Shown here: positions 1 through 64,000 of the stretch, one piece after another | Layout: the number at the start of each line of letters is the position of its first letter | How positions within the stretch are numbered: position 1 is the stretch's first letter | Source of the DNA: Massalongia carnosa | Taxonomy: Eukaryota | Length of the DNA: 64,000 nt | Direction of reading: 5' to 3' | Assembly (NCBI GenBank): GCA_965645245.1 | Contig: OZ287081.1 | Coordinates: forward strand, 1,550,001 to 1,614,000 | Program-made: the position numbers and the translations under genes | Notes under the pieces: model-generated | Seen by the model: only the letters and a program-made list of their open reading frames with translations | What the model was told of the DNA's origin: nothing | Database searches by the model: none

Positions 1-2003
1 CTCCAGTACCCCCCCAAAATCCCTCTTTCCTTCCGACCGAGAAAAATAGAACCGTTACTTCCTTTCCGCCTGGACTAGCTGCGATTCTTTCCATTTTCGG
101 CTCCTGCCCAGGGGAAATGGGGGGCAGGTTTCAATAAAACTCGGCATGTAGATACTGTAAATAACCTATCTTCTCTTTATCTATTTTATCTTTCTACCCG
201 GCTAATTACTCTAAGCCCAACCCCCCCCCCCCCCCTTAAAAACCAAGTACACCCCAAACTCCGATTTGATGTTCTCTTCCCTCAAATCCATTCAAGGAAC
301 TACAACAACCCCCATTTCTTTCACTCATTCGCTCACTGCATACCTCAACACTCATCCCCCCATCCCAATATAATCCCAGAATGCCTATCTATCAATCATC
401 CAACCCAACGCTAAGGTTTTAATTTAGTTAAATTGAATCTAGCCCAGAGAGCCACTGACTAGTTTAAACCTCCTGGGAAAAGAAAAGAAAAAACGGATCA
501 ATTCGTTTAGTTGGCGTCGTTCGCAGTCGGCTGTTGTCTTGACGTCGTCGTCGTCGTCGTCGTCATCACCACTCAGAGAGTTTACGTTAAGCAGGATGAG
601 GAAACGGGAAACGCGGATCGCGAAGGCACGATTTAGTGGTAATAATAATAATAACAATAATGAACAGGGAGGAGGGGGGGTGGGTGGAGCGAGAACCTTG
701 GAAAAGGAGATAATGAAAGAGGGAACGAAAGGGGGCTGAGAGGATGATGATGAATATTTAGTTAAGTTACGCATCGAGAGAGACAGAGAAAAATAAAAAA
801 ATAGGGGGGGGGGTAGTTTTGGATATCAAAGTATAGTTTTTGCATTTCCTATCTAATTATCTGTTTGCCTACCTATGTAATCTTTCGAACGGAACGGAAC
901 GCAAATGTAACCCACCTAAACTAGTCAATACGATTTTGACTATAAGAAAAACCGCTTCTTCGTCGAGTTTGTTTAGTGTATTGATTCGTTCCCGAGCTGA
1001 GAGGAGCTTTGAACATGGGGGAATTGTTGATGATGATAACGTTGAGAGAAAGGGTTTAGCAACTGGCGAAATGGACGGAGATGAATGATTGGATAGGGGA
1101 AAGGGGGAGGGGAGAAGGATGGAGGAGGTGGGAAGGTAAGGGAAACAGAGATGAAGATGAAGAAGGAAGAGGAAAAGAGAAGGTGAAGAAACCAAAAACG
1201 TAAAAGACCCAACTCGACAAATAGCTTAGTACATATCAAGAGGAAATGACTGCCCCCGCTAATAAAAATAAAAAATTCAATTAATGGACAAAAGATGCAA
1301 TGTAAAATCTTAACCAACTTCAATAGATTTCACCGAGACCAGGGGGTTTGACGATATGGTATGATATGTAGGAAGGCCTGGATGGAAAGGATAGAATGGG
1401 GTTGGGGGTTGGTGGTGGAGGGCTATTCGGAAGAAAGGAGACAAGGAAAAACCCCGAATTGATGAATGATTGACGTGGTCACGGGAGCAAAATGTAATTC
1501 GTGGGTTAGGTAAAGAATGTTTAGTATTGGGGGTTTTTTATGTCTTTGAAGCTGCAGCTGAAGCTAGCCAATGACGAGACACCGTAGTTAGGAGTTATGA
1601 GTTTGAGTTTGATGACCTTGAGCTGCGGATAGGGGACCTAAGTCAACCTACGCTAGGTTTCCAACCACCATAGCTCTGGTTTCCTCGGTAGCCATCTAGT
1701 TCTGAAATCTTCGAAAAGGCGGTTGCCAAGATAAGAAGCTGCCCGATTGTGTAGATTCGCGAGCGGACGAGACGAGAGTTGAGATGAAAAGCGTAATGAT
1801 CATGACTAAATGTCGTGAAGAGTTTTTTTGGATATTGCAGTAGAGTCTAACGGGTGACGTATCTGGAGTATATGTACTAGCTGAAGATATCACGTCAAAA
1901 ATCAGTGAACTATCCGGTGAGTCGAGCATGGTTGGATGACACTATGGAAAACGGGAGGTCATTGGTTGCCATCGGCGTTGCTTATGGCATCCTACTAGCA
2001 TCT

Positions 2004-4442
2004 TCAATCATCATTACTGTTGATTTCACCGATATCAAAGTTATCTTGCTCATCATCCTCTTCGTCGGGTAAATCCGAGAGTTCGGACTGATCATTGGTG
2101 TCCATGTCAACGTCGCTTACCGCGGCGGGTTTCTGGTTCACAGCCTCCTTCTCTTCGGGACCGTCTAGCTCATGTTCATCCGACAGATCTGGAAGCTCGG
2201 AAATTTCATCAGTTTCCATATCTGTACCGCTTGCGGTCGTTTTCTTGCTCGCTTTCGGCTTTTCTGCCGTTTTCTTTCCCACGGCTGTTTTTCTCCCAGA
2301 TTTCTTTGCCACAGCTCTGTTTCCTGCAGCTTTCCTTCCTCCCGCTTTCTTTAATGGGACTCTCTCACGGGTAGTTTTTATCCCAAACTTATCCTTGGCT
2401 TCTTTATGATCTTCCTGCACATCGTCTTGCTCATGATCATCCGGGAGATCTGAAAGTTCAGATGAATCGTCGTCTTCCATGATTGCGTCGACGTTGTCTG
2501 GCTGGTTTCCTGCATTTTCCCTCAACACTTTCTTTCTCGTCTTCTTTATATCAGGTTTCTTCTTTACGGCATCTCTTATAGCGGACTTTTTCTGCGTAGC
2601 TTTCTTTACGGTAGCCTTCTTCCCGACATCCATTCCCCCGTTAATCTTCTTGTCCAAAGACTTTTTCTCATTAGGCTTCTTCGCAGACTCCGTTCCTAAT
2701 CCTCCCTTTCTCTTTCCGGTTCTTGTTACTAAATGATCGATGATGCACCCCTTATCCCAAACTTCACTTGTCTCCCCTGTAGCGGCCCTGCACCTTCCAC
2801 ATGACTTGCCATGCTTGATGAATAGCTGATGTAAAGAGTACTTCAGCTCATCCGGTACCCTTACTTCGACGTGGCTGAACGCAGCAATCTCGCCTTTAAC
2901 CTCAGGAGGTACCCATTTAAGCCACTTCAGCAGGCGAAAGACATGGGTATCAACGGCAAAGCTAGGCCGCCGCATGCAGAAGAGCATAACGCATGATGCC
3001 GTTTTTACACCGATGCCAGGGTACTGGACTAGAGCAACCATGGCTTCGTTTGTGTCCAGAGCATGGATGTGGTCAAGCGATAGCACATTTTGATCTGCAC
3101 GAGCAATCTCAGCGTTCTTCTCCTCAGGGGTTTCATTATCCGCTCCGTTGGGCGCCGTAGCCCCGCTAAATTCATTGGCTTTGACGAGAGCGTCTCGCCG
3201 TGCTTGGTTCTCGCTGTGCACCATTTCAAGGATGGCTTTGATATCTTTGCTTTTGTTGTCCGCAAGACCACCGCTTTTGATCGCTTCAAATACATCCCTA
3301 ACATCTGCACACCGAACAGCATCCCAATCCACGCTACCTTTCCCGATACCTTCCTTTAAGATCCCAAACCTATCTACAAGGCCTTGAAATGCGCGGGAAG
3401 AATTTGTGCCGGTTGTGGCAGCGCTGAGCCGAGTTCGAATCATTGCATCAAGGATTGATGGCACTTCACCACAGCCAGAGACTGTCAATGAAGGTTTTGG
3501 AATAGTAGCTGGTGCAGCTTGTACCCCATGCACTTTGGAGAGTAGGTTGTTGACCTCATGGCACTCTTCAATCGTAGGATGCGGCCAATTTGGGAAGGGC
3601 GATATGCCTGGAGTTAGACCATATGGATTGGCCTTACGCTTGCCTTTTTTCGCTGGCGCATCTTTTGATGTTTCTATCTTAGTGGCTTTTTCAACGGTTT
3701 CCTCAATCTCTTTCATGATACCCTCTGAGGTTGCTTTTCTTGTTTTTCGCTTCTTTGATGGTGGCTTGTCGACCTCAGGATCTTGGCCTGCCGTTGTAGC
3801 GGTAACAACAGGCGCCGTTCCAAGATTATGAGGAAGCTCATTAAGATCTTCTTTAAGCTTGGACGCGGTCTTCCTTGTGTTGCGCTTCTTCGGTTGTGAC
3901 TCGCCTATTTCAAAATCTTGGCCTTCACTGACAGGCGTATTGGTGGCAACAGATGCCTTTCTAAGAATATTGGAAAGCTCATTGGAATCTTCTATATCTT
4001 TAAATGTAATTTTTATTGCACTAGGCTTTTCAAATTTTGGCGCATCTACCTCAAGAACTTGGCTCTCACTGGCTGCTGGTTCCTCTGAAACGAGGACTTT
4101 CCCGAGGTTGTGGGGCAGTGCGTTGGGATCTTCTTCGATTTTCGGAGCAGCTGCAGCTCTCTTGCGCTTCTTACCTGTATTCGCAGAGGTAACAACCACG
4201 TTGGGTTCAGCATTGACTTCAGTAGCCGCTTTTTTACTAGGGGAACGCCTTTTGATGGGGGAAGCTTTTTTCACAGCTGGCGCTTTTTTGCCAGAAGCAG
4301 CTTTCTTCATAGAAGCACTCGTCTCGTTCACCGTTTGCGTCTCGGGTGGATTGGACAATGGTTGCAGTAAGCTTTCTTTTTCTGGGGCATTTGGAATGGC
4401 CGCCTGCCTCGCAGCAGTGCCGCGAGTCACACAAGCAGACAT
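2004..4442 (-). CDS. HhH-GPD (endonuclease III superfamily) DNA glycosylase with Lys-rich N- and C-terminal extensions and acidic tail
   Basis: HhH motif LVQYPGIGVKTASCVMLF, catalytic FAVDTHVFR, Cys cluster HGKSCGRC...C. First ATG in the 866-aa ORF is at 4442 (MSACVTRG). Confidence 0.88.
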   Translation of the reverse strand: MSACVTRGTAARQAAIPNAPEKESLLQPLSNPPETQTVNETSASMKKAASGKKAPAVKKASPIKRRSPSKKAATEVNAEPNVVVTSANTGKKRKRAAAAPKIEEDPNALPHNLGKVLVSEEPAASESQVLEVDAPKFEKPSAIKITFKDIEDSNELSNILRKASVATNTPVSEGQDFEIGESQPKKRNTRKTASKLKEDLNELPHNLGTAPVVTATTAGQDPEVDKPPSKKRKTRKATSEGIMKEIEETVEKATKIETSKDAPAKKGKRKANPYGLTPGISPFPNWPHPTIEECHEVNNLLSKVHGVQAAPATIPKPSLTVSGCGEVPSILDAMIRTRLSAATTGTNSSRAFQGLVDRFGILKEGIGKGSVDWDAVRCADVRDVFEAIKSGGLADNKSKDIKAILEMVHSENQARRDALVKANEFSGATAPNGADNETPEEKNAEIARADQNVLSLDHIHALDTNEAMVALVQYPGIGVKTASCVMLFCMRRPSFAVDTHVFRLLKWLKWVPPEVKGEIAAFSHVEVRVPDELKYSLHQLFIKHGKSCGRCRAATGETSEVWDKGCIIDHLVTRTGKRKGGLGTESAKKPNEKKSLDKKINGGMDVGKKATVKKATQKKSAIRDAVKKKPDIKKTRKKVLRENAGNQPDNVDAIMEDDDSSELSDLPDDHEQDDVQEDHKEAKDKFGIKTTRERVPLKKAGGRKAAGNRAVAKKSGRKTAVGKKTAEKPKASKKTTASGTDMETDEISELPDLSDEHELDGPEEKEAVNQKPAAVSDVDMDTNDQSELSDLPDEEDDEQDNFDIGEINSNDD

Positions 4443-5357
4443 AGTAAACCTGCAAAAGGTTGATTGCAGAATAAATGTGAGAGGCACGGTGCTAAAAGTA
4501 AGGTGAGAGAAAGGGGAAGTCTTTTGGCATCGGGTATACTGGCTCCTACGCCCTAAGGACCGGGAAGTCCAGGACCGTTTTAGATGCGAAAAAAGGGATG
4601 ACAATGCGCTGGTAGACGTCTTAGGTATGAAGAGTGAGATGAGTTACTAAAGCTATAAGATGGCTTATCTAAAGGATGGGAAGTCTCAGAAAGTGAGGGT
4701 GCGTGAATCACTGAATGAGGAAATGTAGAGAATAGAATTGACGAGCTGTAACTTGAACCTCCGATGGCCCTTAAGCGAAATGACGTACTTCGCAGTGACC
4801 TCGAAGCTCTATGGAGAACTCCCACCGAGATCTATGGTATCCAGCGATTTGGTTGTGAACTAGCTACGAGTATCTGTAACTAGTACGAAGTGCAATGTCC
4901 AATCATAAGAACTACTCTAAGCCTTCAAACCAGCCTCTAAGCCAGCCTTTAAGCCACATCGGATAAGTTATAGTCAGTGCAGATCTTTGCATGCAGAGTA
5001 CGGACACGACGGAGTACTAACAAATGCTTTAGGGGTTAATGAATCCATATACAGAGTACTGAGCTTCATGATCCATGACAGTGTTGTGCATTCATAGACC
5101 ATGTTAGATTACAACCATATACACGGACATAGGCCTGCCCGACTATCCATTTAAATGAAAACTTCTGCATGAAGCCGTACGATCGTGAGATGCACCATGG
5201 AGGGAGAGAGTCAGGGACAAGAGACTGATAAATCCCTAGACTCAAGCGTTTGCCCACCCGGGCGCAACCCGTCAATTTTATCCACTACAAATACAACTAG
5301 GTTGACATAGGATGGCAAAGGCGTTGGTGGAGAGCTTTCCAATCTATTCGGTACGTC

Positions 5358-7318
5358 TTAACCAGTGTAGTCGCCAAAATTGTGCAAACTGATGTCCATT
5401 CGCTCTCGTGGGGATGGTGTATCCTCTTCTCCTTCCCTCTTTCGCTTACCGTCCACCTGTCGCCAAGCGTCGTTCCCGGTCTTGGGGGAGCTCGTGCGGG
5501 AGTCCCGCGTTGATGCGAGTACAACTTCCCCTTTGCCGTTGACCTTGGCATCCTTGGTCGCAAGATCGAATTCCGCTTGCCCCGCAGAGCCATTGGCCAC
5601 CGCCTCTCGAGCACTTTCCACCATTTTCATTTTCCTTGTCTCCCTTCGGATCTTTTCCAGATGCTCGAAATATCCAGCGTGCACCGGTGTTACGTAGACT
5701 CCGCTGAAAACGCCGACTTCGAACTGTTGGTTCTCTCGAGCAGCCATGCCGGGGCTGACGGCCTCGGCGCATGCACTTTCAAGATCCTCTAGGCTTTGGA
5801 ATATCACTTTGTCGGCTCCGATATGCTTGGCAATAATGTCGGCTTTGCGTTCGTGAGCGATGAGCTCGGAAGGCGATGCGAGATCAATGCCATAGATATG
5901 AGCATGCCTACGCAGCGAGATCAGTCATCCGAAGAAACTCCTATGCGCTGAGGGCTTACGTGATGGGAGGAGCGCAGCTTGCAAAGTAGACTTTCCATGC
6001 ACCAGCTTCCCGGGCCATATTCACAATCTCGCGACTGGTCGTTCCGCGTACAATACTGTCATCCACAAGCAAAACATTTTTGCCAGCAAACTTCTCTTCC
6101 ATTGCATTTAGCTTCCTTCGGACGCCCTTCTCCCTCGCCTTTTGACCTGGCATGATAAATGTTCGAAACACGTATCGGTTCTTCACGAAGCCTTGACTGA
6201 ACGGTTTCTTAAGCCGGGCAGCGACGCATGGAGCAGAAGTGTTGGAAGTCTCCGGAATCGGAATAACCACGTTAATCTCCTTTAGTTCTTGTGGGGTTAA
6301 TGACTTAGCTATGGTCGCAGCAAGTTTGTAGCCCATGTTCTCCCTGCTCTGGCTGACGCTAATGCCATCAATGATGGAGTCGGGTCGGGCAAAGTATACA
6401 TATTCAAAGATATCGGGGGCATAACGCTTCTGTTCCTGGACCTGGGAGAAAACAGGACGTGACCCTTTCTGAATGATGACGGCTTGCCCAGGGAGTATGT
6501 CGATAATGTCCCTTTGTTTGTAGCCCAGTTGTTTCAGAGCGACGGACTCTGACGCCATCATATAATCCATACCGGGGCCATTATCGGAAGGACGAGACCC
6601 TAATACCAAGGGGCGAATACCGTATGAATCCCGAAATCCTATTATGCCGAAACCTGACTAGAATTTCAGCAGGCGTCTTGATTAGATCCAAGTAAGATAA
6701 TCCGACCTGCCAGCATAGCCGTACAAGCCCATCCTCCTACGCATCTCTCATACATTCTTGAAAGCGCTGCAAATATATCCCTGTCATTGACTCGAGCTTT
6801 GCCTGTTTCATTCAACTCGTTGGCGAAGATGTTAAGCATACATTCACTGTCGCTTTCTGTATTTATATGACGATGCGCCTCGTAGTCAAGAAAACGCTTG
6901 AGCTCGGGTGCATTGATGAGGTTACCGTTGTGGGCAACTAGCTTCCTTGTTAACCCTATACATACAAGGAAACCCCTTACGTTGCAAAGAGTCGGGTAGA
7001 CGAACAGGAAATTCCATAGGGTGAGTTTACGTAGAATGGCTGAGCTTCAGCATTTGCGCTACTCCCCGCGGTGGGATATCTCAGATGTCCAATACCCATA
7101 TAACCTGGAAGATCTGCCACCGCTGCCCCATCGTCTCGGAACACCTTTGATGCTAAACCATTGCCCTTGCATTGATATATTTTGCCCCCGGAAGCGCATG
7201 TAGCGATCCCTGAAGCGTCTTGTCCACGATGTTGTAGCAAGTAGAGCGCTTCATGAAGTTCACTAGCGGCAGAGGTTTCAGACGCGTTGGCGTGGATGAG
7301 GGCTAATATACCACACAT
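5358..7318 (-). CDS. ADE4: Amidophosphoribosyltransferase (multi-exon)
   Basis: N-terminal MCGI (Ntn Cys), [21 protein letters not shown] across an intron, [15 protein letters not shown]-binding [14 protein letters not shown]. Confidence 0.96.
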
Positions 7319-8895
7319 AATAAGGTTCTCTAATTTGGTTCTCTGTTCAACAGTATCAGCGTCCCATGTGATGTGTGTGTAACTCCTTGTGGAAAAATGC
7401 TGCAACATTGGGATACTCAGAACGTATATGTTTCAGCAGATCAAATCTCAGAAGTCTAACATCTTGAAATATAACATATTCATCTTGATAACACGAAGTT
7501 ATGACGAAAGAGTTCATAGCCTGACCTAGATATTTTTTTACTGGGAGATTTCGCAAAAAGAAAATTTGTAGAGCAGATTTGTGGGGCGTCCTAAATTCAC
7601 AAACTCTTGCCTAGCGTATTTGATGTTGCGAACCGATGGCGGACCTCAAACGGATCCTTCAATAAATGAGATAGCCATAATAGCCGACTCAGTAGATAGA
7701 CTGTGGAAGTCCCATGAGCCTGCAAACTGGCGGTGAACGTCATAATTGAAAGGTGTAAATATTTTCATTCCCATTGAAGTGAGTACCCGGCAAAGGTCCC
7801 GCGCAAGACTAGAAGACATTGCCAAGGCGCTACTTAGATGAACCGGAAAAACCGATAATGGAACGGAAGAACAATCGGAACTGAAGTGTTAGCGGCAGTT
7901 TACAAATTCACAAGATGTGCTCTCGGAGAAAATAGTTATAGATTGCCTCGTTGCTGCACACAATGTGGATGACAGCTTTCTGGACTCAAAGATGATGCTC
8001 CCAGCCTCCCGTTATTTGGGGGGATTTAACTGATGCCTTGAAGAAGCTTGCATTGCCTTTGTCGGAGGATGATACATGATGAATATCCTTGTGCTATCTT
8101 CTATCGTCTACTTTCTTTTTCTAGTTCTTTTGGCTAACAGAAGAAAATGTTGTTGAGAGGTGGAGAAGTGAAATTGTTGATCAACGGAGTAATTGTTTAT
8201 CTGTAAGAATGCTCTATAGTAAGACATTTGAGCATTTGCGCATTGTGGCAGGCCGTGATCTGCGAATTCGCTCTTGGTGTCGGTCAGCCTAAAAACTATT
8301 TGACCAGGTATACATATTTACAGACCAATTCTCTCATGCAACGTCTCAATCCGCGTTTTCATATCTTGTTCGGATTTTTGGAGTTTGAAGCATCGTTGTA
8401 ATTCTTTATTACTATAGCAAGTCCTTATTGAAGAACAATGAGCGGCATCTAGGCTTTCTGTGAAACATAACGCCGCTTCTAACACTGTTGACAACGGCTA
8501 CAGGAGAACAGGCATGCCTTGGACATGACGATTTACCTCTCTATAGACGTCGCAGTTTAGGCTCGAAGAATCAAACCGATGAAGGATAAAGAAAAGTGAA
8601 GGTAAACAAATTCTTCCCGGAGTTCAGTGTGTTCAAATACGTCTTAAAAGTTCGTGTTCCCACATTTAATCAACTTCCGTTTCTGTTTTGAGTACCAAGA
8701 AATCTAGGCTCAGCATTACAAGAAGCTATTAAATTACGGTTGTATAAACAGTATCTTGGGTGGTTCTCAGTGTCAGTCCGTTTAAGATCACCTTTCACAG
8801 ATTACACTAGATAACTCTTGCCCTGTTGGCAGCAATCTATTCAGGTCTACCAAGTTCAGCTAATATATCATATCCGAAACATTCTGCATCATATA

Positions 8896-11800
8896 ATGGA
8901 CTTAGGCAGTTGCAAAGAGAAGGCTGTGGTGATCATTGATGATGACGACCTAGCGCCTCCTAGCAAGCAAGGTAAGCCTTTAATATACAAATTCCTCACA
9001 TATGCCGTGCTCGTCTTCTACCGAAAGTTTGCCTTCACTTTGTTCGACTATCGACGCTTGCAGCTTCCACGATAACGCCATTGTAGATACCCAGGTTATG
9101 AAAATGCAGATGAAACCAAAAACCTGAAAACTTCACAAGTTAACCTTTTCACTGCAGGGAGACGGCCTCTTCGAAGATCAGCTCAACTTTCTTTTAGCTG
9201 CCTAGCCAAGTCCAAAGCCTCCTCTATCCAAGCTACACACAGACAACCCAGCCGCTCATCAATTGTGCAAGCGGTTCCAAGAGCATCAATTTCGACGCTA
9301 TCGTTGAACCAGCCAGGATCTCTGGCTGGCTCTCACTTACAATATACAGCTGAGTCACCGTCTCGCTCTAAGAAAAATATATACTCAAAACGGCACAAAA
9401 GCAGGCACTTGGATTCTAGCACGAATGCAAAAAAAGGACAGAATGGTCTAAACTCCAGTTCTACGATTTCAGCACATCCACCGCAATCCAGCTCGAGCAA
9501 CTCATCCGCACATGAAGTTACGGCTCCACCAAACCTTTCGCGTTTTAATCCTAAGAAACAGTGTATACCCATATGTCTTTCCGAAGATGTTGTTGATAAA
9601 TCTTTTTACTGCCAGAATTACACGAGCGACCAAGATTTTCAACATCAGCCTATGCTAGAACCACACGATGAAAGCTCAAAATCCGCAGTAAGAGCTTATC
9701 CCTTGGGAAGAAAGACGAATCGATTAGAACCCATGAGAAATCTAAACATCTCATCGCCGTTGGTAGGCTTAGACCACTTTACTGTTAAGGGTATCAGAAT
9801 CAATAGACAGACAAACCTAGAGCTTCTGAACGGCAATTTCATAAGGGTTATTAATATCATCCAAGACTCGGCAACTTCAGAGGTGAAACTTCAAGGCTGG
9901 GTCTTTCACCGTACCGATGTAATGGACCATATGTTTGAACTTCAAAGGAACGAAATTTGCTGGATCCTACACATTGACGAAAATGATATCCTTATACCTA
10001 AAGTACAAGGCATGGAATTAGTAGCGGTCTCGGAAGTCCTCAGGAGAAGACATATTCGAATGACAAATCGACCATTTCCAGAGTTGAGTTGTTTACAAGA
10101 CCCTTTGCAAAAACCCCAAACAATGATCGACCAGGGTGTCCTCATTTGTAGGTATAAGTATGTATGTTCATACCAAGATGCTAAGGCATTCAAACGGAAT
10201 GCCTGGTGTGAGAGATCATTACAGCGATTGCAAGCAGAGGAGTGTGATCTTTTATTCAGCTCGCCGGATGACCAGCTTCGTCAAATCTGGAGAGGAGACA
10301 CAGTCAAGGGTGGGGCCTGTAGAAACTCTCAGGCAGGTGAGAAAAAATACTTGCAGCAAGGAACTGTGGGTTCCAGCACCATCCAAAGTCCTCAGCACGA
10401 GAAAAAACCTAGCGAGAACTTCCAGTTATCTCATGCTCATAAGCATCAGCAGAGTTCCAAGAGGCATGGAAGCGCACCATTCGTAATATTCGAGTCAGGA
10501 GCAGGATCTAATAATGACGTACAAGAAGTAGACGTCCAGTCGTTCTTAGGTCGACCTTTAGGGACGAGCCAAACTCAAGCATCAGCTCAGAATCTTGGTT
10601 ATATTCCCGCCCCCGGTGCCAACCGACAGTTGTCAAATTATTCTAATATGCTAGCTTTTCAGCCAAAAAAGCGTAAATCCGGATTTGAACCAAATACAGG
10701 TATTCTTGTTACGAAGGATTCGCCAGGAGCGAAGAGGCAAAAACACTGCTCAGGATCAAGCAACATGATGAAGACGGCTCCTGTTGACCTAACCGATGAT
10801 GAGCTAAACCTGCGGTCACAGTTATCCTCCATGCTCAAAGAATCTAGATTAGCTCATTCTCAAAAGTTCGGTCCATTCCATCAACGTTCAGCGCGTCACA
10901 TTTCACCGGAAGTGGTTAAGGTTCGTGCCCAGATAGATAGTTTTTCCAGCCTAGGCATTATTCGAAGGGAGTACGAGGGCCTAATAACCTCCACTTATCT
11001 TGCGACACCCAATAGCGAAGCACAGCGAGATTCACCATTCATAGCTTTACCCCAGCAAGACTCTTTGAGACAAGGGTCGGTCATTGAGTTATCGCCAGAC
11101 TATCCAACTACCAAAGGTCGCTGCCAACAGTCTCCAGAGCATGAGATAACCTCCATGTGCTCGCAGTCTGTAATCGTAATAGGAGAACCTGCAAGGGTCT
11201 CTAAAGTAGATCGGGCTGCGATTCGGCGACGCCTTGATACATCATATTCTGAGGATATACGCCGTGGGGCACAGTGTTTACCTTTTAAGTATGTCGAGCC
11301 AAGATCCAATGTTCGGAGGCTCATATCAGACGCACACACACGGGAATGTGCTGAAGTGTTGTCCAGCGATATGAGCATGCGTCCATACGACATTTCCTCA
11401 GTACCTAATCGTAAACTATCTGCGAAGCCAGTTGCTTCAGCTGCTAAATATCATCTACTGTCCAGGCCTACATGTCAAAATCAGCGCAGCTTGCCCGTAC
11501 CCGCATCAAATCAACAGCAGTATACCTTCGGAGACTGTTTTTGCGGTGCCGGTGGAACATCACGAGGGGCTGTTGCGGCTGGTCTGCGCGTAGACTGGGG
11601 GTTTGATTACAATGTTGCAGCATGCGAATCTTATGCATTGAACTTCACCCAGGCGAATACCTACAATATCTCAGCCGATCGCTTCTCAAGCCTAGTAAAT
11701 GAAGACCACAAGGTGGACATCTGCCATCTGTCGCCTCCTTGCCAATTTTTCTCCCCCGCGCACACGGTTGAAGGCAAAGATGATGATAAGAATACCGCAT

Positions 11801-12473
11801 CTCTCTTTGCAATTTCACCACTTCTTGAAAAAAGCAAGCCTAGAGTCGCTACTCTAGAGCAGACAGCCGGTCTAATGCAGCGTCACCATATGTATTTCAG
11901 TGCTGCGATACGGATGTTCACAAGCTTAGGATTTAGTATTCGTTGGAGAGTGGTCAAGTGCCCAGATTATGGTGTGCCCCAGAGTAGAAACCGCCTGGTC
12001 TTGATTGCATCATGGTAAGCTTAGTAAAAGCTTACATTTATTATCAGCTACAAACTAACAAATCTCCAAGCCCAGGCGAAGCTCTCCCGGCCTTCCCAAA
12101 ACCTACTCACGCCAAAGATCCATCTTCACATCATGACTTCAAGTCTTGGGTAACTATCAATCAAGCTATAGCTAATATTCCCTCCGGCTGGCCAGGTCAC
12201 GACGTCGACTCCGCCCGCAGGATCGACGGCCCACCTGGACACGGTGATAGATTGTCAAGATGCATCACCACTTCAGGGGGGGGAAATATCCACCCTAGTG
12301 GCAAGCGCGCATACACTTTACGCGAACTTGCATGTCTACAGTCTTTTCCCTTAGAGCATGAATTCGGGCTCAAAGGAGTCAAAAGCCAGATTGGAAATGC
12401 GGTGCCCCCTGTTCTGGCGAGGCTAATATTGGACGAGGTGAGAAAATCCCTGATAAAGGCAGATGGACTTTGA
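8896..12473 (+). CDS. rid: RID/Masc1/DmtA-type C5 cytosine methyltransferase (RIP-defective homologue)
   Basis: Motif I TFGDCFCGAGG, IV HLSPPCQFFS, VI LEQT (EQT in place of ENV is typical of the RID/Masc1 family), VIII PQSRNR, IX RELACLQSFP, X IGNAVPP. Intron 12015-12070 joins LIASC-PGE. Probable first exon 8896-8971 with intron 8972-9094. Confidence 0.9.
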
Positions 12474-13659
12474 TGAGGGGAAAGGGTTGAGAAAGCTGGG
12501 TTCCAGAAGGGAACAGGTGTGCTGCGGCGCTCTCGACTTGTTACAGTATGCATAAAGGCGTCCTGGTCTCGTGCTCGCAAAAATTGCGTTCGACCTTTTC
12601 CCTGAAGTGGCAGACCTTCAGACACGGACTCCTGGCGGAGGCGCCAACGAGTAACCCCTTTTTTTGTTCTTTGGTCTCTGATTAACTGTTCATCAACAGC
12701 CTTTACTTCCCACTTTCTAAATATGAGTATACTGCCCATCGTGCACAGCACATGAATCAAACTATTTTGGGGCCAGCATTGGGTTCTAGGTGGAGGATGT
12801 GAAGCCCACAGATTTGACTATAGAGTTTTGTTTGGTAGGCTTGCGGGATTTTCATGGTTGTGCTGCGACTTGAAGGAATAATGTGCAAGCAATAGGGCCG
12901 ATAATATCGCGTTTAATCACTTCAAAAATCTTGCCTTGATACTTCATAGATATCAATCTCGAGGCATCCTTCTTAAAATAGGAGTAAAAATGAAGTACTG
13001 ATAAGTGAATAATCAAAGCGGCTGAAAGATACATTCTATAATACCAGCTGTTGCTTACAGAAAAATGTACCTATGGGCGGGGTAGTTTGGGTTCAACCCC
13101 TCTCTTTCTAATCCCTTTCTCTTTTCTGCTCTATTTATACGTTCTTTTCTCCTTCACTCATTTTTCTTCCCTCGATATGATATACTCTTAGGAAAAGCAA
13201 AAAAGAACCATAGACGGAAATTTTCATCTCCCAATTCGATTAGGCACCAAGCGTGTCAGATTCATATGTCATCTCTACAAGTTGTATGATGACTTCGGCG
13301 ATGCTAGCATGGAGAGTGATGCCTATATATTATGAGCGAGTTACTATGTCATGCCGGTTAGGCTGACAGATGAACCTACTTTGAGCTTTGAGATAGGAGA
13401 TGCTTATATGTACTCGGGAGGGACCACTACAAGGCCAACGCAGAATCACTATGGATCAACCGACTAGCTCGTTAATTGCTAAATTCCTAGAAACGCCATT
13501 CAGTCGGGGTATTCGCGTCAAATAACAGCTATCCGTCTACGCGGAATAGCAGGTATGGAGGCCGAGCACTCTACCGAACTCCGAACTCAGAAGTTATTGA
13601 GGTTCTATTGAGTATCTATTGTTCGAGCTAGTTCCTCTCCATGATCTCGTGTTGCTAAC

Positions 13660-14633
13660 TCATCTTAAATATAGACTGAGCAGATACATGAAGATTAAAA
13701 ACACTAAAGCAGCGGCTGGACCCTTGAGTAGCTGATAGACTTCGCTATCTACAAGCGCTTTGATCCTCTGATCGGTCTCCTGCTTGTCATTCCCAACCGG
13801 GAACTTCGAATAGGGGACTTCTTCCCCTAAGAACCTGCATATTGGGTGCCAGCCATCTGTTACATGATATTCAAGAAGGGTTTCTTTTGGGAACAACGAA
13901 TGAACGCAGTCATAATGCTCTTAGAACCTTCTTTGCCCGTGCTTTTGAAATCACCGTCAAAGTAATCTATTAAGACGTGCATAAACATTGGCCGAGTGAA
14001 CAGATTTGGATACCAGGTCAGCCAAGCTAAATAAGATACAACCAGGGGTTAAGATCTTGTTGTAAAGTGCGTTGATGACGGAAATGGATTCGCCTTGTCA
14101 GCGTGGTAACCTTCTCGAATATACCTTACTGTAATGTGAACGAGATAACTCACTCATGCCAGCTGTTAACATCACGCATGCTCAAAATGACCTTGGCTTC
14201 GGGATATGCCATGATGAGCTCCTCTGGGAAACACACCGCTGGAACACCAGTCACAGCCTGGTAAAATCAGCAAGCGGGAGCCGACTTAGAATAGCTGGGA
14301 CCATGTTAGCAGATCTCACTTGGCAATGTCCCAGTAGGCTATCAAATTTCTCTCGGCCGTATGGCTGGCCCTGACCATCGAATTTTGCGCGCATTGCCTC
14401 CAACCACAGCTTACAGCCCCGAGGGTTTTCGCAGGCGGCTGCGTAGCCGTGGTAGGTATCAACCTAGCATGGCTGCACAAGAGCCTTTCTGATTGCTGCC
14501 GCTGCTTGTAGGTACGAAATGACATAACGTAGTCTGACAATCCGTTCCAGTCCGACTTGATCCCAAGAACTTGCATCGGGACCACTGGTGTACATCCTCG
14601 CCGGTCAATGTTGATTGGAAACTTGCGAGCCAT
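13660..14633 (-). pseudogene. Disrupted fungal P-loop sulfotransferase-like (Sulfotransfer_4-type) gene
   Basis: Fragments PMQVLG / SRTGTD lie in different frames. In-frame TAG at 14464-14466 in ALVQPC*VDTYHG. Another frameshift near 13920 before EHYDCVHSLFPKETLLEYHVTDGWHPICRFLG. Confidence 0.75.
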
Positions 14634-15822
14634 AACCATTGAATGCTATAGAAGGGAGTATCATTAAGCTGGGAGCCTACAAGGAGGATCTCAGGCTTGT
14701 CATGGAAGGTCTATATTCACATAGGATTCGCTGGATTGTGGTTTCTTTCACGGTCCTTCTTATCCATACTTAGGGTTACACTTTTGGCCACACATGTTAA
14801 TAAAAGATAGCTACTTCGAAAATATTTCTGGTGCATCTTTATGTCTCAGTTGGCGGAGAAACAACTGATTCTGCAGGCAGATCATGGGAGCATTGTTGAA
14901 TATGGTGCAGGCTAGGCCCATCCAAACCTCGAGCTTTCCCGCTATGTTGACCTTGTTCAGGTCTTATTGCCCAGCCATCGCGGAAGTATTCGTGATTATC
15001 CTACCAAAGGAGGTTGAGATGACGCTTCCTGTACTCTGTACGTGTTTGGATCACTTCCTAGCCCATCCATGGCAGAATTGATCTTATCAACGAATATAAG
15101 AGGTTAGGACTGCAAGCTACAAGGAGCGCATTAGACTCGGTTTCACAGCCCAGTTTCACCATCACTTCTACAGCAATCTTGATACTGAAAGAAGAGAGTG
15201 CATCCTTAGTGCATTTTTGTTATGAATGGGATATAATGCATTTAAAGTGTCATCTGGCTCATGCACAGTTAAAATTGACTGCATTTTGCTTTGTTTCTTT
15301 TTTCTTTTTTTCTTTTCTTTTCTCTATCACGAGTCTAGACTACTAACATTGTCTAGCCAACCAATCTGGCGTTAGCTACGGAGTACCTGGGCAGTCAAAC
15401 CGCTGACTAAGACGATCGGCGTTGCTCGTGTGCTAAATCCAGAGGAAAAGAATTAGGGGATGCGTATCGTACATGTCATTAAGCAAGCCACATTCCCTAG
15501 CGGCTCAGCACATTCATTCTCCTTCTTAGCTTGTTGTTCCCAATTTGTACTCTTGGATCGCTTCATCCCATTGCTCTAACGCTTCATGATGTCGCTACAT
15601 AGTTATTCGTGATTAAATCAAGATTCGAGGGGGACGTTAGGCTGAATTGTGACGTTTGCACTTTGCTGGCTCCCCATAAATAAAACAAGCTTTGATCTTT
15701 CTATATTTTATTATTCCACTGGTAAGGGCACTCGACAGCTTTACCTTCCCACTAATCTCAACATCGTCGACCTTCGGATTTAAAAAACGACATCAGCAAA
15801 TTTCTCGTGGACAAGATTTCGA

Positions 15823-17588
15823 ATGGAAGATTTAATCCTCGAAAGCCCCTCTACCCATCTACCGGCATCCAAAACACAGCTCAAGTGTCATCTACGACTC
15901 TCTGACCGAAGACGAGCTAATTCGACCACCAAGCCATACCGAGTTCAAGAACCTGACGGAGGGCCAGAGGAATTGCAGATTCTAGCCCAGCAGCCAGAAG
16001 GCGATGCGAGTATCTCCCTTCCAGAGAAGACTAGTCTCTCATGGGGCCGCTGGGGCGGCGGATCATGGTTGTCCGCGGCAGGCTGCGCCTTGATCATCAC
16101 ACTCTGTCCCTTGCTAGTCATTTTCCTTTGGATTGCGCTGGAGCATTTTCAAGGCTCTCTCGCTGCAGCTCTTTCGGCATGCTGGTCCGAGGGTGCAATA
16201 TCATTGACCCTTCGTTTGGCTCCGCGAGTAAATATTCACACGTGCGCTGGCTATGTAATTTGGCTCTCTCTACAAGCGACTCTCTTCACGTTCTTGCCTG
16301 GTCAAATCAGCTTAGGGCAGCTTACTCCTGCGGGTAGCCTACTCAAGTATAAGACCAATGGTCTATCTGCATGGTGGGTAACCCATATTCTTGCTATCGG
16401 CGCAGTAGCTACCGGATTCCTTAATTCTGCGATTTTGGCAGTACATTGGGAGAGTATACTTGTAGCTGCGAACATGTATGGCATCCTGCTACCCATCTTC
16501 TGCTATTTGAAGGCTTATCTTGCGCCGACATATCCTAAAGACCGAAAATTCAGTGGTTAGATTTTCTTTGTCCGTTCATGGGAAAGGAGTGACTGATATA
16601 ACATAGGATCTTTGTTGTATGACTTCTACATGGGTATCGAGTTGAACCCACGTTTTGGACAGTCTTGGGACTTCAAATTATTCCACAATGGCCGTCCAGG
16701 AATTGTCGCTTGGACGCTGATGTACGTGTTCGTTTTCCATAGGGATTTACTCTGGGGTACCAGCTTCTAAACCGAGAAAACCTAACAATGCTCTATAGTG
16801 ATCTGTCCTATGTAGCACGCCAATATCAACTCCATGGGTTTGTCGATAACTCTATCATAATCGTCAGCATCTTGCACGCAACCTATGTAGTGGATTTCTT
16901 CCTTAACGAAGACTGGTGCCTTCACCTAGCCCGCAGTCCCGTAAACCTTAGCTGAACTTCTAGGTAGGTATCTCCGCACGATCGACATCAGCCACGATCA
17001 TTTTGGATTCTACCTAGCCTGGGGCTCGGTAGTATGGCTTCCCGCGGTCTACACCCTTCAAACGCAGTATCTCGCTCGATACCCGGTGCATCTTGCGCCC
17101 TGGACCGCCGCCGCAATCCTCTTCGCCGGTCTCGCCGGCTACATGCTCTTCCGCTCCGCCAACCATCAGAAACTTCTCGCGCGCCGCACAAATGGGAGCT
17201 GCAAGATCTGGAATCGCAAAGCTGAGTACGTTCGCTGCGCCTTCACCACAGCAGACAACCGTACGCACGTCTCGCTTCTGCTGTGCTCGGGTAGAATTTT
17301 CCCAAACCCCACCTGCAAGACGTGGCACCCCTAAGCTAACATGTTTTGCCAGGATGGTGGGGAACTGTTCGCCACGCGAACTATACTGGTGACCTCATCC
17401 TCGCGTATGCTATGTGTGCCACATGTGGGAGCACGCACTTGCTCCCCTGGACGTATGCGCTGTTCATGACCGTGCTGCTAGTGCATCGCGTTTATCGCGA
17501 CGAGGCGCGTTGCAAGGGGAAGTATGGCGAGCAGTGGACTCGGTATTGCGAGAAAGTCCGGTGGAAGCTCATTCCAGGGGTGTTTTGA
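15823..17588 (+). CDS. DHCR7: 7-dehydrocholesterol (sterol Delta7) reductase, ERG4/ERG24/DHCR7 family, multi-exon
   Basis: Spliced peptide [67 protein letters not shown] matches DHCR7-type motifs. C-terminal [12 protein letters not shown] and HR..RDEARC..KYG. Confidence 0.88.
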
Positions 17589-18783
17589 CAGGGTCTGTGA
17601 TGGCTGCGGGGGGGGTGGGGAAAGGGGGACGGAAGTGTGGCCTGCGTGGAGTCTGTCATGTGGCGGGGACTCGTTATTCAGCTGTTCGGATTCAACAGGC
17701 TCTCGGTGCTGGATCCCTATAATTATTAAGTAAGCCATCTTCACTCCCAAGCAGGAAAGTGGGCAAGAGCGTGGAAAAGCACGAGAGGGAGGGCGGAGCA
17801 ATCTGGTTCAAGAAGCGGAGTGGGCGATCGCGGTAATTTACATCTGAATCAAATAATCTAGAAGCAAACATACAGAGAGAGGTGAGGGTTTACGGTACTT
17901 CGGTGACTAGATAGGTATAGGTATTTACACCAAATTAATTTAGACGCAGCAGCTTTTTTAAGACGGCCCTCTTTAGAGTGACTCGAAAGTGTTCCAGAAC
18001 GGGTTCAAAGCCTGCGGATGGGCTGGGGGGGTGGGCGGGATATTCCTCTCCTACGTAGATCTTCTCCCTCTCTCTTTCATTTTCTCTTTTGAAACAAATG
18101 GGATTTGGGGTTAGGGGGCGGGTACATAAGTTCTGGGGTTCCGTAAGTTGGTGGGTTGGCCCAGCCAAACACACGAAAGGGAACAACAAAAACATGGCAC
18201 GAGCTGTGTGCCCTGCTATGCTCGAAAACACATCTCGTAATTCCGAACCCTTGGGTTCCAGGGGAATCGGGGGGGGGTGGTAAAATAGGAGATAGAATAG
18301 GTAGATTAGAAGAGAAGAAAAAAAAGGGAGAACGAAGGCGATAGACGGCTACTCACGTGAACCGAACGGAATAAAAGAGGCGAGAAAAAGCTAGATCCCT
18401 AGATATGCACACATATAGATAGATATGTAATCGCACTTGAGCTTGGACGGGAAACGCCGTCAGGGGCCTTGGCTATGTACTTTACTTGTCGCCGCCCGCG
18501 CACAAGTCAGGGCATGGGATGGGGTTCGCTTGAGAGAATGAAAGTTTTATATAGAAAGAATCTTGAGGAAGTGGGTTGGGTCCGGGAAAGTTTTGTTGTT
18601 ATTGTTGATATTGCGCGCAGCGGGGGGGGGAGGGGAGAGAAAGATATTGGGATGATCGGGTAGGTAGGATGGTAGAAAGGTATTTTAAAATTACATCTAT
18701 TCCCTGAACTGAAATGGATAGCTTCAAGGGAAATCTGGTATGAAACACCCTCGCTCACAGCCGCAACGCCTGAGGAAAGGTCC

Positions 18784-20032
18784 TTAAAGCTGCACTTCGC
18801 TAAAGCTAGCCTGGTCCCCTGGGCTCTTCCTTCCCTCCTCGTCCGACCCGCCCGGCTGTGGCGAAAGCACACCCAAACCGTTCCTCGACGTTGGGGCGCC
18901 CTGCTCCTTGGGAGACGGAGTTGCAGGGTCGTCGGCCTCGTCGTCGGAGGTGGCGGTGGCGGCACGGTAGGAATTCTGCGGCGTATCTTTTGCGGGCGGT
19001 GGGGGCGCATGTTCGTCGCTATTTGGGGTGACCGATGTATCGCTGGTGGTGCTGGCTGCTTGGATCGGGGTGCGCTGGGGACTGGGTTGGCGCTCCGGAC
19101 GGTCGCGGGGAGCGACCTGTTGCCGCAATAGGATTGACTGTTGCTGCTGCGAGATACCTGGGCCGACTTGCCGTAAGCGTGGGTCGGCGTTCAAGTAATA
19201 GCTTCTCACGCCCATGACCCTGCCCTCGCGCTCGCAGCCCTCGACCCATTCCGGGCGCACCACAGGGATGTTCATCTCGAGCGCCTTTTCCCACTCGCGG
19301 CCACGGCCTTCGGTGCAGACGAAGTGCGTTGTATCGATCCTCACGCTGTCGGCCAGTTTGGCTCCTATCCGTCGTACAGCCGCGCTTAAGCTCTCGCGCA
19401 GAGGAGCCGGGAGGACGCCCGGGGTAACTGTGATGCCGGATAAATCCGTCATCTTGTGGGTGCGCACGGCAAGCTTTTCGCTACTGTAGTGTCCCGCTGA
19501 AGTCTTGAGCACAAGATAAAAGACATATTCGGTGTCGACTGCAAGCCCGCTGATTTTGGTCGCGGTGATTTCCAGGGGTCGCGGGATGCTCCCTGCCTTG
19601 CTGCCGTTGCGATACAGGCTTAGAGAGCGTAAGTCGGCGGTGGCAAGCTCGATAGGATCCCATTCGAGTACAACGGACGTTTGAGTGGCGTTGCGGCAGC
19701 GAAGGAGGGGTGGAGTCGGCGAGCGTTGGCCGTAGGTCGCTAGTATGGAAGATTGGAGAGCTTGAAAGCTTTTATGGGCGGCCGCCTCGGAGGCGTAATT
19801 ACGGGAGACAGTTATGTCAACGATACTGCCGGAGGAAATAGATGGAGGGAGGAGAATGGAGGGAAATTCAATCTGCGCGGGGAATGTCAATGGGGGATTG
19901 GAAAAGAGAGGGATAGGGGAAATGCCTGGGAGTAGCGTATCGACAGGAAGTGTGGCTTACTAATCTCTTGTCTTCGGTGAGAAGGACAGCAACACCAGCA
20001 TCAACTTTTCCTACGGTGAGAGAGATGAGCAT
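18784..20032 (-). CDS. CHS5: Exomer subunit Chs5 (FN3 + BRCT)
   Basis: Exon 1 MLISLTVGKVDAGVAVLLTEDKRL, intron 19873-19960, then IEFPSILLP..RNATQTSVVLEWDPI..VRIDTTHFVCTEGRGREW. Confidence 0.95.
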
Positions 20033-20701
20033 TTTAGATATATGAGATGAGAGGGGATGGGGGTTTACATACTCAAAATTGAAGTTTGCGGATCATGTTC
20101 TGATATACAATCTTTACCGATTTGTTACTGCTAGCGTTGAATTAGCATCGAAACAAGCTGATCTTAAACCCAACAACTCCTCAAACATTCTCATCTCTGT
20201 TTCCATCATACTGCCTTCGAGCGAGAAAAACATGTTATTTCATATCAGAGTGGCATACTCAGTTTTACATGGACCAGTAGTAGGAGGGTTCTTGCTCGTC
20301 TTACCGTTGCTTTGAAAGTCTATCCTCTGGTTCACAGCGCCGACTTAGAAAAACGCTTTGATTACAGGTGACGATAGAACTTTAGAGCTTAAGCTTTTCG
20401 TAATCTCTGTGTCATTTGGATGAATATCAACACCGTCGAGTTATCACATAAATCCATTGCTTCTGGAATAAGCAAATGACATTTAACGGCTGTGTTTATT
20501 CTCCTAATCCGTAACAATATTCTCAAATAGCTTCTTCTTGAATCCGTTAAGCAAATCGAAGGGGCAATAAATCAGGTTGTACAAATACAGCAACATCTCA
20601 TCCCTATATCGTCGTCCGAAAATCAAAGTCTACCACTTCAAAGCTGAGATAACCGAGCTAGCGTTCCACGGCCAAACCCATCTGAGGCAGGCTATATGCA
20701 T

Positions 20702-21120
20702 TCATCCGGTGACGCAGACGCAAGTCCTATAAACTCCATAGTTAGCAGTTATGTTATCCTGCGGCCTGAAGCGTTAGGGCAACCCACTGGCGAAAGAAAC
20801 CCTTACAATACCCTCCCGTGCGTCCTCCCTTGAGGGAGATACACTGTTAATCGCACCAATATCAGCTATCCTGAATCTAAGGTAATTTTGAGAGAATATC
20901 GTCATAGACAGGAAGTTATACATACGTGATCATTGCATTGCTGAGCAGAGAATGGGCAGCCAAAACCGCGCTTGGCAAGCTGGTTGTCTAGTTCAAAGGG
21001 GTAGGCATCTGCCTCAGCCTCGTCCAAGGGAGCGGCGTCAGCTTCGGCGCCTGGAGTTGGGACCGCGACCGCGAGGGCGAGGACGAAGGGAAAGAGGATG
21101 GCAATCTTGGAGAAATACAT
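20702..21120 (-). CDS. Secreted plectasin/micasin-like CS-alpha-beta defensin (3 exons)
   Basis: Signal peptide, acidic propeptide, KR cleavage site. Exons 21120-20926, 20843-20788 and 20726-20702 (GT-AG introns) give mature [40 protein letters not shown] with six Cys. Confidence 0.9.
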
Positions 21121-24100
21121 TTTGTATTCTGTAAGTGGTGTGGGCGGTGAGATAAGGAAAGTTTTTTAGGGGGGGGTTCTAATTGTGCTTGTCTTTAGTG
21201 CTTGTCGATGAGAGGAACGTTGACGTGGATACTGATTTCGAGAGGGAAAGGCCCCGTTCTTATAGATTTCCCTTCATTGGCTTTTCAATATTAGAAGAGC
21301 AATCTTGGTTCGTTGCGGCGTGTACACCACACAGACGATGCTTTGTTGTCTCGACACTCTAGCTGGACAAGAGGGATCGTCGTATCGCCTGAAGATCTTC
21401 ATAACGATGCTAGTATCTGATATCGTCGATGATTCTTAAGAAGGGGGCCGTGTCAGGGATTCTGCGGTTGTCTTTACTGCAAAGATAAGGTTATTTTCTT
21501 CAAGACCAATTTTTATTTCTTAATTTCCCCCAAGCCAGCTGAGCAACACGGCGTAGATTGCTAGCCAGTCGATATGCAGATCACCTTCGCTTGCGTTCAA
21601 CGGCCTGATTCAAAAATATAGTTTCTGTTGATCATCAGGTGTAAGTTTCGTCATGAAGAATGAACATAGCGTTACGCTTCTCAAAGCTTTATGTCCTAGC
21701 AGCCGCACTAGACCAACCGCATGCTTGGCAAGGCCCCATGGCCCCCATGCCATATCTTGGCCTTTGAAGAAGCTTGAAAGTGCTAAAATCTCACATTTTC
21801 ATGTCGTCGACAAGACTACCGCCACAGAGGCTTGATGTGATCTCGGACTTTGACTTCGCCCAGAAGAAGAAAAAGGCCGCTATGATTGCTATCCTTCATC
21901 AAAGCTTTCTGTAGGGCACATTCCTATTCCCGTGAACCGTTGTACTAAGTAAAGCATTAGCCATGATTTCTGATTAAGCTCCATGGACTGATTCTGTGGG
22001 TCTTTCGCTAGAATGACGATGTTGACCTATGCTTGAAAGATGGAAACGGAATGTCATACGTGTAAAGTAACCGATTTTGCCAAAGTGTTTGATATAGATC
22101 TTAGCGTCTCTTATTTTGGGGGCTACGCTTTGGGGGCTAGTCCATAGACGTTTCGGGATCTACCGTTGCAACACTATGCAGTAGTCCAAACTTGATCCTC
22201 TTCTCATACTTACTCCGAAAGAAATTGATCTTTCAAACGGCGAACATCCTCGACCTAGATTAGTGCTTTTTGTAGACGCTAACGTTTCAAGCATTTCAGC
22301 TCGATGGAACCCAATTCTAGCACTGCTAAGAAACATCAGTTCTGTGTCCTGCGAGCTTTTGTGTCGTCTGATCTAATATGCCCTAGTGTCCTGCATATAC
22401 ATTTTACACAATATCAGACAAAGTGACGTCAATTGTCATCATCATGCTGTAGATCCCATCATCGTAAGTTTACGGGAATGAAACAAATCGCGATCGTTTA
22501 CCTATTGTCGATTCGAGAGTCACCGGAAAGCCTTGAGCAACGGCATGCACAAGAATATATTTTGATAGGCTCTATGACCTACGCTCTGCCGGTAAGATCG
22601 ATGAAGCCCATGAAATTAGAAGCAAAACAGAAAAATGTCCTACTAGCTTGACTCATCTTGCATCCCACCTTGCATCGTAGTTGGTGGTATGAAGGAAGAT
22701 GAGAAAATTCTTGAAGAAAACCGTGTTGACGTCAGAGACAGATGACTTCTGCGGTGTTTTAAATATGGATTTACCCTTCACTGGTCAGTTGTACATGAAT
22801 TCTATTTTAGGAACCTTCTCATCGAGAAGACACAACGACGTGCCCGAAAGAATTCTTTCCGGTGATCACTCTAGTATGACTTCCATGCTGAGAAGAATAG
22901 AAGAGTGTTGGTGCTCTCAAGGGTGAAAGTTGCCAAGAATTGATATAGGAAGTCCGAAAAAAAAAAAGATCGTGAAAGGTAAAGCAATAGCTTAGGTTAA
23001 ATTTAAAATACTTAGATCAAATATTATGAGAGCTGTGAAGACCAAGAGATTTCTAAGGAAAATGGGATAGTGAACTTATCATCTATCTAGATGAGATATC
23101 CATATCGGATTTTAAAATCGGCCATGGGACTATTCTTAGAAATATTACCACATTGCATAAATTCTAGTTCTTTCTGTAAGCTCGATGACACTTGCGTTTT
23201 CAAAGTTAATAAGCAAAGGACTCGGATGAATAACAAAAGGCTAGACGCACAGTCTGGCGTTTCCAGAAGAAAGGTGACGAGGTACTGTATACTACTCTTT
23301 ACCTCTGCGGTGATATGATCACCTGACAAGTACCTGCGTCCAGCTTCGTACTCGGTGATCCGTAATCGGTACATGTACTTACGGAGTACGAGAAGGTAAG
23401 ATTGATTGGCAAGGGCCTGATTAGATGGAAAAGATATGAAAGATAAACGTATTCAAGACTGGTCCAGCAATCGGTTCCGCCACCGGTGCTCCGTACCTGC
23501 ATAGACGCCACAGCCACCGAAACCTCATCGCTCGTCATGCGGTGTGTCTCACCAATTTTCTTTATACAAACATCAGGTTACCAACGGAAAAACCTTACCA
23601 TCAGACTTAACAATCAATGGCGACCCAGCTGAACCTGAGGTACAGGCGATGTCTGAGTAGATGATGATTCCGAATCTAATCGGGGATTGAAAATGGAAAG
23701 TGGGGTTGCGCAAGAGCCGTTCACGTGCTTTCTTCTTTTAGGGCTTCGGCTTTTGGTGGACATGTCTGCATTTGGACAGTCGTTTGTCTTTATTGGCTCG
23801 CTTTGGCAAAGACTTTGTCTAGAAATGGATGTGAAACGAGATTGGTCTTGTCATTGGTTAATAATCAACGGCCGTCCCAAAATAAATTACCCTTAATTTG
23901 AAGCGGAAAGACCCCGAACGAGATACCTACTTCGACGCCGCTATTCCCATGTGGGTATCTAGATAGCTTGCGATAAACATAGACTTCATGTCATCCTCAA
24001 CGACATCTCAAAGCATTCTGACCGAACAGCTTCAGAAACCATCAGCACTATCTTCCCCAGAGAGGGAACGAGGCAGTGAAAAAATCAATAGACTTTGCCT

Positions 24101-24887
24101 AGCTCGCCTTTCTCGAGACTTGAAACGACATGAACGCCGATGTGTCTATCCAAGTCTCCGACTCGTGGACTTCATGTCTTGGTCCCTGCTAGAGATAACG
24201 ACTCTCAGATAGCGGAGCCAACTCGTTCCCCCACACATCTATACCTGTTCCTGGCCCATTGACACATTAGCTACTCTCGGCAATGGTCAAGTAACTGGCT
24301 GCTAATGTGCTGCGGCTGCTCGATATGCTATCTATGTGCATACCAAGTATCTAGACAATGCAGGGCACCATGATTTTTCAATGGCGGTCCAATGGTATCA
24401 TATGGGATAGATTCAATTTGATGGGTTATGTTAGTCTACCTAAGCCAACTGGATGAAATTAAAATTGTCGAGCCGCTCGGTGCCCTGTCTAGTTGGAACC
24501 TGTGAGTATCTATGGAGTCTGCTATCGGCTTCTCCGTTGCGAATACCTGGACCTCACCTCAAGGCAGATCATCATAAAGGCCGTCTGAGGCCTCCGCTTT
24601 TCAAATGATCCGCTATCATTTCCTTAACAGCTAATGCATCACGCTCACAAATCATCGTTCATCCTCATCTGTTTCCACCCCCCCACCCCGTTGTTGTTTC
24701 CTATTTTGCCACTTTTTTCACTCATTGCTAATTTGATACTTGCGCTGCTCCCTCTTCTACCTTGTTCGATCGAACTTCGGGTCAAGCAACCTTAAACAGC
24801 ATTTGTATAACCCTACAAGGAATTAACTTGACCTTCTATAGCACCTACTTTCAGTCTATATAATTTCGAGCACTTCCCGTCGGTTCA

Positions 24888-26043
24888 ATGGCTCATCAGA
24901 CTCCTTCTAAAGATCTAAAAGGCAAAGCTCAAGACGACCTAGCATCCACGGATCTATCCACCAGACAACAATTAGCAGCAGGAACCCTCAGGTACTTTGC
25001 AACAACCGTAAAACCATCGTCTCCATATATATCGCCGTACGCCCAACCCGTTGAGAGCCGAAAATCAAAGTTGCTCTCTCTCGAAAACCAGCAATCTGAG
25101 TCAACAATATTTCCATATAAAAGCCGCGGAGAAGGCCCATTAATCGAAGAAGCCGCTCTACCAGCTGCCTCATCAGCCTCGTCCTCGTCATCTCGATCCA
25201 GCTCTGTCTACAGCTCTCCTGAATCTCAATATTATCCACTCGCCACGTCAAGAATCATGAGTACATCTAAGAATATCACTGCGGTAAGTAGCTTTTGACG
25301 TGTGCCGATGCCTTCCCAAGTTCTTTCTATTGCTTTAATCTCAATACTGGTGTGGCCAAAGACTGTCGTTTTTGTCTGGAATTGCATGTAGTCTCTATTC
25401 ACCTGTCAGATCTCACCGCTCTTTAGCAAGCGAATACGAAGTAAAATTACTAAACAGCTACATTATAGACCGAAAAAGCTCAATTGATCCGATCGCTACA
25501 AACGCACAAAGTCAACACGCTTACCGAACTTCGTCGAATCGAAAAGACGTTCGCATCGGTCACCTCCGCTGACGCCACAGAAGCCATGACCGATGCCTGG
25601 GCCCACTACGTCAATTCGAACAATCTGCTTAGCGAGCTTCGCGCTTTAACCAAAAACTATCCCTTCAGCTCAGAATGCCTGGATGAAGCCAAATGGCAAG
25701 TCATCAGCGACCCTGCTAGCACCCGCAGCTGGAACTACTGCTGGCTGGTATTGACGAAAATCCGCAAAGAGTAAGTGAAAGTTACACCCCCATTACATCT
25801 AGCCCCGCGAATGACGTCGCAATCCTACTTGACAGGATTAGTGGCTAACCAGTGTGGCTCTACAGAGGGCTTATCGCCAAGCATGCGCGTCTCTTAGCTG
25901 TCAAGCCTGCCATGTGGGGCGGCCGCACGCCAACAGCCGCAGGAGTCGAAAAGCTCGCCACCGCCTGTGTGGCTGAGTGGACCCGTGCTTTGGACCAGAT
26001 GCTACGAAACTGGACCTCGCCGCCCAGCTTGACGGGTCGATAG
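24888..26043 (+). CDS. Hypothetical protein (3 exons); start could instead be 25257
   Basis: Phase-compatible GT-AG introns 25284-25468 and 25771-25865 join three ORF-track fragments (RSLQTHKVNTLTELRRIEK..RSWNYCWLVL..WTRALDQMLRNW). Confidence 0.7.
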
Positions 26044-26906
26044 AGGTATGCATCGATATAGTACTCGCAGCTCTAGATTCCGGCTCTCGGCCATGAAGCG
26101 AGATTCCGCTTGGACATTTTTTTCCCTTCATGTTTTTGCATAGCGTGGACTCGTTGGTTTAGGATTTTACAGCATAGCGAGGGGGAGTTTTGTTTTTATC
26201 GCACGATCGTTTTCTCAGCATACCACACTTCCTCTATTGCATTGTATAGGTGTTTTTTGGGGGTTTCGGTGCATTAAGTAATGGCGTTTTTTGTTGTACT
26301 ATTTGGGCTGAGCATTCATTGTTGCTTCTGCATACTTTCTTTCATGGCATAACATAGCGATTGGTGTTTTGGGTTGTTCGGCATGGTAATGGGCTTTTAT
26401 TTTTGCAGATTTCTAGACTATACACGTGACCGGGTCTGACACTGGCACTCACGTTTGCAGAGCTCACACTTTCACATCTTCTTCTCCTCCGCATGAAAGA
26501 CCTAGGTACATTGAGATTCATCCATCTCTTCTCTTCAATTTTCTTTCCTCGTTCGAACCGCTTTGCCACAAGAAGCCGACATAGCCGGAATAACGCATCG
26601 GGAGAAGGAGGACATAAAAATCGTATATTTATTCAGCCAACATGATGGAGCCCACGAATTACCGACTCGACTAATCAAGTTTCATCCACTTAAGTTAGCC
26701 TCCTATGGCATGCGCTACAGAAAACCCCTATGGTAGGTCCTTCATCCACTTCATAGCCCTACTATAAGGCAGGCGTGACCATCATGTACACAGCTCAGGT
26801 AGGTGGCACCTGGGTAGACTAGATTCTGTAAATTAATCACCTACCTACGCTACGATATATAATCGCGCCGCCACTTCCAAATATAACTTTAACCGTCCTT
26901 GAAAAA

Positions 26907-26945
26907 TGATGATAATAATAATAATAATAATAATAATGATAATCA
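26907..26945. repeat. (ATA/ATG)n microsatellite
   Basis: Run of gataataataataataataataataatgataat. Confidence 0.85.
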
Positions 26946-29900
26946 TTTCTTCAATTAACAATCATTCTAGTAACCTGGACAAAGATAATTAATCAACCCG
27001 AAATGCTCTCTCGTCCGCCTACTAGTTAGTTACACCACACCACCCAAAACTCCTACCTATCTCGGTTACGGAGTAGACAGGAGCAGCCAAACTGGACAGT
27101 GCGGGAAACAGATACCTATCCTAGATGTCATATCCAGGGTAGGTACGTTATTAACTCTTTCTGTTTTACGGATTAGAGAGGTAGGTATGCAGATATGTTA
27201 GTTAGTAAGCGCGCAGGGTCGCGTGATAACCTTTTCAAGTATGTAACGGTGGTATGTAGTTATGTAGATGGAGCGGAATCACAATGCTGTTGAAGCATCT
27301 CCCCTCCCTCCGTCTCTCCCGTTTAGGCCAGCCGGCAAGCCAGCGTCTTTCCCAGTCCATCCTCTATCTATCCCTCTATTTACCACCACCACCAACCAAA
27401 ACAGGCCCCATCTATTCCGGGACCTGACGACAACGACGATGACATACCTATACATATTTATAGCTAGTTACCGAGTATCGTGCGGGCGCTCACGGAAGCA
27501 TAGTCCCAACCTACTAGCTCTGGTTTTCCTTATACCCCCCCTTCCCCATTTCCCCTTTTCGTTCATTCTTTGTCCCCAAGCTGGAAGGAGGAGGAGAATA
27601 TGTAAACTGTCTCACAACAGAAAAAAGAAAAACGCCAATCCTGGGAATGAATCCGTCTTTGAGGAAGGCAGATGAGATGAGATGAGATGAGATAAGGCGT
27701 CTTGTCTATCTAGCTACCTAGCTGTCTATTTAGGTATCTTAGCAGTTTTCGTTTCGGGCTCCCGTGGCGGTTGGATCCCTTAGGGAGGGGAGCACGGTTT
27801 TGGATACCTGTTAATTGGTACGAAAGAGGATTTCCGAGCTAGGACATGGATGATGCAGGTAGGAAAGAATGTCGGAAACTTTCTCGAGTGGATCCCCAAG
27901 CGGATCCCCGAACGGAGATGTGCGCTATTGGATGGTTTTGGATATCGGCCGATTTTTGCAGGTTGCTGCTGCTGCAGCATTGATTAATGAAGTAAAAGGG
28001 GGTGGGGGTAGTGGCTTCACAAAGCGGTATGAGAATTAGGAAAGGGAGGAGGAAGCGCGGGAAAGCCTGGAAAATGATTCAAGTGGAAACACGGCTATTG
28101 TTGATTTTGCTTGTTGGTCAATCTCTTAGCTATATCTTTGGTGCTATGAGTTGCTTTGCGGAAGATACATATATTAGCACCCGAGTACCCACATCGATTC
28201 CAGGACCACCGCCAAACCTACGGCATTTTTGCGAATAGAATCCGATTCACAGCTCCACCCAAAAGACTGTCCAGACCTTCTTCACGCCCTCACAGAACAC
28301 GTATCAAGGAAGCGTGCCTTGGTGAGTGAACGACTCCGCCTATCTGCAATGGCAAAATGCGTCGATATCAATTTGGTGGCGATCTCAATGCTAACGGCCC
28401 CTAGACGAGAGAAATAGATACCTGTGAAAATACCACCAGGGCACGACGTGGAGATACGGTTGGAAGTCGCCACCAGGAGACAGGCAATCTGTCTGATACG
28501 AGACCAACCTCAAGATGGCGCATACCCCATCCCATCAAACGGAACCTCAAGTGGATTGTTGCAGTTGTTTTGATTGGTCCAGCCTTGTGCTTCATCATCA
28601 GCGATGCAATTCGTCGGCGGAATGCATTAGTCGCCAGCCATGAAGATTGGATGGCACGATTGAGGGTTCTCAAGGCAACATGGGCTAGCATGGATTGAGA
28701 TTACAAGGGCCTGGATGGAACCAGGGGCACAATGAGTGGATATGGTCCTTTGGTTTCGAGACCAGGCTTTATTTGCACAAATGAGGGTGTTTGAAGGAGC
28801 ATTGGGCGATTTGGTTGACATAGGTAGCTATTAGTCCCATTCTAGTCCTATTCTAGTCCGCAGGAAATTTGGTCGAGTTTGGACACCTCTCGAGATGAGC
28901 GGCTGTTTAAAATCCACACTGGCCAGCCATGAATCTCCCTTCGGACAGCTGGGATGAGTGTTGAATGAAAAGATCCACCCCATAGCACCTGAGTCATCAG
29001 CAATGATTCTAGCCCTCCATCTCCAGCGAAAGCCCAGACAAGTACCGGATCAGACACCTACTCTAGTTTTGCTGGATGAGTATGCATTAGCAGATAAAGT
29101 TCCCATTGACGCTCCCGTCACATTCGCTCGCACTTGCCCATTTTCGCTGATAAGCTGGATGCATTTTTCGGTTTCCTTTCATCTTATTTGACCTTATATT
29201 AGATAGCTTCCATAAATTCAGGCATGTACCGATGTATAGGAGACTTTGGGTAGCAGCAGAGAAGGGAGTTGTCAGTCTGCTATGCCGGCGTCCAGAGGAA
29301 CGTCCCGTACCTGGTCTTATTCACGCCCAGGTACCCTGCAATACACTGCAGCCATCCAATTCATTTATTTCCCCGCTCGCCTTGCGACGTATCGTAGATT
29401 GTGAATCCATACCAACCCATCACCAATCAGATCGCGTTGGTTTGTTTTCCAGTAAATCGGTAGGTGATCATATGCATGGTTAAATCGATGGTTTTGAGAG
29501 GGCTCCTGGAAAATACGAGATCTGGAACACGGGTATTGAGATTTCCTAGGCTGTGGGTAAGTAAATAGGGGCAGCATGATCCAGAAAGGAAGCATGATGA
29601 TGTGTGCCCGAGACGTCCATCCCAAGGCTCGGATACAAACAAGCCTGAAAGAGAATTCGCCTCATTCGGAAATGTTGGTACTCCATGAAAACCCCAAGCC
29701 AACGTTGGTAACATGTAATTAAGAACAAAGACAAAGACAGCGGCTTGAGACACCTTAAGTCTTGCCCCCATTGCCCGCAATGTGGTCTCTTCAACCATCA
29801 GCATCCTTCAGTGCAGACCCCCTTCCACGTTGTCTCCAATCTTTCTGTTGTCCATCTCATTCAATCAAGGAAATCCAAGGAAAGGAGCGCACGGCAAGCC

Positions 29901-30039
29901 TAGGCAACCAGGTCGCAAAAATAGAATAGCATCATCCTCATCTTGCACTGGCGTCTTTCTTAACCTTTTCATATGTTCTTGTTTTTGGACTCTTGAGAGC
30001 CATCTTTATATCTCCCAATCAACCACGCATTCTCAGTCA

Positions 30040-31182
30040 TGGTAAAATATCATTCCGCTAAGCTTTAAACAGCTGGCACGGTGCAGGTCCGCCTGGTGGA
30101 GTATTGTCAATTTCCTCGCAAAGATTGTCTAGCTGGTGCTGAAACACATGAGATATTTCTACGTTCTTTTGGTTACCTACTTTGGCATCCTTATGGTTGG
30201 CTATTGTGTCATAAACCATGGCCGAAAAGTTGGCACTATTATACCAATTGGTCCTTGTAAGCTCCCAGAGATCGGCTTGCTGACTCCACTTGGCGTTTGC
30301 TCGCTTCTTCAGGATCCCTCGTCCATCACCACCGCTAGCCCGAATACTTTGCCATTCCCAAAGGGTTTCGCTAGCGCAAATAGCAAAATTGACCAAATGT
30401 TCTCTGATGCAGTTGCATTTAAACATCATATAAGATGCGATATCCGCCCTCTGCCATCGCATGGCTTATTCAACCCTCCCAGGCGCGCGCGTATCATGAT
30501 GAGTCCACCAAATATCTTAACGTAACAAAAACCACGTAACGCGCAGCGTCCTCGTTTAGTGTTTTGTTAAGAGTCTGCATGCCCTCAATAACTAGACGCA
30601 CTAATTGTACCGCCACTTCCTTGGCTTTGAAACCACACCACCAATAACAAAACTTACAGCAATGGCCATTAAGGAGAACCTTGGCTGGCTCGAGTATGAT
30701 ACTAACGGTCTCGTCAAAAAGGGTCGATCCGTCCCTCATGGCCTCGAGGCTCGGATGGAAAAAGTTAACCGTGTAACGGCGCAAGGCCTCGAAGACGTCC
30801 AGAACACGAAAGTCTTAGCAGAATCCAAAAGGAGCTTCCTGGCGGACCTATACATTATGTACGGTGGCGCTCCCAAAGAAGCAACGCTATTGGGGGAAAA
30901 TCTGAGCATATTGCAGCGAATGTCAGGTGTATTAAATATCACACGGGCCAAGTTCAAGACGAGCTTCTCGATATTGCAAAATGTCCAAGTTGAAATATAT
31001 GGACTAAAAAAACAAGTCAGAAAGGCCATTACCCGCAGTCGCAAACTTGAAACGGAAACAAGTCATTATTATTGATCGAGTGTGTGGGCGAGCTCAGAGC
31101 CTCGGTTAAAAGGATGGGAGAAGCCAATGCTCAACGGGAAGAGCTGCTTGACAAGAGATCAGAATGGGAGAGCCAGTTGTAA
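30040..31182 (+). pseudogene. Decayed fungal transmembrane + coiled-coil hypothetical gene
   Basis: TM segment followed by C-x-LP-x-I-x-L-x-C, then helical segments in different frames (30136-30525, 30605-31075, tail to ~31182). In-frame TAG near 30130. Confidence 0.4.
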
Positions 31183-31396
31183 AGACCATGGGAATATATC
31201 TTCTGGCGGTGGCTAGAGATGTCACGATGCTTTTTCTTTTTCCTTGCGTCCTAATGAGAGGGATGATGGAGAGGTCGTGGCGATGGGTATTTTAGCTGCG
31301 GAGCTAAAATGAAAGGGAGGGGGTGGGAGTTCAAGGAGGCATCTCTAACGCAGGACAAAACTCGAGCAAAGTTTCTCCATCCTTCACACCTGTAAT

Positions 31397-33566
31397 TCAG
31401 TTCATCAGCAGCTCAACCGCCCAACCAACGTTTAAAGTTCTCAAGTCCCCATAGTGCTGCCCGACGCCTAAGAACACCACGGGAATCCCTGTCGCGTGCA
31501 CCATGCTCACCAAACTCCCCACCATGTCGCCCACAGTGTCGCATTTGCTGATGATAAACCCGTCTAGCTTCCGAGCCGTGCCGAACGCAGCGTTGAAGTT
31601 CCGCGCCTGGGCCACGCCGTCGCTGCCCACCAGCGCCTCCCCGACCATCAGGATCTTGTCGGGCCGCGCGAAGGCCGCAAATTTCTCCAGCGATGACATC
31701 AGCCGCGCGTCGTTATGTCGCCGGCCCGCGGTGTCAATTAGCACGACGTCGAACTTCTGCGCCGTTGCGTACGCTACTGCATCTTTGGCGATGTTGGCGG
31801 CATCCTTGCCATAGCCCTTTTCATAGAGCTCGACTCTGCCGCGACCTTCACGCTCAGAGAGCTCCTTGAGGTTACGGGCGTGAACGCGAAGCTGCTCAAC
31901 AGCGCCAGAACGGAAGGTGTCGCAGGCAGCGATAAGGATGGAGAGGTCGTTTTGAAGGAGGAAGAAAGCGAGTTTGGAAAGGTTGGTAGACTTACCAACA
32001 CCGTTCACACCGACGATGGATATTACATAGGGGCGGGGAGCTGGGGCCAGGGGGTTCATAGAGGAGGGGGAGGTGACGGCTGATATGGAGCGAAGAACAT
32101 CAAGAGAGGTTGTTGGGGTGAGTATTTTTCGGAGAGAGGACTCCATCGCGGTGCGGATGGTTGTGTCCACACCTACGGTTAGGGACTCGTTAGATTATAA
32201 ATCATGATATTTCGAGAAGGGTGACCTACTTTCAAAATTCCCAGTTTTGACACCGATAAGCTCCCGTTCCACACCTTCACATAATCGTACCGCAGCTTCT
32301 CTTGCAACATTTTTCTTTAATAAATGTTCTTCCATACCCTTCATGGGCTTGTCTAGATCGGCTTTTGTCAGAACCTTGCCACCGATGACACCCCGAAACA
32401 GGCTGCTAATGGCACCTATACTGGACCCTACAACGCCACCGATGGGGGCAGTAGACCGCGCTCTATTCGCGTTTGCACCTTCTAGAATGGCGTGCACCTT
32501 ACTATCAAGATCTTTGAGCACGAATTGCCCCTTACTGGTTCGTGTACCAGAGGACTCGGCATTGGCTGCTTCCAAGCCATTGGTTTCGGTACGGCTGTCT
32601 TCCGTTCCTAAAGTGACCTCGCTTCTTGAATTTACCGAGTAATCCAACGTCAAATCGTTGTCTTCATCCGCCATACCATTGGCGTCCCATCTTCTTAGCA
32701 CCTTCTTCGATACGAGTTTTGTCGGCTTTCCTCTTCTACGTGTTTCCTCGTCGCCTGACGACGCTGTTGCGGATGCCGAGGCTTTCTTCGCACGCCGAGA
32801 GGTACCACCTTTGCCACCCCGTTTTGCAGATACCAAATGGCTTGCAAAGGGAGTGCTAGGCCGGGAGTTTTCAGGGGAAGGGATAGGCGTAACGTCCGTC
32901 GAAGTTCCGTTGCTGTATGAAGTCTTTCGTTCAGCGGCTAAGAGAGCGCGATATTAGCATCATGCAATCTTAAGTTACGAAGCGAGCGTACTTGAAAGTA
33001 ATCCGGGGATTGGCGGCGGTAGATTATCAGTTCCCTTGCCAGAGTCTGAAGGCTGGATTAAAGCCTCTATTCTGGGTTGGAGGGATTCTGGGATATTTCC
33101 ACCAGCTGATCCTTCTAATTCTTTGACTTGCTGATCGAAGTAGGCATCAAAGGCACAATTGACCACAGTCGTGTGGGGTTTCTGGATTTGGTCTCTATAT
33201 AGATTTATAAAAATGATCTTTATATTATCTAAGAGCTTGTCGACCCATGATAGATGAAGTAGAGATTGGTAGACTGCCTAAGAGGATGGGGCGAGTCAGC
33301 CAGGGAAAATCCCCTTTAACAAAGATACGAACAACAAATATGAGGCCTAAATCCTTGACACTGGCCCATTTCAAAGTATACTGATCCCTTTTGTATGCAG
33401 AATTCTTCGCCGCCGAAACATCATCAGCCGCTGCGCCTGGGAGCACCTTTTCTTCAATAAAGACATCTCTGATGAAGCCGTTTACGAGGCTAAGGCTTAC
33501 GGGTGCATATGATTTTGACCAAAGCACCACACCAGATGTGGTGAGAATTTCGAAGCTGTCAAGCAT
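31397..33566 (-). CDS. SRP101: Signal recognition particle receptor alpha subunit (multi-exon)
   Basis: N-terminal MLDSFEILTTSGVVLWSK (SRX domain). GTPase motifs GVNGVGKSTNLSK, DTFRSGAVEQL, DTAGR, SKCD, GVGQHYGDL. Confidence 0.96.
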
Positions 33567-34076
33567 GTCGAAAGATATTGCTTGAGTACGGGGGTTGGAA
33601 ATGATGGAGTAGTGGCGGAGAAAGGAAGATACTTCGATACCGAATATACGGTACTCCCCAGCAAGATAGATACAGATAGTTACCCATCTCAGCTACTGAA
33701 AAAGGGTTCAAATTACCGTCTTTTTCTAGTTTTTTTTCAGCTAGAGGATTATGAGCGGTTGTTTAACGGCTAATAGTCCCTTGAACAGTTGTCAAGCGTT
33801 TTCAATTGTTTTCAAAACATACCGTGATTAATAGCATACAAGCCCGCTGAGCTGTTAGTTACTTGCTTCGTCATCGTAAAATACGCTTTTACGGATTACA
33901 TAGACTAGTACTCGTATCTGCCTATATACATTGTACCTAGCTAGCACCCATCAATTAAAAATATCAACCTTTCACTCCTGTTCGAATCGACTAATAGTCG
34001 AGCTTGCATCTAATCGAAGTTGCCGACGATTAAATACGCTGAACCGACTCTTCCGCTTAGCCTAGGCCCAAAGGCA

Positions 34077-35332
34077 ATGCAACGGTCCTCATACGCTCCA
34101 CCCCCAGCGCACTCGCCCCCGCTCCACCACCCCGTCCCTCAACATGTATCCACCGTTCCGATGATGCGCTCGCCCCCTCCGCCGCAATCACAAGGAAGCT
34201 CAAATTATGGCAGTCCGTATGTCGGGTCTATGGGCACAGGCCCAGCCTCGAGCGGAGGGGGACAGTTCGCGCCTGCGTTCGGGGGGTTCATGAACGATCA
34301 AACAGCGCAAATGGGATTTCAAGTTGGGAAGAGCGCGGTCATGGCGGGGCAGGAATATGTTGAGCAAAACGTTTGTTGCCCTCTCTATCATATACTATAT
34401 ACCAAAAAATATCCTGACTAGTGGCTTTCGTTCCCCTGCAGTTAAACCGCTACGTCTCCATCGGCGCTCTGAAGCATTATTTTAACGTTACCACCCCCTA
34501 TGTCCTCCGCAAGCTCCTCCTCGTTCTCTTTCCTTGGCGTCACAAACCCTGGTCTCGCCAGCAACGGCCCTCCACCACTGGGTCCCAAGACTCAAACACT
34601 TACTCGTATTATTTCCTGCCTCCCCGCGACGACCTCAATTCCCCCGATATGTACATCCCCGTCATGGCCTTTGTCACCTATATCCTACTATCAACTCTCC
34701 TCGCCGGTCTCCGCGGCGCGTTTCATCCGGAAGTCATGGGATTGGCCGCCACGGCCGCGTTTGCCGTCGTCGCGATCGAGATCCTTGGCCTGAAATTCGG
34801 CACCTATATCCTGAGCATCAGCAATGACTCCCAGCTTCTGGACCTAGTAGCGTATTCCGGCTACAAGTTCGTCGGCGTCATCGTCACCCTCATCGTGGCT
34901 GAGATCTTGAACGCCGGCAAGGGAACAGGCGGGTGGGCGGGATGGACTGTCTTCACGTACACGTTTCTTGCAAATGCCTTTTTCCTGGTAAGTCAAACTA
35001 TTTCCCGCCAACCCTTCTCCCTTCATGGCACTGTTCTACATCCGATCTTTCGTCTTGATATCCACCGTATGTGATAGACTGGCCCCGTGGACGGCTAACC
35101 TTTCCCCCCCTTTTCTTCAATACTTTAGCTCCGCTCCCTCAAATACGTGCTTCTACCCGACTCCTCCTCCTCCACGCCCGCCGGCAGCGGCATGCTTACC
35201 GTGGCCCGCTCGCAACGCAACCGCCGTACGCAATTCCTCTTCCTATACTCGTACGTCGTGCAGTTTGTCTTCATGTGGATCCTCAGCCGGCAGGACAGCT
35301 CGTCGGCGAAGGTGGTGGGCGTTAAGGTATAA
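34077..35332 (+). CDS. YIF1: Yif1/Hrf1 ER-Golgi membrane protein (3 exons)
   Basis: LKHYFNV..YVLRKLLLVLFPW, PPRDDLNSPDMYIPVMAFVTYIL, LDLVAYSGYKFVG, then LRSLKYVLLP after the second intron. Confidence 0.94.
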
Positions 35333-37011
35333 AAGGCTGTGTTTAGGACCAGCGATTGGGAGGGGGAGGGGTTTAGTTTCTCTCGACTTTCTTTCTGGCA
35401 TAGGTTGGTCCCCACTAGGCGACAACGTTATATTCCCCGTAGAAAATCAAGGGATAGCGTTTAGGCACTCTGGTTTCCTCTTCTTTTCCCTATTATTACC
35501 CTCGTCAGATCATCGAATTCCACATGGCAGCAACAGCAGCACCTTTCCCCTCTCTTCTTTTCTCTTCCAAATTCACCTCACAAATCCCACTCAAACCACT
35601 CTTTCTCCGTCGAAAATCGACCAACAGCAAAGTTTGTTTCAAAGCAAGTCCCGAAACCCAGCATCCAAAATCCAGCATCCAGAATTGCGTACAAATGTGT
35701 GTATGTTTGCAGCAAAGCAAACAAGAAAGTAAACAAGTGCATGGCGGGATGTCGATGAACCAGTATCCTGTTCGTTACGTTCTTGTCTAGTCTGGCTGTG
35801 TGAGAAGATTCGAAAAATGCAAGGGGTGGGGAGATATAGAATGAACGCATAAGAAGACGAAGGGATGGCAAACCCCAGGGGTTTTAGGTGTTGGAAGAAT
35901 AGAGCAAAGTATTGTACGTTGACCAAGCTGGCTGAATGGTTGAACGCATAGGTACATATCCTACAATCCTCCTCCCCTAAAAAGCCCTAACATAAACAGC
36001 GACTGTGCTAATGGTCGCGACGCCACAAGCGCAATTAATATCCGGCGCCGCGACATTTCCCAAGCCCACCACCGTTACGAAATTGAGCGTGTTGCCGCAG
36101 TAACGATTCCCACTCGCAGTGGAGCTCGTGTAGACGGTGCCGCAGTAGTTGTACGCCTATGAGTTGCATATCACAGAGCATTGCGCGTTAATGCCGAAGG
36201 AAAATGTATGTGAACAGTCTTTACCACTGCCGTGTCTATAACGTGGTGTTCGAGCCATTCGTTCGGACAACTCTTTCCTCCGGCATCTGTAGCGACCGAG
36301 ATGTTGGATAAAAGGAGAAGGCGATGAGACGAGCTTTGAAGCCTGAAAACGAAAAACATGTTCTATCAAGCATGCTTCATTCACAGCTTGCATATAAAAG
36401 AGGAAGAACGCCATACAAGAATAAATCTACATACGCCCAAGACAACTAGAGCAGACAAAAACATATGATGGATTGCAGCGGCAAGCTTGCTGCTTGCAGT
36501 TTTTGTATGGGGTGACGTATGGAATGCAATTAAATCAGAGCCTCAACGACGACTGATCTGGATCGACATGCGCATTTGTCTGAATGATATTATCGCTTAG
36601 GCAGTCTTGATTGTTCTGTAATATTCTAGGTTGGAAAGGGTAAAAATCTCATCTCAAAAGAAAGAATTTCGACGAGACCTATGCCGATCAACGAGTCTAT
36701 TGTCTCTTGCATCCAATCCAATGGAACCTGTACAGAGAAGCGAGCAAAAAGAAGCTTGAGGTGCTTCAGATATGTACTTAGTTCTCCGTATGTGAAAAAG
36801 CTTCGTTATCAAGAGAACTCATCACTCCCAAAGAACTGCTAGGAGATTCGGCGGATGTAGAAGCGTAAGAATGAAAAGGACGACTGGGGACGGGTGGAAG
36901 GCACTAGGGTGACATCAAGACTTTGGCTTGCTGAGAGAATTTCCACCGATGAAAATAAGAAGTCTCAGGATTTAAGTCGTTCGCGAGCCGAACCCAGATG
37001 GTAGGTTGCCT

Positions 37012-37263
37012 CAGTACCTCAGACCTGCCTTGCCCTCGCCACAGCTAAACCTATTCAGATTAGTATATTATTAGTCTAAAGCTAAGCTAGTTTAGTGAAT
37101 AGTTTAACTGTTTTGGGTTAAGACTCTGGTGCTTGCACAGCGAACTTAGTAAGCAAAGCCTAACTATAAAAAGTTAGACCTGTAGGCTAAATAAGTTAGC
37201 GCCGAGTTAACCGGAAAAGGTTAATAAAGGCGAAGGCTGAGCCACAGCACGTCTGAGGTACTG
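37012..37263. mobile_element. MITE-like non-autonomous element with TpA-rich interior
   Basis: Terminal inverted repeats CAGTACCTCAGACCTGC (37012) and GCACGTCTGAGGTACTG (ends 37263), 16/17 match. No coding capacity. Confidence 0.7.
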
Positions 37264-38748
37264 GTAGGCGTTAGAAAAATGTTGAGGCGCACAGACGATG
37301 TATCCTCGCAACATTATGATTATTTTTCTTCGCAGATTCTCTTCATAGATAACAGTGACATTGACATTTTTTTACAGCTCGAGCAAAACATTCATCTTCG
37401 AATCAGCCATGCTTTCCGTGGGGCAGAAATTGAGAACACGCCCCTGGGAACTCGGTTGGTACTCATCCTGTATTCCTGCTCCCCTTGGAGTCTTTGTACC
37501 GAGACCTTGTACTCGGTATGTATGGTTAATAGGTTTGCAAAGCAAAATAGTGAGTTCTAGAGATCTGTTCGCTTCGACTTTGATGCCGATCAAAAACCAA
37601 ACACATGTTCGGATCAGTGCTAGGAAGCACGTGATCCGCCAGTGGACTTCGTTGCATCATTTCTCTGGGAGCTTCCATAAAGACACAACAATGTCTTTCA
37701 CGTTTTCAGTGATTTCTGCCATGTCTATAACGTGGGCTACAACAGATTTAGTCATAGCTGATATAAAAACAAAACGGGTGTGAGCAATGATGCTCTTGCC
37801 ATTGAACAGCATCTGGGACTGTTCCGTACATAAAGGTAATATTTTAACTTCTTCAGTTATTTGACAGACCTAGTTACTTACTGCGACTTACTTGCTAGTG
37901 TTGATCTACAACTACCTTAGGAAGATCTAAGACGTTTGTTCTCATAACTTCAAAACGCGTATATAGCTCAATACATTTTCATGTTATGTTTTTCATTCTT
38001 AATTATAGTGAACACTCAGTCACTCCCTATATTGTGAACAGGAAAATGAAAGTTAGCAAGGATTCCCTACATCTCATCATTCTACTTTACCTATAGCACT
38101 TACAATACCTTCCAAGCAGCTCAAGCGATCGGACAACTCTTACGAGCCTGAAAGCATGAGCTATTGGTAGCGTCTCTCTACACCCTGTCTTATATTATCC
38201 CAGTGAAAGCAAGCCCCAAGTTTCTCATTCCGGTTTTTTCTAGAAGCAACTTCTGTTACGAGATCTACCTACTTGCTAGAAGCTTTGACTATTTCTTCTC
38301 GCCCTTCAGATAGTTATGAACCTTGCCGCCATCCACTGCTATTGTGAGCCAACAGTATCAGCTAGTCCCACGTAGTAAGTTCTTCTTGTGTTTTCTTTTT
38401 CTTAGGCTTTGAATTCGTTCGTTAAGTGTCCTTATAAGAGTAGACGAATGTATGAGTATGCCGCAAAACCTTTACCCGAAAACAAATTTATTAGGGAACA
38501 CTTTGCTGGAAGCTCGCCGCTCCTTCTATTCTCACCTTCTCTCATACTTCCCTACTCGTCCTGCTTCTTCGTTAAGCTGACTGATGTGTTGGCCACGTTC
38601 TTTGTTTAGCTTCTCGCTCTAGATTTCGCAAGCTATCTTTCGTTCACCCATCAGTTGATATTTGCGCTGCAACTCCGTTCTCACGCTTGACTTAGCAAAC
38701 GACTTTCAAGCAGTCTCAGTCAGAGGGATATATAGGCTGATACGAATT

Positions 38749-39758
38749 ATGTCTTCGCTAGAGGCTAAGTTAGCGAACTGGAAAGAGCTGATGGGTATTA
38801 AGGAGGAGATGACTAGGATGGGCCTCAATGTTGAGGGAATCGTGGCGGAACTATCAAAAATCTTCGAGGTACCTAGTATTGTCACTTTTCTGCGTTTTAA
38901 GCTGACAGAAAGGCAACTATTAAGATATCGGTTACTACGGATAGGCAAGATGATTCCGGGGGCAGTAATCATGTTTCGCCAAAAGTAGAATCGCTGGGGG
39001 TTAATTAAAATCAGATCCCTTGTGTAGCCTTATGTTAACGAGGTATAGCATCACGAACGCCTTATGCAGTCGAGGAAGCCTGCGAAGACCCCGATATCAC
39101 CGAATGATGAATCGGATCGTCTCGGGAAGCTTATACAAAGTCCAGCTATCGACGAGACGCAGAATACTAAAAAACCCACCCTCTCAATGGCTGCGACCCG
39201 CTTCCACTCTAGATTTGCCTCCGAAGAAAGCGTTCAGTGGCATATCCAGGTGATGGAGCTCACCATCTCGAGGAAAACATACAAATCCTGCTTCAGAGCC
39301 GACTATGAGTTGGTGCGAAACAATGAGTCCGGCAAGTATTTCATCCATGAGAACGGAAAGTCCCTAGCGTCCGCCAATGCCAACATGCAACTTCTCCCCC
39401 GAACGATCCGAAAAGCCTGGTTCGCCGAGGATGGCGGGTACGTTCGGTTTGAGTCCGAGAATGATGGGATCGCCAATGTGATGGATCTCCAGCTGTTTTC
39501 GGTTCGCGACCTGAGAACCCTCTTGCAGAAGCTTCGCTCCGAACACAAGTTCGCGGCTGTGATGAAACATAAGCAAGTTCTCCCTTGTTTCCCCTAGGTG
39601 ATAAATTGGAAAAAACTTACATTCTAACCTTCTCGCGTCTACTTCGTAGACACTGGATGGCAAGAGCCTTTGCCCGCATGATCGCCGAGCATGAGCCCAC
39701 TTCCAAACCGATCAGAAACCCTAGGGAGAAGGAAACCGAAGTCGTCGAGCTCGACTGA
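38749..39758 (+). CDS. Hypothetical 4-exon protein, possibly with a PH-like domain
   Basis: Phase-compatible introns with branch sites (two GT-AG, one GC-AG at 39573-39649) give a continuous ORF ending EVVELD*. Confidence 0.55.
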
Positions 39759-40241
39759 GAGTACCCTTTCATCCACGTGGCATCAAAAAATCGTCGCCAG
39801 AAAATCAAAAGAATCTGAAAGAAAGAATATACCCTGCGGGGTTTTTGCCATTATGACCGAGGACTTATTGACAAGTTTGGAGAGTAGCTAGTTAGGCAGG
39901 CAGATGATATATAGCTAGTCAAGCAGGCATATCTATTCAACCATCACAACTAGCTCCAAAAAAAAAACTCTAGCCATCTCAAATGCGTTATTCATGCCCC
40001 CATCCTCCTCGCGTCACCCTCCTTTCAAACCGTACGAACTAAAGCTTCCAGTATGGATACTACACGAAAACAAGTAAGTCAGGAAAGGAGAAAGAAAATT
40101 TGCATGCCGGCAAATCTAGCTAGCTAGCTCCCTCCGTGCCTCCCTCCCTCAATAGCCATGCATTTCATTTTGTTTTCACCTCACACACATACAAAACCGC
40201 CCAGGCCAGCCTATTTAGTTAGTCTGCAAGCAAATATCTAC

Positions 40242-40272
<31 letters not shown>

Positions 40273-40527
40273 TCTCTCGCGCTCACTGAAAAAATACTGC
40301 CTCAGCAAATCCTACCTGTTCGCTTATCCATTTTCCTATCCTCTTAAGAAATATCTTCCACCACCACTATCACCACCATTACTATTGCGGCTCATTTCAT
40401 TCTCCATTTATTCTCCCGGTGCCCTATCCCTTTCGCCTTCCCCCCCTCCAGACCAACCCTACCTACCTCCCTAACCATACCGCCCCTCCTCCTCTCCCCT
40501 CCCTAAAGTTAATGTTCTCCCATGATT

Positions 40528-40564
<37 letters not shown>

Positions 40565-40580
40565 TCCTCCTCCTCCTCCT
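40242..40580. repeat. Microsatellite cluster: (CT)n, (GCT)n(CCT)n
   Basis: (CT)n at about 40242-40278; (GCT)n followed by (CCT)n at about 40530-40580. Confidence 0.85.
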
Positions 40581-41447
40581 CTCTCCACCAGCAGCACTAA
40601 TAGCAGCACCATCAGCAGCTATTAGCAAATCCACCCTACCCCACGTTACATTTTACTTGGTATGATTGTCCTATTTCTATCTATTTAGCTTATTTAGGTT
40701 CTGGAGCGAGGTTTAGCACTTTGACATGGTTGGGGATGTGTAGAGGGGTGAGGGGAAAAGTTAGTTGGTTAGATAGTAGATAGGGGACGGGGAAGGGGAC
40801 GGGAGAGGAAAAGGGGGGGAGGGGGGGTGTTGGTTGAGACAGAGGGGGAGAGAAGAGGACTCATTAGAGGAGGGAGGAAGGGAGGGATGGATGGCTCCGA
40901 TATTAATGTGTAAGCCAGTACCATGCCAGGGGAAGAGGGGGTGGAGGGGGGGTAGCTTTGCACGACGGCCTCTACATACGGTAGTTAACTACATAGTTAG
41001 ATTTTAAGATAACACTCGTACCGGGAGAACTGACTGATACATCGGGGCCTTTTGAGAGTATGGAGGGAGAATTTGGAGTGGTTCTGTCGAGTCTCGGGGT
41101 TAGGCATGGGGGGTTTGGTCGGGATTTGTGGGGTAAGTTTGTTAGAGGGGGGGGGGGAGGTTGGGGAGTAGAGATTCAGGTTTTCCTTTTTGGCGGGAGG
41201 GGAAGAAGAGATTGAGGTTTTGCGTTTATGGGGGGGGGATTGGGGGGTTCAAATGGTGGGTATGAGGTACCTAGCCGTTTTTCGAGTAGGGCTCTGGGTG
41301 ATATTGCAATTGAGGCATTGCTGGTAATAGAGATAGAGTTTGGCATGTGGAATGCAAAATTCGGGGGTTTGTATACAGTGTAGGATTGAAACGGAACAAG
41401 GGGAAAGGGAACTAGACTCTATTTTTTCGCGAAACGAGCTCTCTCCT

Positions 41448-42208
41448 CTAAAGAACCGAGAGGTCTCCGAATCTCTCCTGTATCAACTATTAGCCAAACA
41501 TCATCCAAGGGGGGGGGGAACGAAATAGAAAAACCAACCTTGTACCCAGGAACGCCCCACTTTCCTTTCGACACCAACTGATCCGTCCGTTCGTCGATAT
41601 CCGGTCTTGCGGCCACAACCTCGTCCTAAACCGCACATAGATAACGAATTAGCACCGCTTCCCAAGAAAAATAATCCCCCATCTCCTCCAGTCCCAGAGC
41701 AATCACTCACCACCGTCAAATCCTCAAACGGCCTCGCCGTCTCAATATTCCTCAACGTGGCATCCAGGCTCTTCAGCTCCTCGTCCACCCGCCCCTTGGT
41801 CTCCTCGGCGCTCTTGACCGCCTGGGCCTCAAAGGCCTCGATGGCCTTGATCTGCCGCCCGACATCGTACGTGACGGGCTTGAAGCGCTTGAAGTGGCCC
41901 TCCGTCTCGTCGACGATGGCGCGGTTGTTGAGCTGGGCACGGTAGGCGGTGAAGTCGACGGTTTGCGGCGCCGCGGCGAGGAGGGCGACTTTGCGGCGTG
42001 CATCGTCGTTGCGCTTTTTGAACGCGAGCAGGGAGGCGGCCGTTTGGCCTTTGAGGCCGAGCGAGCTGGTTACTTTTGCCCAGTCGAGTTTGGAGGCGGC
42101 GGAGCGCTGGGGGTCGGGGGGGGAGAATTTGGATTAGTTATGAGGGATAAAGGGAGGGGGGTTTTTTATGGCAGGAGGAGTGGGATTGAGACGTACTCCG
42201 ACAGCCAT
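41448..42208 (-). CDS. ATP7: Mitochondrial ATP synthase subunit d (4 exons)
   Basis: [87 protein letters not shown]. Confidence 0.95.
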
Positions 42209-42601
42209 TTTGTGTTGTTGGCAAGCAATGGGAATTTCAATGTTCTTAAAAGGGTTGGGTGAGAGTCGCAGGGTTGGAGCTCACTTCTGGCCAAGGGACA
42301 GACTAGTAAGGCTAGTCACGTGACTTAAGCTTCCTTACACGGTATAGTTACAAGAATAGCCCGATATGATGAGAGTAATATAGCTCTTATTTAGAGTGAT
42401 GTCAAAATTTGAAGGACTCGATCTCCAGTGAAGCAAAACGGATCCTCAAAACGTGCGATTATGCTTAAAAATGGGTGTCCCTGTCAAGTTGATGTATCAA
42501 TCACAGGTCCATGTCTCTGTGAAGACATCAACGGATTGCGCCAACATTCTGATAGCTTCAGTAACCCTTAATTCCTCCGTACATAACGCTTGCGATAGAG
42601 G

Positions 42602-43423
42602 TTATATGCTTAGTGCCATAATGGAATTGACAATGTCATTGCCGTTCTCCTTCAGCGCCTTCACAGCCTTGTTCCTCGACACGCCTGCTTGAGCCATAAC
42701 TAACTCAATATCCTTGGCTTCCAGCCCAGAATCGTCGACTTCCTCCCCATCATCCTCCTCATCATCTTTCTTCGCGTCCACTGACTCGATAGCCTTGCCC
42801 TTTCCGTGATCGTGCACGTGCGTGTGGCCAGCATGCGAATCGCCATTGCCGGCATGGTCGTCGGCGGAAGGTGTAATACCTTTAAGAGCGCTATCGCTGA
42901 CCTGGGAGCTGAGATCTTCAATCTTGGCTTCGCCGAAGATGCTGCGATTCTGTATTAGCGGCTGTGCAAAATTCAATGTGGAGATGAAACACATGCATCC
43001 AGGTGTTGCTTGAGGGAGATTTGTAGACATCAGGCTGATTGATGACAAAAAGGATCTTCAGTCACCACGTTAGCCTACATGTCCGTCCTCAAGCCTTGGG
43101 GAGAAGAATTCCTGGCATTGGCAGGATGAACTCTGTGTTTCATAGGAGTCTCCGATTATGCGACTTACATTCTTTGGTCTCCGTAGGGTAACCCTTGTAA
43201 TACCAGGAACATGTTTTAGGCCCAGCTTCGCAATTGACTTCCTTGCCTTCTTTTCATTGCGAGAGTGCACTTGAACAGAGGATCCAGCTGGGATGCCAGA
43301 TTCACCTTCGCCAACCGCGGCTTCATGGTCGTCGGAGTCAGAGCTGCTCGAAGCATCGTCAACTTCGGCGCCTTTTTTAGCTGGGGGGTCATCGGGCAGC
43401 TCTTCGATTCGGGGGTTCGACAT
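42602..43423 (-). CDS. EGD2: Nascent polypeptide-associated complex alpha subunit
   Basis: [50 protein letters not shown] domain [21 protein letters not shown]. Also has a 5' UTR intron. Confidence 0.95.
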
Positions 43424-44027
43424 TGAAATAAAGGTTCTGGGTTAAACGGCATAATGGTTAGCTGATTAGCTTTTTTGAAGTTATAGGCAAAATTTATGTT
43501 GCGGATGCGGATTTCACACTTTATCCTTTAGTTTCGTAAGAAGCTTACCTTGTGATATGGAATGGTATCTGATCAAGAGAGCGTACAAATTTTCGTCTTC
43601 GTTGATGGTGACCTAAAATCTATTTACCTACAAAGTTTAGTCGACAAAAGTCTCGGATCGCTAGGATCACAGATTCGGACAAACGCTTGGGCGCAAACTT
43701 TTACTATCTGGCTACAAAATTTATGTTTAAAGCTGCTCTTTGTGTTGCTTGCAGTTTGGGACAGTCTTGAAGTCTGCTTTAAGTAAAACTAGAAGCGATA
43801 ATGAAAACCAACGGAAATATATCATACTTCAAACGGGATGCAACTTCCCATCTACAACCACCGAATGATCAGTTCAATCAAGTACAAGTATCTAAGACCT
43901 GTTTGAAATTGGATTTTTGACCAGGTCGAAGAGAGCTTGAATTCTCTATGATCCTAGCATACAACATCCGTTGAACCATAGCAAGGAAACCTAACGATCA
44001 TGCACCTCTCCCGTTAACCGCGAATTA

Positions 44028-44651
44028 TCAAGACGCCTTTGCGGAGGCCCGTACTTTCGCGTGTGCCTTACGAATCTCGAATCTTGCCTGGGAAACTGTT
44101 AGCTAGCTCATCTGTAGCCATAAAATCCAGCCGCGCTTCTCTCCGGAAAGGCTAGTTGAAAAACAGCAGGTCGCGTGAAGATAAACATGTAAAATGCGTA
44201 CCTGCTTTCTTAACCGTAAGACCTTGAACCTCTCAAAGTCTGACAGGCCACGTCTCTTCTCCCGCTGTTCCCGTCGCTTCGCCCAAGCACTTTCATCCCA
44301 TTTTGCCTCGACCTCCTCCTTCGCCCATGCCTTTGCAACAGCGCCTCTACCAGCTGCGCGCGGAAGTTTTGGAATGACGATGGGAGTTATGATGAGATTT
44401 GAGAGCGAAACAGCTTGGCGTGGGATTGAGGCCTTTTCCTTTTTTGAAGGTCCGTCAACAAGGGCCTATAGTTAATTCTATTAAGACATTCCTCAAGCAA
44501 GGCTCCTGGTTACCAGAAAACATACGCGTTTGTGGTCAATGATCTCCACAATTACTGCCAGACGTCCAATGTATTGTCCGTGGGTAAAGAGTACCACACG
44601 CCCAACCTCAACTTGCCGCCACTCCGAAGCGTTGATCTCGATATCAGCCAT
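44028..44651 (-). CDS. RPL14: 60S ribosomal protein L14 (eL14), 3 coding exons
   Basis: [64 protein letters not shown]. Confidence 0.95.
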
Positions 44652-44995
44652 AATGGTAATACTCCTAGATACCCATCAGCTTAATAGCCACCGGCGGGAT
44701 TATATAGTAGGTTACCTATTGTTAAGGTAGTGCAGGCTTGAAAGGAAACCTGGGGCGTCTTGCGATCTTGAACTCAGATGTTCGTGGGCTCGCTAAATTC
44801 ACGCTACTGATCTGCGTCTTTGCCGCAATAGGTAAGACTAAAAGCTACTTATTTATCTAAACCACAAGAAAAATCCCCCTGCTCTTAACTTCTGTTCTCT
44901 TCCTCAGCCAGGAATGCTGTCTACAGCAAATTTCAAACATCAAAACTAAAATTTGAGGAGCAGAGTAAGATAACTTTTCTATTTTTCCCGGTTAC

Positions 44996-45103
44996 ATGGA
45001 ATGATGCTATAATTTGCGATTGACACTTGGCCTGGGAGTTTCTCGCCAGATTCTCGATTCAGACCAAGCCGAATGATATACAATCTTACATATTCTGACC
45101 CAT
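44996..45103 (+). ncRNA. Intronic box C/D snoRNA, snR87/U16-like (18S Am436-equivalent guide)
   Basis: Terminal stem ATGG/CCAT, box C ATGATGC at 45001, guide TAATTTGCG plus D' TTGA at 45020 (complementary to conserved 18S CGCAAATTA), C' ATGATAT, box D CTGA at 45095. Lies inside GT-AG intron 44965-45209. Confidence 0.8.
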
Positions 45104-45270
45104 TAGCCTTCCTTCTTGCTCAAAGCTTATCCCTTGGAACCTTCATTTACTGATTCGATTTTCATAGTTGTACGTTTTGGTCCATACTGACTGAGTGCAT
45201 GACGTCTAGTTCATGACGAGACTACCAAATGAATAGGTTAGTTGTCGTGTCTCTCTTTCTCTGTCCCTTA

Positions 45271-45356
45271 CCCAATGATTACAAAACACAAGCACTAGAT
45301 AGTAAGTGACTCCTTCGGGGAATGATCATACTTTGTAACACCAAGATCACTGAGGG
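45271..45356 (+). ncRNA. Intronic box C/D snoRNA, U24/snR24-like (25S Cm1437-equivalent guide)
   Basis: Terminal stem CCC/GGG, box C ATGATTA at 45275, UUCG hairpin, C' ATGATCA, guide CACCAAGATC (complementary to LSU GATCTTGGTG) before box D CTGA at 45350. Lies inside intron 45237-45422. Confidence 0.82.
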
Positions 45357-47413
45357 CAAACATATTCTCAAGTCTATACCGCTCACTTCTTGGCTACTGA
45401 CGCTGATTCGTTATCGAGACAGGTATGGACTCAGGAAAATATAAGTGAGGACGTATCAGCCGCTGGATACGACCATTAGCTTTTAGTGGCTCTATTCATG
45501 CCTACTCATGTATGATTACTCAAACTCATTACACTTCCGGGCTCTCCATATTCCTAGTTACTATATTTGAAATTCAATGTAATCTCTGTTGCTCTTCTCA
45601 TTTGCAACTATGAGCGAGCGAAAATTTAATATTCAAACCTCCTATCGTTATTTTTACAGCTCGAATTGCTAAAGCACATTAAAACCTAAACTTGCAAGGT
45701 ATCAACATCTTACCGGGGCCCCCAAGCTATTCTCAAGTAATATGAAGAAAGCGCACAACCATTTGATATTCCAACCGCAGTGAAAAAGCGGTGTATTACC
45801 AACGCACGCGTCATGCTAGCTTTCTTATCCAAATGTAGCGACCTATTCTGCTTTCGCCACAAACGCCCCTCGGTGCTAACCTCGAAATATAAATCTTGAA
45901 TAGTACATATCTAGAAAAGAAAAGAAAAGCGACACAGAAATTCGCAGGAATACCTCCGGCATCCACAAAAATTCCGTTTACGTGCCTATCTCTGGCAGAA
46001 CATCAATGCCGTGTCAATTACGTCTCTGAACTTGGGAGGGAGCGCGTGGGTTAGGCTCAGGGAATAGCATAACACGCGAATACGTCTTTCTCCTAAATCT
46101 TAGGTCTTAAATCCAAGTATTCCAAAGCACGGAATAAAGTGGTGTACAATAAACTGGGGATGCTTAGTATGTTCTCTCCTCGCTCGTCCCAAAAATTGGG
46201 AATGTCCATATACAAAACAGCCCACAAGTCTCCTACGACTCCTTTGCTAATATACTTCCATAGCTAACGACGACGACAAACTTGTGAAGAGGATCTGTCG
46301 TTTCTGTCCGCTGCTCTAACTAACTAAAAGGGGTTTTTCTTTTATGTCTAAATCAATTTTTTATCTTGTGTTTTCTAAAACGATTTCCCGAGTCCAAAAT
46401 GAGACATGTTTTTAGTACGATCAGGAGCTACGGTGCGGGGTTTATCGTGTCTGCTTGGCTTATTTCACCCCTTTTCTGGAAGATTAGGGTTTTGGGAGGC
46501 GGATGACATCTCGCTTTTTCTCTCTTTTCCTTCTTGCGAAGCTAGACTTCATAGGTACCTCCATCTATTTATCCTATATATAGATAGTTATATTTACTTG
46601 TGCTTTCCAATTGCTTCCCTCATCACTTCCTTTCCGTTACAACCAGCCCTCCTCCATTAGTGTATTATTCGTCCTAACCTTTTTTAAAGCCTTTCAACTA
46701 TTACTGCCTCATCTCATTCTCGTCTTCTCGACTTCTCGACTTCTCATCTTCTCATCCTCCCCTTCATCCCCTCCATACCTCCCTGCCTCCCTCGTCCCCC
46801 CCCCTCCTGGGTCCCCTCCTTCCTTTCCTGTACCATCCATCTCTCCCTGCGCCCCTGCCGCCCCCCCCCCAAAAACTAGCAAACTAGCAAACTAGCGAAA
46901 CGGCAGATGAAAAGTTGATAGATAGGCAAGTGTAGAATACAAGTAGTAGAGAAGTGGGCAGATAACGAGAAGAGTGAAATGGGGGGGGGGCAAGAGATAT
47001 AAAGAAAGAGAGATAGATAGAAAGCTGAGTAGCGATGAACGAGAAAGGGTTGTCAGGGAAGCGAGTTGAGAAGAGAGAAGGGAGTTTTTTATTGACATGT
47101 GGAAATGGAAGGCTGAGAATTTTGTGGGGCGGGTAGAACCTTGGTATCTGAGGAATATGATTGATATGAAACAAGGGATGAATTGATGATTATGTGTACA
47201 TATGATTGACGAAAATCTTGATGAATTTGATTGAATGAGATCGAAAGATCGAATCTCAAACCCTGAGTTTAGAGTATTCAGATTCTTGGGAAAAGGTTTT
47301 AGGCCCAGGGGGGTTGGAAGCTAGCAAAAATAAGTTATACCTATATGGAGCTGCAAGTTTATTTATTTATTTTTGAGAATTCGCCCGCCTAGGTTTTAAT
47401 CGTCTAATCTCGT

Positions 47414-49206
47414 TTAATATTCCCCATTCTTTCCCTCCCTCTCCCTTCCCGGACAAGCCCGCAGACACTGGACTAAATCTCCGGCTTTGACCCTTGCGAA
47501 CCCCTGCCCGACATCGTCGATGCCAATTCCAAGCACTACTTCATCATCCAGATATCCCACATTCTTATCCTCCACCTCGTCCTTATCCCTGCCCCACGCG
47601 TACGAGATGCTCACCGTGTAGGTGAAATATGCCCATAAATCCTTGCCACCGAAAGGCTCGCTCGTCATGTTTCCGCGTTTGGTCTGCTCTACGATCTTCG
47701 CGTTGGCCGCATCATCGACCCAGTTCTGGGAAGCGGACCATCCGGATGCCGTCTCATTGGCCATGAGGATAGGGTGCTGTGATATACCCAGCATGGTGAA
47801 GGGAGGCACGGCGGCCCAGATGATGAAATATCGCTCATACCGAAGGGGGAGCTTCAAGAAATTCGGAAATTTACGATGTACGACAGCAAAGAAAACTGTG
47901 TTATCGGTCGTCCGCCTGCAGTCAGAGTCTGTACGTACACAGAGCACCAGGCGGAGGGAGTTGGTAGCCTGGTGCCATTTGCCACCTCTTTTGACAATGT
48001 CAGGTTCCTTTTCAGCCTCGAGTTCGCGGAGGCAGGGAATTTCAAGGAAATCGGTAAGGTTTGTGGTGGTGAGACCGCTGCCAAGAAGCTTGGCGAAGGT
48101 ACGGCCTCTACCGCCGTTATAAGGGTCAGAGAGGTCGTAGTGGAGGTAGGATTCCCCCGAGGCTGGAAAGAAAAGAAACCAATTTTTCTCGATTGCAGAC
48201 CGAGTGTCAGCGGGATTGCGGGTGAGTTCTGTCAGGGTAGGGTAGGACTTCAAAGGCCCAAGGGATGGGCGGGTCGGGGACGACGCCAGTAGGGATTGGA
48301 GGGGTGGATATAGGGTTCGGAGATCTATCATCCAGAGACCAAAACAGGCATAGCGAGATCTGTGACAGGATTTTTAGATAGAGTCGTCACGTTTTAGGAA
48401 AGATGTGTTTACTGTGTGTTGACCATCATCAGTGGTTCTCCTTTCCCACTCCAGAATACGCGCGGGTCATGGAAGCCCGGAATATCAACATAACTTCCAA
48501 ACTTTCCTTGACAATTCTCTGCAGGCGTAGGAGGAACACTGAGGGTTACAGGCGCAGAAACACATCTCATACCACCAGCCGGACCCATGTAGAGAAGATC
48601 ATCCGCCGAACAAGGCTTCTCGCCTGGTCTGGCATGCTTTCCAGACCCACCATAGCAGATGTTTGCCTCACATAACACGTTCTGCTGATGGTTTCCATCC
48701 GTGACGATCCTGCTGACAACTAGATACTGATTCTCGGACCAGTATGGAAGAGAAATGATGGTTGGGTTCCAGAAAACCCTGGTCTCATGTTTTGTAGCGC
48801 CGGGGGGGACCTGGGTGATGTTTTGGACAATGTTTGGCAGTCTGATGTGGTTGGTATACCGATTGGGTAGCACATTACACTGAAATAAAAACTGCAGGGT
48901 TGGGTCAAGGATTGGCTGGAATAGCGACGATTTCGATGTTTGATTTGACGCTTTGCCACCTCGCGATTGAGTATAGAAGAATTCTTTGGGAGGTGAGAGA
49001 TGATTATTGGACGAGTCAGTGGTAGGTAAAGGCGTTGGAAGGTCCGCTATGGGTACATGAATGCCTTCGAGTGTTGCTGGAGGCGAATTTATCACAAAAG
49101 AATGCAAAGTGGTATGCACAAGTAGCTTTGACCGGTAAAAGACAATGATGGTAAGAAGGACGATGGCTGGAAGCAGGAGACGACGCAACGGAGGCAAGTA
49201 AAACAT
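47414..49206 (-). CDS. Type II membrane-anchored protein, possibly beta-mannosyltransferase (GT91/GH130-like propeller)
   Basis: N-terminal TM anchor, FWNPTII, GFHDPRVF and EKNW motifs. One intron near 48361-48413. Confidence 0.6.
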
Positions 49207-49845
49207 TTTTCAGGTTGAATACTACTTACCAAAAGATTGGCCTGCTCAATATGATGAAGGAAGAGAGAGAATTGTTATGCCTGACAATATAATCATCCCC
49301 AGCTAGGTACTCGTACCTGGTAAGCCTTCAAGTAAGCACGTGATGCGTGGATAACCCTAAGTGGCCCATCAACTCCCGAATACAAACCTACGAGGTAAAA
49401 CGAAGTGTTCAGTCGGGCCTTGCTAGCTAGATAGGTAGCTCAGATATTGAACGCCAGCTTAGGAGTTCTTCGCCATCCTGATATAACGTTCATCAAATAA
49501 ATCATGCCCATGGAGCAACGGACTCTTTTCATCCACATCGCCACAATGGATTTCGGCATGGTGGCAAGCAACTTTAGATAAGGTAGTGGAGAAACACTCC
49601 TGTGCTCCATTCCAATGAGCACTGCATTAGTTATTAAATCCTGCGAATACTTACAAGGCCCTGCTGAAGCAGGAAAGATATGTGAGATTTCGACCATCAA
49701 CCTCTAGAGATAACGTAACTACCGCTGTCCAGGAACCTTTCAGCAACAGAAAGTGTTACCCACTTAAACGCCTTCGCTCTAGAAATAGAACCCTATATCA
49801 TTGAGCACGTAGCAATGTCCCAAAAACTAAATCTTGACGGTAAGA

Positions 49846-51682
49846 TTACCTTCTTCCATCCCCATCATCGTCTTCATCTTCATCATCTTCACTTCCCTCT
49901 TCTTCATCCCATCCTTCAGCCTCAAGGCCCTCGCCACGGATTCCCAGGCTCATGAGAAAGCCGATAAAAGTTATACCGCCGAACACTCCAAATGCCAGAG
50001 CTTCGCCCTTGGGTCTGACTCGAGTAGCAAGTGTGAAAAGACCACCGGAAAGGAATGGGCCAACCGCACGGCCTGCAGCAGAAAGAGTTTGAGCAAGCCC
50101 GTTCAACGTGCCGAGCACAGAGTGATTAGGCGCGGAATTAGTGATCTGTGAGCCAGTCAGTTTCTCCAGCTCTCAAGAGTTTGCTTTCAAGGTAGTTTGC
50201 AGCAGAGCTTACCAACAGCAAAGCACTCGTCAAGCAACCTACAGCGGCCAAGGACCGCACTAAAAGCACAAAGCCCAACTCCACGTAAAGCCAACCCTTG
50301 CCACTAGAGGTACGCTCATGCCCACTCATCACATGTTTATAACCGACCCAAGGTGTCAACAAAAATGCCAGACCCATCCCGGCTAGGCAGACTCTATAAG
50401 TGATTATATTGCCCATTTTGTCGCGAAGTTTCCCAAATATTCCGATTTGGAAGAGAATTGTAGCAGCACCTGCAAATGCAAGAGATATTCCGATCTCCTC
50501 TGGCGAAAGCCCCCGGCCCGTGGGAGGAGAAGCTTGACCGAAAATTGGATATAGAGAATTATATGAAACATTCGCCAATTGAAATATGCTATATGTGCTT
50601 AGCAGTAAAAGTGTGTTCCGGTTGAATATACGGTTCTGTGATATACTCGTTGCATGTTGAGGAAGTAAAGTCGGAAGCGACGCCTGAGAAGTTCCATCCG
50701 AATCCGAATCCAAGTCCTCGCTCATAGCAGCATCACCGTCTACTGTGGATGAATCATGATGACGATTATGGCGGTGTTGATGACTGTGGTGATGGTGCTT
50801 TGCTCCTTTCAGATAGGTTGGACGGCTTGAACTTGCGAACTGCCACACCCAGCTGAACAAACTTCCTACTCTCTTGCCAAGAGGGGGTAGATCTTTCGCT
50901 CCTTCGAGGCTTTCCTCCAGAAAGATCATAGTTAGTATTAGGTCAAGCAGGAGGACTGCTGCCGCAACCAGATTAGGTCGTAGAAATGGATATGGATTCT
51001 TCAACGAGCGTGCACTGCTGGAGACTAAAAGACCGCCGACAATAGGCCCAGTGATACCACCCAGCCCATATACAACAGGTAGATATACGAAAGCACGAGA
51101 CTGGTTGCTCCGATCAGTTACCTCCCCAAGACAGGTCGATACAACACCCTGGTTTCCGTTCACCATCCCCATCAACACTTGTATCACTATTGCCTGCCCC
51201 AGAGTCCTACAGAAGCCAAAAGCAACGAAGCACGCGGCTGTGAGAATAGTTCCAGTCAACACCACAGGCTTCCTCCCTATCCGATCAGACAGCCATCCCC
51301 AGAAGAAGTTGGTAGCGAATTGAGCAAGGGCAAAAGACGAAGCGGTGATGCCGACATAAAATCCGACTTGTGAGGGCTCAACTTCCGGAAATGAAGAGGT
51401 CATTAGAGGAAGATAGGGGCTGATTGAATTCAAGGCTGTCTGCTCCGAAAGAGCTATTATTGCAAGCATGACTAGTTGCCTGGTGGGAAGCGGGGATCCA
51501 ACATGCTTCGATGCATGAGAGTCGTGTTGGCCATCTTGATTACGATCGTGAGAGGCCGGAGGTGATACTGATGGAGGCTGGCCCCTGGACTTTGGGGGAG
51601 GAGTTGGAAAGGTCTGATAATGAGGCGTCGATGATTTCCGTCGCTCCAATGTAGAACTTCCTGTGAGCCTGAGTCGGCCCAT
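49846..51682 (-). CDS. MFS transporter (DHA1/YCR023C-like)
   Basis: WGWLSDRIGRKPV motif A and about 12 hydrophobic segments. Last exon ITNSAP..GTLNGLAQTLSAAGRAVGP. Confidence 0.92.
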
Positions 51683-51920
51683 TGCACGGGAAGAATTTTT
51701 CGTAAAGTAATGGAATCGCTAATTCAGGCATGGAGCACTCTGATTTCGTCAGGTCGTGACTCTAATCACAGCGAATTGAGAAATCATGGGAGCGAAGATT
51801 TCTACACTCTTCGTGCCTATCTCGGCTTATCAGAGTCATCTAAGCGACGGAGATCTTCGGCGTTTATTTTTTTGGAATGTGGATCGTGCGCATGCACGCG
51901 TTCACGCGTGGACAAGTTGG

Positions 51921-53365
51921 CACGCGGGTGAGAAAAAAATGACAACGACGTGGGGGCCGTTTACCCCAAATTTTGCATGCATTCCCCCTTTTCAATTACG
52001 ATTATACAGTGTTTACACAAGAAAAATTCAATGTAATAACCAGTTATTGCACCTTCACCATCTAGTACTGCCTGCAGTCTATCAGGCATTGATCGCACCC
52101 GTTTATTGATGAAATCCTGAGAAACACGAGTCCAAACCTCCAAAATCAACTCCTTTAGAGTAGCATCATCCTAGTGTGGATATTTACGAAGATGTTGCTT
52201 AATCGGTAGCCAGCAGTTCTCGATTGGAGACAAATCAGGAGAAGACGAACAGTTAAAATAATGATTCAAATGATTGGTTTCCTTCCATGTCTTGACTGCA
52301 TTTCGGGTTCTACCAGTGCCATGTCCGGAGTCCCCATCTTCTTCTAAAACGAAGTCGTCACCTCGATCAAGCCAAGACTTGACGAAGGGATTGAGAATAG
52401 AGTCGATGTAGACCTGATAAGTCATCTTTCCATTGCTATTTCCAGGAACATCGTAAAAGACGAGCTCAGACTTGAAATTATATCCAGCTGCAGCCCAACA
52501 ATGCATTCGTTTTCGATCTTTTCCAGGAGGGGGATCACGATGCTGAATACAATCCCATCTATATCGAGTACCAGGCTGTCTTATGATTCGTAGTTGACCT
52601 TCGGGTCCATATCCAAAATGCACTTCGTCGCTGAATCGAACACGACTCCAGTCTTCGGGTTTGGGGTATTTTTTCAGCATAACACGAGCGAACTCCATTC
52701 TGCGTTCCATTGGAACGTCTTTCAGTCATTCTTTCACACATACGAGGCATTTTTCATAGTCTAATGCGGCTTGAAGAATGCGATGCATAGTACGACCCAC
52801 TACCTCAGCGTTGACCTCGAGAGCAATTTGATCCCAAGTATAATGCTTGCCTTTGAGCATTAAATCATCGTCTTGTAGAATATGATCAGCTTCTCGCACC
52901 TGCTAGCCTGTGATCTTTGATTTTCGACCCCGAGTTTCATTTAGTTCAGTAATATTGTGACGAGTTCGTGTTGGAATACTCGCTTAGCCCCATTAGTTCT
53001 AGCTCAGCCCTGCAGGCTGCCATGACTACTACACGTATAAGCAGTCACCTCCGTAGTAATTTCAACATTATGCCGTCAACTGTTTATTTAACAGTTCGTG
53101 AAGAAGATCCTGCTTAATCATTCTGTATCTAGCTCTTTCCTCAACGTTAAATTCTCTGAAAATATCACGAACATCATGCGAAAGTCATTTCGCAACAAGA
53201 AACTGATGAGCTCCCTGTACCTTGGCCTTTTGAGCGTATCATAGTGAGATTTCGGGGCATTTTATATAGGAATAATGGTGAAAAGGTGGATGAGAACGAA
53301 ATAAAGGGAGAAATTTTGGTGGGGTAAACGCCCCCCACGTTGTCATTTTTTTTGTCACCCGCGTG
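51921..53365 (-). mobile_element. Tc1/IS630-like DNA transposon (DD38E), inactivated
   Basis: About 50-bp imperfect TIRs starting CACGCGGGTG. Transposase remnant (~53260-52040) with FSDEVHF, EEDGDSGH, SPDLSPIENCW, several stops and frameshifts. Flanked by GTTGG on both sides. Confidence 0.92.
52969..53093 (+). mobile_element. Solo LTR (125 bp) nested in the Tc1-like transposase
   Basis: TGTT...AACA ends with 5-bp TSD GTTCG (52964-52968 and 53094-53098). Removing it rejoins transposase SSRT-RHN. Internal TATAAG. Confidence 0.8.
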
Positions 53366-53479
53366 GTTGGGTAACCACCTAGCGGAAGTACATGATACCA
53401 GATTACAGTAAGAGTCTGTATAAACGAGGATTACAGTAAACAGGATTATTTGTCTGTTGATTGACGTTAAATTGCTGTT

Positions 53480-53778
53480 CTATGACCCTTATCGGTGCCG
53501 TTACCTTCGCTTGCGCTGGGGGGGCTTTTAATTGGATGAATTGATTTGAATGCTTGAATTTGATTGGGCATGGGAACGACACAGGTCAGCCCGGGCAGGC
53601 CTAGGCACGTGACTCGGGGTCGGTGCTGAGGTGAGAACCTCATCTTCTAGGCCCGAGGCGTCTGCTGACGCTCAACGATCCGATAGATGATGCCCGACGG
53701 CAGTGCCCGACGGCGATGATCTAGATGGAGGTGCCCGGCGGCGCTCCGGATCGATGCCCTGGTTGACCTGTACGCCCA
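53480..53778. repeat. Split direct repeat B2 (299 bp)
   Basis: Identical by eye to 54010-54308. Confidence 0.95.
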
Positions 53779-53832
53779 TCGCTCACTTAAGGTGGCTTCT
53801 AACTAGCTATGAATCTCGGGTGGCCGAGGGTG

Positions 53833-54009
53833 GGGAAAAGCAGCAAGCACTGACAGCGAGGTAGGGGCACCGAGACAACGTGGGGTCGACGACGAGTCAG
53901 TGAGATGGATGAGGCCGAGTGAGAAGAAGTGGATGAGGAAAGAATTTTCAGAGGGTGATTCTTAATTTACTTTGACTCAGGGGCCTCACGTGACATAGAA
54001 CCATTTCAT
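53833..54009. repeat. Split direct repeat A2 (177 bp)
   Basis: Matches 58166-58342 with one difference (T54005 vs C58338). Confidence 0.95.
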
Positions 54010-54308
54010 CTATGACCCTTATCGGTGCCGTTACCTTCGCTTGCGCTGGGGGGGCTTTTAATTGGATGAATTGATTTGAATGCTTGAATTTGATTGGGCA
54101 TGGGAACGACACAGGTCAGCCCGGGCAGGCCTAGGCACGTGACTCGGGGTCGGTGCTGAGGTGAGAACCTCATCTTCTAGGCCCGAGGCGTCTGCTGACG
54201 CTCAACGATCCGATAGATGATGCCCGACGGCAGTGCCCGACGGCGATGATCTAGATGGAGGTGCCCGGCGGCGCTCCGGATCGATGCCCTGGTTGACCTG
54301 TACGCCCA
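54010..54308. repeat. Split direct repeat B1 (299 bp), contains the YR stop codon
   Basis: Identical by eye to 53480-53778. Confidence 0.95.
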
Positions 54309-55414
54309 ATGGAATGCCCAATTGAGTAGGGGTAGGAGTTTGTAGGATTCGTCTCGGCGACGACAGCACGTGGGACTGCTAGAGGGATGCCTTTTTGAAA
54401 ACTGAGGTTCAAATTGAATAGTGAGGCCTGGGACGTCTGAAAGTATAGCTGAAACGCGTTTGATGACCATCTTCCGAGTCTCTGAATACTCTCATCCAGC
54501 ATCCCGTGGTCGGCGGCGTGTTGTGCTGCTCCTTTTCTGAAGCTGTGTCCCGAGTATGCCGAGTCGTTGATGCCGACGGCTATCAGTCTCTTTTTCAGGG
54601 ATGCTATGACGGAGGCTCTGGTGAATGCGGTGCCGAGACGAAAAAGCGGGGATGTAGATGGCTGAGGATCATTTCTGAAAAGACGCCGTAGTGCTGTCAC
54701 GGGGCAAGTGCTCTCATTGGTCGCTGCCAGCACTATCTGAACTCCTGAGTGATTTGTGTCTGTTTTGCTTCTTTTGAGACGTAATGTCGCGTATTGATCG
54801 TTCTCGGCGAATGAGATGTCACCTCGTGTAGGTTTCAATCTCTGAAAAGATGTCTTCTTACGATCAGCGACAGTGTAGGTGATTTCCCCGAGTCTGAGGA
54901 ACCCTGCCCATGCAACTTTGAATGTCGCGTCGATGTTGAGGTCTTCGGCCGAATGAGCGGGAATACTGGTGATTTTTGTCAGTAATTCTTTTGAAATGGG
55001 TAGGCGTCTTCTTTTTGTCTGAGAAAAGATCCTTTTTCCCCCTTTCAGCATCAATTGAAGTCTCGGCCCCTCGAATGGGGTGAGGCCGTATCCTCGGTCT
55101 ACATGGTATGATCTGAGGCCGGCGAGGTAGCTCGCTGCCGTCTCTGGTTTTATCTTTCCCTGCTTGGGTGTGCCGCCCCCGTATAGTCGACCGGCTAGCC
55201 ATTCCTCGAGGGACTCGGTTGTTGCAGGCCACGACGTGCGTCCCGTCGTCGCGCAGAATGCCTCGTATGAGTCGATCGCCGTCCCGTACCCTTTTCTCGT
55301 GTCCGCCGAGTGTCCGTGCCAGACGAGACGTTTTACCAGGGCTGACCCTGGTGTGGAGGATAGGTAGGTGGAGGGAGGTTCATCGAATTGTATGGGTTCT
55401 GCCAATGAGGGCAA
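54251..55414 (-). CDS. Tyrosine recombinase of the Ngaro-type element (no N-terminal ATG)
   Basis: Catalytic set FLRLGE (R), RSKTD (K), GHSFRKG (HxxR), GRW, FQLY (Y). N-terminal binding domain YLAGLRSYH. Confidence 0.95.
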   Translation of the reverse strand: MPSLAEPIQFDEPPSTYLSSTPGSALVKRLVWHGHSADTRKGYGTAIDSYEAFCATTGRTSWPATTESLEEWLAGRLYGGGTPKQGKIKPETAASYLAGLRSYHVDRGYGLTPFEGPRLQLMLKGGKRIFSQTKRRRLPISKELLTKITSIPAHSAEDLNIDATFKVAWAGFLRLGEITYTVADRKKTSFQRLKPTRGDISFAENDQYATLRLKRSKTDTNHSGVQIVLAATNESTCPVTALRRLFRNDPQPSTSPLFRLGTAFTRASVIASLKKRLIAVGINDSAYSGHSFRKGAAQHAADHGMLDESIQRLGRWSSNAFQLYFQTSQASLFNLNLSFQKGIPLAVPRAVVAETNPTNSYPYSIGHSIGRTGQPGHRSGAPPGTSI

Positions 55415-57036
55415 AAGTTAGCCAATCTTTCATCATCAAAACGTGACAGGGCATCTGCTAGTCCATTGGAAGTGCCACTGATCCATTGACAACGTAGTAC
55501 GATGTCCCACTTTGCAGCTATGGACAGTATTTCTCGTAGAGGCGCGTTGGCCGGTCCCTTGAGGGTTAGATTCGTGAATCCTGTGTATGCTGTGTTGCTG
55601 TCGGTAAAGACAAGGATCTGTCGATGTCGCCATGTCGGCGCCCATTTCTGAAGGATTAGAAGGATAGCTTCGACTTCTCGGACGTTTATGCTCGGTGATC
55701 CTTCCTGATTGAGGACTAGGACTCGGGCCCTACATGCGTTTTTTTGATTCACGAGCTCGTTGTCTTGTTGAAAATAGCCTCCGAGACCCGTGAGGCATGC
55801 ATCCGTATGCACCTTGATCGTGTCTCGTGTTGACGTCTCGAAGAAGACAATACCGTTGAAGTCCACTAGAAGTTTGTTCCACCAGATGAGATCCTGTCTG
55901 ACCCATGTGGGAATTCTTCTTTTGACCCGACGATGACTGCCCGAGGGAAATGAGGCTATAAAATTCCAGAATAATCGTAAGAAGACTCGGCCCAATTTGA
56001 CTGCCTGTGCGCAGAAGCTTAGGAAGCCCGCTATTGACTGCATGTCGCCGAGGCTGATTGTCGTCTCGTTTAGTGCCTTTGTAGTGATGATTCTCGCTTT
56101 TTCCAGCTTGTCCGCTGGCAGACGAATAAGACTGTTGATGGTGTCGACCTCGAGTCCGAAGACTGTCGCTGTCGTTCCCTCGGCGTCTTTTGAGTCGTTT
56201 CTCGGGATGCCAAGAATGTCGGTGAGAATGTTGTAGGCTTTTGTTTCTTGGTGCAATCGTTCTGACGATGTCTCGGATGGGAAAATTGCAACGAAGTCGT
56301 CTAGATAGTGATGTAATCTCCATTGTAGAAAGGATTCCAAAATCCAATGAAAGCCTTCCGCAAAAATATTGAAGATGAACGGGGCCGTCGACAGTCCGAA
56401 CGAAAGGCATGTCTCGGTGTAGAATTCGTCATTCCATCCGAAACCCAGAAGCCATTGATGATGAGGTGCGACGGGAACGTTTCGAAAGGCGTCTTTGACG
56501 TCTCTTTTCACTATGACAGCACCTTTGCCCGCTGACAGAATCAATTGAATAATGTCGTCGAGTCTGGCGTATTGTAATTTGGATGCCTCTTCTGGAATGT
56601 TGTCGTTGACTGATGTTTGATTGGGATGAGACAGATGATGAATGCGTCGCCATCCTCCGTCATGTTTCGGGACCAAGCCGAGGGGGGAGGCCACAAATGG
56701 CTGACTCGGGGCGGCTATTCGTCTGACTCGGCCCTTCCTGAGGTCCTCTTGGAGCTTATTCTCGATCGTTTCCGGGTCCTCATTCGCTGATGTCAGATTT
56801 TTTTCGATCCGAAGGATGTCTGTGGGGCCTTCGTATCCGATTTGTACTCCGAAACGAAGGATCATGGGCAGATGGACTCGGAGGGGGCCCGGATACTCTT
56901 GAAGTAGAGTTGCCCATGCGGACGGTACGAGGGGAGATGGGCTGTCTTTCAAACGCTGACGAGATGCGTCTACGAGTTGAAACGAAGGGATTGTATTTGG
57001 TCTGATTGGTGCAGGTAAGCAGGGATGGGACGTCAT
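55333..57036 (-). CDS. Reverse transcriptase + RNase H of the Ngaro-type element
   Basis: RT motifs VPKHDGGWRRIHHLS, KRDVKDAFR, LSFGLSTAP, HYLDDF. RNase H motifs TDAC, EVEA, FTDS, ADALSR. Confidence 0.96.
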   Translation of the reverse strand: MTSHPCLPAPIRPNTIPSFQLVDASRQRLKDSPSPLVPSAWATLLQEYPGPLRVHLPMILRFGVQIGYEGPTDILRIEKNLTSANEDPETIENKLQEDLRKGRVRRIAAPSQPFVASPLGLVPKHDGGWRRIHHLSHPNQTSVNDNIPEEASKLQYARLDDIIQLILSAGKGAVIVKRDVKDAFRNVPVAPHHQWLLGFGWNDEFYTETCLSFGLSTAPFIFNIFAEGFHWILESFLQWRLHHYLDDFVAIFPSETSSERLHQETKAYNILTDILGIPRNDSKDAEGTTATVFGLEVDTINSLIRLPADKLEKARIITTKALNETTISLGDMQSIAGFLSFCAQAVKLGRVFLRLFWNFIASFPSGSHRRVKRRIPTWVRQDLIWWNKLLVDFNGIVFFETSTRDTIKVHTDACLTGLGGYFQQDNELVNQKNACRARVLVLNQEGSPSINVREVEAILLILQKWAPTWRHRQILVFTDSNTAYTGFTNLTLKGPANAPLREILSIAAKWDIVLRCQWISGTSNGLADALSRFDDERLANFCPHWQNPYNSMNLPPPTYPPHQGQPW

Positions 57037-57081
57037 GAATTCAGCTATTGAAGCTATTCTACTGCCTCCTGCACCAACCCC

Positions 57082-58095
57082 CTATTTCTTCGTTGGGCAT
57101 GTCTTCTGGCCATGCCCAGCCGCGCCGCACGATTTACATTTGTGCTGTCGGTAGCACGACGGCCAGGTGCAGGTGCCGCTGTTGTACTTGTCGCAGATTT
57201 CCCCCGCTGCCTTCTCGGCCCTATCGGCCCTGTCTCCTCTCGGGGTCGGTCGCCGGGACGGCGGGGATCGTGAGCGGCGACGGCGTAGGACTGTGAGGGG
57301 GGTGCAGAATCGAGCTTGGAATTCGTCGGGCATTTTCCATTGGGATGCGTCGGATGGCTGAGACGCGATGATGTGAGTGTGGGTTTCGATGGCGAGGGGG
57401 AGGACTGCTTCCTGCCACTCGTACACCTTGGCCAGCGTGAGGATTTTTCCGTGGAATGCCGACATGGTGGCGTGAAGCTGTTGACTCGATTTCCCGAAAA
57501 GACTGACCATGATCGAGGTGTAGTTGATGAAGCTCTCGGTCCAGACGTCATGAACTGTCTTTCCGAAATCTTTGTAGGTCCCGGATGCCTTTCTCAACCT
57601 CAAGGCGCCGTCTTCGATGCCGATGCGGTCCTGATCCTTGTAGGACTCGTATTGCATGCCGTGCATGTGTCGGAGGCGGGAGAGGTTGATGGCTTTGAAT
57701 TTATTTGAAAAGATCTTGATGATCTCGTCCTGTGGTAGGCCCGCGAAACGGGGTGCTATACTTCTTACTTCGAGAGGGATCTCACCTAGGTCCTCGTCGT
57801 CATCGCCGACGACACGACTCGGCTTGCCAGCAGGAATGACGGCCGCTATTCGGGCGTCAGATTCTCGGCGCATGCAGTCGATTTCTAGCTGCATTTTTTC
57901 CACCTCCTTCTCGGCGACCAATGCCTTGGACTCGGCAATTCTGGCCTCAGCCTCGGCCGCCTTCGCTTCTGCCTCGGCTTTCTTCTTTTGTAGGGCGAAG
58001 ATTTGATTGGACTGGGCCTGCGTCAATCCGACAATCTCCTGGGAGTCGGGGACTATGTCGTCCATCGGGGTGCTTTGGGAACGGGTGTTCGTCAT
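57082..58095 (-). CDS. Gag-like ORF1 of the Ngaro-type element (coiled coil + C-terminal zinc fingers)
   Basis: ATG at 58095, coiled coil KKAEAEAKAAEAEAR, C-terminal CDKYNSGTCTWPSCYRQHKCKSCGAAGHGQKTC (CCCH + CCHC). Confidence 0.9.
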   Translation of the reverse strand: MTNTRSQSTPMDDIVPDSQEIVGLTQAQSNQIFALQKKKAEAEAKAAEAEARIAESKALVAEKEVEKMQLEIDCMRRESDARIAAVIPAGKPSRVVGDDDEDLGEIPLEVRSIAPRFAGLPQDEIIKIFSNKFKAINLSRLRHMHGMQYESYKDQDRIGIEDGALRLRKASGTYKDFGKTVHDVWTESFINYTSIMVSLFGKSSQQLHATMSAFHGKILTLAKVYEWQEAVLPLAIETHTHIIASQPSDASQWKMPDEFQARFCTPLTVLRRRRSRSPPSRRPTPRGDRADRAEKAAGEICDKYNSGTCTWPSCYRQHKCKSCGAAGHGQKTCPTKK

Positions 58096-58165
58096 TGGGA
58101 AAAAGCACCGACAGCGAGGTAGGGGCACCGAGGACAACGTGAGGTCGACGACGAGTCAGTGAGAT

Positions 58166-58342
58166 GGGAAAAGCAGCAAGCACTGACAGCGAGGTAGGGG
58201 CACCGAGACAACGTGGGGTCGACGACGAGTCAGTGAGATGGATGAGGCCGAGTGAGAAGAAGTGGATGAGGAAAGAATTTTCAGAGGGTGATTCTTAATT
58301 TACTTTGACTCAGGGGCCTCACGTGACATAGAACCATCTCAT
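58166..58342. repeat. Split direct repeat A1 (177 bp), 5' end of the element
   Basis: Matches 53833-54009. Confidence 0.95.
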
Positions 58343-58642
58343 TTAGTTGTTGTTTAACCGTTTGATTATCGTAAGTAAACGATTGGCGTACTGTTAACTG
58401 TAATATGATACAATATTTCCGCTGAGGTACTTATTTTTAGCTAGCGTACCCTTTAGTTTGTAGATATTTGATAATCGTTTCTAGCTCTAACTCCATACCA
58501 TTGATTGGTGATGATCCCATTTTTTCTCTATGCCTCGCCTATTCCGTACGCCATACACCTTACCTGAACCCCTCCAGCTCCAGGGAGATTTTGTTGAATA
58601 TTCCGTAATCTTTGCCCTGTGAATTCAGCTTGCATCAACGTA

Positions 58643-60889
58643 TCAGAGTAGGGCTACCGTAGAACTCCTCGTATCTTCCTCCCAGAACAATTTCTTCAAT
58701 TTCCTCTCTTTTTCATTTTCCAAAAAGCGATCAAAGTCAGCGTCCTGAGGATCGAAGACCTTGCCTTGGTATACTTCGTGAGGAAGGAATGCGCACTTCT
58801 CTTCTTCCCCTGCAAGATATCTGCAAACATGCATGTGAAGGAAGATAGCGACTCGTTGATTCCCCTGCTCCGTTAGTCTCCATTTCGGCGGTGATGCGGT
58901 ATCATCTAGAAAAAAATCTTCGGTTTCATAAGATTCGTTTTCCGATTCAAGCCACCCAGAAGTATCAAGCCAGAAGACCGCCTTGTCCCCTTCGGCCCGA
59001 AGCTTGTTTACAACGTTTTGTGTAATATGCTCGAGCTCGCCTCGGAAAGGCCGCATAACAAAGATTGGTATGAATGCTGGTTTCACATTTGAGACATAAC
59101 CACGAGGCCCGAATTCTTGGCTGTGGACAACAGTTGGATGCTGAGGATAGGCCAGTGTGCGAATGCATTTGACCAGCGAAATGTACGTATTTTCAAAGCG
59201 TTCAAACAAATCCCAGGCCGACTTGTCGTATTCTGATGCATGGTTGTCAAAGGAGACAAGATCGGAGCTACCAATATTAAGAACCTGAAAGTCATTAGGT
59301 CTGTTGAATTGCCCATAGAATAGATGACGTACTATGACGTCCGGTATGTATGCATCGAACATCCATGGATGTTCGAAATGCTCTGTCCCAAAAGGGCCGC
59401 TATCCACCAATTAGTCTCTGCAGTCCAAAGTGCAAACTCAGTAAAAGATACTAAGAATTGGGTCACTAGCCTACGAAAGAAAACGTCCCCTATACCGCTT
59501 GGGTGGCCAACGCCCCCAATGCAGTTTTGTATGAGACACATACCATCAACACCAACATCAACATGGTCAGCTCCGAACATCTCGCCCAGCAAGTACTCCC
59601 AGCCCATTACTCCAGCAAGCAACCCATTGGCACCTCCGGTTCTGCTACCTTTATGCTGGCTTAGGAATGAACCAGGAGCATCGGTTATAATCTCCAGGAC
59701 TTTCTTTCGAGTTTCAGCAACAATTATGGTTTCAATTTCATCGCCATTTTTGGTCTTCGGCTCGGCCTCGTACTGGTCAGTGTTCTTGAGGAGGTCGTTG
59801 AGGCCTGTCCGATGTCTCTCACCGACCTGTTCGTTCTCCGCGCTAAGTGCGTCTTCATTTTCGTACTCTTCTCCAAGATGTGACCCTTCGACTCGTAGAA
59901 GCTTTCCGCCCTTGTTGAGCCAAAGACCTTCTAGTTCGAGTATTCCTTTTCCGTGGTCATCGGTCATCGGGGCTATTATGCGGATGTGGTGTTCTTCATC
60001 TACATTCAGATCCTTGCTGCAAATCGACACCAAAGCTGAAGCGTTGGGCATTACGATGTACTCTTCCTGGTCTATACGTGCCAATAGCGACACAGGGGGA
60101 GATGGCTTTCCTTTCGACGAAATTGGGCGAAACGGAACGTGAATTGCAGTGCTGGCTGGTATCGAGGTAGACCCTTTACTGGAGACTGCCTCCAAGGTTG
60201 CTGATGTTTGATCTGCTGCATTGTGTAGGGATAAGAACAAAGTTGTGGTATTCTTAACGACAATATCAAAATAAACCCCTAAACTCGGGAATCAGGTTGA
60301 GCTCGAAACAATAGCTATAACTCCAAGGATAACCCACCAGGAAATGTTCCGTCTTTACGCAACCGGTTTGGAGTAGCTGTCCAACGACCAACATACTGTT
60401 AGTCATTAGCAAGTGTCACCAAACGTTAGATAGATGACAAACGTGAATCTTTGGATTGGTTGCTGGAAAGAATCGCAGACCTCGCGTTCTCTCCTCCGGA
60501 AAGAACTCCCGGCCAAACCCAGCAGCGCCCACCCTGATAAGGTCCATCTCATCTCTACCGTCATTAAACCACCACAACATCAACGCCCCCAACATGAGCA
60601 AGAACCAAAGCGGCCTGCTGCTCAAGGCCCGTCCGAGCCGGATCCTAGTGCGGGCCCTGTAATCATTGGGTATGCGTTTTCGACGGGGGGTGAACTGCAC
60701 TGGACCTCCATAGGGTGTTGGCGGCGCTAGACCTGCTGAACGAAAAGGGGAGTAGGTTGCTTGGGTGGCGGGTGTAGAGAATGCATAGTGTCTGTTGCCA
60801 GGTTGATCGTTGTGGCGCGGCGATCCGTTCAGCTGTGTCATTGCTAAATGGACCTTCGGCCGGCCACGATGAGGCGGGGTTTGGATCAT
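58643..60889 (-). CDS. Membrane-anchored CE2/SGNH-hydrolase-like protein (multi-exon)
   Basis: TM segment, then NPKIH|YVGRWT..TFPG|VYFDI, LEIITD, LNIGSSD and LTEQGNQRVA, resembling carbohydrate esterase family 2 architecture. Catalytic residues look atypical. Confidence 0.65.
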
Positions 60890-61555
60890 GTTGCTCCAAA
60901 TTTCTCCACGTCGCCAATGTTCAGAAGTTCACTGCTGATAGAAGAAGATGTCTAGGAGCGGAAATGTCTAGATTACTAAGTTGAATCCATGGGAATATTC
61001 CCCAGGGAAGGATTCACGTAAGTATGTACCTACCTAGTCATGTTCTTTCCCTTTCGACACAGCGCGCGGAAGGTGCAAGCGAGGATGCGTTAGGGCAAGT
61101 GCAACTGATGTACTACATAGTAACTTAAGATATCTAAGAAATTTTTAGCTATGGGCACAGAGATTCAAAAGGCTGATACACAAGTGATCGCCTCTGTTGT
61201 CCTGCCTACTGTAGGTTACTCAATGCTCTTCTCTCCGCATTCCCCACATAGGATGAATAGGTGTACCTAGCCATCACAATTTCATCTTGTAGCCTCCACC
61301 AGACACCCGAATCCGCATCACCACAGTCATCACTACTCGACCGCTTGCAGAGTCGTATGTCCCACTTTCCTCCTATTACCCTCCCAGTTCCCCACAACAC
61401 ATACCTTCTCTCCCCCTCCCATCTTTCGCATAAACCCAAACCCCCCCCTTAATAATCCCCGCACGAATCTTCGCCCGCCCCCCGCCCCCCGCCCCCCCTT
61501 CAATCCCACCCTAAATATCCCTCCACCCCCTTTCCCACTCAAATCCCAACCCAGC

Positions 61556-62441
61556 TCACTCCGCAGCCCTCAAGGCCAAGAACACCCCCCACACGAAGCC
61601 GACCAGGCTCCCCACCAGCGTCCGCCGCTCCACCGGCACCACCGTAAAACAGAGCAAACTGACCGCCGGCCACAGTTTGTACCCCGCCAGCATCAGCGGC
61701 CACGTTTGCTACACCCAGCCCAAAAAGAAATCGACCCTTCAATTAGCGTTGTTTGACTCTCCTAATGATGATGATGATGATGAAAAACTTCCTTCCTTCT
61801 CTCCGGCCGCCGTTTGCACAGCCCGCGGAATACATGCAACACGTAGGAATGTGAGTGATCTTCAGCGCTACACCTGGAAATGGGAAGAAAACCTAGAGAA
61901 ACTAGAGAAACCATAGCAAAGCGAGCAAAGCAAAGCAAAGTAAAGCAAATAAATAAAACAAAAAAACACTTACCTCCCTAACCACCCTAACCGCCTCCCC
62001 CCACCCCGCCCCCCTCAGCAAGCGAACCCCCCCCAAAAAAGCCACTATATTCACGACCGCCCCGAGCGTCTGGTCCAGCCCGAGCTTGACCGCCGTGTTC
62101 CTCACATTCAGCCTCCCCCTTGTTTTCCCCCTCCCTTCCTTCTCCATCTTCATCATATTCAACTTCTTGTTCTTGTTTCTGGGCTTTTTTTCCCCCGCAT
62201 CGTCGTCGTCGTCGTCATCGTCAAGGTCAATGTCGAGGAGATCGGGCTTCTGGTGGTGGTGGCCGGGGAACAGGCGCTCGAGATTTTGCTGCCAGAGATA
62301 GTTGGGAGGCGTGGAGAGGAGGGTGAAGACTAGGAGGGGGAGGAGCGGGGGCGGCGTGGGCGTAAAGAGCGTGGCGAAGAGGCAGGAGCAAAGGGTTATG
62401 AGGGTGGATTGGAGGGTGGCGATTAGGATTGGAGAGGGCAT
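61556..62441 (-). CDS. Mpv17/PMP22 family membrane protein (2 exons)
   Basis: TPPNYLWQQNLE, KLGLDQTLGA, then exon 2 QTWPLMLAGYKLWPAVSLLCFTVVPVERRTLVGSLVGFVWGVFLAL. Confidence 0.88.
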
Positions 62442-62845
62442 TACTTATTTTGAGGGAGAAGGGCGTGTGAAAGGGGAGGATTGGGTTTAGGCGGTGGGAT
62501 GATGATGGGACTTTATTTTTATTTTGCACTTCTCAAACATCGTTACGTGAATTTACGCGGCAACCCAGGAGTTTTGCTTTTTCTCCAAGCGCCACCTGCG
62601 ACGACGGTTACAAAGCTACTTTAAGTTCCTTTTTTCGCGCTGTGTTGAACGTCGGTTTGTGAACAATTGGACTAAGTCGTGTCTGTGATCATTGAACATA
62701 TCCATAAACATGTGGTTTGTGTAAGTGTATAGCCAAGACTAAAATCTACAAAACAACACCTCTCTATACATCCCAGTTTAGACCAATCCAATGCATAATG
62801 AGTCGCCACGCAAGCCGTGCCAGGAGTAGAGGCTACCGGTAGCCC

Positions 62846-64000
62846 TTACTTCGCGGCTGATCTGGATATATCGATATCCCGGGTCACGCCAATGGCGTGT
62901 GAAGGGATCCCAGATTCGGCATCGTACAAACGTCTGCCTTCGATATTGACCTTGGCATTCGTTTTTGGCTGCGTCTGGGGACCGTTCCACTGATCAGCTA
63001 GCACAAGTTCTATCCGTGATCCGCTCATCGATGTTTCCTTCCCGTCCAGCGTTTTGTACTGATCCACTGACGCCAGTTTCGAGCGAGACTGTGGCGTTTG
63101 TTGGCTCGACTTGCTCTTGTTGGTGGTAAAGGCGCTCCCCAATCCACGGAAAAGCGGTCTGAAGCACGGGAGGCAGGCACTGACCACGCCAAGGCAAAGT
63201 TCCGCATGCGTCCAGATGCTTGCTGCAGTATCGGTCCCTAATTGAGCATTAACACACAGCTATTTTAAGAGTGCTACTCAAGATTCTTACACAAAGGATC
63301 ATTTCCAGCAGTTTTTGCAAGGTAGGGAAGTTTTATCAGGTTGATGATGCAAACGCTGTGAGTGTAAAAAATTTAGCTGCGTGTTCTTCCATGGCGGCTG
63401 ATCGCAAGCGAATACTAACAAGCCACCCAGCATGAACATGCTAGCCACAGCCCCTTTTGTCTTGCTGTTTGTGTGCAGGTTCCATACAAGAGGCATGGGA
63501 GCTGCCACGATGCAAATGTCAAGTACCAGTATCAAGACAGTGTGCACAAGATATACAGTTCGTACTTCAATACAGTGACCCGGAAGAGATTTGTCCCAAG
63601 CGAGATTCACCGGCGTACATGCAAACAAGATTGCAAAAGCGATAGAAATGTTGAAACCAAAACACAAGAGTCCGAGTACATAAAGAGTCTTCTTAAACCA
63701 AATAGTGTTGAAGGTGAAAACTCGTCTGTAAAGGAATAATATAGATAGTTGAGTTAAGAGCACGCCAATGGCGAAATTTGGACCCTCAAAGACGAACGCC
63801 TGGTGAAGATTGCGCTGTCAGTATCCGATACTAGCCAAAAATAGGTATCCTGCCTTCTTTACCTTCAAAAGTCCAGTGAACTGATCAGGTGTGACTGCTA
63901 ACACATGTCTTCCTAGACCACACCGCGTCTCTTGTATCATAAGCTTAAGTTGCCTCGTATGGATAAGCTCAAGTGAAGACAAACCGTAATAGACACAAAC
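62846..64000 (-). CDS. PTH11-like (fungal rhodopsin-like domain) integral membrane protein, 5' end outside window
   Basis: LSILFLYRRVF, FACTPV..W..C, DICIVAAPMPLVWNL, W..AELCLGVVSACLP. Confidence 0.85.

Follow-up and report, generated by a model that had tools for sequence, protein, structure and literature searches.

A recently active Ngaro-type retrotransposon of the ascomycete Massalongia carnosa with a probable retrovirus-like expression plan

Introduction

Among described tyrosine-recombinase (YR) retrotransposons, fungal Ngaro groups 1–4 (PMC3783388) share with the element reported here the A1-ORFs-B1-A2-B2 repeats, the order gag-RT/RNase H (RT/RH)-YR and a shifted, overlapping YR frame, and no methylase, protease or DDE integrase was found in either. 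The available part of that 2013 survey records a single ascomycete remnant, in Neosartorya fischeri, as against dozens of near-identical copies in the ascomycete studied here, and it describes neither a gag-YR splice, predicted for the present element, nor an in-frame gag stop, present in it. A complete Ngaro family, RYN, was reported in 2015 from another filamentous ascomycete, Zymoseptoria tritici (PMC4502367); compared by description, RYN is one family of 23 kb (0.06% of the genome), whereas the genome examined here holds two or more young families, with over 50 loci apiece. The Ngaro elements of Cafeteria burkhardae (PMC8547959) resemble ours in layout and ORFs, but their host is a protist and they have variants without ORF1; their solo AB repeats were ascribed to recombination, and the text makes no mention of splicing, readthrough or frameshift. 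PAT-like and VIPER-like elements also combine split direct repeats with a YR (available parts of PMC4157794 and PMC6681497). PAT elements usually carry a methylase, which the present element lacks, although a methylase-less PAT lineage exists and structure alone is thus no proof; VIPER, known from kinetoplastids, has the order gag, YR, RT/RH (PMC6681497). DIRS-1 of Dictyostelium (PMC7192593) is likewise a YR retroelement, for which integration at a short junction-like sequence has been modelled and whose proteins act in trans, but unlike the present element it carries a methylase, and its repeats are inverted and accompanied by an internal complementary region.

In the literature searched, the experimental work on YR retrotransposons was that on DIRS-1, and the questions of how these elements express an overlapping, often start-less recombinase and how split repeats are replicated were left unanswered. 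Retroviruses express their 3′ gene, env, from a spliced RNA, and gammaretroviruses hold gag and pol in a single frame separated by a stop codon. The latter arrangement is shared by the present element and by Candida Tca2 (PMC2194720, in its available part). Our element is no member of either group, in that no LTR pair, protease, DDE integrase or env was found and its spliced product would be a Gag-recombinase fusion. Here, we propose, with a probability of roughly 0.75, that it is an autonomous retrotransposon of the Ngaro type, that it expresses its proteins in a retrovirus-like manner and that it was active recently.

Results and discussion

Structure of the element

The window analysed, 64,000 nucleotides of M. 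carnosa contig OZ287081.1, contains the element on the minus strand at 53480-58342, in the order A1-gag-RT/RH-YR-B1-A2-spacer-B2 (Table 1). A preliminary description made from the window alone had reported an intact split-direct-repeat layout of the Ngaro type with open gag, RT/RH and YR frames and complete catalytic motifs, and the repeat map, the frames and the catalytic residues located here bear this out. Its repeat comparison was also reproduced, B1 and B2 showing 0 differences over 299 bp and A1 and A2 a single base difference. This confirms the structure; the description had overlooked, however, that gag ends in an in-frame stop, that a splice is predicted and that four-repeat copies are in the minority.

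Table 1. Features of the element (window coordinates)
Feature	Position	Strand	Remarks
Repeat A1	58166-58342	-	177 bp; element 5′ end
Leader, partial tandem duplication of A	58103-58165	-	about 63 bp
ORF1, gag-like	57082-58095	-	337 aa from ATG 58095; TAG end
Intron (predicted)	57785-55399	-	2387 nt; rest of gag and nearly all RT/RH; precisely absent from L057, L073 and L090
Splice donor GTGAGA	57780-57785	-	phase 1, gag codon 104
Single gag-pol TAG, common frame	57082-57084	-	readthrough product would be a 920-aa Gag-Pol
Predicted hairpin just 3′ of gag stop	57004-57079	-	z -3.45
pol frame, RT + RNase H	55333-57081	-	582 aa
Branch point GCTAAC and acceptor CAG	55399-55422	-	within pol codons A554-Q561
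YR frame	55417-54251	-	388 aa, open
Exon 2 (predicted), Cre-like tyrosine recombinase	54251-55398	-	spliced Gag(1-103)-YR would be 485 aa
Repeat B1	54010-54308	-	299 bp; overlaps YR stop
Repeat A2	53833-54009	-	
Spacer	53779-53832	-	54 bp
Repeat B2	53480-53778	-	299 bp; element 3′ end

Of 75 copies, 66 start with ATGAGA and 74 terminate in TCATAG, and the B1|A2 junction (..CATAG|ATGA..) is an internal copy of the end-to-end junction. The leader duplication of A is shorter in subfamily b and absent from subfamily c, and an exact 20-mer from the spacer has 21 genomic occurrences. As in Ngaro elements, the direct repeats are split, the internal ones lie downstream of YR, the ORFs run from gag-like through RT/RH to YR, and insertion occurs without target-site duplication (TSD) at a junction-like site. 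No inverted repeat pair was found inside the element, as the inverted termini and internal complementary region of DIRS1-like elements would require; the gene order is not that of VIPER-like elements; and a search of 32 pol proteins for a methylase of the Dam family, the mark of PAT-like elements, gave no match.

It is extremely improbable that this layout is an assembly artefact made from a collapsed repeat, which the preliminary description had named as what would overturn it. From the unique flanks, contigs do extend only 27-29 letters into the element, short of the 31 required for an end to be scored as bridged. The same four-repeat layout, however, is present in 12 full copies with unrelated flanks (the window's own and 11 others), and a 290-nt contig from run X4, which belongs to another study, comprises B2-spacer-A2-B1 with zero differences; a like layout also recurs in 30 copies of a second family and in the metagenomic relatives L120, L145, L161, L163, L164 and L174.

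Encoded proteins

ORF1 comprises a charged N-terminal part, a helical core, and a CCCH finger followed by a CCHC knuckle, the latter matching Pfam zf-CCHC_6 weakly. Its predicted structure (pLDDT 86.6) gave no Foldseek match at E ≤ 0.001, the best Z of 6.0 being to generic helical bundles; a search without a clear match does not allow a new fold to be inferred. In pol, the RT motifs (D195 and YLDD 259-262) and the RNase H residues (D427, E469, D494 and D543) were located, and just 35 aa extend beyond the last RH motif. Atlas look-alikes, which we take as a lead only, were RTs of mollusc, basidiomycete and cnidarian origin.

The YR residues R175, K218, H291, R294, W317 and Y325 were invariant in all 29 aligned recombinases. 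A profile search succeeded in finding Cre as best match (E 1.6e-10), all 17 matches being Cre or the Cre-derived Tre; a single-sequence search of YR against the PDB returned chance matches only, and single-sequence Pfam matches stayed under the cut-off. The YR frame has no start codon, its earliest own Met being residue 123.

A probable gag-recombinase splice

The start-less recombinase is very probably joined in frame to gag codon 104 by removal of a GT-AG intron of 2387 nt. As listed in Table 1, three genomic copies, which lie at unrelated sites and belong to two subfamilies, lack exactly this segment, and the 485-aa frame is open in two of them (L057 and L090). This precise absence shows that the element passed through an RNA intermediate and was reverse-transcribed. 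The same donor was used again in L059 and the same acceptor in L070/L078, a single event that was later duplicated and whose joint was also seen in sequencing run X2. By contrast with these losses, a 345-nt deletion in L082/L093 and the deletions in L080 and L087 were not splice-like. The 2387-nt joint itself was absent among the 15 joints displayed of 38 for four sequencing runs.

Comparison with relatives, in which all cluster counts include the window's element, showed the splice signals to be conserved. The donor was retained in 19 of 24 relative clusters (control windows, 6/560; the other two phases, 1/24 and 0/24), the branch point with YAG in 34 of 37 (controls, 48/728), and YR stood in the frame required by the splice in 36 of 37. 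At the splice sites, Ala was written GCT and Gln CAG in 25 of 25 cases each (backgrounds 22% and 42%), and Gly was GGT in 14 of 15 (background 21%). Splice signals are thus maintained in these sequences beyond protein need, down to synonymous codon choice. Spliced in silico, 5 of 25 loci ran into an early stop; 20 passed, one of them situated on a scrambled contig. In family 2, an in-frame donor and acceptor are present. Its donor, GTATGG, has the required phase but was spotted by eye only after a search for strict GTRAG had found none, and is weaker evidence for that reason. Judged by length, none of 36 family-2 elements looked fully spliced.

Alternatively, YR could result from -1 ribosomal frameshifting out of pol or from an internal start, and the spliced copies could be by-products of cryptic sites. 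Relative to pol, YR does occupy the -1 frame in 36 of 37 clusters, as frameshifting would require, and cryptic splicing occurs, as the small intron-like losses in L035/L060, L050 and L059 and a loss beginning with GT in L181 indicate. We nevertheless consider this explanation improbable, since both donor and acceptor are conserved at the nucleotide level past protein need and in a single compatible phase, and since a start at Met123 would cost YR its Cre-like N-terminal domain. By the splice, in contrast, the gag part would supply the start codon and the N-terminal DNA-binding domain of the recombinase would be kept. The Gag portion of the fusion may equally serve to target the recombinase to the particle, a role to which we give even odds. 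No earlier report of a gag-YR splice combined with gag-stop readthrough was found in the literature searched, which did not cover two key reviews.

Expression of pol

Translation of the unspliced RNA would yield Gag and, on the occasions when its single stop is read through, Gag-Pol, a route that we regard as likely from the frame and stop context of the relatives, where that context is often leaky. Gag and pol occupy one frame in 26 of 29 clusters (p 5e-10), with exactly one stop between them in 25 of 29. CAA directly follows 9 of 25 gag stops but none of the 46 stops of pol and YR, and in family 2 the gag stop reads TGA-CTA. The window's own stop context, which is G-rich and without CAA, counts against readthrough. 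The hairpin predicted behind this stop is not general, z ≤ -2 being reached in 7 of 25 relatives versus 5 of 49 controls; as a shared feature of these elements, such a hairpin has weak support at best and was dropped.

If the splice is real, pol might still start at a Met of its own, reached through a junction promoter, reinitiation or another spliced RNA. Internal initiation would be possible in the window's element at Met15 of pol, and 9 clusters out of 25, this element's among them, have a Met ahead of the first conserved Trp of pol. Furthermore, in the available part of the Tca2 report, a similar junction had a minor promoter and its flanks did not direct readthrough in yeast (PMC2194720). 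We judge this route unlikely, however, because no usable Met exists in the other 16 of 25 clusters, the earliest pol Met of family 2 lies only at 198, and the conserved common frame and the CAA enrichment speak against it. Readthrough of the gag stop hence remains our preferred reading for pol.

Insertion, copies and loss of repeats

After reverse transcription, the internal B1|A2 junction would, in the model taken from the literature, restore the ends of a circular DNA, which YR would then insert without TSD at mimics of the junction. Consistent with this, the target W-A-R|A was observed at 51 of 75 insertions against a background of 2.2%. The sole insertion with a known empty site, the solo copy L029 in the A repeat of L018, is clean, and so bears out the lack of TSD noted in the preliminary description. 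Among the joints displayed for contigs of four sequencing runs, none linked the two flanks of the whole element as an empty site would.

As for age, 21 copies lie within 5 base differences of the window's element, a genome-wide count and identity that support the youth and recent activity proposed earlier. The 87 classed loci consist of 12 full, 53 tail-less, 10 solo A-spacer-B and 12 partial copies, the four-repeat form being in the minority. We somewhat favour recombination after insertion as the origin of the shortened forms, in which B1 × B2 exchange would remove the tail (leaving A-ORFs-B) and A1 × A2 exchange the body (leaving the solo). In family 1, whose longer repeat is B, tail-less copies stood to solos as 53:11, and in family 2, with A as the longer repeat, as 6:18 (p 7e-7; 50:9 for family 1 with duplicates removed, p 4e-7), so that tail loss appears to track repeat length as recombination predicts.

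These forms could instead arise at birth, through a YR that splits a two-junction circle into large and small integrating circles, or through template switching of RT within a repeat, which would likewise favour the longer one. Already the tail is missing from 10 of the 21 youngest copies, so that recombination would have to be very fast; moreover, all three spliced copies lack the tail, and the solo L029 is cleanly inserted in another copy at a site resembling the junction. Circle resolution, on the other hand, predicts similar product numbers and some permuted elements, whereas the ratios follow repeat length in two families and none of 42 four-repeat copies (12 of family 1 and 30 of family 2) is permuted, L043 being ambiguous. 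In addition, the older subfamily b has no full copy among 32, yet 5 of 10 solos have both b-type alleles. Formation at birth is thus a tentative possibility, and post-insertion recombination is the origin we retain.

Self-propagation of tail-less copies was also considered and found unsupported: gene conversion is enough to account for the two sister pairs at different sites, L022/L023 and L088/L089, which are inverted neighbours on one contig, and L070/L078 and L082/L093 stem from segmental duplication. Nor was RIP evident in family 1, the private C-to-T changes of subfamily b (CpA 51, CpC 43, CpG 49, CpT 28) being near availability.

Host and distribution

The preliminary description had called Ngaro elements rare in Ascomycota and the present lineage possibly poorly described. 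The rarity agrees with the lone remnant of the 2013 survey, and a 2026 paper places Ngaro mostly in Mucoromycota and Basidiomycota (PMC13465315). It was nonetheless overstated, given the Z. tritici family, a Talaromyces stipitatus protein (EED11627) with 43% identity over 96% of RT/RH, and the second family here. The genome holds further Ngaro families, at least two being young with the present one included and the second being active, and 307 relatives were found at E 1e-10; together with the Z. tritici and T. stipitatus sequences, these make an ascomycete host unsurprising. For this lineage, under-described is a better word than rare. The adjoining Chs5 protein has its named best matches in Pezizomycotina, mostly lichen-forming, except for one entry labelled Quercus suber.

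Implications

Whether Ngaro elements share this undescribed plan, with readthrough Gag-Pol and a conserved gag/pol intron that would bring a Gag-recombinase into the particle, is a proposition to which we assign an even chance; in its full form, the plan would be borne by a large, active, ascomycete-associated clade, and the four-repeat form would be a short-lived master that quickly decays to tail-less, non-replicating copies. With its splice sites placed to the nucleotide, its stop codon and target motif, and copies that are naturally spliced or collapsed, the family makes each step testable. For annotation, YR gene models begun at the first ATG drop a domain, and most copies are without the diagnostic Ngaro repeats, which may explain the apparent absence of Ngaro from ascomycetes. 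Two retrotransposon bursts have taken place in a filamentous ascomycete without a RIP signature, as examined for family 1. If true, splice and readthrough would explain how proteins are produced in the poorly studied Ngaro class.

Element structure and host assignment

The preliminary description had reported a split-repeat layout (A1-ORFs-B1-A2-spacer-B2) with open gag, RT/RNase H (pol) and YR frames, and this layout, the repeat lengths, the single difference between A1 and A2, and the three open frames were all confirmed. The RT domain matched Pfam RVT_1 (E 1.6e-12), the acidic residues of RT and RNase H were intact, R-K-H-R-W-Y was present in the YR of 29/29 aligned relatives, and the YR profile matched Cre, N-terminal domain included. 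None of the 32 pol proteins searched matched a methylase family. The element shows all five testable features of Ngaro, as this and related groups are defined in the available text of PMC4157794, PMC9210276, PMC6681497 and PMC4905642. The ORF1 core gave a confident predicted fold with no clear match among the solved structures searched. The paired motifs in the A repeat, presumably bHLH and Gcn4/AP-1 type sites, may have occurred together by chance.

Features of the window, and the second Ngaro family of the genome
Feature	Location	Strand	Description
C5 cytosine methylase frame	9076-12018	+	Domain ends a long frame (PF00145, E 5.5e-26)
Tc1/mariner-type relic	51925-53363		44-nt imperfect inverted ends (77%); DDE_3 fragment (E 5.6e-10)
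Ngaro-type element	53480-58342	-	Repeat layout and three open frames
Predicted gag-YR intron	57785-55399		2387 nt, GT-AG
ORF1 core	57085-57828	-	pLDDT 86.6
Paired motifs in A repeat	58306-58325 (A1) and corresponding part of A2		CACGTG and TGAGTCA inside 20 bp
Family 2	L176-L189, L194 (fetched copies)		4939 bp; A 363 bp, B 148 bp

Because the named matches of the neighbouring Chs5 protein were Pezizomycotina, mostly lichen-forming (~56-69% where most of the protein aligned; one exception, an entry labelled Quercus suber), and a lichen metagenome was one of the sequencing runs containing the DNA, the host is identified as a filamentous ascomycete, placed no finer than that. P0055 (TMD69347.1), a close RT relative from a contig of < 5 kb that is assigned to a Chloroflexi MAG, is probably fungal DNA in that bin.

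Genomic copies of the element

Exact end motifs occurred 88 times (B end), 99 times (A start) and 21 times (spacer) in 52 Mb. After exclusion of 10 nested, rearranged or overlapping loci from the 97 retrieved, the remaining 87 comprised 53 tail-less copies (A-ORFs-B), 10 solos (A-spacer-B, ~530 bp), and 12 each of full and partial copies; an eleventh solo (L029) was found among the excluded loci. Solo AB repeats have been described (available text of PMC8547959). All three frames passed the open-frame test in 7/12 full and 15/53 tail-less copies. The 61 copies of >= 3.9 kb fell into subfamilies a (27 copies, mean difference 0.20%), b (32 copies, 0.77%) and c (2 copies), with a star-like pattern in both a and b; 21 subfamily-a copies were separated from the window's copy by <= 5 bases. 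A CpA bias was looked for in this family and none was found, and thus it carries no RIP signature. The C5 methylase frame, which may have a RID/Masc1-like build, is notable given this.

Five locus pairs had both flanks in common as segmental duplicates. L009/L059 and L022/L044, on different contigs, had the left flank in common and a different right flank, the pattern expected if copies had recombined ectopically. Near-identical inverted neighbours were seen in L022/L023 and L088/L089, and L046/L054 and L047/L053, the same copies with identical flanks at both ends of contig C7, represent either subtelomeric duplication or an assembly effect. In L043 (459-754), the truncated A of a subfamily-b element has an A repeat plus 29 nt of spacer fused to it; this may represent a nested solo, or else a permuted element that has undergone deletion.

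A probable gag-YR splice

The predicted intron, which begins with GTGAGA and ends with the branch point GCTAAC and CAG, was exactly missing from three copies with unrelated flanks (L057, L073 and L090), representing two subfamilies, and two of these carried an open 485-aa Gag(1-103)-YR frame. The donor was reused in L059 and the acceptor in L070/L078, a single event whose joint was present in run X2. Exact intron loss in genomic copies demonstrates passage through RNA. Since the first Met of the YR frame (residue 123) lies within the Cre-like N-terminal domain, YR needs a start from elsewhere.

A metagenome scan confirmed 425 relatives, of which 78 loci were kept, giving 45 clusters together with the window. 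A donor in the same phase, <= 7 codons away, was found in 19/24 testable clusters (control windows, 6/560), a branch point with YAG in 34/37 (controls, 48/728), and YR in a splice-compatible frame in 36/37. The in-silico join was open through the end of the YR match at 20/25 loci, one pass lying on a scrambled contig; in 3 of the 5 failures the script had picked an upstream AG, with another acceptor following. Codon choice was tested because the splice signals overlap coding sequence, and there Ala was GCT in 25/25 (background 22%), Gln CAG in 25/25 (42%), Gly GGT in 14/15 (21%) and Glu GAG in 13/15 (47%). At the level of sequence, the gag-YR splice is well supported.

Small intron-like losses (49, 54, 71 and ~55 nt) were also seen in L035, L060, L050, L059 and L181. 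L035 and L060, full copies at different sites, had the same frame-breaking 49-nt loss, which suggests mobilisation of a defective copy in trans.

Introns have been noted in some fungal YR elements, and the priority of our report is therefore uncertain. A literature search, with the key papers Goodwin and Poulter (2004) and Poulter and Butler (2015) outside its coverage, found no report of gag-YR splicing or readthrough in Ngaro, nor is either mentioned in the available text of the four sources used for the group definitions.

Probable readthrough of the gag stop

Readthrough is favoured by CAR-YYA, CUA and CGG stop contexts. In the window, gag and pol share one frame with a single TAG between them; the same frame was seen in 26/29 clusters, with one stop in 25/29. 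Pol had no Met ahead of its first conserved Trp in 16/25 clusters, and CAA directly followed the gag stop in 9/25 (pol stops, 0/20; YR stops, 0/26). Gag-Pol is thus probably produced by stop readthrough. Points against readthrough are Met15 in the window's own pol frame, its G-rich stop context with a predicted hairpin (z -3.45) that was not general among relatives, and the Tca2 junction, which gave no directed readthrough in yeast (available text of PMC2194720).

A second family and the origin of tail-less and solo copies

An RT search of the genome, in which 144/696 candidates were scored, revealed at least 38 sites that shared an identical score at 48% identity, and additional families as well. 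Family 2 is a second young Ngaro family; older ones are also present (the same set includes L190-L193 and L195). Its tail was present in 13 and absent in 2 of the 15 fetched copies, all of which had a TGA-CTA stop and the first pol Met at 198, and the family has a phase-1 GTATGG donor with an in-frame acceptor. Pairing of end motifs on contigs C1-C19, where both motif lists were complete, yielded 30 full copies and 6 that were tail-less, as well as 18 solos and 3 of other kinds. CTAG stands at each end and CTAG-CTAG at the internal junction, and the end chemistry may differ from that of family 1, the window's family.

The tail-less to solo ratio was 53:11 in family 1, where B is the longer repeat, and was reversed in family 2, where A is longer (p 7e-7), a pattern that fits an origin inside the longer repeat, whether by recombination or by template switching, and does not fit YR resolution as the source of these forms. 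Since full copies numbered 0/32 in the older subfamily b versus 11/27 in a (p 5e-5) while solos carried b alleles, collapse after insertion is favoured, although the absence of the tail from 10 of the 21 youngest copies puts it under strain.

Insertion sites

W-A-R|A was found at 51/75 insertion sites (background 2.2%) and resembles the element's junction, ..ATAG|A..; insertion was clean at the one site with a known empty counterpart. A circle-and-junction model has been put to the test for DIRS-1 (available text of PMC7192593). The Tc1/mariner-type relic stops ~115 bp short of the element, and numerous contigs with loose ends inside it, at positions 52969 and 53094, suggest that another short repeat was inserted there.

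Standing of the element

The rarity of Ngaro in Ascomycota, put forward in the preliminary description, was borne out in part: in the available text of the sources, the work defining fungal Ngaro groups found one ascomycete remnant (PMC3783388) and Ngaro is still placed mostly outside Ascomycota (PMC13465315), but Z. tritici has a complete family (PMC4502367). The ascomycete host is not the surprising aspect; the interest of the element lies in a splice that is well supported, in readthrough that is probable, and in copies that form a natural series (full, tail-less, solo, spliced).

Follow-up and report, generated by a model that had tools for sequence, protein, structure and literature searches.

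The question raised by this locus is how the reverse transcriptase of a retrotransposon is made when a single stop codon separates it from gag in the same reading frame. The element lies in the window, the whole stretch of 64 kb from Massalongia carnosa that was analysed here. An earlier note on this DNA had guessed that the element was of Ngaro type and had predicted that one UAG followed by a long stem-loop would direct programmed Gag-Pol readthrough.

The element (53479-58345, minus strand, as are all features given below) is a complete, young Ngaro-type tyrosine-recombinase (YR) retrotransposon of the DIRS order, as identified from its split direct repeats, ORFs and domains, and is present in one copy within the 64-kb window. 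The 5′ terminal repeat A1 (58166-58345) was 99 % identical to its partner A2 (53833-54012; 98.9 % over 180 nt by blastn), and B1 (54009-54308), which abuts A2, was 100 % identical to the 3′ terminal repeat B2 (53479-53778). The resulting order, A1-[gag, RT/RH, YR]-B1-A2-B2, is the split arrangement A1-[ORFs]-B1A2B2 that defines Ngaro elements in the part of the source available to us (PMC8547959), and it bears out the guess about the class of the element. The gag ORF (57085-58095) codes for 337 aa, ends with the codons AAG AAA and has at its C terminus a CCHC zinc knuckle, CKSCGAAGHGQKTC, with a weak Pfam match (zf-CCHC_6, E 0.027, below cut-off); homology to gag was detected in relatives by tblastn. 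The pol ORF (55333-57081), with 582 codons between the gag stop and TAA 55335-55333, has 89 homologues, and its Pfam domains were RVT_1 (E 1.5e-12) and RT_RNaseH (E 1.6e-4, just under cut-off). At E<=0.1, Pfam detected no methyltransferase, protease or DDE integrase in gag-pol, as is the case in Ngaro elements, and the only remaining signals were the weak zinc knuckle and a weak RVT_3. All three ORFs (gag, pol and the putative YR) are intact in the window copy.

The gag-pol junction of the window copy

The gag stop (UAG, 57082-57084) lies in the pol frame, with AA before it and G after it (UAG-GGG-GUU); 15 sense codons (GVGAGGSRIASIAEF) separate it from the first downstream ATG in the pol frame (57034-57036). 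These positions agree exactly with those of the earlier note, as does the size of the Gag-RT-RH product that it proposed, ~920 aa (337+1+582 = 920 residues, with X at the stop). The stem arms were as it had described them (57077-57062 and 57022-57006), and RNAfold recovered the nested hairpin in the 39-nt loop, inside which the ATG also lies. In the RNAfold model the helix reached 18 bp, pairing 57079-57062 with 57022-57004 around a bulged A at 57016, and pairs of G57082/G57081 with C57000/C56999 were added; the stem was seen in both the MFE and the centroid structures, and the predictions for the junction contained nested structures only. The 5′ arm (57062-57079) begins 2 nt past the stop and codes for the non-conserved linker GVGAGGS, the 3′ arm (57004-57022) coincides with the codons for P-C-L-P-A-P-I, a motif conserved at the N terminus of pol, and the spacer between stop and stem is 2-4 nt.

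Folding confirmed that the stem is strong, with a junction MFE of -34.5 kcal/mol vs a shuffle mean of -21.8 (z -3.92), and 0 of 200 dinucleotide shuffles were as stable. Under a stricter control, with the peptide kept fixed and synonymous codons redrawn, 11 of 300 recodings were as stable, so the stability is owed partly to Gly (GGN) codons standing opposite Pro (CCN) codons. No Rfam family matched across 53400-58400.

From this arrangement and the comparison with relatives below we infer that the stop would be read through, with some efficiency, and that the stem would stimulate the event, and we give programmed readthrough of the gag UAG as the source of Pol in the window element a probability of about 0.74. 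The full-length RNA would be translated from the gag AUG, the majority of ribosomes would terminate at UAG 57084-57082 to release the 337-aa Gag, and a minority would decode the UAG as an amino acid and go on in frame to give a Gag-RT/RNase H fusion of ~920 aa. With no protease in the element, nothing would cleave the fusion, which would join particles by way of its Gag part; a low Pol:Gag ratio would be set in this manner. In this copy, three features most likely promote the leak: AA ahead of the stop, G directly behind it and, starting 2-4 nt further on, the 18-bp stem-loop, whose position would be at the mRNA entrance of the ribosome with the UAG in the A site.

The stop and its predicted signals across relatives

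We compared 82 distinct loci, including the window, in which the relatives shared 35-52 % pol identity with the window element, and took as informative the 65 with 100 or more codons upstream. In 43 of these 65 loci, an ORF of 100 codons or longer lay in the pol frame and ended exactly at the single stop that opens pol, and gag and pol were fused in none. The excess of shared frames over 1/3 gave a binomial p of 6.5e-8 with shared ancestry ignored, and because the loci share kinship, the p-values overstate independence. The layout was present in both major clades of the pol tree. It was missing in the other 22 informative loci (for example L014, L019, L028, L032, L038, L052 and L078), which had several stops or gag in another frame and which we read as putative decayed copies. 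The check for related copies with a sense codon at the stop or a lost frame, the counter-evidence named beforehand, came out on the side of the prediction. In P0085, a distant relative (1365 aa, 30 % identity), a single open frame runs unbroken through gag, pol and YR, so the gag stop is not universal. No relatives were found in viral contigs, and GTDB genomes held only 5 loci, all in bacterial MAGs.

Among the 43 in-frame loci the gag stop was TGA in 28, TAG in 11 and TAA in 4, and it differed between sisters (L003 TGA vs L006 TAG; L049 TAA vs L061 TGA). The next base was C at 29 of 43 gag stops, compared with 7 of the 35 stops of pol itself (Fisher p=3.4e-5), and the share of TGA was likewise higher at gag stops (28/43) than at pol stops (10/35; p=0.0016). 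Stop-CUA was found in 8 of 40 loci and an exact CARYYA after the stop in 3 of 40, including AAG-AAA-UAG-CAA-UUA in L006, while AA stood ahead of the gag stop in 12 of 43. In the accessible part of PMC10085805, readthrough in fungi and other eukaryotes is said to be favoured by TGA, by C, CT or CTAG next to the stop and by AA ahead of it; contexts with a known readthrough-promoting effect, such as UGA-CUA and UAG-CAA-UUA, recur among the relatives.

Downstream folding was stronger where the base next to the stop was not C (mean z -1.52, n=12) than where it was C (-0.32, n=28; MWU p=0.014). These non-C relatives tended to have a stem-loop of their own with the 3′ arm on the conserved C-x-P-A-P codons, and in L016, L005, L007, L003 and L017 stems of differing sequence had the same architecture. 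As the post-stop linker does not align, we used an arm-swap test instead of column-wise covariation. Across 17 near-clade loci, pairing of each locus's own arms gave -15.98 kcal/mol vs -12.71 kcal/mol for swapped arms (permutation p=1.4e-4, from the stricter version in which the arm windows were kept from touching), and the cognate arm duplex of the window, at -32.0 kcal/mol, ranked 2 and 1 of 17. Within the same set, L018 and L023, which have G after the stop, showed no clear cognate stem. Taken together, loci without a favourable context tend to carry a cognate stem-loop, in line with the structure-aided signal that had been proposed. The comparison, through the conserved single in-frame stop, the context bias and the cognate stems, supports the predicted programmed Gag-Pol readthrough at the level of sequence.

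It is unlikely, in our judgement, that readthrough is real and that local context is its sole driver, with the stem serving packaging, dimerisation or replication, or arising as a by-product of the Gly/Pro codons. Such a reading would be helped by the peptide-fixed control, which was moderate for the window and not significant for L016 (41 of 300 recodings as stable), by a 3′ arm dictated by a conserved protein motif, and by a spacer shorter than in classical cases. However, cognate arms beat swapped arms even though every 3′ arm encodes the same motif, and the linker that holds the 5′ arm could otherwise vary freely. Structure was, moreover, associated with the absence of C after the stop, and it was missing from L006, where the context is UAG-CAA-UUA (-5.9 kcal/mol; 74 of 300 recodings as stable).

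For readthrough in the wider group, we lean slightly towards a joint reading in which it would be common to an entire, deeply diverged clade of fungal Ngaro elements, with the stimulator repeatedly swapped between UGA-CUA(G), UAG-CAR-YYA or UGA-CGG and a long-range stem-loop. In the stem-loop, the conserved pol motif would hold the 3′ arm to its codons, whereas the 5′ arm would evolve freely in the post-stop linker; together with the YR in the -1 frame, this would amount to two non-standard decoding or processing events.

Other routes to Pol

We regard it as improbable that Pol is made separately, with AUG 57036 or a non-AUG codon as its start, by way of an internal promoter, an IRES-like structure, leaky scanning or termination-reinitiation, with the shared frame being incidental. 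An ATG does lie ahead of the conserved pol start in the window and in 23 other in-frame loci, that of the window is placed in the loop of a strong structure, and the LTR element Tca2 of Candida offers a precedent: according to the part of PMC2194720 available, its in-frame UGA, which a predicted pseudoknot accompanies, was not read through in an S. cerevisiae reporter, and its junction contained a cryptic promoter. Against this, in 19 of the 43 in-frame loci the stretch from the stop to the conserved pol start lacks an ATG, the first one lying 39-353 codons in, and an independent pol start appears impossible in many relatives. The window ATG itself aligns with an I/L/M column one residue past a conserved Phe (E-F-M in the window vs Q-F-I, E-F-I, K-F-I and S-F-L in relatives), and for this reason ATG 57036-57034 is probably not the true pol start; conserved residues, notably the Phe column, lie upstream of it. 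Separate expression would have no need of a common frame, yet 43 of 65 loci share the frame with exactly one stop, and no selection for C after the stop would be expected.

Removal or bypass of the stop in the RNA, by a short intron or by editing, with Gag-Pol translated from the processed mRNA, strikes us as very improbable. Annotated fungal gene models (P0033, P0073 and P0052) do link gag with pol by leaving out the region of the knuckle and the stop, but the skipped parts look like work-arounds of the predictor, and P0052 matches L020, an element with the in-frame stop, beyond the skipped part. It is scarcely credible that the TAG is a nonsense change peculiar to one dead copy. The single copy in the window would fit such a reading, but the in-frame stop occurs throughout the family, the terminal repeats hardly differ (B 100 %, A 99 % identical), the same TAG and stem occur unaltered in contigs of two other sequencing runs (X7 and X9) and the three ORFs are all intact. 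Of two further runs, X10 yielded no sequence of the element and X11 only two short pieces away from the junction.

A candidate intron across the stop was also inspected by eye and rejected: the only GT...TAG pair across it (57130-57082, 49 nt) would break the frame and delete half of the zinc knuckle. In the contigs examined, all of DNA type, no joints were observed.

Known systems and the recombinase ORF

Gag-Pol readthrough is textbook knowledge for gammaretroviruses and has also been recognised in a few fungal LTR elements, and in MuLV a pseudoknot lies ~8 nt after the stop, which is the spacer of classical readthrough stimulators. The window element resembles the MuLV type in its in-frame gag-pol UAG, the G next to it, the purine-rich start of the downstream sequence and the stable 3′ structure, and it would share with gammaretroviruses the logic of keeping Gag-Pol scarce relative to Gag. 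Unlike in MuLV (~8 nt), its long bulged stem-loop begins 2-4 nt past the stop, and as a YR element without protease or DDE integrase it would leave the fusion unprocessed. Extended 3′ stem-loop stimulators of readthrough were reportedly described by Firth and colleagues in 2011 in alphaviruses, coltiviruses and some plant viruses. The Ngaro stem-loops are similarly long-range, lie just 3′ of the stop and keep their architecture while the sequence varies. They differ in that the RNA-virus cases concern replicase genes and mostly UGA, whereas here the 3′ arm lies on pol motif codons and the 5′ arm in a free linker, and the spacing in the window element is shorter than in those viruses.

In fungi, the LTR elements Tj1, Tosmo and Tcry1 have an in-frame gag stop, GAA-TGA-CT, and that of Tj1 is reported to be essential for transposition, in the sections of PMC10085805 available. 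These elements and Tca2 have in common with the window element a fungal host and gag-stop-pol in one frame, and the Tj1-type TGA-CT/CTA context is the commonest among its relatives; unlike it, they belong to Ty3/gypsy or Ty1/copia and carry protease and integrase. The repeat structure A1-[ORFs]-B1A2B2 and the order gag, RT/RH, YR are those of described Ngaro/DIRS elements, as far as the available part of PMC8547959 goes. The ORFs of such elements are, however, given as overlapping or frameshifted in the available parts of PMC3783388 and PMC6681497, unlike the in-frame gag stop found here, and no statement of an in-frame gag stop was found in the portions of these three papers at hand. According to the earlier note, readthrough is not known to have been described for YR retrotransposons, and the literature searched, which left the founding Ngaro papers (Goodwin and Poulter 2004) outside its coverage, likewise yielded no report for Ngaro, DIRS or YR elements. 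Nor did the search turn up an explanation of the way in which the Gag:Pol ratio is set in YR retrotransposons (DIRS/Ngaro).

Programmed readthrough in this element, if true, would extend recoding to a third major retroelement order, and the relatives would offer a natural series of fungal readthrough signals, of sequence and structure type, on one homologous backbone, ideal for dissecting stop leakiness in filamentous fungi. It would also account for annotations that invent introns across the junctions or call pol an orphan ORF, and it would flag a second expression problem, that of the recombinase in the -1 frame.

The putative YR ORF (54251-55417) lies in the -1 frame relative to pol, which it overlaps by 85 nt, and its first ATG is codon 122. 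Matches to Phage_integrase (E 0.005, 17 bits, cut-off 27.1) and to a SAM-like N-domain (E 0.025) were below cut-off, and a comparison with PDB sequences gave no match; the motifs HSFR (H-x-x-R) and GRW...Y are visible in the translation. As routes to its expression, a -1 frameshift was rejected, the X_XXY_YYZ heptamer not being conserved, and a spliced mRNA found no support, a phase-matched donor after an ATG being present only in the window and L021 among 13 loci. Homologous YR ORFs were found in 60 loci, and in most members the YR lies in the -1 frame without an ATG of its own.

Anatomy of the element

The element occupies window positions 58345-53479 on the minus strand. Its split direct repeats, all read on that strand, comprise A1 (58166-58345) and A2 (53833-54012), which match at 99%, and B1 (54009-54308, adjoining A2) and B2 (53479-53778), which match at 100%. 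They have the A1-[ORFs]-B1A2B2 arrangement that PMC8547959 describes as that of Ngaro elements, which makes this a complete, evidently young Ngaro-type YR retrotransposon. It belongs to the group by the layout of its repeats and the order of its genes; its recombinase domain is only weakly detected. Among the homologues, those with a name come from Penicillium, Talaromyces and Fusarium.

By ORF reading, gag spans 337 codons, from the ATG at 58095 to the TAG at 57084-57082 (minus), and carries at its C-terminal end a CCHC knuckle (CKSCGAAGHGQKTC) with a weak Pfam zinc-knuckle match. The pol ORF follows in the same frame and strand, with 582 codons up to the TAA at 55335-55333 and Pfam matches to RVT_1 (E 1.5e-12) and RNase H (E 1.6e-4). 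The third ORF (55417-54251, minus), in the -1 frame and sharing 85 nt with the end of pol, gives weak tyrosine-recombinase and SAM-like N-domain matches. The earlier note had predicted programmed readthrough of the gag stop, and its coordinates for the junction were all correct, including the 15 sense codons (GVGAGGSRIASIAEF) between the TAG and the ATG at 57036.

In the leader, just 5' of the gag ATG, a unit of ~65-75 nt occurs twice in tandem (58103-58167 and 58178-58241, minus, 95% identical), within A1 and immediately beyond it; A2 holds a further copy (53845-53908). Some 750 bp past the 3' end of the element, a 184-codon open frame (52171-52725, minus) with a DDE_3 domain (Pfam E 5e-10, 179-aa ATG form) looks like a Tc1/mariner-type transposase remnant.

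Conservation of the in-frame stop

No second copy of the element was found within the 64-kb window. Contigs from two other sequencing runs, X7 and X9, cover 56884-57399 and 57041-57375; their differences from the window fall at 57136, 57223 and 57253, and 57004-57084 is unchanged. This unchanged junction, together with the in-frame stop kept across relatives, excludes a private nonsense mutation.

Relatives were taken from a metagenome scan (80 loci) and a GTDB scan (5 loci), with pol 35-52% identical to that of the window; dropping the duplicates L008, L067, L082 and L084 left 82 distinct loci, including the window. The stop that opens the pol ORF was present in 72 of them, the other 10 running off the 5' end of the contig, and 65 loci with at least 100 codons of sequence 5' of that stop formed the informative set. 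Most of these keep the in-frame stop: in 43/65 a pol-frame ORF 100 codons or longer terminates precisely at that one stop, and gag was fused to pol in none of the 65. In the remaining 22, either more stops interrupt the upstream frame or gag occupies a different one (among them L014, L019, L028, L032, L038, L052 and L078). Some off-frame loci are visibly recent breaks, such as L052, since its branch to the in-frame L053 is only 0.01 in the pol tree.

Both major clades of that tree (67 rows) contain the in-frame layout, and the identity of the stop switches between close relatives (L003 TGA and L006 TAG; L049 TAA and L061 TGA; L009 TAG and L007 TGA). Between the stop and the conserved R-P-N-T motif lie 5 to 142 codons, always as open frame (26 loci). 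The protein search yielded one exception: in the distant relative P0085 (1365 aa, 30% identity), gag with a CCHC knuckle, RT/RH and the recombinase form one ORF without interruption, indicating that single-ORF and stop-separated forms coexist in the wider group.

Many metagenome relatives came as entire contigs of 3-5 kb, roughly the length of one element. Fungal-type retrotransposon contigs (L081-L085, P0034) were binned in MAGs labelled Kribbellaceae, Solirubrobacteraceae, Bacteroidetes and Chloroflexi, and are probably eukaryotic contamination.

The stem-loop 3' of the stop

RNAfold predicted a stem of 18 bp between 57079-57062 and 57022-57004, with one bulged A and one G-U in its inner part, and reproduced the nested hairpin and the ATG inside the 39-nt loop. 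The junction fold has an MFE of -34.5 kcal/mol (z -3.92), equalled by 0/200 dinucleotide shuffles. When the peptide was held fixed and synonymous codons were redrawn from the element's own usage, 11/300 versions were as stable; part of the stem comes free from the encoded peptide, because Gly codons face Pro codons. The same control gave 0 for L005, 2 each for L003 and L017, 6 for L007, 16 for L004, 41 for L016, 74 for L006 and 246 for L020.

Across 41 in-frame loci, the 90 nt 3' of the stop had a median z of -0.66, versus 0.04 for three control windows each in pol (MWU p=0.039), while raw folding energy did not differ between junction and pol controls. The signal was concentrated where the base following the stop is not C: mean z is -1.52 in those 12 loci and -0.32 in the 28 that have C (p=0.014). 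In the window's clade, the stems of L016, L005, L007/L010, L003, L004 and L017 start 5-11 nt 3' of the stop and pair, 60-140 nt further on, with the codons for the conserved C-x-P-A-P / P-R-P-N motif, with arm sequences that differ among these loci. No comparable stem was found in L006 (UAG-CAA-UUA) or L009 (UAG-CAG-CUA).

In a swap test on 17 loci (L008, L010 and L011 omitted), the first 27 nt 3' of the stop were paired with 30 nt around the motif, the windows lying 15-120 nt apart. Own arms gave a mean duplex energy of -15.98 kcal/mol versus -12.71 for others' arms (permutation p=1.4e-4, for loci that are not independent), and the window ranked 2nd and 1st of 17. The architecture thus recurs, and the arms fit each other. 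Support for this comes from whole arms among non-independent loci rather than from aligned base pairs. That the stem serves some role other than readthrough is unlikely but not negligible.

Stop context and expression of pol and the recombinase

Gag stops (n=43) comprise 28 TGA, 11 TAG and 4 TAA, and pol stops (n=35) 14 TAA, 11 TAG and 10 TGA, so that TGA is commoner at gag stops (Fisher p=0.0016); C directly follows 29/43 gag stops versus 7/35 pol stops (Fisher p=3.4e-5), and AA directly precedes 12/43 gag stops. Stop-CUA occurs in 8/40 in-frame loci, three of them CUAG. The exact readthrough consensus CARYYA is found in 3/40 (e.g. L006, AAG-AAA-UAG-CAA-UUA) and in two further, truncated loci, L009 and L034. 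According to PMC10085805, TGA is the leakiest stop, and in fungi and other eukaryotes readthrough is favoured by C, CT or CTAG after the stop and by AA before it.

Separate initiation of pol would be served by an ATG before the conserved pol start in 24/43 in-frame loci, but the other 19 have none, their first ATG lying 39-353 codons in, within the RT domain. It would also leave the shared gag-pol frame and the stop context bias unaccounted for. Moreover, conservation extends 5' of the window's ATG: relatives keep the F before it, and where the window has the M of E-F-M-T-S-H they have I or L (Q-F-I, E-F-I, K-F-I, S-F-L), so the window's pol ATG looks like an ordinary internal codon. Separate initiation therefore does not fit most of the evidence; context bias, ATG-less relatives and upstream conservation point to a gag stop that may be read through rather than obeyed. 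Splicing across the stop fails, as in the window it would be in the wrong phase and cut the zinc knuckle; Penicillium/Fusarium gene models that join gag to pol and skip the zinc-knuckle/stop/linker region (P0033, P0073, P0052) are most simply gene-predictor work-arounds, with a predicted intron avoiding the in-frame stop, and P0052 past the skipped part matches L020, which has UAG-CAA.

Beyond the anatomy and its conservation, we infer that translation would start at the gag AUG, most ribosomes terminating at the UAG and a minority decoding it to give a ~920-aa Gag-RT/RH fusion, which would stay uncut because the element is without a protease. Likely stimulators in this copy would be the AA and the G that flank the stop on its 5' and 3' sides, and the stem, which would sit at the mRNA entrance; in relatives, UGA-CUA or UAG-CAR-YYA may act instead. 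The element would then work like MuLV-type or extended-stem-loop readthrough, and like the fungal LTR elements Tj1/Tosmo (GAA-TGA-CT; PMC10085805). Caution comes from Tca2, whose in-frame UGA and predicted pseudoknot gave no readthrough in an S. cerevisiae reporter and whose junction holds a cryptic promoter, according to PMC2194720. For Ngaro, DIRS or tyrosine-recombinase elements, our literature search found nothing relevant on in-frame stops or readthrough; the founding Ngaro paper and two later reviews lay outside it, and an earlier mention is possible. The relevant passages of PMC3783388 and PMC6681497 describe ORFs as overlapping or frameshifted only. The proposed recoding signal would be of a known kind, in an order of retroelements for which we found none on record.

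The recombinase ORF overlaps the end of pol, in the -1 frame in 50/60 distinct loci, the same frame in 8 and +1 in 2, and in most loci no ATG comes early; the window's first is at codon 122, past the weakly matched SAM-like N-domain (residues 35-105). No conserved slippery heptamer was found at the overlap in 17 near-clade loci. A phase-matched ATG and GTGAGG donor at window 58329-58317 has an equivalent in only L021 among 13 loci. The pol C-terminal A-N-x-C-P-H/T/S-W-Q is encoded with GCT AAY in 17/17 near-clade loci (Ala always GCT) and TGG CAG in 15/17. Exactly where the recombinase frame opens, GCTAAC with a pyrimidine-rich stretch and CAG behind it (window 55425-55397, minus) resembles the branch point and 3' splice site of a fungal intron.
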